Assembly: GCA_963769885.1 (NCBI GenBank)
Contig: CAVYNH010000007.1
Coordinates: 256,001-320,000 of the forward strand
Reading direction: 5' to 3'
DNA: 64,000 nucleotides
Source: Methanobacteriota archaeon
GTDB taxonomy: Archaea > Thermoplasmatota > E2 > DHVEG-1
Shown here: positions 1 to 64,000 of the stretch, piece by piece
How the letters are laid out: every line of letters starts with the position of its first letter
Position numbering within the stretch: position 1 is the first letter of the stretch
The notes under the pieces: generated by a model
Told to the model about the DNA's origin: nothing
Database searches by the model: none
Seen by the model: only the letters and a program-made list of their open reading frames with translations
Translations under genes and position numbers: made by a program

Positions 1-489
1 AATCGGCATGCGGACCTGCTCGAGGCGGTCTTCGCCTCCATGTTCAAGAACACGCGTGACACCTGGGCGTTCGTGACCGCCAGTAAGACCTACGACTTCA
101 TCAAGAAGGAGTACAAAGAGTTGGACGAGTTCACCAACATCCGGTTCATCGATTGCATCTCCCGAGCTGCCGGCGTCGGCGGCAAGCATGACAACTGCAT
201 CTACGTGGACAGCCCCTGTATGCTTGAGCGTATCATTCTTGAGCTGCTGAACAGCTTCCGTGGCCTCAAAGGAGATATCGAGAAATTCATCATCATCGAT
301 TCCCTCAGCGCGCTTATGATCTACAACGACGCGGAGATCATCCGCGAGTTCATCGCCCTGCTCATGAACCGCGCGCGCTCAGAGAACATCCATGTGATCT
401 CAATCCTGGTCGAGGAAGAGATGGACTCCAACAAGCTCATCCAGATGAACGATAAAATCATCGTGTTACGGGATTCCTTCATCGACTAG
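1..489 (+). CDS. KaiC/RAD55-like (RecA-fold) protein, probably inactive; 5'-truncated by window edge
   Basis: Frame is open from base 1 (NRHADLLEAVFASMFKN...). Contains FIDCIS and IIIDSLSAL (Walker B-like) motifs and a C-terminal 'MNDKII', typical of archaeal KaiC-like small domains. Confidence 0.65.
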   Translation, partial: NRHADLLEAVFASMFKNTRDTWAFVTASKTYDFIKKEYKELDEFTNIRFIDCISRAAGVGGKHDNCIYVDSPCMLERIILELLNSFRGLKGDIEKFIIIDSLSALMIYNDAEIIREFIALLMNRARSENIHVISILVEEEMDSNKLIQMNDKIIVLRDSFID

Positions 490-501
490 AGGAGGGGTAT
501 T

Positions 502-1068
502 ATGAAGGAACCGACAACCACGATGAAACGCCCTCTGCCCTCATGGGAATCATTACCGGATAATGCCTCAGGGCTGCAGTCCTGGCGGGACTCGGCCTTC
601 GCCGCGGCGATGGCGAAGTTCCAGGCCAGCCACGGCAACGCCGAGGCCGTCCTGCAAACCGGGGAGGCCTTCGGCCGCGCAATCTTCAGCAACCACCTTG
701 CGGACACGACAGACCGGGACCTGGAACAGTGGTGCGCTGAGGTTTCCAACCTGCTCGCCCCCCTCGGCGACTCCTTCGCGCTGACCAGCGCCCGCCATGA
801 CGTCGTCGCGACCTTCCTGCGGCGCAATCCCTTAACCCATCATCGTTTGGACCGGCCGCTGGAGTCGTTGTTCACCTATGGGACCCTGCGCGGGCTGTTC
901 CTCAGTGCGTTCCCCGAAGGAGAGCTCGTGGTCGCCCCCTCCTCGCCGTCCGGGGACGACTCCCCCGGCAGCCTGATGTTCAAGCTTCATCCGTCCAGCC
1001 TTGACCGCCTCGCCCGGGAACGAGTGAAGGATGCGTATTCTGTGATGAATCGCCATGACACCCCCTGA
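502..1068 (+). CDS. Hypothetical protein, possibly a degenerate V4R/MetOD-like domain
   Basis: GGAGG RBS upstream; lies between two KaiC-like genes. 'GEAFGRAIF...LAPLGD...RRNPL...GTLRG' loosely fits the V4R pattern but lacks the Cys residues. Confidence 0.5.
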   Translation: MKEPTTTMKRPLPSWESLPDNASGLQSWRDSAFAAAMAKFQASHGNAEAVLQTGEAFGRAIFSNHLADTTDRDLEQWCAEVSNLLAPLGDSFALTSARHDVVATFLRRNPLTHHRLDRPLESLFTYGTLRGLFLSAFPEGELVVAPSSPSGDDSPGSLMFKLHPSSLDRLARERVKDAYSVMNRHDTP

Positions 1069-1873
1069 GACAATGACAGCATCGTTTGTCGACCCTCGGT
1101 CCACTCAGAAACGGGAAGGGTTCATCAGTACCGGGATCGACAAGCTCGACCGCCTCTTGGAAGGGGGCCTGCCCGCGGGGTTCACGACGGTCATGCTCGG
1201 CGCGCCAGGCAGCAGCACCGAGATCCTCGTCAAGCAGATCGCCGCCACCGGGTATTCAACCTATATCACCACGGAGGAGACAAAGGACGAGATCCTGGAC
1301 ACGATGAAGCGGTTCAAGTGGCAGGTAACCGATATCGACTTCGTGGACATCTCCGAGAAGTACTACTCCAACGTCCTGCGCGGGGAGCAGAAGCGGGTCA
1401 GCATCTACGAGCAGCGGTCCAAGATGAAGCTCAAGGAGCTCATCGAACTCGGCTCCACAGCGATGCCGACGACGGTCACCGGCGATGAGGACTTCCTCGC
1501 AGTACTCTCCAACAAGGCGAAGAGTGGGTCACCGAACCAGAAGATCATCATCAACTCCCTGGATTTCTTCCTCAGCCAGTACGGCCAGGAGGATGTCCTG
1601 CGCACGATCTACGCCTCGAAGGTCAACAACCTCAAGAACAAGGGGGCGTTAATCATCATCATGACCAAGGGCATCCATGGGGAGCTGTTCGAACGGAAGA
1701 TGGAGGGCCTGGCGGACTGCGTCCTGGAGCTCAACGTCATCCAGAAAGGATCCTCCTTCGAACGGTACCTATCCGTCAAGAAGATGCGCAACTACGCCAA
1801 GAAGATCGGTATCGCGCGTTACGTCATTGACGACAGTGGCTTCGTCCTCGAGATGATCGAACGGATTATGTAA
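1055..1873 (+). CDS. KaiC/RAD55-family RecA-like ATPase with degenerate Walker A
   Basis: STGIDKLDRLLEGGLP motif, P-loop GAPGSSTE (no GKT), YITTEE, 'ADCVLEL...RYLSVKKMR'. Start may be ATG 1073. Confidence 0.85.
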   Translation: MTPPETMTASFVDPRSTQKREGFISTGIDKLDRLLEGGLPAGFTTVMLGAPGSSTEILVKQIAATGYSTYITTEETKDEILDTMKRFKWQVTDIDFVDISEKYYSNVLRGEQKRVSIYEQRSKMKLKELIELGSTAMPTTVTGDEDFLAVLSNKAKSGSPNQKIIINSLDFFLSQYGQEDVLRTIYASKVNNLKNKGALIIIMTKGIHGELFERKMEGLADCVLELNVIQKGSSFERYLSVKKMRNYAKKIGIARYVIDDSGFVLEMIERIM

Positions 1874-1932
1874 TCAAGGCATGATCACAAGTCTTTTCTA
1901 AGAAAAAGAAAAAAAGGGAAAAAGAGGGGGGC

Positions 1933-3544
1933 TTAAATTTTCACGTAGAAGAAGATGACCTTCCCCGTGAAAGTCTTGGAGTCAGAGACACCCTGGTCAC
2001 AGCTTGCTGTCATCTCGATGCTGATTGTACCTAATCCCAAAAAGATGCCGGATTTGAATGTCTCATTGCTGCCGACGGCAACTGCCGAGAAGTTGAACGG
2101 CTTCGAGATATTAATCCTGTGCAGGATGCCACCGGTTACCTTGAGCGTGCCGGCGACGTTGGTTGCCTCGGCCTGCCCATCATTGGTCACGGCTCCAGTT
2201 AACCCCATTCCGCCACTTACAAGGCTCAGTGTCAGGTGCGGCAGCAGCGGTGGAGGCGCTCCGTAGTAGTCGTAGTAGAGATCCTGGTCCGTCCCCCTGG
2301 TGTCGCTCCAGATGATGTCAGGGACCTTGATATCGGACTCGTGCCAGTCATCGACCACAGTGCCAGCGTTGTCGTTGATCTGAATCGGTGCGTCCCAAGT
2401 AGCCCCAGAGTCGTTGGAGATGGTGAGCCAGAGATCCCCACCCTTCACATAGGTACAGTAGACCGTGTCGCCGACCATAGAGACGCGGGGTGAGACTTCA
2501 TCAGAACTCGTGCCTGCGACCGTGATATCATGAACCCAGTTCACACCGTTGTTCGTGGTATAGCTGCATTTGAGGTCCTGGTTGCCGGCAACATCAGTCT
2601 GGTACACGACGATGGCATTGGTCCCGCTCGCGCCCACGGCCGGGTTGATGCAGTTTGCCGAGTACCGGAGTCTCCCACATGCCCCACTGGGTCTTCCACA
2701 GCTCCATGTCGGGCTGGGCTACGGCATCGCCCCAACGGACGTTGATGATATGCTTTCCAACCGTGAAGTTCTCATATTGGAAGGCGAAGAAGAACAGGGT
2801 GTTGGTGGCGGCGATGTCGGTGTATTGAGCCGGGGTGCCGTTCCAACTACTGTCCCAGGTGAACGTGTATCCTGTGGGATCTCCGTTGTGGGTGACTACC
2901 GCGGCAGAGGGGACGCTGTACGGTGGATACACAATGTCGCAGGTATAGGTGAACGCGACGATGGTGCGGTCGGTCTTGTAGGTGGCGATTCCGCCGCAGT
3001 CATGGTTAGCGACCTGCTGAGTCGAGGGAGTGAATAAGGACCATGTCCAGGCCGTCGGGTCGATAGTCGGGTCTTGTCCTTGGAGAAGATATTGGGTGTC
3101 TTGTCCTTCGTCGATGAAGGCTACCCAGAGCATACCATCAGAATCTACGGTGGCAACGGGCGTGGTCTGGCTTCCATCGACATTCATATACCAGGGGGCT
3201 GACCAGGTTTGTCCTTCGTCCGTGGAATTTCTCATGTAGACTTGTGGATCGACGCCGTCATCGAAGATATAGAAAATCCAGATGGTCCCATCTTGGTCTC
3301 TGACGATAGCGGGCGTCTTTTCAATACCGACTTCTCCAGAGGCGAGGACGTCGGTGCCTCGTCCTAGTGGCGTGGCAGAGGTGTCTTTTTGGAAGTGAAT
3401 GGACGCTGGGTGCGTACCGGCTGGTGTCGTGCTCGTGGTTGCTTTGGTCGTAAAAGCTGCCGAGCTTGGCATGAGGAAGGCCAAGGCGACAGCCATTACT
3501 ATGGCTACCTTTATAAAGGTGGTTTTATAAGGTACAGTTTTCAT
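1933..3544 (-). pseudogene. Secreted Asp-box/BNR (sialidase-like propeller) protein, split by a frameshift near 2666
   Basis: ORF 2594-3544 has a signal peptide and STDEGQTW. ORF 1933-2637 has TTNNGVNW and SNDSGATW. The two join as MWETP|YSANCINPAVGASG after a 1-nt frame change. Could be a sequencing error. Confidence 0.7.
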
Positions 3545-3668
3545 AGAACTTCCCCATCATCTATTTTCATTCACCCTATTTAAATATTTCGTGGTTTTAT
3601 TAAAATTAGGTGTTCTGTCCGTTCCAGGAGAAGAAAAAAAGAGAAAAAGGAGGGGGAGGAGACCCCTC

Positions 3669-5159
3669 TTAGATGGTCACTTTTGAGAAGAAGATCTTCG
3701 CGGTCACGTTCGCGCCCGCGGTCTTGTTCTCATTGCACGTCACCGTCAGGGTGATGACTGGTTTTGGCTTGATGATACCAAGGCCAATGCCCATGACGGC
3801 GAACGTCTGGGTGTAGTTGCCGCCGGCAGCGATGATGCCCGGTGTCCCAGGGAATTCCCGCTGTTTCATGAACAGGCCGCCGGTGATGTTCGCGTTGAAG
3901 GTCACGCCTGTGGCAGCGCCGTCACCGATGTTGTTGATCTGGATGGTGAAGCCCTTGCCGCCGCTGATGCTTGCGGTCAGGATAGGCTCCGGAGTGGTGG
4001 TGCCGGGGATGTGCTTATACATGCCGCCCGTGATGCCTCCCGAGTCGGGGTACGCGCCGGCGAAGGCGATCTTGCCTTCCACGGCGTCGAGTGCCATCAT
4101 TTGAATGCTGAGGACCTCGGGGTAGTCGGTCCAGGTCGCGCCGCCGTCCATACTGTAGGAGGCGCCATAGAGGGCTTGGTAGTTCGCGCCGGTGCTGATA
4201 TACATATTCGTGGTCCCGGGGCAGTAGGCGACGTCGTAGTCGTAAGCAGTGCCCGTGTGGGTCAGCGCGGTCCAGTTGTGGCCGCCATCGCTAGTCGCAT
4301 AGAGTGAGAGGTCGCCGGTGCCTTCGTCATGCCCGGCCATGCCGTGTTGGGAGTCGCGGAAGGCGATAACGTTGACGCCGCCGTTCGTACCACCAGAGCT
4401 GCAGCCGGAGTAGCTGCCGAAGTAGGTGTGGCCGCGGTCGTTGGAGATGAAGACATTGCCCATATTAGAGCCGAAGATGACGGTGTTGCCGATGACGTCC
4501 ACGACACCGGTCCAGCCGCCTTCACTGCTACCAGCGGCGACGCCGGTGTAGTTCGCCTGCGGGACACGGGTCCAGTTGGTGCCGCCGTTCGAGGTGAAGT
4601 AGTCTTCGAAGTACCCATCCTTGGTGTCACCGAGAGCGACGCCATGGTTCTCATCCCAGAAGATGACGTTGTTACAGAAGGAGATGGGTTCGTTTCCAAG
4701 CTGGGTCCAGGTGAGGCCGCCGTTCGAGGTCTTCCAGGGACCGCAGGTCACATCTTGGCTGCTGGCATGGTTGTAGACCGCCGCGTAGGCGACAGTGCCG
4801 CTCAGGGCGCAGATGTTGCCGCACCCATGTTCGAGGTCGTCGATTCCTCGGACATACCCGGTTGTCCAGAGAGCACCGCCGTTGGTCGTCATGGTGAACT
4901 GGGTCGTGGGCGTATCTGATCCGCTGCCGTCTCGAGCGACGGCCCAGGCGGTATCGTTATCGACCGCGTCCAGGAACCGGACTCCTTGGCTTGTGCCAAG
5001 ATTGGAGTCCTGTTTGTACCATTCACCCTTACCGAGATTCGCGTTCGTTTGAACGGCGACGTTTGAGTGGGTAACGACTGCGCTGCCTGGCAGGATAAAG
5101 GCCAGGGTGATAGCGCAGACTATGGCTGCCTGTATTAATGTCCTTGTTTTTTTGGTCAT
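3669..5159 (-). CDS. Secreted YCF48-like/Asp-box beta-propeller protein with C-terminal Ig-like domain
   Basis: Signal peptide from ATG 5159; repeated T-x-[ND]-G-G-x-[TN]-W boxes; C-terminal domain similar to that of the neighbouring gene. Confidence 0.8.
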   Translation of the reverse strand: MTKKTRTLIQAAIVCAITLAFILPGSAVVTHSNVAVQTNANLGKGEWYKQDSNLGTSQGVRFLDAVDNDTAWAVARDGSGSDTPTTQFTMTTNGGALWTTGYVRGIDDLEHGCGNICALSGTVAYAAVYNHASSQDVTCGPWKTSNGGLTWTQLGNEPISFCNNVIFWDENHGVALGDTKDGYFEDYFTSNGGTNWTRVPQANYTGVAAGSSEGGWTGVVDVIGNTVIFGSNMGNVFISNDRGHTYFGSYSGCSSGGTNGGVNVIAFRDSQHGMAGHDEGTGDLSLYATSDGGHNWTALTHTGTAYDYDVAYCPGTTNMYISTGANYQALYGASYSMDGGATWTDYPEVLSIQMMALDAVEGKIAFAGAYPDSGGITGGMYKHIPGTTTPEPILTASISGGKGFTIQINNIGDGAATGVTFNANITGGLFMKQREFPGTPGIIAAGGNYTQTFAVMGIGLGIIKPKPVITLTVTCNENKTAGANVTAKIFFSKVTI

Positions 5160-5262
5160 AGAATTATTTCCCCAGGTATTCAATATAAGAGTCAGATTAT
5201 TTAAATTTAACCAAACCGGGAGGGGGCAGGGGTTTACCACATAAAATTAATTTCTATACACA

Positions 5263-5272
5263 TATTTATTAA
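5263..5272 (+). promoter_or_regulatory. Probable TATA box of radA
   Basis: TATTTATTAA about 35-40 nt upstream of the ATG, with GGAGG RBS at about 5297. Confidence 0.45.
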
Positions 5273-5306
5273 GAGCCTGTCTATTTCCTGGTCCCTGGAG
5301 GTTTAT

Positions 5307-6266
5307 ATGGGAAAAGAGAAGCAGCCTGAGTCGCCGATACAAGGTCTTCCTGGTGTTGGCCCTGCCATCGCGGAAAAGCTAGTCGAAGCCGGGTTTTCAG
5401 ATATGATGACCATCGCGGTCTCGTCCCCCAAAGAGCTGGCGGACGTCGCGGAGATCGGGGAGGCTACAGCTACCAAGATCATCCAGGCCGCGCGAAAGCA
5501 GGCCGACATCGGCAGTTTTGAAACCGGCGTCGCCCTGCTCGAACGTCGGTCGCGCATCGGCTGCATTACCACCGGATCCAAATCATTCAACGAACTCATG
5601 GGCGGCAAGGGATTCGAAACTCAGGCGATCACCGAGTTGTTCGGCGAGTTCGGCTCAGGGAAGACGCAGCTGGCGCTCCAGCTCTGCCTGAACGTGCAAC
5701 TTCCGCCAGAGAAGGGCGGCTTGGACAGCCAAGTCTTCTTCATTGATACCGAGAACACGTTCCGACCGGACCGGATCACCCAGATGGCAGAGGGCCTGGA
5801 GATGGACCCCTCGGAGGCCCTGCAGCGAATCCATGTCGCCCGAGCGTATAACTCCAGCCATCAGATGCTGCTCGTAGAGAAGGTCAAGGAGCTGTCCAAG
5901 GAGTATCCCGCGCGGCTCCTCATCGTCGACTCGCTCACCTCGCATTTCCGCGCGGAGTACGTGGGACGGGGGGCACTGGCGGACCGGCAGCAGAAGCTCA
6001 ATAGGCACATGCATGATCTCCTCAGGTGGGGGGACATCAACAACGGCGCAGTTGTCGTCACCAACCAGGTCGCGGCGAAGCCAGACGCGTTCTTCGGGGA
6101 CCCGACCCGACCCATCGGCGGCCACATCGTCGGTCACACCGCGACGTTCCGTTTGTACCTGCGGAAGAGCAAGGGTAATAAGCGCATCGCCCGGCTCATC
6201 GACTCCCCGCATCTGCCGGAGGGCGAAGCCGTCTTCTCCGTCAACCAAACCGGAATCGGGGATTAA
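5307..6266 (+). CDS. radA: DNA repair and recombination protein RadA
   Basis: N-terminal HhH (LPGVGP), [55 protein letters not shown]. Confidence 0.98.
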
Positions 6267-6313
6267 CACCCTCTTTTTCCTTTTATAAAAAACAGGGACG
6301 TAGGCCAATGGGC

Positions 6314-7075
6314 CTACGCCTTCTCATCATAGCCATTGACCGTGGCGCAGGCGACCCCGGGGCGTGCTGGAGACGGCATCTTCCTAGTTTTCATGATGAC
6401 TCTTTTCGCGAGGGCGGAGGTGAGGAACACGCAGCCGACGCCTGCGAGAAACGCGGGGTCGACTAACACGGCCTTCTGACCAAGGAAGATGAGGGCGGCA
6501 ACCGTAAACGCAAGCCCACCCATGAGAATGCCGCTGACCTCAAGGGGCAACTCGAAGCGCCCCAGCCGCATCATCATCGGACGACCCAACCGCTGTTCAA
6601 CCTTGTCCAAGCGTTCCGTGACAGAGGTCGCAAGCTGCGTTGAATCCGTTTTCACTGCCTCGTGAAGCGCCGCAGTCTCCGTCATCGATTTTTCGACAGC
6701 GGTGAGGCGGTCTGCGGTCGAGCCGAGCCTGACGCCATGGTCTTGGACGGATGTCTGCAAGAGGGTGAGCTCCTGGTCAAGGACCCGGGCCCATGCCTTC
6801 ACATTCATGGCATGGTTCTTTCGTCCCTCTCCGAGAAGTCGCTGCACGGGCCCGCCCGTCTCCTCCCTCATTTCAGGGCCGGAGAGTGGCGCGACGAGAG
6901 ACAGCCTTGTTTCGACGACGGCCAATCGCCCGCTGATGCTCGCAATCATCTGTTCGTTCTTCTGCATCCAGCTATGAAGCGCGGTGATGCTTTCCTGTGG
7001 CGGCTCAACAGCCTTCTGGCTTTGAGACGGGTGGGGGAATATCCTCATCGCCTTTCCCTTCCTAAAAAATCTCAT
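6314..7075 (-). CDS. Coiled-coil membrane protein (two C-terminal TM helices)
   Basis: Heptad-rich N-terminal region and two hydrophobic segments; starts 3 nt after the pilin-like gene, so likely co-transcribed. Confidence 0.6.
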   Translation of the reverse strand: MRFFRKGKAMRIFPHPSQSQKAVEPPQESITALHSWMQKNEQMIASISGRLAVVETRLSLVAPLSGPEMREETGGPVQRLLGEGRKNHAMNVKAWARVLDQELTLLQTSVQDHGVRLGSTADRLTAVEKSMTETAALHEAVKTDSTQLATSVTERLDKVEQRLGRPMMMRLGRFELPLEVSGILMGGLAFTVAALIFLGQKAVLVDPAFLAGVGCVFLTSALAKRVIMKTRKMPSPARPGVACATVNGYDEKA

Positions 7076-7078
7076 TGG

Positions 7079-7546
7079 CTAACCCAGGCGGATGACGGTG
7101 GCGGCCTCAGGGTCGGTATAATCGTTGTATCCGGCGGCTTTCACTGTTAGTGTCATGTGCGCCTCATTAATGTTGGCGTCGAGGCGTGGCTTGATGCCTG
7201 TGATCTTGGCGGAGCCGTTGGCCAGGGTCTTGGCTTGGCCGGCGACGTTCGCCCCGACCAAGGTAACGGTCGCCCCATAGATTGGATCACTCCGCTCATT
7301 ATTGGTCGTCACCCGGACCCAGATGGTATATGTCTTGGAGAAATTGAAGTCACCACCCCCGGATGCGGTTTCGGCGAGCAGGGCATTGGCGGTGACTTGC
7401 GCCGTCATGGTCCGAGTCCCTTTGGGGATCATGTAGATGACGGAGGCGATTACGGCGACTGCGACGATCATGATGATTATTAGATACATCGGGATCCCGA
7501 GGATGTCTCCGGCCTCATTCGTTTTCAAATTCCTTCGTACTATCAT
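7079..7546 (-). CDS. Archaeal type IV pilin-like protein (class III signal peptide)
   Basis: GGAGG RBS; MIVRRNLKTNEAG|DILGIPMYLIIIMIVAVAVIASVI (basic N-terminus, G cleavage site, hydrophobic helix) followed by a beta-rich domain. Confidence 0.65.
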   Translation of the reverse strand: MIVRRNLKTNEAGDILGIPMYLIIIMIVAVAVIASVIYMIPKGTRTMTAQVTANALLAETASGGGDFNFSKTYTIWVRVTTNNERSDPIYGATVTLVGANVAGQAKTLANGSAKITGIKPRLDANINEAHMTLTVKAAGYNDYTDPEAATVIRLG

Positions 7547-7663
7547 TTGGTTTACCTCCCAAACTTTGATTTTAAAAATAATATACAATTTTGTTTTTAA
7601 TAGTTAACTATACCTATTTATAGTTGAGAGGGGAACAAGAAAAAAAGGGGGGTCAATTGAATT

Positions 7664-8446
7664 CTATTTCAGTGATTTGAGGATGACCTCTGCCGCACGT
7701 TTTCCGGAGAGGAGCATGCCACCGAAAATCGGACCCATGCGTGGTGCCCCATAAACGGCGTTGGCGCCCATGCCAGCGACGATCAAGCCGGGGTAGACTT
7801 CCTTTGTGTTCTCCACCACCGTCCTCTCCCCAATCGCGGCACACATGGATCGTTCCTTTTCGATATCGCCGCTGGGGGTGTTCAGCGGTCCGACCTTGTT
7901 GCGCACGATATGGCAGATTTCGACCGCATGACCGGTGGCGTCGATGCAATACTTGGCGCGAATCGCTAGGGGATCCACGTGCAGTCCGGCGATCTCCACG
8001 GCGCTCCAGTTGATGACGAAGCCATTGACGCGCCTACCGTCCAAGAGGACATCCTCAACGGAGATGGCGTTGAAGATCCGTGCACCGGCATCAATTGCAG
8101 CGGCGCACAATTTAGCGACGACTTCGATAGAGTCAGCGCTGTAGTACCCCTTGCCTTCATCGGTAATCTTGACGCCCGCCTGCTTCAAGATTTCAGTTGA
8201 TTCTTTTTGGATGACGATGACGGGGAAGGTCATGCCTCCGCCCCAGACGCCACCGCCGACGGAGAGTCTGCGTTCGAAGACCACGACCTTCTTGCCCGCC
8301 TCGGCGAGACACCGAGCGGCAGTCAGGCCAGCGGGCCCGGCGCCAGCGATTGCCACGTCGACATCAAAGTGACCTAGAAACTCTTTGCTGAACCGTGAAA
8401 AGATACAGCGTGAGACCGCGATGTCATCAATTGTGATACGAGACAC
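7664..8446 (-). CDS. thi4: Sulfide-dependent adenosine diphosphate thiazole synthase (non-Cys Thi4)
   Basis: GAGPAG, GGGVWGGG, LHVDP (His in place of Cys), DATGH, PRMGPIFGGMLLSG. Probable GTG start at 8446. Confidence 0.95.
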   Translation of the reverse strand: MSRITIDDIAVSRCIFSRFSKEFLGHFDVDVAIAGAGPAGLTAARCLAEAGKKVVVFERRLSVGGGVWGGGMTFPVIVIQKESTEILKQAGVKITDEGKGYYSADSIEVVAKLCAAAIDAGARIFNAISVEDVLLDGRRVNGFVINWSAVEIAGLHVDPLAIRAKYCIDATGHAVEICHIVRNKVGPLNTPSGDIEKERSMCAAIGERTVVENTKEVYPGLIVAGMGANAVYGAPRMGPIFGGMLLSGKRAAEVILKSLK

Positions 8447-8526
8447 CTCTTGGCTGGCCGTAAGCCTCCCGCAATTCTTAAACATGCCGCTATAGGTTTA
8501 TACGATAGGATGCATTGGGGGGCTTC

Positions 8527-8997
8527 GTGGTCAGGATTCGTCACGCCCAGGCGGAGGATATCGTTACCATCACGCAGCTGGCCTACACTCTCTTGCCTGA
8601 GCGGTATTCCACAGGCGTCTTCACCTCGCTATTCGAGCGGTTTCCTGATGGGCTGCTGGTGGCGGAGGAGGGATCCGTCATCGTCGGGTTTCTCATCGGC
8701 GTCATTCCGGTCGAGGCATCGGCCCGGGTCCTGATGCTCGGCGTCCTCCCGGATTTCCGACGTCGTGGAGTCGGCGGCAGTCTGCTGCATGCGTTTGAGG
8801 CCGCGATGAACCCGCATCATGTTTCCTCGATCCACCTCGAGGTTTTGACCACAAACGAAGCCGCAATCATGTTTTATAAGAAAAACGGGTTCGAAATCCA
8901 GGAACGCATGAGGAATTTCTATGTGACCGGCGAGGACGCGTTCATGATGCGTAAGCCGGTTATTGCTTCGCCTGCTCGCGTTCCTTTTCCGTCATAA
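8527..8997 (+). CDS. RimI/Ard1-type GNAT N-acetyltransferase
   Basis: V.PDFRRRGVG acetyl-CoA motif, LEV..TNEAAIMFYKKNGF, FY.TGEDAF.M. Confidence 0.9.
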   Translation: MVRIRHAQAEDIVTITQLAYTLLPERYSTGVFTSLFERFPDGLLVAEEGSVIVGFLIGVIPVEASARVLMLGVLPDFRRRGVGGSLLHAFEAAMNPHHVSSIHLEVLTTNEAAIMFYKKNGFEIQERMRNFYVTGEDAFMMRKPVIASPARVPFPS

Positions 8998-9271
8998 ACC
9001 GCAGTGCCATCTGGTCCAGGCGGGTCGCGATCTTCTCCAGGCTAGGGTCCTTGGTGTTGTCGGAGATGAGTCCGGCGATGTCCTTGCTGAGGGTGAAGAC
9101 CGCCAGCTTGTGCTCGCGCTTGGATTTATGGATTTGATAAGGAGTGATCATGAGCTTGGCGTAGCTGCTCTCGTGGCCGTTGTTGTGGTTGTTCTTCTCG
9201 TACATCTGTTCGAGCTGGGAATGGATTTGATAGAGAAAAGTATGAAGTTGAATGAGCTCGTCCTTCTGCAT
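8960..9271 (-). CDS. UPF0058 family protein
   Basis: MQKDELIQLH...YAKLMITPYQIHKSKREHKLAVF matches the archaeal UPF0058 pattern; upstream of dnaG-linked region. Confidence 0.85.
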   Translation of the reverse strand: MQKDELIQLHTFLYQIHSQLEQMYEKNNHNNGHESSYAKLMITPYQIHKSKREHKLAVFTLSKDIAGLISDNTKDPSLEKIATRLDQMALRFMTEKEREQAKQ

Positions 9272-9370
9272 TGGTCGCCCTTCCCGATAGTGCATGGGTT
9301 AGTCTGTTTTTATATCTTTTCACGAGCTCAACACGTTGGGCGTTTCGTTGAGGGTTCGTCGTCGGCGCGT

Positions 9371-10642
9371 CTATTGAAAATCGTTTTTTGTCAACACTTT
9401 CACCGACTTGGGCATCTTAACGACGTTGCCAAGCTTAATGCCGATGATCTCCCTGACGTTTTTGTTGTTGGCGATGTCCAGAAGCCGCTGCGTGATGATG
9501 CCGTCGAAGACCACGGCGGTGATGTTGTCCGCCTTCTTGATTTCGTCGGTGAGTTCGCGCACCGGGATTGTACGGAGCTCTTTGCCGTTTTCATCGAGAA
9601 GAACGGCTTTCAATGAGCCGGAGATCTCGTTGAGGATGTTCTCGTAGGCCTTCTGCTTCTCAGAGGTGATGACGGGTTCTTCCACGTCTTCCTCGCGGCG
9701 CTGCTGCTGTTGCTGCTGCTCCTTCTTCTTCTGGAAGAACTCCTTCTTCATCTTCTGGCCTTTCTCACCGTTCTCACGGTGGTCCTCGGTGCGCTCGCGG
9801 CCCTCGACCTTGATGTTGAACATGTCGATGTACTGCTCGCGCGGGATCTTGTTCTTCAAGGACTTCATGATCAGCTTCTGCGGGATCTCCTCGACCTCAC
9901 GCGTCTGAGGCGCCCGGGCGATGAAATCGATGTCCGCGACCTGGAGGAGCTCGCGCAGGATGAGTTCCCCACCGCGGTCGCCGTCCACGAACACAGTCGT
10001 GATCTTCTCCTTGGTCAGGTCGATGACGGTCCGGGGTACGTTCGTGCCGCCCACGGCGATGACGTTCTTGATGCCGAACTTCAGCAGGTTGAGGACGTCA
10101 CGGCGGCCCTCGACGATGATGATCGCGTCGCTGTCGTCGATGTTGGGCCCGGCGGGGCAGTGGTCCTGACCGTAGCTGACGATCTCCTCGACCTGGATGG
10201 ACTGGCGGATGTTCTCGGAGATGCTCTCGCCTTCGACCTTGCTCTTCTCCATGATCTCGTTGAGGAGCTGCTTGGCGCGGTCGATGACCTGCTTACGCCG
10301 GGAAACGCGGACGTCTTCGACTTCGGAGACCACGATGGACGCCTTGCAGGGGCCGACGCGGTCGATGCTTTCGAAGGCGGCGGCGAGGATAACGGTCTCG
10401 ACCTTGTCCAGCGAGGTTGGGAGGGTCATGAGCCCTTCGCTCTTGCCGCCCTTGGATTCGAGGTCGACTTCGATTCTGCCGACGCGTGCGGAGCGCTGCA
10501 ATTCCCGGAGGTCGAGTTCGTCCCCGAGGAGCCCTTCGGTCTGCCCGAAGATGGCGCCGACTACGTCTGATTTCTCGATGATACCGTCTGCTTTGATTTT
10601 GGCCTTAATCATGTATTTGGTAGTAGATGGATCGATGACCAT
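9371..10642 (-). CDS. dnaG: Archaeal DnaG (TOPRIM primase/exosome-associated)
   Basis: DVVGAIFGQTEGLLG, IIVEGRRDV, FVDGDRGG, VVFDGIITQRLLD. Confidence 0.97.
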   Translation of the reverse strand: MVIDPSTTKYMIKAKIKADGIIEKSDVVGAIFGQTEGLLGDELDLRELQRSARVGRIEVDLESKGGKSEGLMTLPTSLDKVETVILAAAFESIDRVGPCKASIVVSEVEDVRVSRRKQVIDRAKQLLNEIMEKSKVEGESISENIRQSIQVEEIVSYGQDHCPAGPNIDDSDAIIIVEGRRDVLNLLKFGIKNVIAVGGTNVPRTVIDLTKEKITTVFVDGDRGGELILRELLQVADIDFIARAPQTREVEEIPQKLIMKSLKNKIPREQYIDMFNIKVEGRERTEDHRENGEKGQKMKKEFFQKKKEQQQQQQRREEDVEEPVITSEKQKAYENILNEISGSLKAVLLDENGKELRTIPVRELTDEIKKADNITAVVFDGIITQRLLDIANNKNVREIIGIKLGNVVKMPKSVKVLTKNDFQ

Positions 10643-11151
10643 TGTCTATTCACCTTCATGTTTGGAGTATCGACCGTTGAAAAACAGCACCCTGCCTCTG
10701 CTGTGAACTGCAGAGTCGTGGGACTTGAGTTTTTTGCTCCTTTCCGGCCTTTTTCCTCTGGTGAAGCAGGTTAAAGGGTTAAATGTCAAGTGGTAAGTGG
10801 TCCTCTCACACGAAGGTACCGTTTTCCAGTGGTGATTCAATCTGTATGCAGATACGTAGTTTTAAGCAATATATAAATCTTATGGCTATAACCTAGGGGG
10901 GAATGAATCGTTTTGTTCTAGGTTTGTCCTTGGAATATGCCGGGTTTGTGTGATATGCGGGTAAGCCTCAGGGTCGCTCGAGGCATCAAGCCTGTATTCT
11001 GCGTTAGGCGGGGTTTTTATTAAGTACCGGCGGGGAAAGTGCTAAATAGCAATATCTTCTTATACAGTAGAGTACCGTGTTACCATTCCACAACCTTTTT
11101 TTCAATGTGGGGTGGAACCCCATAAGTGCGTAAGGGGGTGAGCGGGAGGAA

Positions 11152-12591
11152 ATGCCTATGATTCAAGGGAGAAAAAAGGGTCCTATATGTCTTGCACTCT
11201 GTGCGATGCTGATGATGAGTGGCCTTCTCGGATTCGTTATGCCTAGCCAGGCGAAGCAGACTATCACCAATGAAAGAGCTGTAGGCCGGTCTTCGACCGC
11301 GGGTGACAGCCGGTTCTGGGCGGTCCTCATTTGCGGAGACGATGATTACAACGCCGGCTTTGAGACCGACATCCGGGACATGTACCTACTGCTGACCCAG
11401 AACCTTAGCTACGACCCCGACTCCATCTACTACGTCGCTCCGTCGAACTGGAACAGCGCACCGCACTACTATGCGCTCTCGAAGGCCAACATCCAGGCTG
11501 CGATCCAGGCGCTCGGGGCACGGACGGCGGCAACTGACAACGTCTTCGTCTTGTTCGAGGGGCATGGCTCTCACGATCCGTGGGTCATCGGTCCGAACGT
11601 AAGCCCTGCCGACCTCGATGGGTGGCTGGACGCGATCGACCCCTGTTGGATCTATGGGCAACCCCGCCATTGCCAGCAAATGGTGATCCTCCTACAGTCC
11701 TGCTACTGCGGCGGGTTCATCACTACGTTGACGCAGCATCCGGCATCCTGCCATCGGCAGCGCCTCCTCATCACCTCCGCGGACTCGGTGACCAAATCCT
11801 GGGAGGACATGAACGGGGTCGGGGACCCCGCCTGGGACCCCAACGGCGCCAACGACGATGGGGCCACAAACCAGGGGAGCGCGAACTATGACGGCAGTGA
11901 GTTCTGCAGCGGCTTCCGCATGGCGCACCGGGACGTCGACGGTGACGCGTACCGCGAGGCCGACGACAACCCCTACATGAAGAAGCCGGGCTACAACCCG
12001 GACAACACCGCCCCGTACGGCAACCACAACGGCATCGTCTCGGTCAAAGAAGCCTTCAATTTCGCGAAGTTCGAGGACTGTTACTCGACCTATTGGCAGT
12101 CCTACGTGCTGGGGCAGGGCTGGGCGGTTGAATTCCCGCAGTTCTGGGACCCGATCACCTGGGGTGACCCTCAGGGCATCGACCCGGCGACGACGTACAT
12201 CTACTCCCGGGCACCCGCGAAACCGAGCACCCCCGCGGGACAGGCACAGGGAGGCATCAACAAGCCGTATACTTATACCAGCAGCGCCACAGATCCGGAC
12301 GACGACCAGGTCTACCTCCAGTTCGACTGGGGCGATGGGACCGCCAGCGCCTGGGTCGGCCCGTATGCCTCCGGCGCGACCGGGAACGCCACACATACCT
12401 GGACGACGAAGGGATACTACCAGGTCAAGGTCAAGGCGAAGGACATCCACGGCGTTGAGGGCCCCTGGTCGGATCCACTCCCCATCCAGATGCCTGTCAC
12501 CAACACGTATCATCAGACGCCGCTTCTCGTGCGATTCCTAGAGCATCATCCCCACCTGTTCCCGCTGCTCCGACACCTCTTCGACCGGTAG
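11152..12591 (+). CDS. Secreted clan CD cysteine peptidase (C13/legumain-caspase-like) with PKD domain and C-terminal tail
   Basis: Signal peptide; FWAVLICG; FEGHG (His) and LQSCYCGGF (Cys) dyad; FDWGDGT PKD; amphipathic tail. Confidence 0.8.
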   Translation: MPMIQGRKKGPICLALCAMLMMSGLLGFVMPSQAKQTITNERAVGRSSTAGDSRFWAVLICGDDDYNAGFETDIRDMYLLLTQNLSYDPDSIYYVAPSNWNSAPHYYALSKANIQAAIQALGARTAATDNVFVLFEGHGSHDPWVIGPNVSPADLDGWLDAIDPCWIYGQPRHCQQMVILLQSCYCGGFITTLTQHPASCHRQRLLITSADSVTKSWEDMNGVGDPAWDPNGANDDGATNQGSANYDGSEFCSGFRMAHRDVDGDAYREADDNPYMKKPGYNPDNTAPYGNHNGIVSVKEAFNFAKFEDCYSTYWQSYVLGQGWAVEFPQFWDPITWGDPQGIDPATTYIYSRAPAKPSTPAGQAQGGINKPYTYTSSATDPDDDQVYLQFDWGDGTASAWVGPYASGATGNATHTWTTKGYYQVKVKAKDIHGVEGPWSDPLPIQMPVTNTYHQTPLLVRFLEHHPHLFPLLRHLFDR

Positions 12592-12680
12592 AAGCCCTCC
12601 TCTTTTTCCTTTTGTTTCGTCTGAGATACGGTAGGGAATACAATTAAAACACCTCACACGGTTTCCTTGCGCGAGTCCCT

Positions 12681-14819
12681 ATGCCATCCCCTGAGAAGAT
12701 CTTCATCGGGGTCGCCTGGCCCTACGCCAACGGCTCCCTGCACCTCGGCCATGTCGCCGGCTGCTACCTACCCGCGGATATCTTCGCCCGCTACCACCGC
12801 CTCATCGGCAGTCAGGTCCTCATGGTCTCCGGCAGCGACGAACACGGCACCCCCATCACCATCACCGCGGAGAAGGAGAAGACAACCCCGCAGGCCGTCG
12901 TCGACCACTTCCACAAGGAACACACCGAGAACATGCAGCAGCTCGGCATCTCGTTTGACCTCTTCACCCGCACCACGACCACCAACCACGAGGCGACCGT
13001 CCAGGAGATCTTCCTCGACCTCTACCAAAAACAGCTCATCGTCAAACGCAGCATCGACGCGTACAGCTGCCCGACCTGCGCCCGCGGCCTGCCCGACCGC
13101 TACGTTGAGGGCACCTGCCCCTACTGCAACTCCCCTGAGGCCCGCGGCGACCAATGCGACAACTGCGGCAAACTCCTCGACCCCAGTGAGCTCATCAACA
13201 TCCGTTGCAAGCTCTGCGGCGGCACCCCGGTCAAACAGAAGACCGAACATCTCTTCTTCCTTCTCAGTTCCTTCGAACCGAAGCTGCAGGCCTGGCTGAA
13301 CGATAAGACCTACTGGAAGCCCAACGTCCTGCGGTTCACGAACAACTGGCTCGCCGGCGGCCTGAAAGACCGCGCCATCACCCGCGACATCACCTGGGGC
13401 ATCAAAGTCCCGATCTTCGGCTTCGAAACCAAACGCGTCTACGTCTGGTTCGACGCCGTCATCGGCTACCTCTCCGCCAGCAAAGAATGGGCCAAGAAAC
13501 ACAAAGAGCCCACCAAATGGAGAGACTGGTGGACCGACCCCACCACCAAGAGCTACTACTTCCTCGCCAAAGACAACATCCCCTTCCACAGCATCATCTG
13601 GCCCTCCATCCTCATGGGCTACGGCCATAACCTCAACCTCCCCTACGACATCCCCGCCAACGAATACCTCACCCTCAAAGGCGAGCAGTTCAGCAAGAGC
13701 CGCGGCATCGGTATCTTCGTCCCCGAGATCCTCAAACGCTTCGACGCCGACGTCATCCGCTACTACCTCAGCATCAACATGCCGGAGAATAAGGACACCG
13801 ACTGGGTCTGGAGCGATTTCGTCGCCAAAAACAACGACGAGCTCGTCGGCACCTACGGCAACTTCGTCCACCGCGTCCTCACCTTCACCGCCAAGAACTT
13901 CGACACCATCCCACCCACCGGTACCCTCACCCCAGCCGACGAAGACGCCCTAGCCAAGATCAAGGACACCCTCTACGAGGTCAACCAAAGCATCCACGAC
14001 TGCTCCTTCAAGAAAGGCCTCCGTAGCGCCATGAACCTCGCCCAGTTCGGCAACCAATACTTCGACAAGAACCAGCCCTGGACCCTCCTCAAAACCGACC
14101 GGAACCGCTGCGCCACCGTCCTGCACGTCTGCCTCAGAATCATCCAAGCCCTTGCCGTCTGCACCGCCCCCTACCTCCCCTTCTCCGCAGAACGCGTCTG
14201 GCGGATGCTCGGCCACACCCACCCACTCCACCACTGGGACGCCGGATTCCGCGAGCTCCCCGCCCAGGCCAAACTCGAGACACCGGCACCTTTATTTAAG
14301 AAACTGGAATTATCCGAAATCGTGACCGAAACCGACCCCTTCGCCAAACTCGACCTACGCGTCGCCAGAGTCCTCGACGTCCAAGACCACCCCCAGGCCG
14401 ACAAGCTCTACATCCTCACCATCGACCTCGGCCCGCTCGGTAGACGCACCATCGTCGCCGGCATGAAACCCTGGTACACCAAAGAGCAGATGACCAGTAA
14501 GCTCATCATCGTCGTCACCAACCTCAAGCCCGCCGTCATCCGCGGCCAGGAATCCAAAGGCATGCTCCTCGCCGCCACCGACAAGGCCAAGGGCATCGTC
14601 ACCCTCCTCAACCCCAAAGACAGCACCCCAGGCGCCGAGGTCGGCGTCGACGGCATCCCCCGCGAGCCCACCCCAAACCTGGAGTTCCCCGCCTTCCAAC
14701 AAGCCCCCATGATCGTCGACGCCAAAGGCGAGGTCACCTACAACGGGAAACCTCTTAAGACCAAAGGCAATATCGTCGTGCCAGACCAACCGGTCGCCCC
14801 TGGGGCCACCGTCTCATAA
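12681..14819 (+). CDS. metG: Methionine--tRNA ligase with C-terminal tRNA-binding domain
   Basis: AWPYANGSLHLGH, SGSDEHG, Zn knuckles, YVWFDA, QFSKS, and OB/Trbp111 domain (HPQADKL, GQESKGMLL). Confidence 0.98.
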   Translation: MPSPEKIFIGVAWPYANGSLHLGHVAGCYLPADIFARYHRLIGSQVLMVSGSDEHGTPITITAEKEKTTPQAVVDHFHKEHTENMQQLGISFDLFTRTTTTNHEATVQEIFLDLYQKQLIVKRSIDAYSCPTCARGLPDRYVEGTCPYCNSPEARGDQCDNCGKLLDPSELINIRCKLCGGTPVKQKTEHLFFLLSSFEPKLQAWLNDKTYWKPNVLRFTNNWLAGGLKDRAITRDITWGIKVPIFGFETKRVYVWFDAVIGYLSASKEWAKKHKEPTKWRDWWTDPTTKSYYFLAKDNIPFHSIIWPSILMGYGHNLNLPYDIPANEYLTLKGEQFSKSRGIGIFVPEILKRFDADVIRYYLSINMPENKDTDWVWSDFVAKNNDELVGTYGNFVHRVLTFTAKNFDTIPPTGTLTPADEDALAKIKDTLYEVNQSIHDCSFKKGLRSAMNLAQFGNQYFDKNQPWTLLKTDRNRCATVLHVCLRIIQALAVCTAPYLPFSAERVWRMLGHTHPLHHWDAGFRELPAQAKLETPAPLFKKLELSEIVTETDPFAKLDLRVARVLDVQDHPQADKLYILTIDLGPLGRRTIVAGMKPWYTKEQMTSKLIIVVTNLKPAVIRGQESKGMLLAATDKAKGIVTLLNPKDSTPGAEVGVDGIPREPTPNLEFPAFQQAPMIVDAKGEVTYNGKPLKTKGNIVVPDQPVAPGATVS

Positions 14820-14842
14820 TCAAAAAAACTAAGGAGGGGAGA

Positions 14843-15751
14843 GTGCTTCGCGTGAAGACCACCACCGTCATTTCTGAAACAAACCTACCCATCAAGCGCG
14901 TCAGCAAAGGAAAAGTCCGCGACATCTACGAAGTCGACGGCCAACTCCTTCTCATCGCCACCGACCGCATCAGCGCCTTCGACTACGTCCTCCCCGACCC
15001 CATTCCCACCAAAGGCATCTGTCTCACCCAGCTCTCCAAATTCTGGTTCGACTACACCCAAGACCTCGTCCCCAACCAAGTCATCACCACCAACATCAAC
15101 GACTACCCCAAGACTCTGCACCCCTATCAAAAGGAACTGCGCAACCGCAGCATGATCGTCAAAAAAACCAAGGTCGTCCCCATCGAATGCATCGTCCGCG
15201 GCTACCTCTCCGGCTCCGCCTGGAGCTCCTACCAAGAAGACGGTACCGTCTGCGGCATCACCCTCCCCAAAGGCCTCCGCGAATCAGACAAATTTGACCA
15301 CCCACTCTTCACGCCCTCCACCAAAGCAGCCTCCGGCCACAACCTCAATATCTCAACCGAGGAGATGAATAAGCTCGTTGGATCAAAAATCGGCAAACAA
15401 CTCGAAGATTACAGCCTCACCATCTACGAAACCGCGGCCAAATACGCCATAACCCGCGGTATCATCATCGCCGACACCAAATTCGAATTCGGCCTCTACC
15501 ATGACCAGCTCATCTGGATCGATGAGGCCCTCACCCCCGACTCCTCCCGCTTCTGGCCCGCGGATAAATACAATCCTGGCCGCCCCCAGCCCAGCTTCGA
15601 CAAACAATACGTAAGGGACTATCTCCTCAGCATCGGCTACGACAGAAACAGCCCACCGCCACACCTCCCACCCGACATCATCAAAGGAACCACCAAAAAA
15701 TACCAAGAAGCCTACGAAAAAATCACAGGAAAAAAATTCACTTTCACCTAA
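14843..15751 (+). CDS. purC: Phosphoribosylaminoimidazole-succinocarboxamide synthase
   Basis: GKVRDIY, TDRISAFD, IECIVRGY, ADTKFEFG, DEALTPDSSRFW, FDKQYVRD. Confidence 0.97.
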   Translation: MLRVKTTTVISETNLPIKRVSKGKVRDIYEVDGQLLLIATDRISAFDYVLPDPIPTKGICLTQLSKFWFDYTQDLVPNQVITTNINDYPKTLHPYQKELRNRSMIVKKTKVVPIECIVRGYLSGSAWSSYQEDGTVCGITLPKGLRESDKFDHPLFTPSTKAASGHNLNISTEEMNKLVGSKIGKQLEDYSLTIYETAAKYAITRGIIIADTKFEFGLYHDQLIWIDEALTPDSSRFWPADKYNPGRPQPSFDKQYVRDYLLSIGYDRNSPPPHLPPDIIKGTTKKYQEAYEKITGKKFTFT

Positions 15752-15849
15752 CCCCCACATACCCTTTTCCTTCCTCCTCTTTACATAGTTCTGGCAAAGT
15801 ATTAACTAGCAGAATCACCCTTCTCCACACCAAGGGGGAACTTGCCACT

Positions 15850-18393
15850 ATGAACCACTTACCACTCATCCTCATCCTTGTCGCCCTCATGGTCACACCC
15901 CTCCCACTCCAAGCATATCACACCACTCCAACCCCAAACACCACCCACACCGATGACCTCAGCCACTACACCAAACTCGAATGGACCGCCCCTACCAACA
16001 TTCTCCCCGGCACCTACCAAGACTACCTCACCACCCACCCCCTCACCGCCGCCCAGTACCATACCCCGCTCACAAGCCCTAAAACCTGCAATTACGCCAT
16101 CCTCGTCGACCACACCCTCTACCCCGACATCCAACCCGCGCTCACCACCTACCTCAACGACCTCACACGCGAAGGCTACCAACCCTACCTCGACACCATC
16201 ACCGGCGGCACCCCAGCGGACATCAAAGCCTGGGTCACCGCCCGCTACGCCCAAGGAGCCCGCGGCGCCCTCTTCATCGGCGACATCACCGCGGCCTGGG
16301 CCGATGTCAGCAATGATACCTTCCCCTGCGACCTCTACTATATGGACCTCAACGGCACCTGGAACGACACCGACGGCGACGGCGCCTACGAAACCCACAC
16401 CGGCGACATGGCCCCCGAACTCTACATCGCCAGACTCTACGCCACCACCCTCACCTACAACACCGAGGCCGCCCTCATCACCCAATACTTCACCAAAGAC
16501 CACGCCTACCGCACCGGCGACCTCACCGAGCCCTGGCGCGGCCTCGAATACATCGAAGAAGACTGGTACGATATGGACGTCAACCTCGACAACATCTACC
16601 ACGACAACGTCACCCGCTACGACTACGGTTACTTCACCACCGCCGCCGATTACCTCAACCAGATGGACCTCGGCCAATACTACACCCAAGTCTGCGCCCA
16701 CAGCTACTCAGGCGGCCACCACTTCGGCACCCGCCCCACCGAATCCGTCGCCTACGGCCACATCTACGTCTACAGCCCTACTACTCGTCTGGCCGTCCTG
16801 CTGCTCGGCAGCGATGACGGCATCGCCGCCTGGCTCAATGGAAACAGAATCTACTTCAACGACAAGTACGGCGGCTGGCACCAGGACCAGTTCCACGTCA
16901 ATATCACGCTTACCTCCGGCTGGAACAGCCTCCTCCTCAAAGTGAGCCAAGCAGGCGGAGACTTCCTTAGTTCTGCCCGCATCACCGACCCCAATGGTAA
17001 CTCCTACCCAGACATCACCTATCAGCTTAACAACCCTCAAACCCACGGCCCCGATGGGGATTACATCCGTAGCTTCCTACTCAACGGCTTCCACCAAGAC
17101 GAGTCAGGCAACTTCTGGCAGTACCTTACGACCAATTATCTCGGAGTCGATGAAGCCAGCCTCGACCCGCATACCGGTGAGCTCAATGGCGGATGCGTCT
17201 GGACCCCATACAACTCCAGCAGCCCCTACATCAATCTGGGGGCCTACTGCAATGGCGCGGACTACGGGGTCTGCTACGCCTATTGCCGCGTAAACTCAAC
17301 GTCTCAAATCAGCTGTCAGCTGCGCCTTGGCTACGACGACGGAGCCCGGGTCTGGCTCAACGGCCAGGAAGTACTCCTCGATAACCGTTATGGCAGCTAC
17401 ATCCCGGACATGACCACCGTCAATGTAACGCTTCAGAGCGGTGAGAATAGACTTATGATAAAGATCTCGGAATGGATGGGAGATAATGGCTTCAGCGCCC
17501 GGTTCTGCACCCCGACTGGTCAAGCAGTCTCTGGGCTTAGCTACGACCCCGAACCGGTCCCGGTTACACATATTGGGACGTGGTTGTTTAACGGGCCTTA
17601 TGTGAATTCCGATGTGCATACGCGTCTCTCCACCGATTATCTTAATGGGGAGGCTACGGTGGCGCCTAGCGAGGGGGATGCTGCTCCGTTCGGCAGTTGG
17701 CTGAAGGCTATCGGTGAGGGACGCCCATTCAATATCGGTGGTTTTTACGATCACGGGGACTGGGTATTTTCCAGTACCATCCAGGAGCGTGACCCCCCGG
17801 TCTTGTTCTTCAATCTCTTCGCTTGTGGACCCGGGCGGTTCACGGATGAGAACTACCTGGCTGGGGCGTACCTCTTCAATACGAGCGTGGTGCTCAGTGA
17901 TGTCGCCTCGTCGAAGAGTGGCAGTATGTTGAACTTCAAGGATTTCACGAAGCCGCTTGGCCAGGGATTGAGTCTGGGGGAGTCGTATCATATCTGGTGG
18001 GATAAGCAGGCTCCGTATTCGTTGTCGGAGAAGGAATGGTTCTACGGTTTGATCTTGAACGGTGATCCGACGCTATGCATTCCGAGTTCAGTTCAAGTGC
18101 AGGTGATAAAACCGGTGAAGGGTTTGTATCTGCGCGATCATCTATTATGCGCGTTCCCGGTGCCGGTCTGCTTGGGGAAGGTCACGGTCGAGGTTGAGGC
18201 GTTCTGTCCGCAATCGTCGATCAGCCGCGTGGAGTTCTTGGTTGATGGTGTCGTGCAGGCAACGGTAACTTCTGAGCCGTTTGCTTGGACGTGGTTGTCT
18301 CCGGCGTGGTTCCGTCATGAGCTTGGCGTCGTGGCTTATAATGCGCAGAATCGGTCAACGGCGCAGAATGTGACGGTCTGGCGGTTCTTCTAA
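15850..18393 (+). CDS. Secreted C25 (gingipain-like) peptidase with inserted PA14/galactose-binding-like domains and C-terminal Ig-like domain
   Basis: Signal peptide; ALFIGD, DLYYMDL, PELYIARL, CAHS (His), LFAC (Cys), LNGDPTL; two G[SY]DDG..xWLNG repeats between His and Cys. Confidence 0.8.
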   Translation: MNHLPLILILVALMVTPLPLQAYHTTPTPNTTHTDDLSHYTKLEWTAPTNILPGTYQDYLTTHPLTAAQYHTPLTSPKTCNYAILVDHTLYPDIQPALTTYLNDLTREGYQPYLDTITGGTPADIKAWVTARYAQGARGALFIGDITAAWADVSNDTFPCDLYYMDLNGTWNDTDGDGAYETHTGDMAPELYIARLYATTLTYNTEAALITQYFTKDHAYRTGDLTEPWRGLEYIEEDWYDMDVNLDNIYHDNVTRYDYGYFTTAADYLNQMDLGQYYTQVCAHSYSGGHHFGTRPTESVAYGHIYVYSPTTRLAVLLLGSDDGIAAWLNGNRIYFNDKYGGWHQDQFHVNITLTSGWNSLLLKVSQAGGDFLSSARITDPNGNSYPDITYQLNNPQTHGPDGDYIRSFLLNGFHQDESGNFWQYLTTNYLGVDEASLDPHTGELNGGCVWTPYNSSSPYINLGAYCNGADYGVCYAYCRVNSTSQISCQLRLGYDDGARVWLNGQEVLLDNRYGSYIPDMTTVNVTLQSGENRLMIKISEWMGDNGFSARFCTPTGQAVSGLSYDPEPVPVTHIGTWLFNGPYVNSDVHTRLSTDYLNGEATVAPSEGDAAPFGSWLKAIGEGRPFNIGGFYDHGDWVFSSTIQERDPPVLFFNLFACGPGRFTDENYLAGAYLFNTSVVLSDVASSKSGSMLNFKDFTKPLGQGLSLGESYHIWWDKQAPYSLSEKEWFYGLILNGDPTLCIPSSVQVQVIKPVKGLYLRDHLLCAFPVPVCLGKVTVEVEAFCPQSSISRVEFLVDGVVQATVTSEPFAWTWLSPAWFRHELGVVAYNAQNRSTAQNVTVWRFF

Positions 18394-18498
18394 ATTGGTT
18401 TTTATCAGTAGCGGCCGGGAATACTGCGTGGTCTGAACAACAGTGAAGACCCGCAGATGAGAGGCCGCTCGTCGTCTTTTTCTCACAACACACGTTAC

Positions 18499-19103
18499 AT
18501 TTTTTGTCGCGGCGGGCAGGCGTCCGCCTGCCCCTTTACCGCGCGACAGGAGTACAAAAACTTATGGAGAGTGTATCGAGCGGCAGCTCTAAAAAGGTTG
18601 CGGGTGACACCCGCAACAACTGGGTGACCATAATGTTCCCGACACACAAAAGGTACCGGAACTTCCGAAAACAAAGCCACATCGACACCTGCACCCAGAC
18701 GTTCCACGACCTGGAACGCCTTGGGTTCGAGTTCGGCGAATTCGGATTCGCCGAAACCCATGTACATCTCCAGGTCAACGTTCCCAAGCGGTACTCCATT
18801 GAAACCGCTGAGATTATTCTCAAGTCTTACACCTCCCGGAGAATGTTCCAGGCTCACCCCGGGTTCCACAAACGCTACCCCCGCGGGGGATTCTGGAGCG
18901 GGTACGAGCACCACGAGTCCACCGGATTGACCAGCCTTGATGAATCCTCAGCCTACCTGCGCGATCAGCAACACCATCACAACGTGACCATCATCGACAA
19001 CCGACAACAACGCCTGACCGCCGAGTGAGATACGGCAATGCCCAAGAGGGCTTGCCGAGGAACGAAGGCGGAACGGGGTCATAGGGGCGCAGCCCCTATT
19101 TCA
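18499..19103 (+). mobile_element. IS200/IS605-family insertion sequence (TnpA only, about 600 bp)
   Basis: Y1 transposase flanked by subterminal hairpins. Left: GGGCAGGCG-TC-CGCCTGCCC (18514-18533). Right: CGGCAA-T-GCCC-AAGA-GGGC-TTGCCG (19033-19057) and ATAGGGGC-GCA-GCCCCTAT (19081-19099). Ends approximate. Confidence 0.75.
18564..19028 (+). CDS. tnpA: Y1 (HUH) transposase TnpA
   Basis: HVHL (HUH), LKSYTSRR, FWSGY, catalytic Tyr in AYLRDQ; AGGAG RBS. Confidence 0.9.
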   Translation: MESVSSGSSKKVAGDTRNNWVTIMFPTHKRYRNFRKQSHIDTCTQTFHDLERLGFEFGEFGFAETHVHLQVNVPKRYSIETAEIILKSYTSRRMFQAHPGFHKRYPRGGFWSGYEHHESTGLTSLDESSAYLRDQQHHHNVTIIDNRQQRLTAE

Positions 19104-19925
19104 TTATCCTTCCTGGACGGGGGATCGCCAGTCGAGGCCAGGGGTGCGGATGCCGAGTTTGGGGACGAGTGGGAAGCGGCGTTTGTGCTGGCTACGTACA
19201 CGCATAACGCGGATACGTTCCACCTGAGCTTTGGTGGCATCGGCTTCTCGTTGGATAAGAGGGGGTGGGAGTTTACAATCGAGGCCGAAGAGAATCTCAT
19301 CGAGGGTTTCGTATTTCATTTTGAGTTCGCTTTCGTCAGTCTGGCCAATCCAAAGGCCGGCGGTAGGCGGTTTGGTAATGATGGGGTTGGGGATGCCCAG
19401 GTACTTTGCGAGTTGGTAGATCTGGGACTTGTAGAGGTCGCCGATGGGCTGGATGTCGACGCCGCCGTCGCCGTATTTGGTGAAGTAGCCGACGAGTATC
19501 TCTGATTTGTTGCTGGTTCCGCAGACGAGGCGGTGGGTCTGGTTGGCGTAGGTGAAGAGGAGGATCATGCGGGCGCGTGCCTTGATGTTGGCGAGGGTCT
19601 TTTTTGGTGGGCGTCTACCGAGAACGGTGGTGTAGGTATCGATGATGGGGGTGATGTCGATGGTGGTGCAAGGAATCTTGTATTTTGTTATGATGAGTTT
19701 TTGGTGGCGTCGGTCGCTTTGGGGGGTGGCTTCGTCCGGCATGAAGAGGCAGTGGACATGCCTGCGGCCGAGGGCTTGGGTGGCGAGTAAGGCCACGACT
19801 GCGCTGTCGACGCCGCCGGACAGTCCGATGATGACGCCGTTTGCGCCGGCTTGGCGGACGTAGGTTTTGATGAAGTCTTTGATGACGATGCTTGCTTCTT
19901 CGGGGTTGATGGTGGGGATGGTCAT
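19104..19925 (-). CDS. nadE: NH3-dependent NAD+ synthetase
   Basis: GLSGGVDSA, NIKARARM, GTSNKSE, GYFTKYGDG, KPPTAGLW.GQTDE. Confidence 0.97.
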   Translation of the reverse strand: MTIPTINPEEASIVIKDFIKTYVRQAGANGVIIGLSGGVDSAVVALLATQALGRRHVHCLFMPDEATPQSDRRHQKLIITKYKIPCTTIDITPIIDTYTTVLGRRPPKKTLANIKARARMILLFTYANQTHRLVCGTSNKSEILVGYFTKYGDGGVDIQPIGDLYKSQIYQLAKYLGIPNPIITKPPTAGLWIGQTDESELKMKYETLDEILFGLDCKLPPPLIQREADATKAQVERIRVMRVRSQHKRRFPLVPKLGIRTPGLDWRSPVQEG

Positions 19926-21256
19926 CGTTGCCAGGTCTCCAGGGATTCTTTGGTGATTTCCATGGCTTGGGTGAGTATTTTATTGTCAACGGGGGAGAAG
20001 GAGGCGCGGGCGATGGCGAAGGGGATGCGGCGGAGGTAGTCGCTCATTCTGAGGTCGCGGCGGAGGGTGGTGTTGATGTGGGTTTCGACGATGGTGTTCA
20101 TGTCTTGGAGGTAGCGTTCGACGGCGGTGTCGGTGGCGGTGATGGTGGGCTGGTGGGTGCGGGCGAGTTTGAGCCATTGGTCGTAGTAGTCGTGTTTGTC
20201 GACGGCGTCGCCGGCGCCGTAGAATTTTTTGCGGAAGAGGGCGAGGCGGTCTTCGCGGCTGATGTTTTCGACTCTGACAACGAGGGCGCAGCGGCTGAGG
20301 AGCAAGGGTGAGAGTCCGATGTCGCTGAGTGCTTGTTTGCCGAAGACCTTGCTGCGTGGGTTGGCGAAGGCGATCATGATGAACTGGCTTTCGATGGTCT
20401 GGTGGAGTTTCGAGGAGTGGACGCTGCATTTGCCGTTGCTGAGGAGTTCGTAGCAGTATTCGATGTCATCTTCGGGGATTTTGTCGAATTCGTCGACGAG
20501 GACGAGCTTGTGGTCGGCGTGGGGGAGGGCGCCGAGTTCGCCGGTGCCGAGGTGGCAGACCAAGCCACTTCGTGTGGTGTTGGCGCCGATGGTCATGACG
20601 TCGGTGAAGTCGGTGCTGATGATTTCTTTGGCCATGGTTTTGCTGCTGCCGGGTTCGCCGATGATGAGGGAGTGAACGGGCTCATCGAAGGTGCTGAAGA
20701 GGCTGGTGGCGACGACTTTTTTCATGGTGTCGTTGCCTTGGATGTCGTGGAAGACGTTCTGCCAGAAGCCGTCGAAGCCGCGGTTTTGTGCGAACTGACG
20801 GAGGTCGTCTTCGGGCAGGGTGATGCCGTGTCGTTCGTGGTCTTGGAGGTGTTTGGCTTCGAGGATTTCTCTGAGTCCTTCGGCTTTGGTGATGACTTGG
20901 GTGAAGGTCGGTGATTTTCTGGTGAGCCGGAGGATGTTGCCTTCGATGCTAAGGGCGGTGTTTCCCCAGCCAACCGCATAGACGTCGAGGGCGTTGAGGA
21001 CGGATTTGATGACGGCTCTGTCGCGTTTTTTGACGGTGATTTCGACGAGGTCGTCGGTGGTGATGGTGATGTCGAGGATGTTTTGGTTCGCGAGGATGTT
21101 GCGGGCGCGCTGGATGAGCATGGTGCCTTTGCCTGGGCCCATGCCTAGCGATTGCACTGAGCTGAGGGCGATCTGTTCGAGGGTGGTAATGCCCATGCTC
21201 TCCAGTTTCTTCCGGTCGGAAGGGATGACTCCGAGCATGGTGAGGGCGTCTTCCAT
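19922..21256 (-). CDS. MCM-like AAA+ ATPase with RadA-like HhH N-terminal domain
   Basis: Probable start ATG 21256 (444 aa). GEPGSSKT, GAL..AD..LVLVDEFDK, AFANP, PLLLSR. No Zn-finger/OB N-terminal domain. Confidence 0.8.
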   Translation of the reverse strand: MEDALTMLGVIPSDRKKLESMGITTLEQIALSSVQSLGMGPGKGTMLIQRARNILANQNILDITITTDDLVEITVKKRDRAVIKSVLNALDVYAVGWGNTALSIEGNILRLTRKSPTFTQVITKAEGLREILEAKHLQDHERHGITLPEDDLRQFAQNRGFDGFWQNVFHDIQGNDTMKKVVATSLFSTFDEPVHSLIIGEPGSSKTMAKEIISTDFTDVMTIGANTTRSGLVCHLGTGELGALPHADHKLVLVDEFDKIPEDDIEYCYELLSNGKCSVHSSKLHQTIESQFIMIAFANPRSKVFGKQALSDIGLSPLLLSRCALVVRVENISREDRLALFRKKFYGAGDAVDKHDYYDQWLKLARTHQPTITATDTAVERYLQDMNTIVETHINTTLRRDLRMSDYLRRIPFAIARASFSPVDNKILTQAMEITKESLETWQR

Positions 21257-21363
21257 AGGCTGCCTTGTGATGAAACCGGATAGAAACACTCTTCTGACTA
21301 AAAACATTTTTGGTAAAATCCCACTATCTTTTTTGAGGCGCGCACGAAGTAATAGGGGAGTGT

Positions 21364-22419
21364 CTAGCCCTCGGTTTGAGATTGAAGGGCTAGGTCGCGT
21401 TCGATTGTTTGGAGGCAATAGGGATCGGCGTGCGATTGCTCTGTGTGTGCGGCGGAGACGCAGAGGCAGCCGCCTTTGCAGGAGGCGCCAAAACGACAGC
21501 CTTGACAGGTAGCGTTTAGGTCTTTTTTAGTGAACTCTCGGTTATAGGTGAAGCAGGCGGGGTCGTTCCAGATCGAAGTCAGCGATTGGGAAAGAAGGGA
21601 GCCTTCTATGAACGATGGTGGGAGGGAGAGGCATCCTTTCACGGCACCGTCGCTTTGGATGCCGAGGTTGCTGATGCCGGCCTGGCAGCCGATCCAGCGA
21701 GGGAGGATGTTGATGTTGGGAAGTATCTTTGAATTGTAGCCGAAGCAGTGGGCGCCGACGATGGGGAGTTCTTTCATGCTGTATTGGTTGCGCGTGCCGG
21801 CGATGAAGAGTGCGACGGCGTAGAATTCATCTTTGGAGAGGGTGAGGTTTGGTGGGCATCGGCCGATGGCTGTGGCAACCTGGAGTTGCCATGCGACGCC
21901 GGTGTTAAGGAGGTGCTGTCGGAGGAGAGGGAGTTCGGGGAGGTTTTGTTTGTTGACGGTGGTGACAACGCTGACGCGGATTCCCGCATCTGTGAGGAGG
22001 GGCATGACTTCGAAGCATTTTGCAAATGAGCCGGGCCTTTGTCTGATGGCGTCGTGGGTCGCGGGTGTTCCTCCGTCGATGCTGAGGGCGATCGTGCGGA
22101 AATCGAGTGTGCGGAGTTTTGTTATAATCTCTGGGGTGATAATCCAGCCGTTGGTGACCATGCTTGGCATAATCCCGTGGTCTTTGATGTCGGAGGCGAC
22201 AGCGTACCAGTCGGGGTAGAGGAGGGGTTCACCGCCGAGTAGGGAGATTTTCTTGGTGCCGAGATCTGCGAGTTCTTTGGTTGTGCGGTTCCAGATGGCG
22301 GTCGGGAGTTCCTTGGTCCGTGGTCGGCCGGCTGCAGAGCCGCAGTGGATGCAGTTCATGTTGCAGCGTAGGCTGAGTTCATACGCAACGGCAAAGGGCG
22401 TGTAATGTTTCCATTTCAT
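21364..22419 (-). CDS. Radical SAM/SPASM protein (putative peptide maturase)
   Basis: CNMNCIHC, GGEPLL, SIDG..HD.IR..GSF; SPASM cysteines GCQAG...GC...CQGC.....CKGGC...C. Start ATG 22419. Confidence 0.93.
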   Translation of the reverse strand: MKWKHYTPFAVAYELSLRCNMNCIHCGSAAGRPRTKELPTAIWNRTTKELADLGTKKISLLGGEPLLYPDWYAVASDIKDHGIMPSMVTNGWIITPEIITKLRTLDFRTIALSIDGGTPATHDAIRQRPGSFAKCFEVMPLLTDAGIRVSVVTTVNKQNLPELPLLRQHLLNTGVAWQLQVATAIGRCPPNLTLSKDEFYAVALFIAGTRNQYSMKELPIVGAHCFGYNSKILPNINILPRWIGCQAGISNLGIQSDGAVKGCLSLPPSFIEGSLLSQSLTSIWNDPACFTYNREFTKKDLNATCQGCRFGASCKGGCLCVSAAHTEQSHADPYCLQTIERDLALQSQTEG

Positions 22420-22456
22420 GGTGTGGTTCACCTTTTGTTTGAATTTGTTTGTCGGA

Positions 22457-22486
22457 TGGCCGGTGTCCCTTGAGGGGCACCGGTCA
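22457..22486. other. Intergenic GC-rich stem-loop between small ORF and radical SAM gene
   Basis: TGGCCGGTGTCCCT-TG-AGGGGCACCGGTCA, a 14-bp inverted repeat with two imperfect pairs. Confidence 0.7.
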
Positions 22487-22495
22487 CGGTTCTGT

Positions 22496-22780
22496 TTAGA
22501 ATCGGCCGAACATCTGGTAGATGGCTTGGCCGATGTTGTCGAAGTCCTGGGTGCTGACACTGTGGTAGCGTCCTGGGGTGGCGAGGATGAGTGATGAGAC
22601 GGCGCCAAGGACGGTGACGGCAAGGATGAGCAGACTGTTGATGAGCCGTCTATTGCGTCGAATGGTGCGGTTAACTGCATCTTTCGTCATCCCTAATTTT
22701 TCTCCTAGTGTGTACAGCGTTGGTGATGTCAATCCGGTCTGGATTGTGCCTGCCTTTGTCTCTTCATATGGGTTTTCCAT
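22496..22780 (-). CDS. Small protein (94 aa), candidate radical SAM substrate or precursor peptide
   Basis: GGAGG RBS; directly upstream of and co-oriented with rSAM/SPASM; one hydrophobic helix and C-terminal TPGRYHSVSTQDF segment. Confidence 0.65.
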   Translation of the reverse strand: MENPYEETKAGTIQTGLTSPTLYTLGEKLGMTKDAVNRTIRRNRRLINSLLILAVTVLGAVSSLILATPGRYHSVSTQDFDNIGQAIYQMFGRF

Positions 22781-23058
22781 TGTTTCCTCCTTTGTCCACA
22801 AATGCATTTTGTTGTGGAGCGGGGAAAAGAGAAATTATTGTTGTAGGTGTTTTTTTGGAGGATTTAGAAAATGGTTGGTTTTGATTGCTTTCAGGAATGA
22901 AGGAGATCAAGAGTCGCCTGTGTGACGTCTGTGTTTATAGGGGTGACGCTCATTTTAACCTCGTGGGAAATACGTGGGAATAAACGAGGGTTGGTATTTA
23001 AAACTTGTGTCAAAACAACAGAAAAACCCTTATTGGAAGGACCATGAGCAACTTCGTG

Positions 23059-23592
23059 TTAAGCGATCCCGAGCCGGATTTTCTTCATTTCCCGTTCAAG
23101 GAACCGGTAGACGGTGGGATGTTGACTGCCGGACAAGAGCATATCCAGCGCGCGTTTCGCGACATCCATGCCTTCGAAATCCGCGATCAAGCCGACAGTA
23201 TGGCCGTAGATGACGACGCTGGCGCCGGTGATCGATTCGATGACGCGCTTCGTCTTCCCATCCCGACCGATGACACGCGCCTTGACCCGTTCGAGATGCG
23301 ACTCGGTCTTTCCCGCATAGTCATAGATATCGAAGATGTACAACTCCACATCATCTTTGAAAAGCCGGAACGCAGCCTCAGGCGAGAACCCGCGGCCGAT
23401 CGCGCGGACGATATCCTCGACCTTCAGCCCAATCAGCGGGTCCTGCGCTTTCGTGTCATCGATGGTGACCTCGCCTTCCTCAGAGTCGATCTCAAGGTGA
23501 ACATGGGCCCTCTCCTCAATCGACTGCTTCGTCTCGCCATTGTGGCCGATGAGGACCCCGACACGTTCCTTAGGGATGCGTACGTACCTCAT
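23059..23592 (-). CDS. KH-domain rRNA-processing protein (Dim2/Pno1/Krr1-like)
   Basis: GVLIGHNG, AIGRGFSPE, RVIGRDGKT, GSQHPTVYRFL; follows RIO1. Confidence 0.93.
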   Translation of the reverse strand: MRYVRIPKERVGVLIGHNGETKQSIEERAHVHLEIDSEEGEVTIDDTKAQDPLIGLKVEDIVRAIGRGFSPEAAFRLFKDDVELYIFDIYDYAGKTESHLERVKARVIGRDGKTKRVIESITGASVVIYGHTVGLIADFEGMDVAKRALDMLLSGSQHPTVYRFLEREMKKIRLGIA

Positions 23593-24377
23593 GACGACGT
23601 CTCCTTCTTTTTTGTCAGCCTAGCAAAAATCTTCTCATCGTCGCCCTTGATGCCGTACTTCTGGAAATACCGCACCAGGTTTTTAAGGTCGCGCTTCAGA
23701 TACTCCAACGCCTGCGGATGATCTAGTAGCACCGCCTGCCCCACGTCAATGATATAGGGTTTCCCCCGGTAGAACAGGACGTTGAACGGGCTGAGATCCG
23801 CATGCACCAGCCGGTCCTTGTACATCTTCTTCACAAACCCCAGAAGCTCGTCGTAGACCGCCTGAGGGTCGGGTGGGTCCACGTCCTTGAGCATCGGCGC
23901 CGCACGGTCCTTCGTCCCGATGTAATCCATGACCACGATGTTATGCAGCCGCTTCAGCGGCGTCGGCACCCGGATAGAAAGCTCAGAGAGCCGTGAGAGG
24001 TTCTTGAACTCCTTCTTCGCCCACTCGTCCAGGATGTCCCGGCGGCTCTTGATGTTATGCTTGAACCGCGGATCCCCCTCGATATAGGAGGCGATGTGCT
24101 TGAACGTCAGGTTCGACGTCCGATAGATCTTGATGGCGACCAGATTCCCTTCAGGCGTCGTCCCCCGGAAGATGTTCGCCTCTTTACCCGTCGAAATCGG
24201 AAAATCCATCTGCTGCAGCGTCCCATCTGAAAACAGCTTGCTGAGCCGCAAGAGCGTGGTCTTGTCGAAGACCTCGCCGAAGGTCTTCCGATCCAATCCG
24301 ATATGCTGGGCCAGCGCCTGGGAGGTGCGGTCCAGCTTCTTCAACCATCGGTCACTGAGCAGGTCTTCAGAAGACAT
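23589..24377 (-). CDS. rio1: RIO1 serine/threonine kinase
   Basis: ISTGKEANIF, AIKIY, WAKKEFKNL, HADLSPFN, IIDVGQAV. Confidence 0.95.
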   Translation of the reverse strand: MSSEDLLSDRWLKKLDRTSQALAQHIGLDRKTFGEVFDKTTLLRLSKLFSDGTLQQMDFPISTGKEANIFRGTTPEGNLVAIKIYRTSNLTFKHIASYIEGDPRFKHNIKSRRDILDEWAKKEFKNLSRLSELSIRVPTPLKRLHNIVVMDYIGTKDRAAPMLKDVDPPDPQAVYDELLGFVKKMYKDRLVHADLSPFNVLFYRGKPYIIDVGQAVLLDHPQALEYLKRDLKNLVRYFQKYGIKGDDEKIFARLTKKKETSS

Positions 24378-24720
24378 TAATGGCCTCAGGGAGCAGATGC
24401 CGCTTGGCCAGGCTGATCGCCTGCGTGCGGCTGTAGCGGAACACGATGTCCGCCTTCGCATTCTGGATATCCCAAGGCTTGATAATCAACAGGTCGCCGG
24501 CGCGCACGCGGGCCTTCCGCTTCATCTTCCCAGGGATCCGGGCGAGACGGCCCTTGCCGTCCTCGCAGACGACCTGGATGCGGGAGCCTCCCATGAGGCG
24601 GTCCGCGATCGCGAACATCTCTTTCTGGTGACGCCGCGGCAGCGGGAGTCGGACGTACTCTTCGCCTTCTCCGCCCTCGTGGCCTGAAGGACCTTGATGA
24701 CCTACTTCTTCTTGCACCAT
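24367..24720 (-). CDS. eif1a: Translation initiation factor aIF-1A
   Basis: CEDGKGRLARIPGKMK...GDLLIIKPWDIQ..KADI..RY; conserved aIF1A-RIO1-KH gene order. Confidence 0.96.
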   Translation of the reverse strand: MVQEEVGHQGPSGHEGGEGEEYVRLPLPRRHQKEMFAIADRLMGGSRIQVVCEDGKGRLARIPGKMKRKARVRAGDLLIIKPWDIQNAKADIVFRYSRTQAISLAKRHLLPEAINVF

Positions 24721-24724
24721 GGGA

Positions 24725-25279
24725 CTATAGCTCCAACGACTTAGAAATCCCCTGACAGGCCTTCAGACTGAGGCCCAGGAATTCCTCCAGTGAAAGACCA
24801 GTATCCTGACAGAGTTCAATTCTCTTTCGGTTACAGCCCGCCGCAAACGACTTATCCTTAAACTTCCCCACCAGGGTCTGGACCGTGACATCCGCCAGAT
24901 TCTTCGACGGCATCACCAACGCGGCTGCGACGACCAGCCCGGAGACCGCATCCGCCGCGATCAACCCCTTATCCAGGTAGGACTGGGGAATCTCCGCAGT
25001 GTATTCGAAGTTATGCGCCTTAATCGCGTTCACGGACTCCTCCGGGAGGAGTTCGCCGACGAGCTTGATGGTCATCAGCGAGTGTTTCTCTGGCTCTTCC
25101 TTGGTGAAGTCGAAGTCCAGGTCATGCAGCAGCCCGGTGATGCCCCACAGCTCTGGGTCTTCCCCCAGTCTGCCCGCGAGTGTGCGCATGATTGCCTCGA
25201 CCGCATAAGAATGTTTTACGAGGTTCTTCGTCCGTAGGTATTTCTGCATGAGGACGATAGCTTGTGACCGTGTAATCAT
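24725..25279 (-). CDS. HD-domain (HDIG-like) hydrolase
   Basis: KHS.AVE, GLLHDLD, KHS, IKAHN, AADAVSG, FAAG.NR. Confidence 0.9.
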   Translation of the reverse strand: MITRSQAIVLMQKYLRTKNLVKHSYAVEAIMRTLAGRLGEDPELWGITGLLHDLDFDFTKEEPEKHSLMTIKLVGELLPEESVNAIKAHNFEYTAEIPQSYLDKGLIAADAVSGLVVAAALVMPSKNLADVTVQTLVGKFKDKSFAAGCNRKRIELCQDTGLSLEEFLGLSLKACQGISKSLEL

Positions 25280-25372
25280 TAAGTGGGACGTAGCAAACCT
25301 GCGTCATTTAAAGCTTGTTGTGCAAAAGCATATATAATTCCAAGATTGTTTCCAAGCTTCAAGCGTAGGAGA

Positions 25373-25684
25373 ATGGGAACGATGCGGACGATCATGGTTG
25401 TCGACAAGGAACAGAGCCTCCAGGCCACCATCGCCCAATACATCTCTAAGGAGGACATCAAGGTCATGGCCGCTGCGACCAACCGCGAGGCCGTCACCCA
25501 GCTTGAGGACACAAAAGAGAACGAAGTCGCGTTAATCCTCGTCGACCGGCAAATCCCAGGGACAACGATCCGGGCCCTCTACCCGGTCAAACCAGGGGAG
25601 AAAACCCAGGACCCGAAAGAGGCGGTCCTCTTCAAACCGTTCACGAAGGAGCAGCTCCTCAGCTTCCTACAGACCCAGCTCTAA
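25373..25684 (+). CDS. Stand-alone, shortened response-regulator receiver-like protein
   Basis: TIMVVD, ALILVD (phosphoacceptor position), P-G, LFKPF; central part is short. Confidence 0.65.
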   Translation: MGTMRTIMVVDKEQSLQATIAQYISKEDIKVMAAATNREAVTQLEDTKENEVALILVDRQIPGTTIRALYPVKPGEKTQDPKEAVLFKPFTKEQLLSFLQTQL

Positions 25685-25694
25685 CCCCATTTTT

Positions 25695-26351
25695 TTATTT
25701 AAGGGTCTTCACCCATTCGTAGACGGGCTCGACCAGCGCCTTGATCCGCCGCTTCTCATCGTTCATGGGCGATGGCTGCCAACCGTCCGCCGGCTCGAAA
25801 TGGAAGTCGGTGATCACACCCTGCCGCTGGTCTTTGGACTTGAAGACTACCTTGAGCGGCATACCGAACTCAACATCCCAGGGCTTAATCCCTCGCAGCT
25901 CATTAGCGATGGCAACACTGCTGTCTCCGATAATCGCGTAGACGAGGATGATCGGCAGGCGTTTCAGTGAGGACCGTCCGCTCCACCCGGCCACCGTCCA
26001 GGTGTGCACGGTCGCGGTCAAGGGCATCTCGACCCATTCGGTCTCTGCGAGCTCGCAGTCCAGGTTCCAGCAGTGCGTTCGGACTGGCACCCAGCTTGTC
26101 CCGCACCGCGGACAACGCGTCCCCATAATTTTTCCCTCGATTAGGCCGACGAAGAACGGGCTGTTCTTCCCATGTCGGATCGTATATAGCTGGTCATAGT
26201 GGAGGAACTGATTCATCGTCTTCCGGTCATCAGAGATTTCGTAACCGACGAAGGCCAGACCGGTTTCTTGGACGCCGGCTGGTCGGAATTCTTTTTTCTC
26301 GGTGAAGGTCGGTCCACTAGCGTACTTCGTTTTTTTCCGTTGTTGTACCAT
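25695..26351 (-). CDS. Zn-ribbon/OB-fold (DUF35/ChsH2-like) protein
   Basis: CPRCG...PVRTHCWNLDC Zn ribbon, VHTWT, VEFGMPLKVVF; directly after the thiolase. Start 26351 or 26366. Confidence 0.88.
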   Translation of the reverse strand: MVQQRKKTKYASGPTFTEKKEFRPAGVQETGLAFVGYEISDDRKTMNQFLHYDQLYTIRHGKNSPFFVGLIEGKIMGTRCPRCGTSWVPVRTHCWNLDCELAETEWVEMPLTATVHTWTVAGWSGRSSLKRLPIILVYAIIGDSSVAIANELRGIKPWDVEFGMPLKVVFKSKDQRQGVITDFHFEPADGWQPSPMNDEKRRIKALVEPVYEWVKTLK

Positions 26352-26368
26352 TACGGTTCCCCCCATGT

Positions 26369-27616
26369 TTATGGCCTCCTGATGATAAAGTTGGAAATGC
26401 TCGTCCCGGTCCCCGCATGGCTGTTGACGATGCCGGTGGTCGGGTCGGGGACCTGCGTCTTCGAGCTGAGATGCTTCTTGGGGATCAGCCCCGAGAGCTG
26501 ATAGAAGCATTCGATGGTGCTCATGATACCAGTCGCACCGACAGGATGCCCGTAGCCGAGCAGCCCGCCGCCTGGGTTCATTGGGATCTCCCCGTCCATA
26601 TGGGTGCTCTTGTCCCTGAGGAACTGGGCGATGTGGTCACCGTCTGCGAGCCCCAGCGCCTTGTAGATCTGCGCCTCCGAGGTGGAGAACGCGTCGTGGA
26701 TCTCCCCAAAGTCAATTTGGTGAAGGGGGTCGGAGATCCCTGCCATCTTGTATGCCTTTTCCGCGGAGTTGCGGCAGGCCGCGAACTCGGTCATATCCGG
26801 GTACCCGGGCCCGTACCGTTCCTTCCAGGCGGGGTAGTTGATGCGGTCGCCGGCTCTGATCGTGCAGCTCGAGAGTCCGATGCCGTCGATGGTGACATAG
26901 CCGTCTGGGTTCACCTGTTTGGCGTATTCCTCGCTGCAGACGAGGAGGAAGGCGACGCCGCGGCTCATCAGGCAGCAGTCGTACTTCTTGAGGGGGTAGG
27001 CGATGAGCCGTGAGGCCATGACATCGTCCACGCTGATGTAGCGATGATCGTTGCGGTACCATTGGGCCTTGGGGTTGTCCATGGCGTTGTTTTTGTTCTT
27101 GGCGGCGATGCTGGCGACGTCTTCTTCGGTGACGTGGTTCTCCTTCATCCATTTGTTCGCCATGGCCGCATAATAAATGGGGTAGATGCCGCCGACCAGC
27201 AGCTCATACCGGATGTCGCTGGCGAGGGCGATGAACTCGCTGCCCTGGGACTGTGAGACGGAGTCCATGGTCTCCCAGCCGACGATGCCGACCACGTCAT
27301 GTTGCCCGCTCATGACCGCGAGCACCGCCGCGTAGAGGGCGGAGCCGCCGGTGTTGCCGCCGTTTTCGACGCGGTAGTGTGGCAAGCCGGCTAACCCAAG
27401 GTGGTCGTGGATAATCCATTCGGGCGCGAGCTGGTGTCCGAAGTGCACTGAGAAGTGCGCGTAGAGCATCAGGTCGAGGTCTCTGAGGCGAAACTCCGGC
27501 AGGTCCTGCATCGTCTCTTTGACGCAGTCCGCGGCGCCGCCTTCTATGCTTTCGAACCCGGTTGGACCGTAGTCGAACGGGGTTGTCGCTCCTCCGACTA
27601 TACAGACTCGTCTCAT
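26369..27616 (-). CDS. SCP-x-type thiolase-family protein lacking the canonical nucleophilic Cys
   Basis: KN..NA..NP.AQ, EIHDAF, NPGGGL.G.GHPVGATG; ENGGNTGG where ENACASG is usual. Confidence 0.9.
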   Translation of the reverse strand: MRRVCIVGGATTPFDYGPTGFESIEGGAADCVKETMQDLPEFRLRDLDLMLYAHFSVHFGHQLAPEWIIHDHLGLAGLPHYRVENGGNTGGSALYAAVLAVMSGQHDVVGIVGWETMDSVSQSQGSEFIALASDIRYELLVGGIYPIYYAAMANKWMKENHVTEEDVASIAAKNKNNAMDNPKAQWYRNDHRYISVDDVMASRLIAYPLKKYDCCLMSRGVAFLLVCSEEYAKQVNPDGYVTIDGIGLSSCTIRAGDRINYPAWKERYGPGYPDMTEFAACRNSAEKAYKMAGISDPLHQIDFGEIHDAFSTSEAQIYKALGLADGDHIAQFLRDKSTHMDGEIPMNPGGGLLGYGHPVGATGIMSTIECFYQLSGLIPKKHLSSKTQVPDPTTGIVNSHAGTGTSISNFIIRRP

Positions 27617-27749
27617 GCCTTTTCTCCTCAAGGAACCTTAGAACCCCACCGAGGGAATAAGTGCCCCAGACCCCTAAGCAAATGTTGCGTTATAAAAATA
27701 TTCTTTTTTTCAATCCAGCTCAACGAACAGGGATGCTTCCATAAGGATA

Positions 27750-29555
27750 CTATTTTTGGATCACGATGCCTGCCGGGTCAATCTCCCGTAAGAGCCGCTG
27801 CTCTTTCTCGGTCGGCGCCGCCGTCTGAGCGACCTTTTTGGAAATCAAGAGCGGGAAGCCGCTGTTCTGCCGTACCATCTCTAGTGTGACGCCTGGATGC
27901 AACGACAGCAATGTCATCCGCTTCGACGCTGCATCGAACCCATAGACGCCCAGCTGGGTGATCACTCGATACGGACCGCCATTCTTGGGCAGGCCCTCTC
28001 GCTCCCGCGCCCCCGCACCATCAAGATATCCCGGCGTCGTCAGGAAATCGATTCGAGGGAGGAACCTCTCCTTGTCCTGCCGCATGATGATAATCGTCCT
28101 GTGGCAAAGGCTCCCCACGTCGTTCGCGCCGCCGCTCCCAGGCAGCCGGACCTTCGGATGCTCATATGGGCCGATTACCGTTGTGTTGATGTTCCCATAC
28201 ATGTCAATCTGCGCCGCACCTAGGAACCCGTAGTCGAGGTACCCGGCCTGGCTCATGGACATGGTATCATGCATGCTCGAGGCCGCGACTGCATGGTAGA
28301 ACGTCCGCGAATCCCCCACCGAGATCGGCAGCACCGGCATCTGCGGCCCGATCCCCCCCGCCTCGAATACCAGCAGGAGGTTCGGCGCATGCGTCCGCTG
28401 CGCCAGCATCGCTGCAATCATCGGCAGTCCCGTCCCCACGAACACAGACCGGCCATCCTCCAAAGCATGCGAGGCCGCCGACGCCAACAACTCCGTCGAG
28501 GAATACCCACTCTTCGGCGTTCCCTCTCCTTTCTTGATCCACGGTGCCGTCATCGATTCCTCGAAATGCTCGATTCTCCGCAGCCGCTGCAGCGTCCGCG
28601 ACCCACCAATACGCTTGAGATACTCAGCGTGATCATCGCAGCCATACACGTACTTCGCCAGGTACGCCTCCACGCCCTCATCCGACCGCGACGACGACAG
28701 CCACTCCCCGATATGCGCTTCATCGAAGAAATACAAATACGGCATCTGACACGGATGTGAGCCATACGGCACCTGCACCACGGCATCCACCAGATAGAAC
28801 GGGATCACCGTCTTCCACGGTTCCGCACGAATCCTTGAAGAGGCAATGATCTTCTCAGTGGAAATAACCACTCGCCGGGACGCACGCGCCAACTCAAAAT
28901 CCTCAACCATGATCCCATCAATCTGCGCATTCCCATACTTATCAGCCCGCGGGACATGGATCACCGCTACATCCGGGATGCACGCCGGTAACAGACAGAT
29001 CGGCTTCCCACTGAACGGATCCTCAATGACCTTCGCAGAACTTCGATTGAACGTATCGGTCCCCAGCATCACTCGCGTCGGGATGAACGGCAGCCCCATC
29101 ATACCAGCCAGGAACCGCCACTGATACCCCGCGTTGCTGATCTCCCCGATGACCTTGCAACAACCCTGCTCGACTGCGCGCCGTGACGCCGGCGACAGCC
29201 CGCGCAGCTCATGCCCAAACGCATACGCGACCTCAACAGCATCAACGCATCCAGCCCCAACGAGCACATCCAGGTCATGGACCGCAGTCTTCCCCGCCAT
29301 CGTCAGATGCCGCTTGTGCTGCCGCACCATCTCGTAGACGGCAGCCATCGAGACACGCACGTGCCCGAACCCGCCCATCGCAAGAAACGAACCATCAGCC
29401 ACAAGAGAACGGATCGCCTCTGACATCGGCATCCGCTTATCCACAAGACTCCGCGTCTTGTTCGCAACGATCCACGCCCGGTTCTCATCCGGATCATGCC
29501 AACCGACAAGCTTCCCCGTCCCAGCCTGAACCACAGATGGCACCTGACCACTCAT
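27750..29555 (-). CDS. Family I CoA-transferase, fused alpha+beta (GctAB-like)
   Basis: Alpha: GGFG..R, PDVAVIHVPRAD.YGN. Beta: VFVGTGLP, FEAG (catalytic Glu), GAAQID.YGNIN, LPGSGGAND. Confidence 0.9.
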   Translation of the reverse strand: MSGQVPSVVQAGTGKLVGWHDPDENRAWIVANKTRSLVDKRMPMSEAIRSLVADGSFLAMGGFGHVRVSMAAVYEMVRQHKRHLTMAGKTAVHDLDVLVGAGCVDAVEVAYAFGHELRGLSPASRRAVEQGCCKVIGEISNAGYQWRFLAGMMGLPFIPTRVMLGTDTFNRSSAKVIEDPFSGKPICLLPACIPDVAVIHVPRADKYGNAQIDGIMVEDFELARASRRVVISTEKIIASSRIRAEPWKTVIPFYLVDAVVQVPYGSHPCQMPYLYFFDEAHIGEWLSSSRSDEGVEAYLAKYVYGCDDHAEYLKRIGGSRTLQRLRRIEHFEESMTAPWIKKGEGTPKSGYSSTELLASAASHALEDGRSVFVGTGLPMIAAMLAQRTHAPNLLLVFEAGGIGPQMPVLPISVGDSRTFYHAVAASSMHDTMSMSQAGYLDYGFLGAAQIDMYGNINTTVIGPYEHPKVRLPGSGGANDVGSLCHRTIIIMRQDKERFLPRIDFLTTPGYLDGAGAREREGLPKNGGPYRVITQLGVYGFDAASKRMTLLSLHPGVTLEMVRQNSGFPLLISKKVAQTAAPTEKEQRLLREIDPAGIVIQK

Positions 29556-29727
29556 ACCCTGCTCACCAAGCATTAAAACTTTCCCATTCACCAGAAACAC
29601 CACAATCCTAATAAAAACTATTGTCTAAGAACACTCCAGGGAGTCATCAACATCACTACCTCGAGGGAAGACGATTTAATACCATAAAAAAACAGAAAAA
29701 AGAAAGAGACCAGGCTTGCCGCCTAAT

Positions 29728-32700
29728 CTACCAACCGTCGACGGTGAACTCCCAGGAGGCCATCATCAAGCGGCCATCGTCGCACCTCAAAATGTTACCA
29801 TCGGAGTCCTGGAGCGTAACGACGAGCCGATGCGGCACATTCTCAGGATGCAACTCATTGGCGCGAAGTTCCTGGGCATTGAAGATCTCATCCAGCGGAA
29901 GGACCCCGCCAACCCCTATCTGCCGAAGCTGGGTCTCATTCACCACGGTCACATCCGGCAGCCATTCCTGATAGCCTTCGTCAAAGTACTGGGCCTCGAT
30001 GTAGACGAACCCGGTGATGTTCGTCGTCCCGGTGTTCACGATCTTCGACTCCCGCCCGGTATAGAACTTGTAGATGGGGCTCCAGGTCGTCCCCGAGGTG
30101 CTCTCCGCCTTCACCTTCCAGTACCACCACTGCCCATTCCACAGGGCACCAGTGTACCGTTGTCGATACGTGCCGTTGCCGACGCTTGCGTTCTCCCCGA
30201 AATAGTTCCACCCCGTGCTGTTCGAGTAGTCACACATACACAATAAGCTGGGTGCAGCGTGACTCACCCTCGGTGCCGATGAACGCGATCCCCGCCTGCA
30301 ACGCGTCGATGTCGGACCACGTCCAGGGTTGATTCGAGGGGTTCGTTGATCGGGTGAATGAGAAGTTCGCGTAGACAGACGGGGTGAAGACAGGGCTCAG
30401 AACGCGGTTGTTGCCGACCTTGAGAATGATTTTCGCCTCGCTGGGAACCGGTGGAAATAGGAATTCGCTGGTGCGTTCGCAGCGCGCCACGACGCAGACC
30501 TGACTGATCACGCCCGACTCATCCGTGTGGTCCGTGAGCAAGTAGGTGTCGTTTGCCCAGGTCGTATCCTGCCGGCACACATAATCCTCATCTTCATTTG
30601 CTATGGTCTCATCCACGCACTCATAGTTCGCTTTGCCGGTGTTCCTCCCCAGACCGGTCGTGCTTCCGTTCCCATCGGGATACAGGATCAGGGTCGAGGG
30701 CGTCGAGTTGGTGTACCAGGTGAGGTTCATCATGCCGCCCGCAGGGTCAGCAACAGTGACGTTCACCCAGGGCGTCAGGCTGATTCCGATGCTGCCGTAG
30801 GCTGGCTCGGGGGAGGTGATGCTGGGCGCGGTGCCGTAGGTTACGCGGAGTTCCACCATTGAGCAGAACACAAATTCATTCTCCTGGTCCACATGGGCTT
30901 CGACCTCGCAGGATAACGACTTGACCTGCTCCCAGGTCCAATGTTCCTCTGATGTGAGGTTGTTGGTGACTTCTACCCAGGGCGTCCACTCCGGCACATC
31001 GGACACATTAAAGGTATGGTTCTCGCCTTTTTCTTGGATATACGGCCACAGGGTGATTGAACCGTTTTTTCCTTCCCGATAGCAGCAGGCCCGGATCTCG
31101 ACTTTCTGGATGCTACCGAGGTCGGTGCCATTGCAGGTGGTGCCGTTCAGGAGCTGGGTTTCACCGTCGAGTTTTGTGTAAGCGAACGTCTCGTTGGTTT
31201 CGTCAACCATGTTTTCTGGGTCGGCGTCCCAGGCTTGTTTAGGATCATAGCTGTTGAAGTAGTACGTGGTTTGGAGGGCGTCGTACCAGTGGAGCTGGGT
31301 CTGCTTCTGTTGGCCGGGAGCCAGTGTCCCGATGCGGATGAAGAGGGAGACGGGGGCGTTCGTTTGGCCTTGGCGAGATTTGACTTGGAGGAGGTAGGTG
31401 AGGCTGGGGTTCCAGTGGAGGTACAGGGTCGAGATGGAGTTGTCGGTGTGGTTCTCCTTGAGGAAGACCGTGGTATCAGTCAGGGTGGTGTAGGTGCGGT
31501 TGAGGGATTGGTTAAGCAGGTACGTCGTGCCGTCGATGCTGACCGTGTCGTTTTCGGTGGTGTCGTCGATGTGGATGTCGTTGATCTCCCAGCCAAAGCC
31601 AAGGGTGTAGGGGATACTGGTGGTGCCGAGGTTCTTGATGGAGGGGATGACGATGAGGTTGGTGTCGTACGTGCCGAGGTGGTAGGTGAGGGTGAGGCGG
31701 ATGGGGTAGCCTTGGTAGGTGAGGTCTTTGGTGTAGGTGATGTTGATGGAGGTGGTGTTGTCGGTGTCTATGGTTTGGGTGAAGCCGGTGAGTTCGTCGG
31801 TGCGGAAGAGGATGTGCCAGCCGGTTTGGGTGTGGTAGCCGAGCATGAGGACGTTGTGGGACCAGTAGTGGTTGTGGTGGTTGGTGAGTTGGACGCCGGT
31901 GGTGTTGTCGAGGTAGTAGCTGTCGTGTTGGTTCCAGAAGTGCAGGATGGTGCCGTTGTCGAGGTGTTCGACGCCGAGGCTGGGCGGGGTGGGTTGTGGG
32001 GGGTCGGTGAGGTTGACGTAGTCGAAGGGTCCGTAGGTGTCTTTGAGGGTGCAGATGGTCATGGTGGCGTTGGCGCTGCCGGTGAAATTAAAACCTGAGA
32101 TGAGGTCGGTGTTGTTAGCATTATCGACGGTCCAGATACTGTAGTTGTAGGCGCCGGTCTGCCAGGTGTCATCGAAAATGTAGGTGTAGTCGTAGGGGGT
32201 GAGCGTGTCATTGACCATGGAGACGTTACGGTAGGTAGTACCATCGGGGGAGGTGATGTTGACTTTGATTGTCTTGAGGCCGCTTTCGTTGTCGATGAGG
32301 TCGGCGGCGATGGTGATCGGTTCCCCGGGTCCTACTCGGTTGGGCAGGGAGAGTACTTGCGTGAAGTCGGGGACGTCGAGTTCGACCCAGATGGGGTGGG
32401 TGACGTTATGGCTGTGTCCTTCAGTGTCGTGGACGGTGAGGGTGACGTTGTAGATGCTGGCGTTGGGGTAGGTATGGGTGGTGTTTTGGGTGTAGGAGTA
32501 GGTGCCGTCGCCGAAGTCCCAGGTCCAGTCAGTGATGTTGTATTTGCCGGCGGAGGTGTCGTTGAAGATGACTTGTTGGCCTGGTTTCCAGTCGCCGGTG
32601 GCTTGGAAGTTGGAGTTGAGGATGAGGACGGTGATGTTCTGGGAGCAGTTGAGGTACTCGTTATCGGGGGTGTGGATGCTGACGTTGATGGTGTAGGTAC

Positions 32701-35455
32701 CGGGTTGGGTGTAGGCGTGGCTGGCGTTCTGGTCGTGGGAGATGTTGCCGTCGCCGAAGTCCCAGGTCCAGGTGAGGTTGCCTCGGGTTTCATGGTCGAT
32801 GGTGACCTCGGGTGAAAGGCCGGAGCAACTGGTCGTTTGTCCCACGGCGACAGTGTGCAAGGTGAAGTCGTTGAGAAGGGTGGGGTCCCAGTTGTTGTAG
32901 GCTCCGTCAAAAATCGAGCGGACGTGAACGGTACAATTAGTCCAAGGACTTATCGAGTCGGGGCTGAGGATGTGGTCTTTGACGTGGACGGAGACATTGT
33001 AGGTGCCGCCGAGACGCCATGATTGTGTGAAAGTGTCTTGTCCGTTGAAGCTTGGTCGCCAGCGGGTATAGTGGTCTTTGTATCCATTTATGCTTCTGGT
33101 TTGGTATCGCCATTGGAACCAGAGTAAGGGGTCGCTGTTGGGGTCGCTGCATGTGGCTTGGAAGGGGAATTCCTCGTTTCGGTCAAGCTCTCCGGTTGGT
33201 GTATTGGTGATGTTGGGTTTTTCGGGTGGGTCGTTGACGGGTGCGAGGTAGATGTGTGAGAGGGTGTAGTAGTCGTCTGCGTAGCATCCGTCGTCCCATT
33301 TAACATGATCGGGGTCGTCGATGTCTCCAGTGAAGTTGAAAAGAAAAACAGCGAGGTCGTAGTACCCTTTGGGTGCGCTTTGCGGCGGCATGGTTCTGAG
33401 ATAGCCGTCGATTCCGTCTGGTGTGCTGGTGTAGATGGCGTTTTTCTCGTACCGTTTTAGGACGGGATGATCTTCGGAGGTAAGGATGGTCCTGACTTTG
33501 GTATAGTCGTGAGGTCGGTCGGTGTCGATATGATAGGAGACGTTGACGGCGTCAGGGTCGTTGTTGTTGTCATATTGTGAGTCGGTGAGGGTGATGTCTG
33601 GGTCGCCGGCGAACCAAGCGTTGGAGGCGATGGTGAGGTACTTGGTGACGTTGAGGATGAGTTCAGCGGTCGCGTTGACCTCAACGGGGTTGAGGTTTTT
33701 TACGACGTCGCCTTCGGTGTGGTTGTTGCCATCGCGGTGATGCATCAGCCATTTCCCGGGGGGAAAGGAGACGTTTTCCTTGATGAAGCAAAAGACGCGA
33801 TGAAAACCGCTGTAGAAAGGATAGTTGTCGCTTAAATAGACAGGGCTTCTTTTTCCTGTCTCCTGCGTCTTGAGTGCAGTGGTGTTGTTTACGAGTGTGG
33901 TGAACTGGGTGTCGTCCGCGATTGTTTTTATGGTCTGGTTATAGCCTGGGTGGTTGCTGAAGATCCAGAGTGCTGGGGGTGGGTTGGTTTGCTGGTAGGC
34001 GAATTGGTTCAAGTCGATGACAATCGGGATTTGACCTGTGATGACTTCGTCCCAGTGCATTTTGTGGTAGGCGTAGGCTCCGTGGAGGCCTGCTTCTTCT
34101 CCGCTGAAGGCGACGAATCGGAGGTTGTACATCGGTGTGATGTTGTTCTCTTTGTAGTAGCATGCGATGGCGAGCATGATGCCGATGCCGACCGAGCTAT
34201 CTGCGCTTGCTTGGCATTGCTTCCCGTCGTAGAGGCAGCCGATGATGATGTTTTTGTATGGGTTGGTTCCGTTGATTTGGCCGATGACGTTCCAACTATC
34301 GACGCTGTCATTCCAGTATTGTTCGATACTGTAGTTGATGCGGTAGTTTTCGATGTTTCTGATGATTTCTTGTCCTTGTTTGCCGGTGATGTAGATGACG
34401 GGCAGTGGGTAGTATTGGGGTTGATCGGTGTTGAATGTATCATTGTTGTGGTCGTAGAGGATGAGGCCTCGGAAGCATGGGTGCCTGCTCCATATCATCA
34501 TTTCAAAGAACCGTGCCTGTTTGAGGAAGAACTTACATAATATTTGTGCTAGAGGGCGATTGTTTTCATCGAATCGATTGTAAAGGTGTTGTAGAAATTG
34601 TTCCCCATAATATTTTTCCGGGTCTGGATTAAAGGAGGGATCTTCAGCGATGAAGACGAAAGGCTCTGAGCAGTTGCAGCCACATCCTGACCCGATATCA
34701 TCAGATAATCCAGGTATCCTCTCAAGCGCTAGGGAGAGATTGGTGAATGCTTCCTCGAATGTGATGCCCCATGCATTTTGGATCCGCTCGATAATGCAGG
34801 CTATCAAATTGAGCAGGCTTTCGTTATTGAGGTTGTATTTTTCGATATGATCGATGATGTCGAGGAGTAATTTACTTAGGTTTTCATAGACGTGCCAGGG
34901 TTTTTCATATATATTTAGGTTGGTTTCCTTGAAGGTCGTAGACAATGTGTCTCTGGAGTGATTTTCAAGGAAAAAGCCGAGGGATTCTAACATTGTATGG
35001 TTCCATCGAGGTGCAATATGACTTTCATTAGTTATGTTAATCCTGGTAATGTTTTGAGTTGTCAGATTAATAAGTGTTAAATTATGACTTATTATTTGCA
35101 GGTCGTCATCAAAGTTATAAAGATGAACACTTGATCGATAGAGGGGTGAAGATTCGTTTGGGAGTTTTTCAGTCGTCGTCCATAGGCCTATTTCATTCAT
35201 CCAAGTTATAATACTGTCTCTTGCTACGATTTCCCCATCTGTTCCAAAATATCTGCCTTGAGGATTGTCTTCAATAATTCTTGAAAGAGCTTCTATTACA
35301 TCGTTAATGTAGGGTGTGTTGAGTGGGATTTCCTCTTCTTGCTCTGGTTCAGCCATGACCGTGAGTTCATGCGGCATTCTTACGACAATAAGTGTGTTCA
35401 TAATCATCGTCAAGCCTAGCAGTAATCCTATCGCCTTGATTGTCTTCTTATTCAT
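29728..35455 (-). pseudogene. Very large secreted multidomain protein (M28-like peptidase, PKD and Ig-like domains), frameshifted near 30232
   Basis: Signal peptide; NVIGQING, FSGEEAGL.G (M28); two W.WDFGDG PKD repeats. ORF 29728-30267 continues in another frame (VYV|DYSNSTGW). May be a sequencing error. Confidence 0.7.
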
Positions 35456-35593
35456 CCTTCATAGCCTCCAGAATACGAAACAATATGGTGGTTTAAAAGG
35501 TGAACGTGGGATCGGTGAAACTATTCAAAACGGTGAAAAAACAGAAGTAGCTTTAAATAATAAAAATAACATATATTGTCCAGGGCCTTGATT

Positions 35594-37186
35594 ATGGGCA
35601 GAGAAAAAAACCTCCTCATTCGAATACTTGTTCGATTGTTCATTCTCTCCCTCTTTATCATGCCAATCTCCGCGGTGGGCGTTCAACCCCCTTCGGATGC
35701 GGGTGGCGGCACGGCTGCGGAACGAAACGGTGGCCTCTTGGATTCCGCGTGGCCAATGTTCCACCATGATGCCAAACATACCGGGCAAAGCCCGTATGCA
35801 CCAACTGGAAACTGGCGTATAGAAAAATGGAAAGTCAAGATGACCTGGGGGATTACCGTCTCTTCCCCAGCTATTGACAAGAATGGCACACTTTATATCG
35901 GGTCCAATAATGAAGGCTACTTGTACGCAATCTATCCCAATGGGACAATCAAGTGGCTTGTGGATATCGGCAGCACAGTCTCTTCTCCTGCAATTGGAAA
36001 TGACGGCACAATCTATACTGGATCGATGCGCGGCTACCTTTATGCAATCATGCCTAATGGAACCGAGAAATGGAAAACAGATATTGGAGCAACCTATTCC
36101 TCACCCGTTATTGGTACGGGCGGTATTATTTATATCGGTGATACTGACAACGGCTACTTACACGCCATCGCTCCCAACGGGACGACTATCTGGAAATACC
36201 AGACCAATGCCTGGATCTACTCCTCGTCTGCCATTGGCGACGACGGGACCATTTATATCGGTTCCAATGACCGGTTCCTCTACGCTATCAATCCAAACGG
36301 GACCTTACAATGGAAATTCAGCACAGGTGATTACGTCCAATCAGCACCAAGCATCGACACCAACGGCAACATCTACTTTGGATCCTGGGATGGATATCTC
36401 TACAGCCTCAATCCAAACGGAACACTCCGATGGAAGCACTATGTCGGCACGACAGAAGTCACCCCAGCCATCGCACTCGATGGGACAATCTATATCGGTG
36501 ACCTTGATTACTGTCGACTCTATAGCTTTACCCCAAATGGCACACTAAATTGGTACTTCGAGGCTCAGGGTCATATCTATTCATCACCCTCTATCGATGC
36601 CAATGGGGCGATCTACTTCGGCTCATACAATCATGATCTATATGCACTCAATAAAAATGGCACGCTCCGATGGACATTCCATGTGGCTGACGAAGGCATC
36701 AAATCCTCACCAGTCATCGTGGAAGATGGCACAATCTACATCTCCGGAGAATTCCCCCCTTCAGGATCTATCCCTCCATATTCATTCCTCTACGCCCTCG
36801 GGTCAATCAACGACACCCGACCAACCCTCCCCTCCATCGTGGGCAATCAAACCGGCCACGTCCGTAGAACCTACACCTACACCATCACCGCCACCGACCC
36901 GGACAACAACACCCTCTCCTACTACATCGACTGGGGCGACGGTACCACCACCAACTGGACCAGTCCCACACCCTCTGGCCAGAGCATCATCCAATCCCAC
37001 ACCTGGCACAAGCGCGGCACCTACACCATCAAAGTCAAAGCCCGGGACCAATACCTTTGGGAGACCGATTGGGCCAACCTCACCGTGAAGATGCCGTACC
37101 AACCACCCCAATTCCCTCTCATTCACTGGTTCCTGAACCGATTCCCTAACGCCTTCCCCTTGCTCCATAGAATCTTTGATCAATAA
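35594..37186 (+). CDS. Secreted PQQ-like beta-propeller repeat protein with PKD domain and tail
   Basis: WPMFHHD..HTG, about 8 repeats SSPAI..DGTIYIGS....LYA.NPNGT.KW, IDWGDGT. Confidence 0.88.
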   Translation: MGREKNLLIRILVRLFILSLFIMPISAVGVQPPSDAGGGTAAERNGGLLDSAWPMFHHDAKHTGQSPYAPTGNWRIEKWKVKMTWGITVSSPAIDKNGTLYIGSNNEGYLYAIYPNGTIKWLVDIGSTVSSPAIGNDGTIYTGSMRGYLYAIMPNGTEKWKTDIGATYSSPVIGTGGIIYIGDTDNGYLHAIAPNGTTIWKYQTNAWIYSSSAIGDDGTIYIGSNDRFLYAINPNGTLQWKFSTGDYVQSAPSIDTNGNIYFGSWDGYLYSLNPNGTLRWKHYVGTTEVTPAIALDGTIYIGDLDYCRLYSFTPNGTLNWYFEAQGHIYSSPSIDANGAIYFGSYNHDLYALNKNGTLRWTFHVADEGIKSSPVIVEDGTIYISGEFPPSGSIPPYSFLYALGSINDTRPTLPSIVGNQTGHVRRTYTYTITATDPDNNTLSYYIDWGDGTTTNWTSPTPSGQSIIQSHTWHKRGTYTIKVKARDQYLWETDWANLTVKMPYQPPQFPLIHWFLNRFPNAFPLLHRIFDQ

Positions 37187-37359
37187 AAGAGAAGAATCGG
37201 CGTGGTAACACAAGCCAGAGTCAACCTTAAAAAAGGCAGGCACTGGCGTGATTCTAAATATTTTACTTAAAACGGGCTCGTTCAAATCTGATTGAGGAAA
37301 AAGGGGAATGCGTTTTAAACCTCCAGAGACAGTTTAATAAATCTCACGGACGATTCATT

Positions 37360-38934
37360 ATGGGGGAAAGTACTTTGTGGCAGCCTAGAACAATATTGAT
37401 TCTTGTAACGTCCCTGCTTATTCTTCCATCCATCTTACCTGCGACTCCGACGAGTGGTGAAACATTATCTGATGGTCTTCTGGATTCCGCATGGCCGATG
37501 TACTGCCATGATACCAGGCATACCGGGAGAAGTCCGTATGCCCCAAGTGGGAACTGGCGCATCGAAAAATGGCGATTCAAATCGACCTGGGACATATTAT
37601 ATTCCTCCCCCACCATCGATAACAATGGCACGATATATGTTGGATTATGTGGAGAACACTGCACAGTTGCTATTAACTCGGATGGATCTGAAAAATGGCG
37701 AGCTAGTACCGGGGGTGTCGAGCATTCTTCACCCGCTATTGGAATTGACGGGACAGTGTACATCGGCACAATAGCAGGAAGACTCTATGCGATTAACACG
37801 AACGGCACAATCAAATGGTGGATTTCGCTTGGAAGCGGATGGGCATCCTCCCCTGCTATCGACAACGACGGTATCATCTACTGCCCTGTCTCAGATAGTT
37901 ATCGGCTCGCCGCAGTCTTCCCCAACGGAACCATTAAATGGTATTTCCACGCGCAATCCTATATCTTCACTGACCCAACTATAAGCGACGACGGCACCAT
38001 TTACATCGGCTCCAATGACGGATATCTCTACGCCCTCAACCCGAATGGTACTATGCGATGGAAATTCTATGGCGGCGGGACAAAAGGCGTCGCCTCTGCC
38101 TCCATCGCAGACGATGGAACAATCTATGTCGGGAGCACGGGAGGTTATCTCTATTCCCTTGCTCCTAATGGGACACTTAATTGGAAGGTCTACACCGGCT
38201 GGATTGGCGGATCGACCCCAGCAATCGCCGCAGACGGAACCATCTACGTCGGCGACCAGACACACTACCGACTCTATAGTATCGCTCCCAACGGGACCTT
38301 TAATTGGGCCTTCCAAACCGGCAACGACATCATGTCATCACCAGCCATTGATGCCCATGGGACTATCTATTGTGCCTCATGCGACGGCAACCTCTATGCA
38401 CTCAATAAGAATGGCAGCCTCCGCTGGGCATTCCATGCCCATGGCGATATCCAATCCTCACCTGTCATTGCCGAAGACGGCACTATCTACATCTCCGGAT
38501 CTTTTGCAGGATCAGGATCTACACCTGACTATTCATACTTATATGCTTTAGGCACCATGAACGACACACAACCCACCCTGCCAACCATTACCGGCGATGC
38601 AACCGGTCACGTCCGACGGACCTACGACTACACCATCACCGCCACCGACCCGGACAACGACACCCTCCAATACTACGTCGACTGGGGCGACGGCACCTTC
38701 ACGAACTGGACCACCCCGTCACCCTCCGGACACCCTATCACACAATCCCACACCTGGAAGAAACGAGGAACCTACACCGTCAAAGTCAAAGCCCGGGACC
38801 AATACCTCTGGGAAACCGACTGGGCCAACCTCACCGTCAAGATGCCGTACCAGCCGCCGCGGTTCCCAATCCTACATTGGCTCCTGGATCGGTTCCCAAA
38901 TGCCTTCCTGCTCCTCCACACAATCTTCGGATAG
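37360..38934 (+). CDS. Secreted PQQ-like beta-propeller repeat protein with PKD domain and tail (tandem paralog)
   Basis: Same architecture as the preceding gene; near-identical C-terminus. Confidence 0.88.
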   Translation: MGESTLWQPRTILILVTSLLILPSILPATPTSGETLSDGLLDSAWPMYCHDTRHTGRSPYAPSGNWRIEKWRFKSTWDILYSSPTIDNNGTIYVGLCGEHCTVAINSDGSEKWRASTGGVEHSSPAIGIDGTVYIGTIAGRLYAINTNGTIKWWISLGSGWASSPAIDNDGIIYCPVSDSYRLAAVFPNGTIKWYFHAQSYIFTDPTISDDGTIYIGSNDGYLYALNPNGTMRWKFYGGGTKGVASASIADDGTIYVGSTGGYLYSLAPNGTLNWKVYTGWIGGSTPAIAADGTIYVGDQTHYRLYSIAPNGTFNWAFQTGNDIMSSPAIDAHGTIYCASCDGNLYALNKNGSLRWAFHAHGDIQSSPVIAEDGTIYISGSFAGSGSTPDYSYLYALGTMNDTQPTLPTITGDATGHVRRTYDYTITATDPDNDTLQYYVDWGDGTFTNWTTPSPSGHPITQSHTWKKRGTYTVKVKARDQYLWETDWANLTVKMPYQPPRFPILHWLLDRFPNAFLLLHTIFG

Positions 38935-39145
38935 AGAATGATATTTTCTACGCTTTGAGAGGTAGTGCGACAGTATCATAGACGAGATGACCACGGTCCT
39001 TGCCAAAGTGGTAACATAGTTCGGAGATTCACCCCGTTCCGCCGATTTTAAATCTAATAAATAACAAATATCAAAAGACCAACGGATAAACCCTTCAGCG
39101 TAACCTTAAAATCAACAACCCCATTGCAGGAGACGGGAAAACACT

Positions 39146-40285
39146 ATGGACTTCACGCTCACCCCACATCAGCAACAGTTCCAAGCCATGGTCTGCGAGT
39201 TCGCCAACAAAGAAATCAAACCCCTCGCCGCCAAGATCGACAAAGAAGAATACTTCCCCTGGGACCTCTACAAAAAAATGGGCAAACTCGGCCTTATGTC
39301 CATGACCGTCCCCAAGGAATACGGCGGCGCCGGTATCGACCGCATCAGCTACATGATCGCCCTCGAAGAAATCAGCCGCGTCTGCGGCTCCACCGGCATC
39401 ACCGTCGAAGCACACAACTCACTCGGCGTCGGCCACATCTACGAAAAAGGCACCGAACAACAACGCAGAAAATACCTGCCAAAACTGCTCACCGGCGAAG
39501 CCCTCGCCGCCTGGGCCCTCACCGAGCCCAGCGCAGGTTCTGACGCCGCCGGCATGAAGACCACCGCTGTTCTTGAAGGCGACCACTGGGTCCTCAACGG
39601 CACTAAGCAATTCATCACCAGCGGCGACCTCGCCCTCGTCACCACGGTCATGGCCAAGACCGACAAGACCAAGGGTGCCAAAGGCATCAGCGCCTTCATT
39701 GTCGAAAAAGGCACCCCAGGCTTCAGCGTCGGCGTCACCGAGGACAAACTCGGCCTGCGCGGTAGTCACACCGTCGAACTCATCCTCGAAAACTGCAAAG
39801 TCCCCAAGGAGAACCTTCTCGGCGAAAAAGACCTCGGCTTCGTCGGCGCTATGGGCATCCTCGATCGCGGCCGCACCGCCATTGGCGCCATGAGCGTCGG
39901 CATCGCCCAAGGAGCTTTCGATGAGAGCCTCCAATACGCCAAAACCAGAGAACAATTCGGCAAACCCATCGGCAAGAACCAGGCGATCCAATGGATGCTC
40001 GCTGACATGGCCACCGAAATCGACGCCGCCAGACTCCTCGTCTACCGCGCCGCCTACCTCGAAGATCAACACCAGTCCTTCGGCATGGAAGCAAGCATGG
40101 CGAAACTCTTCGCCAGCGGCATCGCCATGAACGCCACCCGAAACGCCATCCAGATCCACGGCGGCAACGGCTACATGCGCGACCTCCCCCTCGAGCGCTT
40201 CTACCGCGACGTCAAACTCTGCCAGATCGGCGAGGGAACCAGCGAAGTCCAACGCATGGTCATCGCCCGCCGCCTCGGACTCTAA
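39146..40285 (+). CDS. Acyl-CoA dehydrogenase (short/branched-chain; isovaleryl-CoA DH candidate)
   Basis: ALTEPSAGSD, NGTKQFIT, KLGLRGS, REQFGKPI..NQ, IQIHGG.GY, IGEGTSEVQR. Confidence 0.93.
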   Translation: MDFTLTPHQQQFQAMVCEFANKEIKPLAAKIDKEEYFPWDLYKKMGKLGLMSMTVPKEYGGAGIDRISYMIALEEISRVCGSTGITVEAHNSLGVGHIYEKGTEQQRRKYLPKLLTGEALAAWALTEPSAGSDAAGMKTTAVLEGDHWVLNGTKQFITSGDLALVTTVMAKTDKTKGAKGISAFIVEKGTPGFSVGVTEDKLGLRGSHTVELILENCKVPKENLLGEKDLGFVGAMGILDRGRTAIGAMSVGIAQGAFDESLQYAKTREQFGKPIGKNQAIQWMLADMATEIDAARLLVYRAAYLEDQHQSFGMEASMAKLFASGIAMNATRNAIQIHGGNGYMRDLPLERFYRDVKLCQIGEGTSEVQRMVIARRLGL

Positions 40286-40322
40286 AAAAGAAACACAACA
40301 GAACCACGAAGGTGAACCACCA

Positions 40323-41975
40323 ATGGTACAGCCCCAGTGCGAGCCCAGTCTCACTAAAAAGGACCGCTACGAAGAACTCTACAAGAACTTCACCTGGAAG
40401 GTCCCCAAGCATTACAACTTCGGCTTCGACGTCGTCGACCAATGGGCCGAAGACCGCACCAAACTCGCCCTCATCTCCATCGACAAGGCCGGCGAACAAC
40501 CCCGCTACCACACCTTCTACGACCTCAGCGTCCAATCCAACCAATTCGCTAATATCCTGCGCAACCTCAACATCACCAAAGGCGAACACGCCCTCGTCAT
40601 CCTCCAAAGCATCCCCGAATGGTACATCAGTCTCATCGGCATGTTCAAACTCGGCGTCATCGCCATCCCCGGCACCGTCCTGCTCACCACCAAAGACATC
40701 GAATACCGCGTCAACCGCTCCGGCGCCGTCATGGTCGTCACCGACCTCGACCATGCAGACAGAGTCGACGCCATCAGAGCCAAATGCCCCACCCTCCGCC
40801 ACGTCATGCTCATCGACGGCAAACGCGACGGCTGGCTCAACTTCTCAGAACAGATGAACACAGCATCCCGTGCCCTCCCCCAAAAAGAGATCGGCAAAAC
40901 CCTCGCCACCGACCCCATGCTCATCTACTTCACCTCCGGCACCACAGGACACCCCAAGATGGTCCTCCACACCCACAGTTATCCCTTAGGCCATGAGGTC
41001 ACCGCCCGCTTCGCCCAAGGCCTCACCAAATGCGACCTCCACTGGACCGTCTCCGAGACCGGCTGGGCGAAGGCCGCCTGGGGCAAACTCTTCGGCCAGA
41101 TGATCGTCGGCGCCGCCATCATCCAATGGGAGACACCAGGCCGCTTCGACGCCGACGGACTCCTCAGGATGATGGAGAAATACGGCGTCACTACCTTCTG
41201 CGCACCACCCACCGTCTACCGCATGCTCATCCAGATGGACCTCACCCAATACACCCTCAAACTCAGACACTGCATGAGCGCCGGCGAACCCATGAACCCC
41301 GAGGTCATCCGCGTCTGGAAAAAAGCCTTCGGCCTCGAAATCTACGACTTCTACGGCCAGACCGAGACCGTCTGCGTCCTCTCCAACTACCCCTTCATGC
41401 CCATCAAATACGGCAGCGTCGGCAAACCCACCCCAGGACATGACGTCCGCATCGTCAACGACGAAGGAACCGAACTCAAACCCAACGAAGTCGGCAACAT
41501 CTGCCTCTACATCGGCGACGTCAGGCCACCCGGCCTCTTCAAAGAATACTGGAAAGACCCAGAACTCATGCAACGCGTCTTCCGCGGCCCCTACTACTAC
41601 ACCGGCGACCAAGGCTACAAAGACGACGACGGCTACTTCTGGTTCGTCGGCAGAGACGACGACGTCATCAAATCCAGCGGCTACCGCATCGGCCCCTTCG
41701 AAGTCGAATCCGCATTAATCGAACACCCCGCCGTCGCCGAATGCGCCGTCGTCGGCACCCCAGACCCTGACGGCGTCCGCGGCATCGTCGTCAAAGCCTT
41801 CGTCGTCCTCGCCAAAGGCTACAAACCCTCAGACACCCTCACCAAAGAACTCCAAGACCACGTCAAAAACACCACCGCCCCCTACAAATACCCACGCATC
41901 ATCGAATACATGGACGAGCTGCCAAAAACCATCTCAGGGAAGATCCTGCGCCGAGAACTCAGGATGAAAACTTAA
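40323..41975 (+). CDS. Medium-chain acyl-CoA synthetase (AMP-forming)
   Basis: YFTSGTTGHPK, SAGEP, YGQTET, TGD, GRDDDVIKSSGYRIGP.EVE, LPKTISGKI. Confidence 0.95.
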   Translation: MVQPQCEPSLTKKDRYEELYKNFTWKVPKHYNFGFDVVDQWAEDRTKLALISIDKAGEQPRYHTFYDLSVQSNQFANILRNLNITKGEHALVILQSIPEWYISLIGMFKLGVIAIPGTVLLTTKDIEYRVNRSGAVMVVTDLDHADRVDAIRAKCPTLRHVMLIDGKRDGWLNFSEQMNTASRALPQKEIGKTLATDPMLIYFTSGTTGHPKMVLHTHSYPLGHEVTARFAQGLTKCDLHWTVSETGWAKAAWGKLFGQMIVGAAIIQWETPGRFDADGLLRMMEKYGVTTFCAPPTVYRMLIQMDLTQYTLKLRHCMSAGEPMNPEVIRVWKKAFGLEIYDFYGQTETVCVLSNYPFMPIKYGSVGKPTPGHDVRIVNDEGTELKPNEVGNICLYIGDVRPPGLFKEYWKDPELMQRVFRGPYYYTGDQGYKDDDGYFWFVGRDDDVIKSSGYRIGPFEVESALIEHPAVAECAVVGTPDPDGVRGIVVKAFVVLAKGYKPSDTLTKELQDHVKNTTAPYKYPRIIEYMDELPKTISGKILRRELRMKT

Positions 41976-43192
41976 GGCTCCTTCATCGACCTCACCGGCA
42001 TCAACGCCTCCTTCATCAAAGAATACAGATACCGCACTAGAATCACCCCGATATACTTCGAAAAACTAATCTGCCCACCCGTCACGCCAATCGTCAACCG
42101 CGCCAGCTGCCGATCCCGCATCAACAACTTCACGATCCGCTCCGAGTTCTTCCCCCACTGCTTGTTAAATCCCCCCAGGATCTTCAGATCACGCCCGAAC
42201 TCACGCCACCACCGCTGCTGATACCGTCCCAGGAACCCTGCAGAGAAATCACCGGCAGCGACCGCCTCCGCAGCCACCCCCCCGGCCAACAACCCAGACA
42301 TCATCGCATAATAGATCCCCTCCCCTGTAATCGGGTTGATGAACCCCGCCGCGTCACCGCAGACCATCACCCTGTCCGCGAACGTCTTCTTCAATGGGAA
42401 AATCGGCAGGACTGCCCCCCGCGCATCATCATCAGGAAACCCCACCGGCAACAACCCTTGAGCCTTCAACGACGCGATGAACAGACTATATGTCTCCTTC
42501 AGGCTCCGCCGCTGTGTCCCAGTCTGGACCGCAGACGAAAACTCCCCAATCCCGACATTCACACAATCCTTCTTCGGAAACACCCACCCGTACCCCGCAA
42601 TCCCCTGCGCCTTGATGAACAAATGCACCAGATGCTTCTCAGAATACAACACGGCGAGCTGCTCAGAACTCATCGGATGCTCACCGACCAGGCACACGCA
42701 CCGCAAATCATCCGCAGACGACAACCCCGCCTTCCGCGCCACAAGACTATTCATCCCATCACAGCCCAGCACCACCCTCCCCTCCACCCGCTCCCCCGAC
42801 GACAGCGAAAACGCCACCCGATCAGCCCGAACCTCCATATCGACCACCGCGGTCTCCGGACGGAACTCCACACCCGCCTCAACCGCGAGACGCAGCAACG
42901 CCGCATCAAACTCCCGGCGCTGCACCATCCCCAAAAACGGGGTATCACGAACCACACGAAGTTGATACCGACACGACATCGAATAGGTAACGCTACCGTA
43001 TGAGAGAGAATCAAGATACGGCTCGACATACGGAAACCGCTTCCACACCCGCGTCGGCATCCCACCCCCACAAGCCTTGTCACGCGGGAAGCTCGCCTTG
43101 TCCAACAGCAATACCTGAACACCGTGTTCCCTGAGGGCTCTGGCGGCGGTCGATCCAGCCGGACCCGCCCCAACCACGATCACATCAAACAT
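41972..43192 (-). CDS. Geranylgeranyl reductase family flavoprotein
   Basis: GAGPAG, FPRDKACGG, GYGWVFPK, GDAAG..NP.TGEGIYYA. Confidence 0.9.
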   Translation of the reverse strand: MFDVIVVGAGPAGSTAARALREHGVQVLLLDKASFPRDKACGGGMPTRVWKRFPYVEPYLDSLSYGSVTYSMSCRYQLRVVRDTPFLGMVQRREFDAALLRLAVEAGVEFRPETAVVDMEVRADRVAFSLSSGERVEGRVVLGCDGMNSLVARKAGLSSADDLRCVCLVGEHPMSSEQLAVLYSEKHLVHLFIKAQGIAGYGWVFPKKDCVNVGIGEFSSAVQTGTQRRSLKETYSLFIASLKAQGLLPVGFPDDDARGAVLPIFPLKKTFADRVMVCGDAAGFINPITGEGIYYAMMSGLLAGGVAAEAVAAGDFSAGFLGRYQQRWWREFGRDLKILGGFNKQWGKNSERIVKLLMRDRQLARLTIGVTGGQISFSKYIGVILVRYLYSLMKEALMPVRSMKEP

Positions 43193-43212
43193 GACAGAGA
43201 CCTTGTACCACC

Positions 43213-44820
43213 TTACATCCGGAATACACCGGTCTTCGACTCAGGGATCGGCGCATTCAACGACGCAGAGATCCCCAGCCCAAGCACCAGCCGTGTATCA
43301 ATGGGATCGATAACCCCATCATCCCAGATCCGAGCCGTACTATAGTAGGGATTACCCTCCACCTCGTACTTCTTCAGAATCGGATCCGTTAATTGTTTTT
43401 CTTCTTCCTTGCTCATCTCTATGCCTTTCCGCCACAACTGATCACGCTTCACGGTCAACAGCACCGTGGCCGCCTGCTGACCACCCATCACAGAAATCCG
43501 AGCGTTCGGCCACATCCACAGCTGCCGCGGACCATACGCCCGCCCGCACATGCCGTAATTCCCGGCGCCGAATGAGCCGCCGATAATAACCGTGAACTTC
43601 GGGACCTGCGCGCAGGTCACCGCGGTGACCATCTTCGCCCCGTCTTTGGCAATGCCACCTGCTTCGTACTTGCGACCTACCATGAACCCCGTGATGTTCT
43701 GCAGGAAGACCAGAGGGACACGACGCTGGCAGCACAATTCAATGAAATGGCTCCCTTTCAACGCTGACTCCGAGAACAGAACCCCGTTGTTGGCCAAGAT
43801 GCCGACCGGGTATCCCATGATACGGGCAAAGCCACAGACCAAGGTCGTCCCATACAAAGCCTTGAACTCGTGGAACTTCGAGCCGTCGACAATGCGGGCG
43901 ATGATCTCCTTGACCTCAAAAGGCTTCCGGGAATCCTTAGGGATTATCCCGTAGATCTCCCGGATATCGTAGGCGGGTTCCTCTGGCTTTTTAATCTCAA
44001 GGAAAGTCTTCTCAGGTCGGTTAAGGTTCTCAATGATGTTGCGGGTAATGCGAATGGCCTCTGAGTCGTCGGCCGCGTAATGGTCGGAGACGCCACTCTC
44101 GCGGCAGTGGACGTCGGCGCCACCGAGTTCTTCCGCAGTGACGTCTTCGCCGGTGGCCGCCTTGACCAGCGGAGGACCACCGAGGAAGATAGTCCCGGTT
44201 CCTTTCACGATCACAGTCTCGTCTGACATCGCGGGCACGTAAGCGCCGCCTGCGGTGCAGGAGCCCATGACGACTGCGATCTGGGGGATCTCCAGAGAGG
44301 ACATCTTGGCCTGGTTGTAGAAGATCCGGCCAAAGTGTTCCCGGTCTGGGAAGACCTCGTCTTGCATGGGGAGGAATGCGCCGCCGGAGTCGACGAGGTA
44401 GATGCAGGGAAGGTTGTTCTCCTGTGCGATCTCCTGTGCCCGGAGGTGCTTTTTGACGGTGATGGGGTAGTAGGTGCCGCCGGTGACGGTGGCGTCGTTG
44501 GCGACGATCATGACCTCGCGGCCATGGATGATGCCGATGCCGGTGACGATGCCGGCGCAGGGGGCCTTGTTATCGAACATGCCGTATGCAGCGAGGGTGT
44601 TGAATTCCATGAAGGGGGTGTCGAGGTCGAGGAGGGCTTCGATGCGTTCGCGGACGAGCATTTTGTTACGGGATTTGTGGAGTTTGATGACTTCGTCGCC
44701 ACCGCCTTTCATGGCGATGGCGATTTTGTCTTTGAGGTCTTTGACGAGGGTTTCGTAGTAGGCGGCGTTTTCTTTGAAGTCCTTGCTGGTGGTCTCGATG
44801 TTGGTGTCGAGTACGTCCAT
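43213..44820 (-). CDS. 3-methylcrotonyl-CoA carboxylase beta (carboxyltransferase) subunit
   Basis: [47 protein letters not shown]. Confidence 0.93.
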
Positions 44821-44822
44821 TG

Positions 44823-45314
44823 TTAGGCCTCCTTTTTGCGGAGTTCTGCGGTGAGTTGGCCGATTTCGATTTGGTCTTTTTCTTTGAAGTAGACTTTTTC
44901 GATGGTGCCGGTCGTGGGGGCGCGGATGAGGTATTCCATTTTCATGGCTTCGATGACCATGAGGACGTCTCCTTTGATGACGGTGTCGCCGGGTCTGACT
45001 TTGATGCTGACGATGGTGCCGGAGATGGGGCTGTTGAGGTCGCCTTCTTTCTTCTCGGCTTTCTTTTTACCGGAGAGTTCGGTGCGGCTGACTTGGAAGA
45101 CTTCGCCGTCGATGAAGACGAATTTGCTGTCGTGGCGCTCGGAGATGACGCATTTGATGATGCGGTCGCCGAGTTGGAGTTTGAGTTGGCCGGGGCTGAG
45201 TTCGTTGGCGGTGACGGTGTATTCGTTGTTGTCGTAGGTGACGTAGAACTGGTTGTCGTGGTATTCGACGGTGACGGGGTAGATGTGGGCGTCGTGTTCG
45301 TAGTTGATGAACAT
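44823..45314 (-). CDS. Biotin carboxyl carrier subunit (BT+BCCP)
   Basis: EAMKM biotinylation motif, SPISG. Confidence 0.92.
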
Positions 45315-45318
45315 CGCT

Positions 45319-46827
45319 TCACACTCCCATGCGCCATCGTCCTGTGTAGCGCCAGGGCGAGTGGGGGTCGGCTTCTTTGTATCTGACGACTTCTTCGCGT
45401 TGTGGATGGAGGGCGTCGTAGACGGCGAGGGCGAGGATCGCGTCGAGAGGCAGGCTGCGTTTGGTGGCGAGCCAGTCTTTGAAGTAGTCGTTGATGAAAT
45501 GGGTGGTGATGTTGCCGCGGCGGAATTGTTCGTGGTCGAGGACTTGTTTGAGGAAGGGGATGTTGGTGGTGACTCCGAGGACGACGTAGTGGGAAAGCGC
45601 CCATATCATTTTGTCGATGCTTTCTTGGCGGTTTTCGCTGGAGACGATGAGTTTGGCGAGCATGGGGTCGTAGTAGGGGCTGACCGTGAAGTCGGTGTCG
45701 ACGCCGGTGTCGTTGCGGATATTGGGGCCGTGGGGGAGTTGGATTTTTTTGAGGGTGCCGATGCTGGGGAGGAAGCCGTTGCCGGGGTCTTCGGCGTAGA
45801 TGCGGCATTCGAGGGCGTGGCCGCGTTGGGAGAGGAGGTGTTGGTGGAGGGTGAGGTCCATGTCGCTGGCGATGCGGAGTTGCCATTTGACGAGGTCGAT
45901 GCCGGTGGTGGCCTCGGTGATGGGGTGTTCGACTTGGAGGCGGGTGTTCATCTCCATGAAGTAGTAGTTGAGGGCGCCGTCGACCATGAACTCGACGGTG
46001 CCGGCGTTGGTGTAGCCTGCGGCCTGGGCTGCGGCGACGGCGGCCTTGCCCATGGTCTCTCGGAGTTTGGGGGTTAGGAGGGGTGAGGGGGTTTCTTCGA
46101 TGATTTTTTGGTGCCGCCGTTGGATGGAGCATTCGCGTTCGAAGAGGTGGATGGTGTGTCCGTGGTGGTCGGCGAGGACTTGGAATTCGATGTGGCGGGG
46201 TTTGTCGATGTATTGTTCGAGGAAGACGGCGTCGTTGCCGAAGGCGGATTTGGATTCTCGTTTGGCGCTCTCGATGGCTTGGGGGAGTTCGTCTTCGTTG
46301 GGGACGATGCGCATGCCTTTGCCGCCGCCGCCGGCTGTGGCTTTGACGAGGAGGGGGAAGCCGATGCGGACGCCTTCTTTGACGAGGCTTTGGATGTCTT
46401 GTTTTTCGCCGTCGTAGCCGGGGATGACGGGGACGCCGGCCTTTTGCATGGTGGTCTTTGCGGCGATCTTGTCGCCCATGAGTTTAATGGTGTGAGCGGT
46501 GGGTCCGATGAAGACGATGCCAGAGTCGGCGCAGGCTTGGGCGAAGTCTGGGTTTTCTGCGAGGAAGCCGTAGCCGGGGTGGATGGCCTCGGCGCCGCTG
46601 GTCTGGGCTGCTTCGATGATTTTTTTGATGTTGAGGTAGCTTTCGGAGGGGGTGGGGTCGCCGAGGTTGACGGATTCGTCGGCGAGGTGGACGTGGGGGG
46701 CGGTCTTGTCGACTTCAGAGTAGACGGCGACGGTGCGGATGCCCATCTCTTGGCAGGCTTTCATGACGCGGACGGCGATCTCGCCGCGGTTGGCGATGAG
46801 GACTTTTTTGAACACGTCAGGGTTCAC
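45319..46827 (-). CDS. Biotin carboxylase subunit
   Basis: IANRGEIA, HPGYGFLAEN, GGGGKGMR, ERECSIQRRHQK, EMNTRLQVEHP, YDPMLAK. Confidence 0.96.
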   Translation of the reverse strand: MNPDVFKKVLIANRGEIAVRVMKACQEMGIRTVAVYSEVDKTAPHVHLADESVNLGDPTPSESYLNIKKIIEAAQTSGAEAIHPGYGFLAENPDFAQACADSGIVFIGPTAHTIKLMGDKIAAKTTMQKAGVPVIPGYDGEKQDIQSLVKEGVRIGFPLLVKATAGGGGKGMRIVPNEDELPQAIESAKRESKSAFGNDAVFLEQYIDKPRHIEFQVLADHHGHTIHLFERECSIQRRHQKIIEETPSPLLTPKLRETMGKAAVAAAQAAGYTNAGTVEFMVDGALNYYFMEMNTRLQVEHPITEATTGIDLVKWQLRIASDMDLTLHQHLLSQRGHALECRIYAEDPGNGFLPSIGTLKKIQLPHGPNIRNDTGVDTDFTVSPYYDPMLAKLIVSSENRQESIDKMIWALSHYVVLGVTTNIPFLKQVLDHEQFRRGNITTHFINDYFKDWLATKRSLPLDAILALAVYDALHPQREEVVRYKEADPHSPWRYTGRWRMGV

Positions 46828-47605
46828 TCCAGTTGGGTTTGCGTTTGTCGAGGAAGGCGGCCATGCCTTCTTGGCCTTCGGGGGAGGTGCGCAGGGAGGC
46901 GATCTTTTCGACGGTGTGGGTCTTGTAGTCGGCGGGGTCCATGCGGAGCATGGTGGCGATGAGGGCTTTGACTTCGGCCTTGGCGTGGGGGCCTGAGGTG
47001 GAGAGCGAGGTGAGCCAGCCTTGGATGGTGGCGTCGATGGTGTCGGGTAGGGCGATGGCGTCGATGAGGCCGATGGTGAGGGCGGTCTGGGCGTCGAAGC
47101 GTTCGCCGGTCATGAAGAAGCGGCGCATTGTGGCGGGGGTGAGTCGTTGGGCGACGTAGGTGGATATGACGGCGGGGATGAGGCCGAGTTTGGCTTCGGT
47201 GAATCCGAATTTGGCGTCGGGGACGCTGGCGGCGAGGTCGCAGACGGCGACGAGGCCGACGCCGCCGCCGAAGGCGGGGCCGTTAATCCTGCCGATGACG
47301 GGTTTGGGGCAGGAGGCGATGGTGTCGTAGAGGCTGAGGATCTTGTGGCTGTCGGTGATGTTCTGCTCCTTGGAGTAGTGGATCATTTCTTTCATCCAGT
47401 TGAGGTCCGCACCTGCGCAGAAGGATTTCCCGGCACCGGTGAGGACGACGGCCGTGATTGATGAGTCAGTGCGGAGGTTATGGAAGCAGTCGATGAGGTC
47501 GCCGATGAGGGCGTCGGAGAAGGCGTTGTGCACCTCAGGACGGTTGAGGGTGATGGTGAGTGTCCCCTGCGTCTGCGATGTCTGGAGAGTCTTCTGGGTC
47601 ATCAT
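46817..47605 (-). CDS. Methylglutaconyl-CoA hydratase-like crotonase (LiuC-type)
   Basis: NRPEVHNAF, FCAGADL.WM, GGGVGL, E.KLGLIPAVIS, EGQEG..AFL.KRKP.W; adjacent to MCC genes. Confidence 0.85.
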   Translation of the reverse strand: MMTQKTLQTSQTQGTLTITLNRPEVHNAFSDALIGDLIDCFHNLRTDSSITAVVLTGAGKSFCAGADLNWMKEMIHYSKEQNITDSHKILSLYDTIASCPKPVIGRINGPAFGGGVGLVAVCDLAASVPDAKFGFTEAKLGLIPAVISTYVAQRLTPATMRRFFMTGERFDAQTALTIGLIDAIALPDTIDATIQGWLTSLSTSGPHAKAEVKALIATMLRMDPADYKTHTVEKIASLRTSPEGQEGMAAFLDKRKPNWSEP

Positions 47606-47690
47606 GCTGCCTCCCTGAAGGCATCTATCACAATCATCTTCCTGCGTCCTATGGGCACGCGGTTTATAAACCTCTCGTGAGCCATCAGGG

Positions 47691-48467
47691 TTATTTCCCC
47701 TTAAATACTGGCTTGCGTTTTTCGACGAAAGCGGCGACGCCCTCGGTGAAATCTTGGGAGCCGGCGGACCAGGCCGCGGTCTGGCTCTCCATTTCGAGGT
47801 GGTCCACGGGGGCGTTGGTGAGGCTTTTGTTGATTAGCATCTTTGCTTTCCCGACCGCGATGGGCGGGAGGCGGCGGAACTCGTCGGCGAAGCCTTCCGC
47901 GGTTGTCATTAGGTCTTTGCTGTCGACGACTCTGTTGACGAGGCCGAGGCGTTCTCCTTCCTCTGCGGTGAAGATCTTGGCGGTCAGGATGTATTCGCAG
48001 GCGCGCTGGTAGCCGACGGTGTGGGTGAAGAACTGGGTGCCGCAGCCGGGGGCGAGGCCGATGCCGATGAAGGCAGTGCTCATCTTCGCGTCTTTGCTGG
48101 CGATGATGAGGTCGCAGGCCAAGGCGAGGCTGAGGCCGGCGCCGAAGGCTGACCCGTTGACCGCGGCGATCACGGGTTTTTCCATGGAGCGGATCTCGAT
48201 GACGCAGCGGTGGATTGCGCGGGTGAGGTCTCGGAGGAACTGGGGTTTGTCGGTGGCTGCGTGCATGTCTTTGACGTCGCCGCCGCCGCAGAAGCCTTTG
48301 CCCGTGCCAGTCAGGATGACAGCCCGGATGGTAGGGTCGGTAGCGGCTTGGCGGAGGGTCGTGTAGAGTTCGTCTCCGAGGAGAAGGTCGAAGGAGTTCA
48401 GGCGGTCAGGGCGGTTGAGGGTGATGTAGGCGACGGCGTCCTTGGTCGTCACGTGTAAGGTCTGCAT
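47691..48467 (-). CDS. Enoyl-CoA hydratase/isomerase (PaaG-like)
   Basis: NRPDRLN, FCGGGD, GAGLSLALACD, AF..IGL.P, AFVEKRKP.F.G. Confidence 0.9.
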   Translation of the reverse strand: MQTLHVTTKDAVAYITLNRPDRLNSFDLLLGDELYTTLRQAATDPTIRAVILTGTGKGFCGGGDVKDMHAATDKPQFLRDLTRAIHRCVIEIRSMEKPVIAAVNGSAFGAGLSLALACDLIIASKDAKMSTAFIGIGLAPGCGTQFFTHTVGYQRACEYILTAKIFTAEEGERLGLVNRVVDSKDLMTTAEGFADEFRRLPPIAVGKAKMLINKSLTNAPVDHLEMESQTAAWSAGSQDFTEGVAAFVEKRKPVFKGK

Positions 48468-48544
48468 TAGCCCCGTTGAATAACGCCAAAGGATTTAAGG
48501 ATTTGCCGGAAGAAAACCCAGAAGAACAGGAGAAAGAGGAGAGG

Positions 48545-50308
48545 TTACCGGGGGTATCCTCCTATCCGGAGGGTGGGGTCGCCGAGGAGGATGAATTCTT
48601 GGACGGTGAAGGGGTCGTCGGGGACGTCGGTGATGTATCCGTTTTGCATGCCGGTGATCATCTCGCCGAGGTACGTGCTGGTGTTGTAGCTTTGGAAAAA
48701 CTCGATGGAAATCTTGCCGGCGCCGATTTCGTTATTGCCGTACGCGGTGCGGGTCGCGCCGATCGTGGCGATGGCGCCGCCGCCGGGGTGCTTGAGGAAG
48801 GCCCAGGCGAAGCAGGGCTCGCGGACGGAGGTGTTGTAATGGAGGGCTTTGGCGATGGCGTTGGGGATGCGGAAGGCCTTGTAGTCGAGCATGTCTTGGA
48901 GGATGAAGTCAATCCTGGCGGTAAGGCAAGCGTCGAAGTAGATGATAGGGAGCTTGTAGCCGTTCTTGAGACCTTTGATGTAGGGGGTGAAGTAGGATTT
49001 CATGTGGCGGCCGGCGATGGTCTTGTAGGTGCCGATGCCGTGTTCGAAGCCGTGGCCGGAGTAGTCGATGAATCCCGCGCCCTGGTTGATGGCGTTGTTG
49101 ATGGTCCAGGGGTTGAAGTTGTGCTTGGAGGTCCAGATGTAGACGGGGGTGAAGTTGGTCATGATGTTGTGGATGATGAGGTTGAGTTTTTCGCCGTCGT
49201 TGCCCAGGGTCCATTTGAAGGTGTTGCCGCCCATGAAGATCATGGTGTGGAACCAGTCGGCGCCGTAGGTCTCGGTTTCGTAGTGGATGATCTTGTCGAC
49301 GACGGTGGTGACCTCGTCGATGGAGGCGCAGGCGAGCCTGCCGATCTGGACGTCCGGGTAGAGATCCATGTGGTCCTCGGGTTCGCCGAAGACGCTGTTG
49401 TTGTTCGTATCCCAGTTGCTGAAGGCGCCGGTGGCGTTGTAGAGGTCGGCGTAGTAGAGGTCGGAGATGACGTCGTCTTCGACGTGCGTGATCCAGCCGA
49501 GGGCGACGCAGGAGCGAATGGGGATCTGGTCGACGCCGCCGACAATGAGGACTGATTGAACACCCAGGGTCTCGACTGCGTCCTTGATCGCGTACTTAAT
49601 CTGCTCGATGTCATCGCGGCCGGGGTACGAGGCGGTGATGTTCTCCAGGGTCATGAGTAGCATTTCGACGCCTATCGCATGCTTATGATCTATGAGTGGC
49701 TGCAGGGCGGTGGTGAAGTTCGCTGGCGCTATAACTAAGCAATCGTAATTTCTAACGGTCTTTGGACTTGAAGCGGGGAGAGTATAGGAAATCTCAACCT
49801 GGACCGAAGAGGTGACCTGGATGATGCGGCTTCCAGGCTCGGTCTGGATGGGGTAGAAGTTTATCACAACGAAGAGGACGTGGTCTCGCCCTTGGAGTCC
49901 CGCGCCGAGACGGTAGGAACATTGCGTTGGAGAGGATGCGGCTGTCCGGTCGAGGAGCGTGCCTGGTTCATCCTGGATCATCAATGGAGGTGCAAGCATA
50001 ACGGGTACTGGGAGAGAGTGTTTTACGGCGGGGGTTGTCGTAAAATGAACCGAGGAAATGATTGTGCCGAGAGGATAGGTGAACACTGCGGTGATGTGCG
50101 GAAGCACTGGCAGTCCCGGGGATGTCGTGTAGGAGGTCGCTTCGGGGATGGTCACGGTGCAGCCTTGGTCCGTGATCGTGATGGTGGGCGGGGAGGCTGT
50201 CACTGTTGCCGATTGAGTCATGGTTGTGGATGCAGATTGGGTTGGGAAGGCTCCGAAGCCGGCGAGCGAAAGAATAATGATAATCCCTATGGTGAGTAGA
50301 TTCTTCAT
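48545..50308 (-). CDS. Secreted C25 (gingipain-like) peptidase with propeptide
   Basis: Signal peptide; propeptide PGLPVLP; SDLYYAD, PD..IGRL, YSGHG (His), FDAC (Cys), LLGDPTL.IGGY. Confidence 0.9.
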   Translation of the reverse strand: MKNLLTIGIIIILSLAGFGAFPTQSASTTMTQSATVTASPPTITITDQGCTVTIPEATSYTTSPGLPVLPHITAVFTYPLGTIISSVHFTTTPAVKHSLPVPVMLAPPLMIQDEPGTLLDRTAASSPTQCSYRLGAGLQGRDHVLFVVINFYPIQTEPGSRIIQVTSSVQVEISYTLPASSPKTVRNYDCLVIAPANFTTALQPLIDHKHAIGVEMLLMTLENITASYPGRDDIEQIKYAIKDAVETLGVQSVLIVGGVDQIPIRSCVALGWITHVEDDVISDLYYADLYNATGAFSNWDTNNNSVFGEPEDHMDLYPDVQIGRLACASIDEVTTVVDKIIHYETETYGADWFHTMIFMGGNTFKWTLGNDGEKLNLIIHNIMTNFTPVYIWTSKHNFNPWTINNAINQGAGFIDYSGHGFEHGIGTYKTIAGRHMKSYFTPYIKGLKNGYKLPIIYFDACLTARIDFILQDMLDYKAFRIPNAIAKALHYNTSVREPCFAWAFLKHPGGGAIATIGATRTAYGNNEIGAGKISIEFFQSYNTSTYLGEMITGMQNGYITDVPDDPFTVQEFILLGDPTLRIGGYPR

Positions 50309-50390
50309 AGTGGAATCCCCCTATCAAGAGAGGTTAGATGCGGGCTTTGTATAAATTAGTTTCCTTGCTTCAAGGTCCTATTTTTCATAA

Positions 50391-50630
50391 ATGATTAAGA
50401 GCAAGGGCCTGATTCCTCATTTCATGAGCTGGGTGAATACATGGTTTCAGATGACTGCTATGAGAGCGGTGGTCGTCGGAATCATATTTCTTGTTGCCTC
50501 GGTATTATGGTGGGTCGGAGTCAAAGGGGATGATCCCCTCCGACGTGATATCATCCCTGTAGCCTACGTTTTCATCGGCTTCATGCTGATTGGCGCTGGG
50601 TTGCTCACTATTTATCATAAAAAAGGGTAG
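50391..50630 (+). CDS. Small two-TM membrane protein
   Basis: Two hydrophobic helices and a basic C-terminus; true start may be about 50451-50460. Confidence 0.5.
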   Translation: MIKSKGLIPHFMSWVNTWFQMTAMRAVVVGIIFLVASVLWWVGVKGDDPLRRDIIPVAYVFIGFMLIGAGLLTIYHKKG

Positions 50631-50679
50631 ACGCCTAAGCTTTTAAATAAAACAATCCTTATGTCCGAGACTGAACCCC

Positions 50680-53505
50680 ATGGATGAATCCATCTACGAG
50701 TACGCTCCCATCGAGCTGAAGTGGCAGCAGCGTTGGTACGCCGCTCATATCGAGCAGGCGTCGAAGGGGACAGGCCAGAAGTTCTTCATCCATTTCGCCT
50801 ACCCCGGGGTCTCCGGCTACCTCCATGTCGGCCACATGCGCGGGTTCAGCTACTGCGACATCATCGCACGCTACAAGCGGATGTCCGGCTACGACGTCCT
50901 GTTCCCCGCAGGCTTTCACGCCTCCGGCATCCCCTCCGTCGGATTCGCCAAAAAGGTCGAGCGGGGAGACGCCGACACCATCCGATTATTAAAAGCGAAC
51001 GGCGTGTCCGACATACTACTAAAGAAACTGACCGACCCCTTAGAAGTCGTCAAATATTTTAGGACCGTCTACGTGGATAACTATTGGAAACGGTTCGGGT
51101 TCCTCATTGACTACTCGCGGCTCATGACGACGATCTCGCCAGGCTACAAACGCTTCATCCAATGGCAGTTCCACCAACTCCACGCGAAGCATCTGTTGGT
51201 GCAGAAGCCGCACTATGCGCCGTACTGCCCGAACTGTGGACCCGTTGCGGTCGACCGCTCGGAGACCGACGTCTCCTCAGGCGGCGAAGCCGAGGTCCTG
51301 GAATTCACCGTCATCAAGTTCACACTCCCTGATGGGACGATCCTGCCTGCCGCGACGCTGCGGCCGGAGACAATCTTCGGCGTCACCAATATGTGGGTCA
51401 ACCCCACCGTCATCTACCACGTCGTCGACGTCGATAACGAACGCTGGATCTGCTCCAAAGAATGCATCGAGAAACTCTCCTGCCAGTTCGACGACGTTCA
51501 CCCAACGACCGAGACCATCCCAGGGAAATCCCTTATCGGGAAGACCTGCCGTGTCCCGGAAGTCAACCGCGAGGTCCCCATCCTCTCGGGCGTATTCGCC
51601 AACCCCGAGGTCGCCACCGGCATCGTCATGTCAGTGCCGGCGCACGCACCCTACGACTGGATCGCACTCGTCGAGACCCATGAACCAATCCCGGCAATCA
51701 AAATCATCGACGTCCCCGGATTCGGAGACAACCCAGCAAAAGAGGTCTGCGACTCCCTCCGCATCACCAACCAGACCCAGACGGACAAGCTGGACGAGGC
51801 GACCGAACTCGTCTACAAAAAGGAGTTCCACACCGGAGTCCTCAACGACCGCTGCGGCCCCTACGCTGGCATTAAAGTCTCCGAAATCAAGGACACCGTC
51901 AAAAACGACCTTATCTCGAAGAACGAAGCCGGCATCCTCCGCGAATTCTCCCAGCAGGTCATCTGCCGCTGCAAGGAACGCGTCGTCATCAAAAAGATCC
52001 CGGATCAATGGTTCATCAAATACAGCGACCCCGATCTGACCCGCGAATCCAAGGACTACGCGCAAACCATGGCCATTTACCCCATTGAGTACTGGGAAGA
52101 GATGCCGAAGATCCTGGACTGGTTCGGCGATCGCGCCGTCATCCGTAAAGGCTCCTGGCTCGGAACCGAGTTCCCCTACAAACAGGGATGGATCATCGAA
52201 CCCATCTCCGACTCAACCCTCTACCCCGCCTACTACATCCTCTCCAACTACGTGAACGCCGGACGGCTCACCCCCGACGAGATGACGGACGCCTTCTTCA
52301 ACTACATCTTCCTCGGCCACGGCACCGCCAAGACCAAACTCTGGCGAGAGATCAAGGACGACTTCGACTACTGGTACCCCGTCGACATCAACCTCGGCGG
52401 CAAGGAACACAAGACCGTCCACTTCCCAGTCTACGTGATGAACCACGTCGCCATCTTCCCGGAGCAAAAACGCCCCCGCGGCCTATTCGTCCACTGGTGG
52501 GTGACCCAGAAAGGCAAAGAGAAAATCAGCAAATCCAAGGGCGGCGCGGAGCCGATCCTGGAGGCGGCCTTCACCTACGGCGTGGACGCGATGCGACTGT
52601 ACTACGCCCACAGCGGCTCCCCGTTCGTGGACGTCGAATGGGACACGGAGACGGTCACGAAATACAAGACCCGTATCCAGATGCTCTGGCGGCTGTTCAC
52701 CGGGGCAGACCGGACGACAGACCAGCCGTCGGAGAACCTCGACCGATGGCTGCGCAGCAGCCTGATGCGCAGGACCATGAAGATCCGTGATGCCTACGAG
52801 GCGTTTGACCTTCGGGTGGCCTCCAATGAGATTTTCTATGAAATGCCGCGGGACCTACAGTGGTACGTGAAACGCGGCGGTCAAAATGGAAACCTGGTCG
52901 CGAAAGAGATTGAGACCTGGATTAGGCTTGCGGCTCCCATTACGCCGCATCTGGCGGAAGAACTCTGGGCGTTCCTCGGCCATGAGCCGTTCGTCTCCAC
53001 GCAGCCGTTCCCTGTTGAGGAACCCCAGCAGATCGCCGAGGCAGAGGAGGCCGGCGAATCCCTCCTGACCCACGTCATCGACGATATCAGCGAAATCCTC
53101 AAGGTCACCACCATCACCCCCAAGAAGATTTTCGTGTACACCGCTCCCGCCTGGAAACAACAGGTACTGCAGCTGGCATTATCATTGGAGGACCGTCAGC
53201 AGTTCTCCATGAACGCGCTGATGAAGGATGTCATGGCAGATGCTAGCCTGAAAACACGTGCGAAACAGGCCTCCCAGTATGCCGGGAAGCTCGCAGGAGA
53301 CATCAAGAAGATGACCGAGGCGGACCGCCGCCGATACCAGGTACACTTGGATGAGGCAGGATACCTTCAATCCGCGAAGGCGTTTCTGGAGGCGACGTTC
53401 TCCTGCCCAGTGGAAATTTGGCATGCCGACGACCAAGGGATCGTCGACCCGACGCAGAAGGCGAAGAACGCGCTGCCCCGACGCCCGGCGCTCTACATCG
53501 AATAA
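50680..53505 (+). CDS. leuS: Leucine--tRNA ligase (archaeal type)
   Basis: YP..SGYLHVGH, ATLRPETIFG, TGIVMSVPAHAPYD editing domain, KISKS, P.RPALYIE. Confidence 0.97.
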   Translation: MDESIYEYAPIELKWQQRWYAAHIEQASKGTGQKFFIHFAYPGVSGYLHVGHMRGFSYCDIIARYKRMSGYDVLFPAGFHASGIPSVGFAKKVERGDADTIRLLKANGVSDILLKKLTDPLEVVKYFRTVYVDNYWKRFGFLIDYSRLMTTISPGYKRFIQWQFHQLHAKHLLVQKPHYAPYCPNCGPVAVDRSETDVSSGGEAEVLEFTVIKFTLPDGTILPAATLRPETIFGVTNMWVNPTVIYHVVDVDNERWICSKECIEKLSCQFDDVHPTTETIPGKSLIGKTCRVPEVNREVPILSGVFANPEVATGIVMSVPAHAPYDWIALVETHEPIPAIKIIDVPGFGDNPAKEVCDSLRITNQTQTDKLDEATELVYKKEFHTGVLNDRCGPYAGIKVSEIKDTVKNDLISKNEAGILREFSQQVICRCKERVVIKKIPDQWFIKYSDPDLTRESKDYAQTMAIYPIEYWEEMPKILDWFGDRAVIRKGSWLGTEFPYKQGWIIEPISDSTLYPAYYILSNYVNAGRLTPDEMTDAFFNYIFLGHGTAKTKLWREIKDDFDYWYPVDINLGGKEHKTVHFPVYVMNHVAIFPEQKRPRGLFVHWWVTQKGKEKISKSKGGAEPILEAAFTYGVDAMRLYYAHSGSPFVDVEWDTETVTKYKTRIQMLWRLFTGADRTTDQPSENLDRWLRSSLMRRTMKIRDAYEAFDLRVASNEIFYEMPRDLQWYVKRGGQNGNLVAKEIETWIRLAAPITPHLAEELWAFLGHEPFVSTQPFPVEEPQQIAEAEEAGESLLTHVIDDISEILKVTTITPKKIFVYTAPAWKQQVLQLALSLEDRQQFSMNALMKDVMADASLKTRAKQASQYAGKLAGDIKKMTEADRRRYQVHLDEAGYLQSAKAFLEATFSCPVEIWHADDQGIVDPTQKAKNALPRRPALYIE

Positions 53506-53574
53506 AGAACCACCAGCCCAACAGCTTGTACGCATCTTTAATAGAAGTAAGAGAAACAGAAGGCGCGATGGTCT

Positions 53575-56500
53575 CTACCGTTTTCTCCACTTTGCTAAAA
53601 GGACGGCAGAGACGATGATGAGGATGACGACGAGCACCCCGAGGACCACGAGCCAGGAGGTCGGGAAGGCCTGGATGCCGGTGGAGATGACCGAGGACTC
53701 CGCGGTGTTTCCTGCGTGATCCATGGCGACGACCCGGAACTGGTAATACCCCTCGCCTTCCCCAGCGCCGAAGCTCCAGGTATAGGGCGGCGCGGTGAGG
53801 TTGTTCCCGAACTGGGTCCACTCCTCCGTCCAGTTCACCCCGTCCCGTGAATAGCGGTACAGCAGCTCCAAAGATTGGATCCCGCTGCCGCCGACGTCAC
53901 TAGCCCGAGCCGTGATGTTGAACGACTCATCCATCGAATGGAAGGTTTCCTCAGAGGGGACCTCGATGATCACCGTGGGTTTCTCCGTGTCTCGCCGCAG
54001 CTGCAGCGCCTGAGACGTGTCGGTGATGTTGCGCGTATTGCCGAGGGTGTCGTTGATGCGGAAGAAGAGGTAGTACGACTGGTTGCCCTGCAGCTGGTCC
54101 CAGATGCTTTCAGGCAGCTGCCATGTGGCGGTGTAGCTGGACTCGTTGATATGCCGTGCAACCACGGTCCAGTTTGACGGGATGCTCGCGCGATACTGGA
54201 TGGTGTCGAGTCGGAAGTCATCGGTGAACGTGACCGTGAACGTGGGGCGCGCATGATACCAGTAGACGGTGTCGAAGACAGGGATGTCGGGCGCCTCAGC
54301 GTCATAGGTGAAGTTCGCTTCCCCGGCCGTCTTCTCGTCCTCGACGTTGCCGGCCTTGTCCCTCGCCCGCGTCATGATCTCGTAATATCCCCCGGTGTTG
54401 AACGTGAGATTCCAGTACGGCTTACTGCCGTTCACCGTGGAGTATGGTAGCCAGGGGCCGGAGAAACCGCGAGGCGTCTCAGCCATGCGGTAGTACAACG
54501 TCACATTCGAGACGTCGCTAACGCTGCCGGTCTGGTTATCCTGCGTGGTGGCATTCACGCGGACGGGGCCAGTGTAGGTTTTTTTCAGGGTTTTTGTGTA
54601 GATCCTTGACCAGGGTTTGAGGACGTCCTGGTTAAACGAGATCGAAAGCGTCCCGATGTTGCCTGCGAGGTCCTGAATCTTGAACGTAATCGACTTCAGG
54701 CTGGTGATGTTTCTGAACTCAGATAAATTCAAGAGATTCGCGGTGAAGTCCTGGATTGCGGTCGTCCCGTTTTCCCCGGTGCACGTCGCGGCATGCGTCA
54801 GGTTCATATAAGACGAATTCTGGTAGTATTCGAGGAAGAACGATGCGGAGGAGACCAGCAGGCCGGTGCCGTTGTCTTTGACGCGGAGGCTGAACTCCGG
54901 GATGATGGTGTTGATCCAGCCGCCGGTCGGGATGACGGGCCGCAGTGTACTCTTATTCAGGTAGGGGCTTACCTTGTCGCTGTCAAAGGAGAGGTTCCAG
55001 CGGAACAGCGAGGGGTTAACAGAGATGTTGTTGGCCTGGAAGTCCGCCCGCAGCCGGACGGTCCGCGGTAGGGTGACGTTGCCGGAAAGGATCGTATTAT
55101 TCACGAGGCTCTTGAGGACCTGTTTGTTTTCGTCGAGCAAGGAGTAGGTGATGCTATTCTTTCCTTTCGTGGTGTTCTGAACGACCTGGAACTTCTTCCA
55201 CCAGTAGTTCGTAGGGAGCTTAATCGGCATGCTGATGAGAGTGCCGTTGAGCTTCTCGTCAGGGGCGATGAAGCTGCCGAAGGCGTAGAGCCAGCCGTTT
55301 TGCGTGCCGATATAGGCGAGTCCGTTGGAGATGACGGGGGAGGTGGTGACCGGGCTGTTGCTGTGGGTATGCTGGACCCAGAGCAAGGTGAGATTGCCGG
55401 TGCCGAAGGCAAAAACGGTGCCGTCAGGGTTTCCGATGACGACGATGTCTTCCGCGATGGCCGGCGAGGATTTCAAGATTGGGTCGCGCTGGAGGCGGTT
55501 GTAGTCATAGACTGTTTTGTCAAAAGCGACGGTACCGGAATTCGCCTTGACCGCGAGGAGATGCCCATCAGGAGTCGTCATATAGAGCATCCCGTTGAGG
55601 TAGGCGGGGGTGCAGTCCGCGAGGGTATCGTTTGCGTCCCAGCGGAGCGGCTCGGCGACCTTCTTGCCGAGGGTCGTGTTCCAGAGTTTTGACCCGTTTG
55701 AGAGATGGAGAGCGATGAGCTGGGTCTGGTCTGAGAAGAGAGCGGCGGTTCCTTTTTCGCTGACGATATAGACGACGCCGTCCGCGATGACGGGGGAGGC
55801 CCGGTCAATGGCGCCGACTTCCGCCTGCCAAAGGGGACTCCCGCTCGTCGCATTGAAGGCGAACAGGCTGGGGCCACTCTTGTTGTGACAGCCGACGACG
55901 ACCGTCCCATTGTCGTAGGCGGGCGTAGAAAAGCTCCAGGCGGGGAGCGTTACATGCCATTTGTAGCTCGGCGAGGGGTTGAGGTTCAAGGCGAGGAGTG
56001 TGGTGTTGGAATTGGGTTTATCGAGGTTCCCGCTCCAGGAGGTGATATACATGAGGTCGTCAACGATGATGGGGGAGGACCAGTAGCACCGCTCCGCGCC
56101 GTTATTGCCGTATTCTGGCGTGGGGCCGACGCCGTCTTTGGGGATGAAGTAGATAGCGTTCTGGGTGTTGTTTGCGCCAGTTCGACCGGTGGGGACGATA
56201 ACGTATTTGTCGGTGATCGCAGGAGCGACGACGCTGTCATAGTTATCGTATGTGAGTCGGGTCGTATGGTTTTTCCAGAATTCCGTGCCCAGATAAGCAG
56301 TGGGAGTGGTGAGGGGCCGGTATTTGTAGACAGACCCGTTGGTGAGGGTGAGGAAGAGGGAGTCGCCGTCAAGGATCGGCGTGGAGATCTTCGAGTTTTC
56401 TCGCAGTGAGCTGTACCAGTAGGTGGCATTGATTCGAGGACCGCGCCCGGTGGCGACGCGGGTGTTGGCGGGGTTCTGGCCGATCATCGGCCATTGGCCT

Positions 56501-57666
56501 TGGATGGGGGTGAGGTTGACTTTATTGTTGATGTTGACGTAGATTTTGGTATCGACGCGGAAGTCGGTGGTGAAGCGGTCCTGCCAGCGTCCTTTATCAG
56601 GCTGCCAGATGACGCTCCAGCTGTAGAGCTCAGGGGAAGCGGAGGTGGTAGACGTGGCGAGGGTTCCGTTGAGTCTAATGGTCTCCTGGGGGACGTCGTT
56701 AATATAGACGGGCGGAGTGGTGAATCCTTTGCTGTTGCCAGGGATGATTTGGTCGCTGATGGGGACCCATTTCTTGGTGGCATTTGGGGCGAGGACTTGG
56801 ACTTTCAGGGTAGCCTTGTCGGTCTGGAAGGCGTCCCAGGTGACGAACTCCCAGTAGGGGCCGTTAGTAGAGTCCCGGGTGATGTTTTTGGAGGTGACGT
56901 AGCCTGATCCGAGTTTGTATCCAGCTTCACCGGCGCAGGTAATCTGGATGTAGTCAGTGGAAAGAGTGCCAACCCGGGTGTGAAGGAAGACAGCGACATT
57001 GAAGTACTGGTCGGTGTCGACGGCGAGCTTGGAGTCGTTTTTCCCGATGGCACCGTTGAGAATCATGTCGTGGTTCCAGTTATCTGAACTGTTGAGTTGG
57101 ACCCATCGTCCGACGGGCAGGTATTTGTTGTTCTTCCAATACCGGAGGCTGATAGGGACGACGCTGGCGTTCTCTGCGCTGTTCGCCTTTCCTTTCCAGG
57201 TGACTGTGATGTTCCCGGTGTGGTCGCCGCTGACCGTGAGTTTGAAGCGGAAGACCTGGACGAGGTAGCCGTTGAAGAAACCGACGCGTTGGCTGTTGAA
57301 GTAGCGGTTGCTGCCTTCGCCTTGTCTGGAGAGGGCGATGTAGTCGTAACGGTCACCCGGGATTCCGGAGCGCTTGGCTGGGTTAAAGAAGAACGGGAAG
57401 ATGCTGCTGTAATAGGAGGCGGTATGGCCTGCTGATTCGCTGAAGTCGTGGGTCGAGCCGTTGGTTTTCGCGAGACGGATGTACCCGTTGCTATCCCAGA
57501 CGCAGTTGACTTGGGTACTGTTGGAGGGGGTATCGAAGGTGTCGGTCCAAATCCCGTCCGAGAACAAGGGCGTGGCGGTGACGACGGGAGTGGGGAGGAT
57601 GGTGAAAACGAGGAGGGCGACAAGGAGAAAACTAATGAATTGAGGGAAGCGATGTGCGATTCGCAT
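53575..57666 (-). CDS. Large cell-surface protein with PQQ-like propeller, Ig-like domains and C-terminal TM anchor
   Basis: Signal peptide; WPM.GQNPANT and SSP repeats; D.AGN Ig repeats; C-terminal TM helix followed by KWRKR. Confidence 0.8.
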   Translation of the reverse strand: MRIAHRFPQFISFLLVALLVFTILPTPVVTATPLFSDGIWTDTFDTPSNSTQVNCVWDSNGYIRLAKTNGSTHDFSESAGHTASYYSSIFPFFFNPAKRSGIPGDRYDYIALSRQGEGSNRYFNSQRVGFFNGYLVQVFRFKLTVSGDHTGNITVTWKGKANSAENASVVPISLRYWKNNKYLPVGRWVQLNSSDNWNHDMILNGAIGKNDSKLAVDTDQYFNVAVFLHTRVGTLSTDYIQITCAGEAGYKLGSGYVTSKNITRDSTNGPYWEFVTWDAFQTDKATLKVQVLAPNATKKWVPISDQIIPGNSKGFTTPPVYINDVPQETIRLNGTLATSTTSASPELYSWSVIWQPDKGRWQDRFTTDFRVDTKIYVNINNKVNLTPIQGQWPMIGQNPANTRVATGRGPRINATYWYSSLRENSKISTPILDGDSLFLTLTNGSVYKYRPLTTPTAYLGTEFWKNHTTRLTYDNYDSVVAPAITDKYVIVPTGRTGANNTQNAIYFIPKDGVGPTPEYGNNGAERCYWSSPIIVDDLMYITSWSGNLDKPNSNTTLLALNLNPSPSYKWHVTLPAWSFSTPAYDNGTVVVGCHNKSGPSLFAFNATSGSPLWQAEVGAIDRASPVIADGVVYIVSEKGTAALFSDQTQLIALHLSNGSKLWNTTLGKKVAEPLRWDANDTLADCTPAYLNGMLYMTTPDGHLLAVKANSGTVAFDKTVYDYNRLQRDPILKSSPAIAEDIVVIGNPDGTVFAFGTGNLTLLWVQHTHSNSPVTTSPVISNGLAYIGTQNGWLYAFGSFIAPDEKLNGTLISMPIKLPTNYWWKKFQVVQNTTKGKNSITYSLLDENKQVLKSLVNNTILSGNVTLPRTVRLRADFQANNISVNPSLFRWNLSFDSDKVSPYLNKSTLRPVIPTGGWINTIIPEFSLRVKDNGTGLLVSSASFFLEYYQNSSYMNLTHAATCTGENGTTAIQDFTANLLNLSEFRNITSLKSITFKIQDLAGNIGTLSISFNQDVLKPWSRIYTKTLKKTYTGPVRVNATTQDNQTGSVSDVSNVTLYYRMAETPRGFSGPWLPYSTVNGSKPYWNLTFNTGGYYEIMTRARDKAGNVEDEKTAGEANFTYDAEAPDIPVFDTVYWYHARPTFTVTFTDDFRLDTIQYRASIPSNWTVVARHINESSYTATWQLPESIWDQLQGNQSYYLFFRINDTLGNTRNITDTSQALQLRRDTEKPTVIIEVPSEETFHSMDESFNITARASDVGGSGIQSLELLYRYSRDGVNWTEEWTQFGNNLTAPPYTWSFGAGEGEGYYQFRVVAMDHAGNTAESSVISTGIQAFPTSWLVVLGVLVVILIIVSAVLLAKWRKR

Positions 57667-57855
57667 GGGGCCTCGCGATATAAATTTTTTTTTGTTTATA
57701 TTTCCTCAACTCCTTATAAAGTTTCGGTTCGCATCTGAGAGTGTCATCCCGGTTCTTTTATTCGGTATGTTTATATATTAGTTGTGGAGCGGCGTTTTGA
57801 TAGATGATATCTAGAAAGTGCTTAATAAAGTTAAGGGACGCTCCCTCCAGGAACC

Positions 57856-59184
57856 TCATCGAAGGATGACCTGGATGTCCATTACGTTCGTCCCTGTGGG
57901 TCCGCTGATTAATGCGTCCCCCAGTTTGGAGAAAAAGGTGTAGGAGTCGTTGGCCGCGAGGGCGGCGTCTTGGTCTAGGTTCGCGGCTTTCGCGCGCTCC
58001 AAGGTGTAGCCGTCTGCGAGGGCGCCTGCTGCTGGTGAGTAGCCGTCGGCGCCGTCGGTCGCGAGCGAGCCGAGGACGAGGTCGGTGCCGGCGAGATCCT
58101 GGATAGCGCCTAGGACGAGCTCCTGGTTGCGCCCACCTTTGCCTTTGCCGGTGACCCGGACCGTCGTTTCGCCGCCGACGATGAACGCGATGTTGGATCC
58201 CTCGGCGTCCTTGGCGTTTTCAACGAGCATCTGCCCGACGTCGCGGGCCTCACCGATCATGGAATGGGTGAGGACGACGGCGGAGTACCTCCGCTCCATC
58301 GCGGCCAGCGCCGCCGCATGGCATGCATAGACGTTGTTGGCGATAATGAAGTTCTTGACTCGGTCGAACTGAGCGTCGCCTGGTTTCAGCGTCTCCGGGA
58401 TACCTCCTTTGACTCCTGCCGTGAGGCAGTCGCGGATGCTGGATGGAGCCGACTCCCAGAGCCTGAATTTTCCGAGGACATCAATCGCATCCTGGAACGT
58501 CGACGGGTCAGGCGCGGTGGGCCCCGAGGCGATGGACTCGATTGGGTCGTTGACGACATCGGAGAGAATCAAGGTGATGACCGTGGCCTGCGTCGTTCGG
58601 AGGAGTTGTCCGCCTTTCACAGTGCTGAGATGCTTGCGGACGATGTTCAATTCATCGATCGTGGCCCCGCTGTCAAGGAGCCGAGACGTCAACTGACGGA
58701 GGTCCTTGAGAGGGACCCGTGGTTTTTCGAAGAGCGCCGACCCTCCGCCGGAGATCAGGACAAGCACGCAGTCCTGTGAGCCGCAGCTTTGGAGAAGAGT
58801 GAGAGCCTTTTCGGTGCCGATAAGCCCTGTTTTTGTCGGCAGCGGATGACCGCCGACGTGGACCTCGATGCCTTTCGCGGGCGGCGGGCCTTTCGTCGCA
58901 CTGATTACCACCCCGCGGGAGATCGGGAGGAGCCCGCAGACGGCCTTTGCCATCCCCAGGCTTCCTTTGCCGAAGGCGACGAGATACCGATGCTGGAACG
59001 CGGAGAGGTCAACAACATAATCCCCGGCCATCAGTTTCCTATCTACAATAACGCTTCGGCAGATGGCTCCGGGCTCGACGGCGTCGACCGCTGCTTTGAA
59101 TATCGCGAGAAGATCGGCACGCCGCTGCCGAAGCAAGGGCGTCCGTCCGTTAGTGACGAGGGTTTCCTCATTGGCAAACTGCAT
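57856..59184 (-). CDS. Glycerate 2-kinase (MOFRL family)
   Basis: AFGKGS, GHPLP, LISGGGSAL, RKHLS.VKGG, SDV..D....IASGPT, GGETTV, GGRNQE, TGTNVMD. Confidence 0.95.
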   Translation of the reverse strand: MQFANEETLVTNGRTPLLRQRRADLLAIFKAAVDAVEPGAICRSVIVDRKLMAGDYVVDLSAFQHRYLVAFGKGSLGMAKAVCGLLPISRGVVISATKGPPPAKGIEVHVGGHPLPTKTGLIGTEKALTLLQSCGSQDCVLVLISGGGSALFEKPRVPLKDLRQLTSRLLDSGATIDELNIVRKHLSTVKGGQLLRTTQATVITLILSDVVNDPIESIASGPTAPDPSTFQDAIDVLGKFRLWESAPSSIRDCLTAGVKGGIPETLKPGDAQFDRVKNFIIANNVYACHAAALAAMERRYSAVVLTHSMIGEARDVGQMLVENAKDAEGSNIAFIVGGETTVRVTGKGKGGRNQELVLGAIQDLAGTDLVLGSLATDGADGYSPAAGALADGYTLERAKAANLDQDAALAANDSYTFFSKLGDALISGPTGTNVMDIQVILR

Positions 59185-59215
59185 CTGGATACCCCCTGAA
59201 CCGTTCGTACCCTAT

Positions 59216-60547
59216 CTATTTTCCTACGTCGAATTGCCGCATGAGGCTGCGGCGCATCTTCCGGTCGCTGGAGAACCCCTTCATCATCCGCTTCATCTGG
59301 TTGTAGTACCGCAGGACTTCCTTGACGTCCTTGTTCTCGACGCCGGCGCCTTTGGCGATGCGGCGGATGCGCGAGGCCTGGATGAGCTCCGGCTTCTCCC
59401 GCTCCTCGTTGGTCATGGAGCTCATGATGATTTTGAACCGTGCGAGTCGTTTTTGGGTCTCCTCCATGTCCGACTCCTGGACTTTGCCGGAGAGGCCGAA
59501 CGGCAACATCTCCGCGATCTTGGAGATCGGCCCCATGTTCGCGAGCATGTCCATCTGCGAGCACATGTCGTTGAGGTTGAACTTCCCGGACATCAGCTTC
59601 TTGGCGGCGGCCTCCGCGTCCTTGCCCTTCATGGACTCCTCGGCCCGCTCCAGCAGGGACTTCAGGTCTCCCATGCCAAGCAGCCGGGAGATGAACCCGG
59701 AGGGATCGAATTTCTCAAAGTCCGTGGAGTGCTCCCCGGTGCCGACGAAGACGATTGGCGCACCGACCTCGGAGGACGCACTCAACGCGCCCCCGCCCTT
59801 CGCCGTCCCGTCAAGCTTCGTCAGGACGATACCGGTGATCCCGATCGCGTCGTTGAACGCCTTGGCCTGCGGTCCGGCCTGCTGGCCCATCGCCGCGTCC
59901 ATGACCAGGAGTTTCTCATCAGGTTTGATTGCCTTGAAAATCGATTTCATCTCATCGATGAGGTCATTCTCAAGCTTGTGCCGCCCTGAGGTGTCGACGA
60001 TGATGACATCCGCGGTCCGCTTGAACTTGTCCATCCCATTCGCAATCACCTTGACCGCGTTCTTCGCACCCATCTCGCCATAAAAAGGAACTTCCACTTG
60101 GCTGGCGATCTGCTGCAGCTGCTCATACGCCGCTGGTCGGTGGATATCACCAGCGATCAGCGCCGGACGCAGTCCCTTTCGTTTGAAATAAATCGAGAGT
60201 TTCCCACAAGTCGTGGTCTTCCCTTGACCGTACAGCCCGACCATCATGATGATCTGCTTCTTCACCGGCAGCTCACGGGACGCGCCGAGGATGTTGACGA
60301 GCTCCTCGTACACGATATGGATAACGTGTTCACGGTTGCTCATCCCCGATGGCGGTTTCTCCTCCAGCGCCCGCTGCTCGATCTTCTTGGACAACGCCAG
60401 GACGAGCTTCACGTTCACGTCAGCCTGCAGTAAAGCCCGCTGGATATCCCGGACAACCTCCTTGACAAGCGCCGCATCAACGTTTGCCGCGTTCGCGATC
60501 TTCTTGATCGTCCGTTTCAGCGAATCACCGAGATTATCGAGCACCAT
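59216..60547 (-). CDS. srp54: Signal recognition particle protein Srp54
   Basis: LQADVN, GLYGQGKTTT, DTSGRH, TKLDGTAKGGG, RLLGMGD, SMT..ER, SRIRRIA.GAG. Confidence 0.97.
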   Translation of the reverse strand: MVLDNLGDSLKRTIKKIANAANVDAALVKEVVRDIQRALLQADVNVKLVLALSKKIEQRALEEKPPSGMSNREHVIHIVYEELVNILGASRELPVKKQIIMMVGLYGQGKTTTCGKLSIYFKRKGLRPALIAGDIHRPAAYEQLQQIASQVEVPFYGEMGAKNAVKVIANGMDKFKRTADVIIVDTSGRHKLENDLIDEMKSIFKAIKPDEKLLVMDAAMGQQAGPQAKAFNDAIGITGIVLTKLDGTAKGGGALSASSEVGAPIVFVGTGEHSTDFEKFDPSGFISRLLGMGDLKSLLERAEESMKGKDAEAAAKKLMSGKFNLNDMCSQMDMLANMGPISKIAEMLPFGLSGKVQESDMEETQKRLARFKIIMSSMTNEEREKPELIQASRIRRIAKGAGVENKDVKEVLRYYNQMKRMMKGFSSDRKMRRSLMRQFDVGK

Positions 60548-60718
60548 GGGTCCTCTGCCACCAATGAACACCCCCTATTAAAAACCTTATCCTAACACTC
60601 AACACCTAGGCACAGTCGTAAAATATACCACGAAACAACAGGCTTACGAACGAGCGATGGCGGCCGCAACTCGAAAACGAGACTGACCCCTTGCGGCTTC
60701 GCTGGACGGACAGCTACC

Positions 60719-61453
60719 TCACGAAGTAACCTTGAGATACGGCCGCAGTACCGACAGTACGTCACGGAGGTCCTTGCGCTCCACGACGTAGTCCGCAGCC
60801 GTCCGCACGCAAACGTCCTCGGGGTCAAACGCGACGCCTAGCCCAGCAATCTCGAACATCGGGATATCAAAACAGGAGTTGCCCACGGCCGCGCATGCGG
60901 AGAGCGAGATATGGGTTTTTTGCGCTAGCGACCGGACGTTCTCCTCTTTCCGCGTCAGCCGGACCACAACCGTGCTCTCACCCGTCAGCCGGCCGCGGCG
61001 GTCAGTCTGGACCCCGTTGGCCTGAACGTGGTCGATTCCAAGGTTCTCCGCTACCCGGTTCGCCAGGAAATCCAGGCCCGCGCTCACGATGGCAGTCTGG
61101 ATGCCAGCAGCCGTCAACGTCCGGATGCACTCCTCCGCCCCGGGCATGAACGGAATCTCAGCGAGGATACCCTCGACCGCCTCCTTCTTCACCAGGCGAC
61201 CGTGATCCTGCCAGAGCATGACGTCCCTGCGGATAAACTCCGCATCATCTATCTCTCCTCGGAGATAGGTCATGACGGACTCATCGTTCGTCGTGTCGAA
61301 ATGATTGTGAATATGACGCCAGGAGCTGGGCGTATCCAGGAGCACACCGTCCATATCGAATATCACGAGGCGGATCGCCTCCGGGCTGCGGGGCGGCTTC
61401 TGCACTGGCAGGCGCCCGCTCCGATAACAGGGATATGTGCACTGCTGTTTCAT
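60719..61453 (-). CDS. HAD-IB phosphatase (phosphoserine phosphatase-like)
   Basis: FDMDGVL, SSW..IH, IVSAG, ANG, K, AVGNS..D.PMF. Start uncertain. Confidence 0.85.
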   Translation of the reverse strand: MKQQCTYPCYRSGRLPVQKPPRSPEAIRLVIFDMDGVLLDTPSSWRHIHNHFDTTNDESVMTYLRGEIDDAEFIRRDVMLWQDHGRLVKKEAVEGILAEIPFMPGAEECIRTLTAAGIQTAIVSAGLDFLANRVAENLGIDHVQANGVQTDRRGRLTGESTVVVRLTRKEENVRSLAQKTHISLSACAAVGNSCFDIPMFEIAGLGVAFDPEDVCVRTAADYVVERKDLRDVLSVLRPYLKVTS

Positions 61454-61573
61454 GGACCTGAGGCTATTCTTCACCCCTATAAAAAGCATTCCTCCAACAG
61501 ATTTTCCTCCAAAGAGGCTCAATGTACAAATATTTATTAATCTGCACGGATATTGAAGACGGGGGAACACATC

Positions 61574-63016
61574 ATGAACCACACACTATCGCATCTCTTC
61601 TTCGCCCTGTTCTGCAGCTTACTCTTCCTCGGCCAACTCACCATAGCTCAAGCCACGCCGACCAAGACCGCCTCGCAGCCGAAAAGCCTCGCCCTCTACG
61701 ACCTCCTCATCATCACACCCCAACAATACCTCAACGAACTCCGACCCCTGGTCACCCACAAGAACTCTCTTGGCGTGAGAACCAGGATGGTCTCCTTATC
61801 CGACGTCTACCACCAGGAGTTTTGGGGCCGCGACAACCCAGAGAAGATCAAACTCTTCATCAAACAAGCAGTCGAGGCATGGGGCATCAGCTACGTCATG
61901 CTCGTCGGCGACTTCACCCAGATGCCAATCCGCTACGTCTACAACGCGGACAACAACACCGGCTGGCCCGAGCCCATGTTCATCTCAGAACTCTACTACG
62001 CCGACCTCTACGACAGCACCGGCAACTTCTCCAGCTGGGACACCAACGGCAACGGCCGCTACGGCGAATGGTTCGGCAACACCTCCGAAGACCCCAACAT
62101 CGACCTCTACCCCGACGTCTACGTCGGCAGACTCGCCTGCCGCAACGCCGGCGAAGCCCGCACCATGGTCCACAAGATCATCACCTACGAGAACACCGCC
62201 TACAACGCCTCCTGGTACTACCGCATGGTCGTCTGCGCCGGCGACACCTACCCCGAGGCCCTCAACCCCAACTGGACCGGCTACGAAGGCGAAGAAAACA
62301 CCCAAGACGCCCTCGACAACATGACCGGCTTCACCCCCGTCAAACTCTGGACCTCGGACGGTTCCTTCACTGGACCCAAGGACGTCATCCGCGCCATTAA
62401 CAAAGGCTGCGGCTTCCTCTACTTCGAAGGACACGCCAACGCCTACCACTGGAGCACGCACCCGCCCAACGACCCCAAGAACTGGACCGACGGCCTCTCA
62501 ACCACCAACATGCACGACCTCCACAACGGACGCATGCTCCCCATCTGCGTGGTCGGCGGCTGCCATAACAACGAGTTCGATGTCACCCCCCGCAACATCA
62601 TCAAGGGCCTCCTCACCCAAGGCCTCCGCTACTTCCACCGTCACCCCGCCGGCGACTTCTGGCATTTCACCTGGATCAAGGAATGCTGGGGCTGGACCCT
62701 CACCAGACTCGCCATTGGTGGCTCCATCGCCACCATCGGCTGCACCGGCCTGGGCATGTCCAAAGAAGACAAAGAATCATTCAGCGGCGCCGGCGACTAC
62801 CTCGAACCCACCTTCTTCTACGAAGTCGGCACCAACCACTCAGACATCCTCGGCAAAGCCTGGGGCAACGCGATCCGTGACTACCTCAACCGCTACCCCA
62901 TCGACTGGAACACCAGGGCAGCCTGGGACTCCGCCATCGACGCCAAAACCGTCCAACAATGGGCGCTCTTCGGCGACCCCAGCCTCAAGATCGGCGGCTA
63001 CCCACCGACTTCTTAA
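61574..63016 (+). CDS. Secreted C25 (gingipain-like) peptidase
   Basis: Signal peptide; MLVGD, SELYYAD, PD.YVGRL, FEGHA (His), GGCH (Cys), LFGDPSLKIGGY. Confidence 0.9.
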   Translation: MNHTLSHLFFALFCSLLFLGQLTIAQATPTKTASQPKSLALYDLLIITPQQYLNELRPLVTHKNSLGVRTRMVSLSDVYHQEFWGRDNPEKIKLFIKQAVEAWGISYVMLVGDFTQMPIRYVYNADNNTGWPEPMFISELYYADLYDSTGNFSSWDTNGNGRYGEWFGNTSEDPNIDLYPDVYVGRLACRNAGEARTMVHKIITYENTAYNASWYYRMVVCAGDTYPEALNPNWTGYEGEENTQDALDNMTGFTPVKLWTSDGSFTGPKDVIRAINKGCGFLYFEGHANAYHWSTHPPNDPKNWTDGLSTTNMHDLHNGRMLPICVVGGCHNNEFDVTPRNIIKGLLTQGLRYFHRHPAGDFWHFTWIKECWGWTLTRLAIGGSIATIGCTGLGMSKEDKESFSGAGDYLEPTFFYEVGTNHSDILGKAWGNAIRDYLNRYPIDWNTRAAWDSAIDAKTVQQWALFGDPSLKIGGYPPTS

Positions 63017-63084
63017 CCTATTTTATCTCATTTCTTCGTAAAGATTTAAAAAGGAAAAGAACCATGAAAACAGGGGCATACACT

Positions 63085-64000
63085 ATGACGCATCCGCACC
63101 CGAAGACCACCATCCTCCTCATCCTCACCACCATCCTCCTCACCCCACTCCCAGGCCTCACAACCGCCCAATACACCCACGCACTGACCACACCAGAGCA
63201 GCCCACCCTCGGGCCCGGCATCTACCAACTCCTCATCATCACCCCCAAAGAATTCGCTAACGCCCTCGAACCACTCCGGGCACACAAAGAAACCATCGGT
63301 ATCCACACCCGCATCATCACCCTCACCGACCTCTACACCTACGCCCCCCAAGGCCGCGACAACGCCGAAAAAGTCAAACTCTTCATCCAACTCGCCATGC
63401 AACACTGGGGCATCCGCTACGTCCTCCTCGTCGGCGGCCGCAGCAGCCAGTTTCTCAACCGCTGGTACTGCCCCGTCCGCTACGTCAGCTCCAGCGACGA
63501 CTGGGAAACCCAATACCTCTCCGACCTCTACTTCGCCGACATCTACAACGCCACCGGCCAATTCTCCACCTGGGACTCCAACAACAACAACCTCTATGGT
63601 GAATGGTACCCCGGCGAGGCTGCCCTCGACACCGACATCGACTACACCCCCGACGTCGCCATCGGCCGCCTCCCCTGCCGTAACACCCGAGAAGTCACCA
63701 CCATCGTCAATAAGATCATCACATACGAGAACACCGCCTTCAACTCCACCTGGTATCACACCTTCCTCGTCGCCGCCGGCGACACCTACCCCGCCTGCAC
63801 CAACGCCAGCTGGGTCGGCTACGAAGGCGAATACTACGGCGACCGCGCCATCGAAAACATGACCGGATTCACCCCCACCCGGCTCTACACCTCAACCCAG
63901 GCCTTCCAAACCAAAGACGACATCATCACCGCCCTCCACGCCGGCGCTGGGTTCGTCTACCTCGTCGGCCACGGCAGCCCAAAACAATGGGGCAACCACG
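63085..64000 (+). CDS. Secreted C25 (gingipain-like) peptidase, 3'-truncated by window edge (tandem paralog)
   Basis: Absent from the ORF track because there is no stop. Translation shows a signal peptide, YQLLIITP, YVLLVGG, SDLYFADIY, PDVAIGRLPCRN, AAGDTYP and VGHG. Confidence 0.88.
   Translation, partial: MTHPHPKTTILLILTTILLTPLPGLTTAQYTHALTTPEQPTLGPGIYQLLIITPKEFANALEPLRAHKETIGIHTRIITLTDLYTYAPQGRDNAEKVKLFIQLAMQHWGIRYVLLVGGRSSQFLNRWYCPVRYVSSSDDWETQYLSDLYFADIYNATGQFSTWDSNNNNLYGEWYPGEAALDTDIDYTPDVAIGRLPCRNTREVTTIVNKIITYENTAFNSTWYHTFLVAAGDTYPACTNASWVGYEGEYYGDRAIENMTGFTPTRLYTSTQAFQTKDDIITALHAGAGFVYLVGHGSPKQWGNH

Follow-up and report, generated by a model that had tools for sequence, protein, structure and literature searches.

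An MCM-clade AAA+ protein with an (HhH)2 head in uncultured Thermoplasmatota archaea

MCM-type motors and their N-terminal domains

As the core motor of replication in archaea and eukaryotes, MCM carries an N-terminal OB/zinc tier on which ring assembly, DNA loading and regulation are believed to depend. MCM8 and MCM9 exemplify non-replicative paralogues: members of the canonical eukaryotic MCM radiation, they function in recombination and repair and still carry an OB/zinc domain at the N-terminus. Truncated forms that lack the canonical N-terminal domain, often located on mobile elements, include short MCM-domain proteins (~380-430 aa, MCM plus MCM_lid) and element-borne MCM-like helicases. 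In BrxL of BREX systems (structure 8EMC), and especially in its Type-4 form, which has no Lon domain, N-terminal DNA-binding domains precede an MCM-family AAA+ module (PMC12839542, PMC10164562), and this head consists of a sigma-HTH and an OB fold (PMC12839542).

The protein described here, HhH-MCM, is encoded in a 64,000-nucleotide stretch of DNA from an uncultured Thermoplasmatota archaeon (hereafter the window). It is a stand-alone protein that contains a complete MCM-type ATPase module, before which a head and a small domain stand in place of the OB/zinc collar, and a literature search returned no published description of this architecture. HhH-MCM has the same AAA+ fold as the archaeal and eukaryotic MCMs (SsoMCM, 3F9V/6MII; PfMCM AAA+, 4R7Z; M. 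acidophilum MCM, 8Q67; Mcm2-7), with Z scores of up to 27.6 and ~22-24% identity over ~280-290 residues, and shares with them Walker A and B, the ANP of sensor 1, an SR arginine finger and the lid, besides a pre-sensor-1 hairpin that is modelled in HhH-MCM. However, canonical MCMs are ~650-700 aa long and carry an N-terminal helical/zinc/OB collar and a C-terminal winged helix, whereas HhH-MCM has 444 aa, lacks both and belongs to a separate clade on a long stem. The model of canonical replicative MCM (NCBIfam NF040949) scores 36.3 bits against a cut-off of 940, with the AAA+ part alone being aligned. The AAA+ fold match with MCM8/MCM9 (Z 25.8) indicates no specific similarity beyond that to any MCM. 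Short MCM-domain proteins and element-borne MCMs form clades separate from HhH-MCM and score higher with Pfam MCM and MCM_lid; Pfam finds no HhH domain in those of them that were checked, and Cch of SCCmec (5DGK), an element-borne MCM-like helicase, reaches Z 9.2 against HhH-MCM. Likeness to BrxL extends to gene context, as relatives of HhH-MCM accompany BrxC/D-like ATPases and DNA methyltransferases, but the HhH-MCM head is HhH, the structural match is limited to Z 15.6 and the Lon-like C-terminus that BrxL usually has is absent. HhH-MCM is not a BrxL: it does not match the BrxL model, does not have a sigma-HTH plus OB head and has no BREX neighbourhood in the window. The Rad51/RadA N-terminal domains (NTDs; RAD51 1B22, SsoRadA 2BKE, M. 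voltae RadA 1XU4) are the best profile matches to residues 3-58 of HhH-MCM, from which they differ by a 4-residue deletion before the second hairpin in HhH-MCM and by being joined to a RecA core and not to an AAA+ motor.

The gene and its domain architecture

The HhH-MCM gene lies on the minus strand at positions 19922-21256 and consists of 444 codons (CDS 19925-21256) and a TGA stop (19922-19924), as determined by translation and homologue alignment. A longer, TTG-initiated frame extends to 21418, but in the homologue alignment all homologues start at the MEDALT-type site. More than 400 full-length homologues with 70-90% identity were found, and the SM1-50 orthologue is 75% identical. The open reading frame singled out in the original prediction is genuine: it is a chromosomal gene, strongly conserved in uncultured Thermoplasmatota archaea and present on two closed MAG chromosomes. 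The predicted chromosomal, non-proviral setting agrees with an even GC content and with the absence of tRNA and integrase genes nearby. The stop codon overlaps the ATG of nadE (NAD synthase; 19104-19925, minus strand; Pfam NAD_synthase, 7.5e-82) in the sequence ATGA, an overlap that had also been recognized from the start, and both genes are probably co-transcribed.

Judged from sequence and predicted structure, the C-terminal 300 aa of the protein form an AAA+ module of the MCM clade, the catalytic motifs of which are intact. Pfam MCM (PF00493) matches residues 157-335 with 54.2 bits (cut-off 23.3, E 1.4e-14), bearing out the MCM signatures initially perceived in this part of the protein, while Mg_chelatase remains under its own cut-off with 19.3 bits. 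The α/β core (residues 169-351; 20204-20752, minus strand, as are all features that follow), which is delimited by Pfam, phmmer, Foldseek, VIA-align and the invariant residues, contains the Walker A motif GEPGSSKT (residues 200-207; 20636-20659), a shortened helix-2 insert (20525-20566), the Walker B motif VLVDEFDK (residues 252-259; 20480-20503), the pre-sensor-1 β-hairpin (20387-20428), the sensor-1 motif FANP (residues 297-300; 20357-20368) and the predicted trans arginine finger LLSRCAL (residues 319-325; 20282-20302). The helical lid (residues 352-444; 19925-20203), with AF2 helices at 355-365, 376-393, 402-418 and 425-440, includes the candidate sensor-2 segment TLRRDLR (residues 397-403; 20048-20068). 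Residues K206, D255, E256, N299, S321, R322 and R400 are invariant in 17 of 17 diverse homologues (down to 31% identity), and so are D401 and R403 of the TLRRDLR segment. The tip of the pre-sensor-1 hairpin, modelled at residues 276-289, is K or R in 14 of these 17 proteins. The helix-2 insert is kept but is 8 residues shorter than in SsoMCM owing to two 4-residue gaps, in line with the shortening that had been predicted. The AF2 model of the whole protein (pLDDT 87.5) ends in a 4-helix lid and contains no OB, zinc or winged-helix domain, so that the reading of a protein without collar and winged helix also stands.

Structural comparison places this module within the MCMs. A phmmer search of the PDB with HhH-MCM retrieves archaeal MCMs with E ~1e-9, and the best 50 Foldseek matches listed for the AAA+ module are all MCM chains (E ~1e-16). 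In a VIA-align comparison with 48,161 chains, MCMs take ranks 1-11 with Z 22.0-27.6 and alignments that reach residue 444, compared with 17.1 for RavA, 16.3 for BchI, 15.6 for BrxL, 15.4 for ComM and 9.6 for Lon, the MCM scores being 5-10 units over those of RavA, BchI, BrxL and ComM. A core closer to Mg-chelatase, MoxR or Lon, which the original prediction had named as the finding that would speak against it, is at odds with these values (at most 17.1 outside the MCMs). In addition, PHROG 10371, a viral MCM-type helicase family, matches HhH-MCM with 1.6e-19.

The N-terminus of HhH-MCM is an (HhH)2 domain (residues 1-58; 21083-21256, minus strand; assigned with profile, hhalign, VIA-align and Foldseek) with two motifs in a five-helix bundle, the sequence of which is nearest to Rad51/RadA NTDs. 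Hairpin 1 is MGITTLEQIA (residues 21-30), and hairpin 2 is LGMGPGKGTMLI (residues 37-48), with a G-h-G turn (LGMG) that is absent from some distant family members and with the 4-residue deletion relative to Rad51/RadA. Against the PDB, the family N-terminal profile finds the human RAD51 NTD (1b22) with E 4.4e-6, PfRad51 with 3.9e-4, SsoRadA with 4.8e-4 and NusA AR with 7.5e-3. In hhalign, this profile aligns with the RadA protein encoded in the window (5307-6266, plus strand) with 81% probability, E 1.2e-5 and 36% identity over 47 columns, which reproduces the likeness originally noticed by eye. This likeness is visible to profiles only, since no match results when residues 1-70 are compared by BLASTP, as a single sequence, with the head of the window RadA. 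With the single N-terminal sequence, Pfam reports IMS_HHH_1 alone (E 0.12), and HHH_5 matches 2 of 16 homologues (best 0.0056) and is non-significant for HhH-MCM itself.

The structural evidence for the head comes from a model of residues 1-125 (pLDDT 91), which superimposes on (HhH)2 domains with rmsd values of 1.4-2.7 Å over 53-62 residues and Z 7.8-9.7 (AF1548, 9.7; NusA AR2, 8.5 with 32% identity; POLQ, 8.3; yeast Rad51, 7.8). The fold was assigned by VIA-align after Foldseek gave no match at E <= 0.001 with this model; local Foldseek matches to RadA/Rad51 NTDs have probabilities of 0.98-1.0 (1xu4, rmsd 1.8 Å over 53 residues). Sequence profile and structural match thus both identify an HhH head, in contrast to the non-HhH N-terminus that would have undermined the initial proposal of a RadA chimera. 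Of that proposal, the sequence proximity to Rad51/RadA NTDs holds, but the chimera itself is weakened because NusA AR2, AF1548 and POLQ score as well structurally; the fold is that of a generic (HhH)2 domain, and no trace of a recent fusion is apparent. Domains of this type, NusA AR2 for example, can also serve in protein interaction.

Between head and motor, a small α/β domain (residues 59-115; 20912-21082, minus strand; pLDDT ~90 in AF2 models) is modelled as two β-hairpins around two helices and occupies the position of the MCM OB/zinc collar. Its matches to known folds in VIA-align are weak and mixed (ACT, RRF, BMC shell; Z about 5-6.4). Both the head and this domain are retained in nearly all family members, the integrase-linked ones included. 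Two long linker helices (residues 116-168; 20753-20911, minus strand; H118-142 and H149-168 by DSSP on the AF2 model) connect to the AAA+ core.

Phylogeny and genomic context

The family is well delimited, with members scoring at least 369 bits with the family HMM and the next protein 147 bits. In the tree, HhH-MCM proteins form a long-stemmed clade (support 100/100) that falls outside the one of the canonical archaeal/eukaryotic MCMs, and the backbone inside the family is a polytomy. Branches of the Thermoplasmatota proteins, which are single-copy, are short (0.07-0.26) compared with those of other members (0.4-1.4). Within a family, HhH-MCM proteins share 70-76% identity, and between classes 47-57%; with five related genomes the identity amounts to 74, 68, 55, 57 and 47%, and that of the replicative MCM in those same genomes to 82, 77, 67, 61 and 51%. 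This parallel divergence, with a single reversal in HhH-MCM (55% for G042, of the same order, against 57% for G090, of the same class), is consistent with vertical inheritance. A canonical MCM (700 aa, 316 bits) is encoded on contig 3 of the same genome, as the original prediction asked to have confirmed. Of 35 genomes sampled within the same family, 10 (86-95% complete) yielded no HhH-MCM gene, which, not being found in several genera, looks accessory. The presence of the canonical MCM and this patchy occurrence make the proposed identity as a non-replicative MCM paralogue plausible.

Within Thermoplasmatota, the neighbours of the gene are a RIO kinase, a KH protein, nadE, an M54 peptidase, a methyltransferase, TrxR, TBP and HflX, none of the conserved ones indicating a DNA process. 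The order RIO-KH-[HhH-MCM]-nadE on one strand is kept across many genera of one subclade, and it is to this subclade that linkage to nadE and the RIO/KH genes is limited: among related loci, 29 of the 52 with >=62% identity have nadE next to the gene, against none of the 18 below that value, and RIO/KH linkage occurs in 0 of 17 loci below 62%. The RIO-KH pair stays together in genomes without the HhH-MCM gene, in which no remnant of the latter was detected upstream of nadE or downstream of KH. A family-wide conserved neighbour was sought and none was found, lineages beyond the subclade showing unrelated housekeeping genes. In the window, the gene is flanked by nadE and an rSAM gene, and RadA lies 14 kb away, outside the conserved gene order. 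An IS200-like ORF is located 900 bp downstream of the HhH-MCM gene.

Beyond Thermoplasmatota, distant relatives are found in other surroundings. One module consists of an HTH protein, a 340-aa protein, HhH-MCM and an integrase, on a 4.6-kb contig in which no terminal overlap was detected. Another relative is located on a virus-like contig, another in a defence island with McrBC, CARF and MazE/PIN genes, and one distant member adjoins an Lhr helicase and an SMC-like ATPase. At three divergent loci, HhH-MCM is part of a cassette with a protein X, a BrxC/D-like ATPase, a protein Y with a possible PD-(D/E)xK motif and a Type II-like DNA methyltransferase (MTase), the partners being mutually homologous; the cassette lacks any PglZ or PglX-type gene. 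PADLOC reports weak partial matches to the candidate system PDC-M37B, and its BrxL model does not match HhH-MCM (best match among relatives, E 0.0087); HhH-MCM was assigned to no known defence family. Profiles of X, the BrxC/D-like ATPase and Y found no match in the genome studied here (92% complete), in a search run without a positive control.

Functional interpretation

We favour, with a probability of roughly 60%, the reading that HhH-MCM is an accessory ring DNA motor of the MCM clade that was taken from, or is shared with, a mobile-element and defence pool. From sequence and models, we infer its oligomeric state, DNA binding and helicase activity as follows. The protein would assemble into a ring like other MCM-clade proteins, and ATP hydrolysis at the subunit interfaces would move DNA through the ring pore via two hairpins. 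The HhH heads may grip the backbone of duplex DNA without sequence preference, or dock a partner, while the small α/β domain would substitute for the missing collar. HhH-MCM would then not be the replicative helicase but a dispensable motor for genome maintenance or the handling of foreign DNA, which the lineage may have acquired from, or may share with, the mobile-element and restriction/BREX-like pool that houses other branches of the family. Several observations count against this reading: DNA-unwinding MCMs have a longer helix-2 insert, Rad51/RadA does not stand out among the structural matches of the head, and the conserved neighbours in Thermoplasmatota give no hint of a DNA process. A bolder version, which we put forward tentatively, is that HhH-MCM represents a hitherto undescribed major branch of the MCM superfamily that lives primarily in archaeal mobile elements and in a new cassette of restriction/BREX-like type. 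The ancestor of a large group of sediment Thermoplasmatota would have captured one lineage of this branch, which would now be a slow-evolving, stand-alone chromosomal motor with a new housekeeping role in genome maintenance. In this version the cassette would, equally tentatively, comprise X, a BrxD-like ATPase, the putative nuclease Y, HhH-MCM and a DNA methyltransferase.

Among the alternatives, the original prediction of an archaeal counterpart of MCM8/9 supposes a recombination or fork-restart helicase that drives D-loop extension, branch migration or restart and whose HhH head imitates, or makes contact with, RadA filaments or duplex DNA. That the best sequence matches of the head are Rad51/RadA NTDs, that replication is covered by the canonical MCM, that one distant member adjoins Lhr and SMC-like genes and that slow evolution suits a housekeeping role in DNA maintenance all speak for it. 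However, the family lies outside the canonical MCM clade and there is no orthology, MCM9 matches no better than other MCMs, no recombination or repair neighbour is conserved in Thermoplasmatota, RadA is 14 kb away and not in conserved gene order, and several genera in which no HhH-MCM gene was found must nevertheless carry out recombination. The mobile-element and restriction/BREX-like contexts of the relatives also point away from such a role; the counterpart claim is not supported, and we regard a function of this kind as possible but unlikely. These same contexts suit a motor that serves defence or counters mobile elements, i.e., a BrxL-like DNA-loading ATPase that in Thermoplasmatota acts alone or with partners encoded elsewhere. 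The cassette at three divergent loci, the relative flanked by McrBC, CARF and MazE/PIN genes and the weak PDC-M37B matches are in its favour, as is the precedent of BrxL, whose AAA+ module of MCM type follows DNA-binding domains at the N-terminus (PMC12839542, PMC10164562). Yet the Thermoplasmatota gene is slow-evolving, syntenic and single-copy, unlike typical defence genes, homologues of X, the BrxC/D-like ATPase and Y were not found in the 92% complete genome (again without a positive control), neither a methyltransferase nor a nuclease is adjacent in the window, and the PADLOC BrxL model has no match, which leaves this explanation improbable too.

Two further readings deny HhH-MCM a role in cellular DNA metabolism. 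Divergent extra MCM copies of archaea commonly derive from integrated elements (PMC3914693, PMC6563490), and the gene could be what remains of an integrated plasmid or provirus, a former replicative helicase without a cellular role today, as the integrase-linked members, the virus-like contig and the IS200-like ORF downstream might suggest. We consider this the least probable explanation, since the same chromosomal neighbourhood is found across many genera, no integrase, tRNA or GC shift is present nearby, all catalytic residues are intact and the identity of the protein tracks that of the replicative MCM within the family and across classes. Alternatively, the AAA+ ring could remodel proteins or RNPs, e.g., in ribosome biogenesis together with the RIO kinase and KH (Pno1-like) genes, with the HhH head as a protein dock like NusA AR2. 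The RIO-KH-[gene] order kept on one strand in the subclade, the place of NusA AR2 among the best structural matches and the action of the sister AAA+ groups MoxR/chelatase on proteins would fit this reading. It is nevertheless very unlikely: the RIO/KH linkage is missing below 62% identity, the RIO-KH pair stays together in genomes without HhH-MCM, and the relatives sit with DNA methyltransferases, nucleases and integrases. Every protein of the MCM branch proper that has been characterized so far acts on DNA.

In all, HhH-MCM is a strongly conserved natural protein of the MCM clade in which an HhH head and a domain of about 55 residues have taken the place of the whole OB/zinc tier. It would show what the AAA+ tier can do alone, and by which route archaea come to have non-replicative MCM paralogues that parallel MCM8/9 and BrxL. 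Being small, confidently predicted and present in many genomes, it should be suited to biochemistry and cryo-EM. Its relatives flag small integrative elements of uncultured archaea and a cassette that is a candidate for a new defence system.

The ATPase module and N-terminal head of HhH-MCM

HhH-MCM runs on the minus strand from 21256 down to 19925, with its stop at 19922-19924, and its product P0002 is a protein of 444 amino acids. The original prediction had placed the gene at 19922-21256; the frame stands, and the strand has to be read as minus only, this being the sole open frame in the interval. A longer TTG-initiated frame reaching 21418 was rejected, as it overlaps the upstream gene and the homologues all begin at a MEDALT-type N-terminus.

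P0002 carries a complete MCM-clade ATPase. Residues 157-335 match the MCM P-loop domain of Pfam (54.2 bits versus a cut-off of 23.3), with Mg_chelatase and AAA_5 both under threshold, and the NCBIfam full-length MCM model aligns with the AAA+ part only (36 bits versus 940). In a phmmer search of PDB sequences the 60 matches listed are MCM chains alone, archaeal MCMs being best (E ~1e-9); in the phmmer alignment with SsoMCM, the helix-2 insert shows two 4-residue gaps. For an AF2 model built from 17 homologues (mean pLDDT 87.5), the Foldseek matches listed (to rank 50) are MCM subunits throughout (E ~1e-16). Exhaustive comparison of this model with 48,161 representative chains (VIA-align) returned MCM entries at ranks 1-11 (Z 22.0-27.6, 266-298 residues aligned), among them the PfMCM AAA+ domain, M. 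acidophilum MCM, Mcm2-7 subunits, MCM8/9 and the M. kandleri homologue. Other AAA+ proteins follow at lower Z (RavA 17.1, BchI 16.3, BrxL 15.6, ComM 15.4, a MoxR protein 15.1, Lon 9.6 and Cch 9.2), and this difference bears out the earlier assignment of the AAA+ core to MCM rather than to the chelatase, MoxR or Lon groups. The motifs comprise Walker A GEPGSSKT (residues 200-207), Walker B VLVDEFDK (252-259), sensor 1 FANP (297-300), the arginine finger LLSRCAL (319-325) and the lid segment TLRRDLR (397-403). Invariant in the 17 homologues, which extend to 31% identity, are K206, D255, E256, D258, K259, N299, P300, S321, R322, R400, D401 and R403, and the tip of the pre-sensor-1 hairpin is K or R in 14 of them. 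The C-terminal end of the AF2 model is a four-helix lid without a winged helix.

Residues 1-125 gave nothing significant by single-sequence methods. An N-terminal profile built from 16 homologues, run against PDB sequences, has the human RAD51 N-terminal domain as its top match (1b22, E 4.4e-6), followed by more RAD51 chains (~2e-5), P. furiosus Rad51 (3.9e-4), S. solfataricus RadA (4.8e-4), NusA acidic-repeat domains (7.5e-3) and then DMC1. Aligned by hhalign with the RadA of the window (5307-6266, plus strand), it yields a probability of 81% (E 1.2e-5, 36% identity, 47 columns) in a register identical to that of the alignment originally made by eye, four residues being deleted ahead of the second hairpin. 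In a separate AF2 model of residues 1-125 (pLDDT 91), residues 1-58 superpose on the (HhH)2 domains of the AF1548 C-terminal domain (Z 9.7), NusA AR2 (8.5, 32% identity), POLQ (8.3) and yeast Rad51 (7.8), as well as on RAD51 paralogues, DisA, UvrC and Y-family polymerase thumbs, and Foldseek finds high-probability local matches to RadA/Rad51 heads (M. voltae RadA, 1.8 A over 53 residues). From these profile, hhalign, superposition and Foldseek results, the head is an (HhH)2 domain of generic fold, with recombinase heads nearest in sequence. It is followed by a small two-hairpin, two-helix domain (residues 59-115), whose structural matches are weak (Z <=6.4) and for which no fold was assigned, and by two long helices (residues 118-168) leading into the AAA+ module. 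In some members a short Cys-rich stretch is inserted after the middle domain, ahead of the AAA+ module (P0131:112-143 and P0166:109-140 in two of them), with sub-threshold B-box zinc-finger matches; it may be a zinc module recalling the MCM zinc finger.

The family is sharply delimited. More than 400 clusters match P0002 over its full length, most being 70-76% identical and from Thermoplasmatota metagenome-assembled genomes, and their records are titled 'hypothetical protein' or 'MCM2-family'. An exhaustive representative search gave ~29 clusters below 1e-30, with full-length members to 31-35% identity, beyond which there is a sharp fall to canonical MCMs at ~27% over the AAA+ part only. Likewise, with an HMM built on the AAA+ region, family members reach 369 bits or more and the next best protein 147 bits. 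In trees of this region, with ~300 columns and long stems, HhH-MCM forms a clade with support of 100/100 on a long stem, apart from canonical archaeal and eukaryotic MCMs, including the MCM of the window's genome, and from two further groups of short MCM-domain proteins. The HhH head and middle domain occur in nearly all members, even those with extra N-terminal extensions.

A chromosomal gene of Thermoplasmatota

Within Thermoplasmatota, HhH-MCM is chromosomal, evolves slowly and occurs in one copy alongside the replicative MCM of the genome, and in some genera no match was found. An even sample of the phylum has it in 40 of 301 genomes, always as a single copy: 25/35 in the window's own family, 4/4 in a second family of the same order, 9/9 in a family from another order of the class and one genome of another class; no match was found in the remaining 261 sampled, incomplete genomes. 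Over five increasingly distant genomes, HhH-MCM identities are 74, 68, 55, 57 and 47%, and those of the replicative MCM 82, 77, 67, 61 and 51%. By these sequence identities, HhH-MCM diverges roughly in step with the replicative MCM and only slightly faster, one reversal apart (55% in a genome of the same order, 57% in another of the same class), a pattern that fits vertical inheritance under strong constraint. In a related genome (G214) that also encodes HhH-MCM and an 82% MCM orthologue, a second full-length canonical MCM (G214:C85:44794-46821) is 57% identical to the MCM of the window's genome. In the window's own family, 10 of 35 sampled genomes gave no HhH-MCM match; five of these ten, looked at more closely (four genera, 90-95% complete), hold no gene remnant, with RIO-KH and metG-purC-nadE intact and unlinked. 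As far as sampled, incomplete genomes tell, HhH-MCM is dispensable.

The order RIO kinase, KH-domain (Pno1/Krr1-like) gene, HhH-MCM and nadE on one strand is kept in many genera. In the window the HhH-MCM stop does overlap the ATG of nadE, as originally noted (CGATGACC), and nadE clearly encodes an NAD synthase. The next genes upstream on this strand are a radical-SAM/SPASM gene (21364-22680, minus strand), the KH gene and the RIO kinase gene. A one-genome-per-species scan gave 80 loci labelled as Thermoplasmatota, Thermoplasmatales, Thermoplasmata or more broadly (Euryarchaeota, Methanobacteriota, uncultured archaeon), two being closed MAG chromosomes. No radical-SAM/SPASM homologue was found within 4 kb of HhH-MCM in these loci, where KH and HhH-MCM are usually ~100 nt apart, and the gene looks like a lineage-specific insertion. 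Among the 80 species, nadE adjoins HhH-MCM in 29 of 52 informative loci of at least 62% identity and in 0 of 18 with lower identity, the corresponding figures for KH being 24 of 54 and 0 of 17. In other lineages the neighbouring gene encodes an M54 peptidase, methyltransferase, thioredoxin reductase, TBP, HflX or clostripain-like peptidase. The nadE overlap is therefore local operon packing and no family-wide functional link. GC content is even over the HhH-MCM region, and no tRNA or integrase was found near the gene in the window. Directly downstream of nadE, before the gene for an 847-aa secreted-type protein, is an IS200-like Y1 transposase ORF (18504-19028, plus strand; Pfam Y1_Tnp, 5.9e-11). 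Positions 10000-32000 show a strong strand bias following gene orientation; GC skew is ~-0.3 for plus-strand and +0.3 for minus-strand genes, so that coding strands are strongly enriched in C and A.

Relatives beyond Thermoplasmatota

Members at 31-50% identity, labelled for example as Bathyarchaeota, 'Thaumarchaeota' or Alkanophagales/Aenigmatarchaeota MAGs, occur in contexts that contrast sharply with that of the window gene. A module of four genes, for an HTH regulator, a 333-340-aa unknown protein, HhH-MCM and a tyrosine integrase, recurs on many ~4.5-kb contigs (L025:1-4604, L026:1-4400, L027, L028); it abuts chromosomal nadC and cbiO/cbiQ in L026, the contig ends of L025 have no terminal overlap, and the module looks like a small integrative element. 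In another case the flanking genes encode McrBC, a CARF protein and a MazE/PIN pair. A 32-kb metagenome contig looks virus- or plasmid-like: in the 15-kb stretch read (L130:1-15347), all genes called lie on one strand and are mostly unknown, and it also encodes a LAGLIDADG protein, a pyrimidine-dimer glycosylase and an HhH-MCM that neighbours the Thermoplasmatota clade in the tree. At L132:832-5650, a DNA methyltransferase and HhH-MCM between two opposed Mutator-type transposase genes resemble a composite transposon. Three divergent, tightly packed loci (L036:2792-10422, L131:955-7455, L133:169-7030) share a cassette in the order X (340-400 aa), BrxC/BrxD-like ATPase, Y (450-490 aa), HhH-MCM and N6/N4 DNA methyltransferase, with a Cas4-like nuclease additionally in L133. 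Across the three loci, the copies of X, of the ATPase, of Y and of the methyltransferase are homologous to one another; X belongs to no known family, and Y, from its conserved PD...EVE...K-like motif, is possibly a nuclease. PADLOC reported no system matching this cassette, which is a candidate for a new restriction/BREX-like system. Searched with profiles of X, Y and the ATPase, without a positive control, the window's genome gave no match. One apparently chromosomal member (L038) lies near Lhr, SMC-like ATPase, thermosome and Rpr2 genes, immediately downstream of an arcadin-1-like gene (L038:6399-6731).

Possible role of HhH-MCM

MCM-clade proteins form rings in which the ATP sites, at subunit interfaces, are completed by a trans arginine finger and pore hairpins move DNA. 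All that is said here of mechanism we infer: because this is how MCM-clade proteins behave, HhH-MCM would form a ring and translocate on DNA, and its HhH heads might contact duplex DNA irrespective of sequence, in the manner of Rad51/RadA and many repair enzymes, or alternatively dock a partner, like NusA AR2. The original prediction hypothesized a recombination or restart role like that of MCM8/9. This analogy is still hypothetical and lacks specific support: orthology with MCM8/9 and linkage to genes of recombination are both absent, and other MCMs are as near to HhH-MCM as MCM9 is. In full-text searches of the literature, no description of an HhH-headed MCM was found; nearest are extra MCM copies from integrated elements (PMC3914693, PMC6563490) and BrxL, an MCM-type AAA+ protein whose head is a sigma-HTH plus OB (PMC12839542) and not the (HhH)2 of HhH-MCM.

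Raymann et al. (PMC3914693) set slow-evolving, syntenic, vertically inherited copies against divergent copies in variable contexts. Terminal branches measure 0.07-0.26 substitutions/site in the Thermoplasmatota clade versus 0.4-1.4 in other members. By the criteria of Raymann et al., the Thermoplasmatota gene resembles a cellular component, and the rest of the family mobile-element 'shell' genes. Because of this dual behaviour, the reading that we favour is that HhH-MCM is an accessory DNA motor that the lineage either has in common with a mobile-element/defence pool or took from it.

Follow-up and report, generated by a model that had tools for sequence, protein, structure and literature searches.

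We propose that two adjoining genes on an archaeal contig form a RiPP-type modification cassette, in which a radical SAM/SPASM enzyme acts on a 94-residue protein by radical chemistry at its Tyr72, most likely excising tyramine, after which the tail would be exported; we assign this reading a probability of about 0.6. The window, which is the whole stretch of 64,000 nucleotides that was analysed, carries both genes (Table 1). Sequence comparisons strongly support the view that the small protein and the adjoining enzyme are a conserved substrate-enzyme pair. In the literature searched we found no characterised archaeal peptide modified by a radical SAM enzyme, and a 2025 survey presents archaeal radical SAM RiPPs as predictions only (PMC12144867). 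The pair is minimal, since its two genes encode one substrate and its enzyme, with neither an accessory protein nor a methyltransferase. It is thus among the simplest starting points for finding out in a heterologous host what the clade does.

Genes and signals of the cassette

The earlier note on this DNA had described a 94-residue ORF with a strong ribosome-binding site, a GC-rich hairpin and a radical SAM/SPASM gene on the same strand. This precursor-hairpin-maturase layout was confirmed, with both Pfam domains in the enzyme and all features on one strand, although the note had missed that the orientation is minus. The features it had read in the peptide, a leader-like sequence, a basic patch, a hydrophobic helix and a tyrosine-containing tail (LYTLGEKLGMTKDAV, RRNRR), and in the enzyme, the motifs HCGS, WQLQ, W.GCQAG and SDG.VKGC.SL, are exact.

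Table 1. Features of the cassette and their positions in the window.
Feature	Position	Strand	Basis or description
Radical SAM/SPASM maturase gene, P0002	21364-22419	minus	351 aa; AGGTGA in front
SPASM domain	21415-21687	minus	Pfam SPASM match and invariant columns of the enzyme alignment
WQLQ motif, residues 177-180, barrel strand 6	21880-21891	minus	invariant motif
Radical-SAM cluster motif C19-x3-C23-x-H-C26 (CNMNCIHC)	22342-22365	minus	invariant in the enzyme alignment
Intergenic GC-rich hairpin, precursor/maturase spacer	22457-22486	minus	dG -22.4 kcal/mol, z -3.28
Precursor (substrate) gene, P0003	22496-22780	minus	94 aa; leader, basic patch, one TM helix, Tyr core, aromatic tail
Aromatic tail, residues 81-94, ends F-G-R-F	22499-22540	minus	precursor alignment; only in the methyltransferase-less subclade
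Core, residues 68-80, T-P-G-R-Y-H-S-V-S-T-Q-D-F	22541-22579	minus	precursor alignment
Hydrophobic TM segment, residues 46-67	22580-22645	minus	follows RRNRR; read from sequence
Leader helix, residues 17-40	22661-22732	minus	precursor alignment and co-fold
Shine-Dalgarno GGAGG of the precursor gene	22786-22790	minus	6 nt 5' of the ATG at 22780; read from sequence
Candidate TATA-like element TTTAAATA	22996-23003	minus	about 215 nt 5' of the precursor ATG; read from sequence

The precursor gene is present in one copy in the genome, and its product contains no cysteine and has no match in Pfam or NCBIfam. An alternative in-frame ATG upstream, at 22807, would extend it to 103 residues and has no ribosome-binding site. 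The leader of the 94-residue precursor reads L-Y-x-L-G-x-x-L-G-M-T-K-D-A-V, with Gly26 kept in at least 90% of the aligned sequences. Tyr72 and Asp79 of the core are invariant, and at least 90% of the sequences retain Ser76 and Phe80.

Charge and hydrophobicity, from which we read precursor topology and export, predict by the positive-inside rule that the TM segment lies N-in/C-out in a tail-anchored-like geometry, which supports the membrane-tethered substrate that had been suggested. A cleavable signal peptide was considered for the archaeal precursors and rejected, since a small residue at -1/-3 before the core is not consistently found; an uncleaved anchor is therefore favoured. A-x-A sites are present in Geobacter forms of the precursor.

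The enzyme matches Radical_SAM (2.4e-23) and SPASM (7e-07) in Pfam; the ORF list gives a longer reading of 438 residues, which extends the 351-residue gene upstream in frame. C19, C23 and C26 are invariant in the enzyme alignment, as are seven cysteines of the SPASM domain (245, 263, 305, 308, 314, 318 and 335), implying two auxiliary 4Fe-4S clusters. The CxxxCxxC motif together with the seven-cysteine SPASM domain places the protein in the radical SAM/SPASM superfamily. WQLQ is invariant throughout a clade of 26 sequences, the splicease family among them, and is missing from the outgroups. Moreover, the enzyme begins just 18 residues before CxxxCxxC, in agreement with an earlier description of the maturase as RRE-less.

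The hairpin lies in a spacer of 76 nt, its fold was matched by none of 200 shuffled sequences, and comparable intergenic hairpins occur at 7 of 10 homologous loci; no U-tract or oligo-U follows it. The setting of transcript stoichiometry, which the earlier note had ascribed to such layouts, would be a hypothetical role for this hairpin. The TATA-like element could be the promoter, going by its sequence and position; a scan for sigma-70 promoters and terminators used bacterial models and is uninformative for an archaeal host. A second small upstream ORF was sought between 22764 and 23013 and rejected, as this interval holds just 40-residue and 48-residue ORFs with TTG starts, neither backed by a ribosome-binding site or a homolog.

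Conservation of the pair

Small ORFs with the core pattern adjoin homologs of the radical SAM enzyme at 65 of 81 loci, and leader and core are both present at 56 of 81 (79 ORFs). The family leader motif is IYxIGxxLGLxxxEI and the core is G-T-x-Y-x-x-I/V-S-x-x-D-F. The earlier note had advised screening the neighbours of homologs for such motifs, and had named the lack of a conserved neighbouring peptide, or clustering with AhbC/D or NirJ, as evidence against its proposal. Homologs have a conserved neighbouring peptide and are not clustered with AhbC/D or NirJ genes, and the N-terminal stretch that it had called leader-like is conserved in the family.

The pair was found in Thermoplasmatota, Thor-, Loki- and Atabeyarchaeia, Geobacter, Syntrophus and Elusimicrobia, with differing flanking genes. 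In the closest relative the small ORF is 82% identical and the adjoining enzyme 72% identical. Because syntenic, alignable small ORFs adjoin enzymes that are as low as 40-61% identical, and because the small-protein profile finds 208 representative clusters (E <= 1e-3; all 59-174 residues) among 1.84 billion proteins, the pairing goes beyond chance. A sequence search with the precursor alone returned one homolog; the relatives emerged through synteny and the profile. The spread of the family beyond archaea had been missed previously.

Leader and core are conserved in the precursor alignment and the middle is variable. Some ORFs carry two or three tandem cores (loci L041, L042, L044 and L046), and up to five precursor genes occur with two or three radical SAM genes in one cluster (L038 and L043). 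Conserved leader and core, a variable spacer and, in some members, multiple cores or precursors are the operational marks of a RiPP precursor-maturase pair. The pattern used to select precursors fixed Tyr, Ser and Asp, which by itself accounts for part of their invariance in the larger precursor set; the same core motif appears when small ORFs are listed without this filter. A TM-like window (19 residues, hydropathy above 1.8) is present in 47 of 79 family precursors. In bacterial precursors of the family a Sec signal is followed by a Kunitz/BPTI domain (Pfam E about 1e-14, Lys at P1), and the core comes last, its Tyr preceded by Lys or Arg; in these members the putative RiPP leader would precede the hydrophobic core of the Sec-type signal peptide. 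The distribution is patchy, with the cassette in 19 of 301 genomes of the phylum and 8 of 35 of the same family; it was not found in a same-genus genome.

Other archaea and bacteria carry three-gene cassettes, which combine a radical SAM enzyme of the same clade with a methyltransferase and Tyr-tail proteins that have the same leader and core motif. The methyltransferase, which in the Loki-type example tested contains TPR repeats, is absent from the subclade of the window, at none of whose 20 loci (identity of 48.5% or more) it occurs, whereas 43 of the 61 genome loci of lower identity have it. It was not found with one Thor-type query in the genome studied here, which is 92% complete. The two-gene subclade always has exactly one precursor, upstream and with a TM helix, and its tail after D-F measures 7-19 residues compared with mostly 0-5 elsewhere. 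As a methyltransferase belongs to the more distant cassettes and not to this one, their end products may not be the same.

Family placement of the enzyme

The enzyme falls in no curated family. Its top NCBIfam match is TIGR04103, the PlpX splicease family, which we take to be the same as IPR026482, the PlpX entry; the score of 195.5 bits, over profile positions 5-344 of 412, lies far below the curated cut-off of 725 bits, as do those of the Thor (227 bits), Loki (194 bits) and Geobacter (184 bits) homologs. PlpX itself belongs to IPR026482 (PMC11002830). The second match is TIGR03913, with 178.9 bits against a cut-off of 591.75. The resemblance to TIGR03913-type enzymes asserted in the earlier note is thus real, but it stays below the cut-off and ranks behind TIGR04103, and the link to spliceases had been overlooked. 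The remaining SPASM families score at most 142 bits; PqqE, mycofactocin, WgkB and DynA are other matching models. AhbC, AhbD and NirJ models gave 94-131 bits against cut-offs of 500-650, and the genes around the enzyme have housekeeping roles with no relation to heme. No true TIGR04103 member was found in the same genome or in 14 control genomes, and a sequence search of the PDB found no splicease structure, the best matches being SkfB, BlsE and PqqE at about 1e-16.

In a tree built with a quick ML model and few outgroups, the enzyme clade (SH-aLRT 97) and the TIGR04103/TIGR03913 group (96) are joined with a support of 98. CxxxCxHCGS, WQxQ, GY and WxGCxAG are common to the enzyme clade, TIGR04103 and TIGR03913 and absent from the outgroups. 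The enzyme clade is a well-supported sister of the group that holds TIGR03913 and TIGR04103, the latter being bacterial tyramine "spliceases", which cut a tyrosine out of a peptide backbone, and tree and shared motifs group it with the spliceotide enzymes, at an identity of just 30-36% to the named splicease-family proteins compared. Scott et al. reportedly classified splicease types in 2022 (Chem), with 939 predicted systems, and the present clade may already be among them.

The cassette differs from the PlpX/PlpY/PlpA type I spliceotides, although TIGR04103 is the top curated family for its enzyme: no PlpY-like accessory gene is adjacent, the leader is neither Nif11 nor NHLP, and the enzyme lacks a C-terminal extension of about 70 residues. 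A true TIGR04103 member on a Nostoc plasmid adjoins a Nif11 precursor that ends in an L-Y-G site. Systems of TIGR03913, the GDL-motif-peptide-associated maturase, share the catalytic and SPASM signature motifs; upstream they have multiple small peptide genes, in each of which a conserved Tyr precedes Gly, Ala or Met, and their enzymes carry a C-terminal extension of 120-170 residues that is likewise missing here. Kinship of the precursor family with the DUF1843 (GDL-motif) peptides was rejected (hhalign probability 0.2%); the Tyr of those peptides is N-terminal, whereas here it is C-terminal.

The closest parallel in layout is with the binary spliceotide systems, which are free of a Y protein (for example RhaX/RhaA, RcsX/RcsA and RasX/RasA of Rheinheimera; PMC11414181, PMC11626197). 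They have the same two components and likewise no separate RRE protein, and their core, too, centres on a Tyr close to the C-terminus and varies at the position in front of it. The leader alpha-helix in Y-protein-free systems is predicted to bind the enzyme (PMC11414181). In contrast to these systems, the enzyme here belongs to a separate clade, the core is Y-x-x-(I/V)-S-x-x-D-F with R-Y-H at the site in place of a strict X-Y-G, and a TM helix separates leader from core in the precursor. The present host is also archaeal.

Predicted complex and chemistry at the core

Co-folding of precursor and enzyme, which the earlier note had suggested as a check, predicted a complex with a median ipSAE of 0.76 (runs of 0.81, 0.70 and 0.76) compared with 0.01 for the best control. 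In the calibration, 58 of 80 solved complexes attained the ipSAE mark, as did 2 of 110 mismatched pairs; the own alignments and riding ligands used here go beyond its coverage. Partner pLDDT was at least 53, and the runs share at least 49% of contacts. In the model, precursor residues 16-40 contact enzyme residues 197-215 and 340-347, and residues 66 and 68-80 lie at the barrel mouth and the SPASM domain; Q178 and Q180 of the enzyme contact core residues 74-75. The interface consists of these leader and core residues only. The model thus predicts that the leader helix binds the enzyme and stands in for a Y protein, as in the binary spliceotide systems.

The small protein might not be a substrate, acting instead as a membrane anchor or regulatory partner for a radical SAM enzyme that works on a lipid or cofactor. 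Its TM helix, the weaker similarity of the enzyme to AhbD (131 bits) and NirJ (109 bits), and the housekeeping surroundings with no adjacent protease or exporter would fit such a role. However, 32 of 79 family members have no TM segment, some carry tandem cores or a secreted Kunitz domain, and multiple precursor genes per enzyme are common. Furthermore, the TM segment lies outside the predicted interface and the C-terminal core enters the barrel mouth in the model, and the patchy distribution speaks against a core role in lipid or heme metabolism. We therefore consider an anchor role very unlikely.

Under our preferred reading, the 94-residue product is the substrate and its N-terminal amphipathic helix (17-40) a built-in leader, which would dock on enzyme helix 197-215 and the enzyme C-terminus. 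The core (68-80) would then thread over the mouth of the TIM barrel, beside SAM and the Fe-S clusters, where radical chemistry would centre on the invariant Tyr72. By analogy with the tyramine spliceases, the likeliest reaction is excision of a tyramine equivalent, which would convert Arg71-Tyr72 into an alpha-keto-beta-arginine (ketoamide). Because the hydrophobic segment lies just 27 residues from the C-terminus, modification would take place in the cytoplasm and be followed by post-translational N-in/C-out insertion, leaving the modified tail outside the cell.

Against splicing, His follows Tyr72 here, whereas the characterised splice sites found in the literature are X-Y-G. Across the family the Tyr is invariant and the preceding residue variable, and Gly follows in 49 of 78 distinct cores, with another residue in the other 29 (37%). 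The same pair could therefore carry out another chemistry, such as a C-C or C-O cross-link from Tyr72 to Ser76, Asp79 or Phe80, or epimerisation or hydroxylation in S-V-S-T, and we regard this as possible but tentative. A pure X-Y-G splice site needs none of the near-invariant Ser76, Asp79 and Phe80, and SPASM enzymes make many kinds of cross-link, with cross-linker models (PqqE, mycofactocin, WgkB and DynA) among the matches. Since these three residues are as conserved as Tyr72 and the lowest-error contacts of the co-fold fall at residues 74-77, another core residue could be the target. However, by HMM score, tree and motifs the nearest named relatives are the splicease family and TIGR03913 and not cross-linkers, and the conserved S..DF could serve recognition alone, in the manner of splice tags 10 to 25 residues long (PMC11414181, PMC10533398). 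A general three-residue cyclophane on C-beta is excluded, because Gly stands two residues after Tyr in 15 of 78 cores. Sactipeptide and ranthipeptide chemistry is also excluded because the precursor has no Cys, and Cys is not conserved in the family cores.

The Tyr-His cross-link in the tail that the earlier note had put forward draws on the adjacency of Tyr72 and His73 here and in the closest relative. It is unsupported because His73 is not conserved: His follows Tyr in 1 of 78 distinct cores, where Gly is the common residue, and no other core His is conserved. We consider this cross-link extremely improbable.

If tyramine splicing is correct, the formation of beta-amino acids in the backbone extends to archaeal membrane proteins, the X-Y-G rule is relaxed, and a new splice tag and enzyme become available for protein engineering. 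If another reaction takes place, the pair would bring a new reaction to the SPASM enzymes, directed at a very well-defined motif of 9 residues.

Placed after a basic residue, a ketoamide would act as a warhead on serine or cysteine peptidases with Arg/Lys specificity, and known spliceotides inhibit serine and cysteine proteases through a ketoamide (PMC11626197). The bacterial members fused to a Kunitz domain point to protease inhibition as a concrete hypothesis of function. We therefore speculate, as a rather doubtful extension of the splicing reading, that the precursor becomes a surface-displayed, genetically encoded ketoamide protease inhibitor, in which Tyr72 is excised, Arg71 forms the warhead and tail-anchored-like insertion places it outside, guarding a peptide-degrading sediment archaeon. 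If so, the clade would unite archaeal and bacterial proteins, membrane-bound or secreted, that have a spliced backbone, splicing would occur at Tyr sites with no following Gly, and the methyltransferase would be unneeded in this subtype. The targets of such an inhibitor could be Arg/Lys-specific cysteine or serine peptidases, either the archaeon's own secreted enzymes, for instance of the C25 gingipain-like kind, or those of competitors.

The cassette in the window

The earlier note described a precursor ORF with a strong ribosome-binding site, a hairpin and a radical SAM/SPASM (rSAM) gene on one strand; all three were found, and the window sequence reads them on the minus strand. P0003, the precursor, begins with a helix-like stretch, after which come an RRNRR patch, one hydrophobic segment (residues 46-67) and a 27-residue tail. 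P0002, the maturase, retains all seven invariant cysteines of the SPASM domain in the enzyme alignment. Only 18 residues precede its CxxxCxxC motif, so that it has no fused RRE, and the RRE-less maturase proposed from the sequence was confirmed. The flanking genes are housekeeping genes unrelated to the cassette: upstream lie what we take, from their translations, to be a KH-domain protein, a RIO kinase and eIF1A, and downstream presumably an MCM-like ATPase. No protease or transporter gene adjoins the cassette in the window. If the TTTAAATA element is a promoter, the precursor has a long 5' UTR.

Coordinates of features in the window, in comparison loci (L) and in sampled genomes (G; G000, the window's own genome)
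Feature	Position	Strand	Remarks
Precursor ORF (P0003), 94 aa	22496-22780	-	GGAGG ends 6 nt before start
Spacer hairpin	22457-22486	-	within 76-nt precursor-rSAM gap; dG -22.4 kcal/mol, z -3.28
rSAM gene (P0002), 351 aa	21364-22419	-	AGGTGA upstream; Pfam Radical_SAM and SPASM
TTTAAATA element	22996-23003	-	~55 nt past KH-domain gene stop, ~215 nt before precursor ATG
Downstream MCM-like ORF, longest reading	19922-21418		55-nt overlap with rSAM gene 3' end (21364-21418)
Kunitz-type precursors (Geobacter, Syntrophus)	L064:3497-3973, L072:3511-3981, L086:3454-3984, L058:3571-3996		
Tandem-core precursors	L041:3708-3920, L042:264-461, L044:6555-6806, L046:3537-3869		15-16-residue units, D-V-Y-K-A-G-T-x-Y-G-T-I/V-S-x-K; two or three rSAM paralogs per cluster
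AbrB/SpoVT-type gene, 139 aa	L001:5124-5543, L002:5142-5561, L026:1435-1950, L031:2319-2738		MazE_antitoxin Pfam; directly upstream of precursor
Three adjacent radical SAM/SPASM paralogs	G000:C4:141028-145140 (L005, L006, L008, L091-L093)		on another contig; 23-27% identical to P0002; no WQxQ or HCGS signature
rSAM homologs, one in-frame stop each	G022:C335:1957-2952, G011:C88:8039-9022, G125:C7:58550-59569		TGA or TAA; other genomes of the phylum
rSAM gene, Agathobacter rectalis plasmid	L096:2980-4134		annotated just 'radical SAM protein'; MFS transporter follows
Small ORF before that rSAM gene	L096:2692-2898		unannotated; M-Y-G-T end

None of 200 shuffles folded as well as the hairpin. A strong intergenic hairpin (z <= -4.0) was present in 7 of 10 homologous loci and absent from the other 3; where the genome is AT-rich, a U-run often comes after it. 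The window hairpin has no U-run 3' of it and is therefore not a typical archaeal terminator; it may plausibly affect transcript stability or attenuation.

Conservation and variants of the pair

A sequence search with P0003 returned a single homolog, 82% identical and encoded on the contig bearing the 72%-identical enzyme, and one with P0002 returned hundreds of relatives. Where the enzyme is only 59-61% identical, an ORF of 98-99 aa still occupies the corresponding position and strand; the spacer is similar and the flanking genes differ. A relative was encoded on 531 stretches; 79 loci were taken from species-representative genomes, and the upstream ORFs of the fetched loci were listed without any filter. 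These ORFs share a leader motif, (I/L)(Y/F)x(I/L)GxxLG(L/I/M)xxx(E/D)(I/V), and a C-terminal core, G-(T/S/G)-x-Y-x-(T/S/G)-(I/V)-S-x-x-D-F, separated by a variable middle. The earlier note had suggested looking for a conserved small ORF beside homologous enzymes, and a six-frame scan located such an ORF, by its core pattern, beside the rSAM gene in 65 of the 81 loci. When leader and core were both demanded, 79 ORFs in 56 loci remained. The hosts comprise Thermoplasmatota, Thor-, Loki- and Atabeyarchaeia, Geobacter, Syntrophus and Elusimicrobia. When 32 TM-type precursors were aligned with MAFFT, Tyr72 and Asp79 proved invariant, and at least 90% retained Gly26, Ser76 and Phe80; this invariance is partly built into the selection pattern, and the unfiltered listing agrees with it. 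Run against 1.84 billion proteins, a profile built from the precursor alignment matched 208 representative clusters at E <= 1e-3, all of 59-174 aa.

The precursors of four loci (L041, L042, L044 and L046) carry two or three tandem cores each, and two further loci (L038 and L043) have up to five precursor genes with two or three enzyme genes. No hydrophobic segment was present in 32 of the 79 precursors. The cassette is patchy: among the genomes sampled, 19 of 301 in the phylum and 8 of 35 in the same family carry it, and it was not found in a same-genus genome (91% complete). The tandem cores, the multiple precursors, the TM-less members and the patchiness are at odds with a membrane-anchor role beside a lipid or cofactor enzyme; together with the Sec/Kunitz forms described below, these are the traits of a RiPP-like modification system. 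We consider P0003 and P0002 to be substrate and enzyme with a probability of about 0.85.

In the Geobacter, Syntrophus and related precursors, a Sec-type signal peptide with an A-x-A site carries the leader motif ahead of its hydrophobic core, and after it come a Kunitz/BPTI domain (Pfam E ~1e-14) and then the Tyr core. P1 of the Kunitz domain is occupied by Lys, and either Lys or Arg stands immediately before the core Tyr; the window precursor has Arg71 at that position. This arrangement fits two heads, Kunitz domain and core, directed against trypsin-like peptidases, in a small sample of mutually related members.

A methyltransferase accompanied 43 of 66 loci with an enzyme less than 48.5% identical to P0002 (61 genome loci and five plasmid comparison loci) and none of the 20 loci at or above 48.5%; one query did not find it in the window's genome. 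The window cassette is therefore a minimal, methyltransferase-less variant. Its subclade has a single TM precursor per enzyme, always upstream, whose tail extends past D-F by an extra aromatic 7-19 residues ending in R-F-F or F-G-R-F. In four loci of this subclade the AbrB/SpoVT-type gene may be a regulator; the window contains no such gene.

Placement of the enzyme and predicted complex

Neither P0002 nor P0003 is assigned to a family by any curated model. The best NCBIfam matches of P0002 were TIGR04103 (195 bits, cut-off 725) and TIGR03913 (179 bits, cut-off 592), with at most 142 bits for the remaining SPASM families. The TIGR03913 likeness named in the earlier note thus holds as a second-best match, and it falls under the cut-off and behind TIGR04103. 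We take IPR026482 to be the InterPro entry of TIGR04103. PlpX, the founding tyramine splicease, is in IPR026482 (PMC11002830).

Four comparison enzymes came from annotated plasmids: a true TIGR04103 enzyme of Nostoc, adjoining a Nif11 precursor with a terminal L-Y-G site; a true TIGR03913 enzyme of Azospirillum, adjoining DUF1843 peptides; an Aureibacter enzyme adjoining three DUF1843 peptides; and an Agathobacter rectalis enzyme, 36% identical to P0002, adjoining a small ORF with an M-Y-G site. A quick maximum-likelihood tree, with one Bacillus enzyme and three paralogs from the window's genome as outgroups, placed the 21 sequences associated with Y-x-x-x-S-x-x-D-F in a clade (SH-aLRT 97) whose sister is the group with the plasmid enzymes (SH-aLRT 96; joint support 98). 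CxxxCxHCGS, WQxQ and WxGCxAG are common to all 26 sequences of both groups, and a pattern search matched I/F/M-G-Y in all but five; all four motifs are missing from the outgroups. On these scores, tree and common motifs, P0002 is classed as a member of a splicease-related superfamily, in a separate unnamed clade.

Among other rSAM genes, the three stop-bearing homologs may be pseudogenes or assembly errors, and the locus on the plasmid of A. rectalis, a human-gut Lachnospiraceae, is probably an unannotated spliceotide-type locus.

Co-folding with the enzyme and precursor alignments, three 4Fe-4S clusters and SAM gave an ipSAE of 0.76 (runs 0.81, 0.70 and 0.76; best control 0.01). Among solved complexes 58 of 80 attain this ipSAE mark, as do 2 of 110 mismatched pairs; these counts are only rough here because the calibration used neither custom alignments nor riding ligands; partner pLDDT was at least 53 and run-to-run contacts agreed by at least 49%. 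Precursor residues 16-40 lie against enzyme residues 197-215 and 340-347, and residues 66 and 68-80 against the barrel-strand ends (9-12, 56-61, 86-88, 108-111, 148-152, 174-180) and the SPASM domain (221-225, 232-234, 263-265, 318-320), with the TM segment outside the predicted interface. The WQxQ residues Q178 and Q180 contact the core. The lowest-error contacts involve precursor residues 74-77. The model supports, without proving, a leader-plus-core binding mode.

Possible chemistry at the core and predicted export

Spliceotides are known from bacteria, and one paper reports the bioinformatic detection of thousands of spliceotide and graspetide clusters in genomes of bacteria and archaea (PMC11626197); a 2025 survey lists archaeal rSAM RiPPs as uncharacterised (PMC12144867). 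We found neither the motif, nor membrane-anchored precursors, nor experiments on them in the literature, and the primary splicease classification might list the clade.

Spliceases remove a tyramine equivalent (-135.06 Da) at X-Y-G; in binary systems, which have no Y protein, the leader helix binds and activates the enzyme, and the products inhibit serine and cysteine proteases (PMC11414181, PMC11626197, PMC9811515). The window pair shares the two-component layout, the leader helix and the Tyr-centred core of binary systems. However, 29 of 78 distinct family cores depart from the X-Y-G rule, the window's R-Y-H included (Gly follows the core Tyr in 49), and known splice sites lack the S-x-x-D-F that is strictly kept in this family. 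The residue preceding the core Tyr varies (R 24, Y 13, H 11, L 11, F 9, K 7). Given a substrate-enzyme pair, we tentatively favour tyramine excision, at somewhat under even odds, and rate some other Tyr-centred or core chemistry as almost equally likely. Sacti- or ranthipeptide chemistry was rejected for a core without Cys, and a general three-residue cyclophane for the Gly at the third position in 15 cores. The Tyr/His cross-link proposed in the earlier note is very unlikely, as only one of 78 cores has His after the Tyr.

RRNRR precedes the TM segment, and 27 residues separate the segment from the C-terminus, a layout that predicts an N-in/C-out topology with post-translational insertion resembling that of tail-anchored proteins. 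Such late insertion would leave a cytoplasmic enzyme time to modify the tail. Since the archaeal precursors have no consistent signal-peptidase site in the precursor-family alignment, a product that stays membrane-anchored is favoured; that it might act as a surface ketoamide inhibitor is an attractive speculation.
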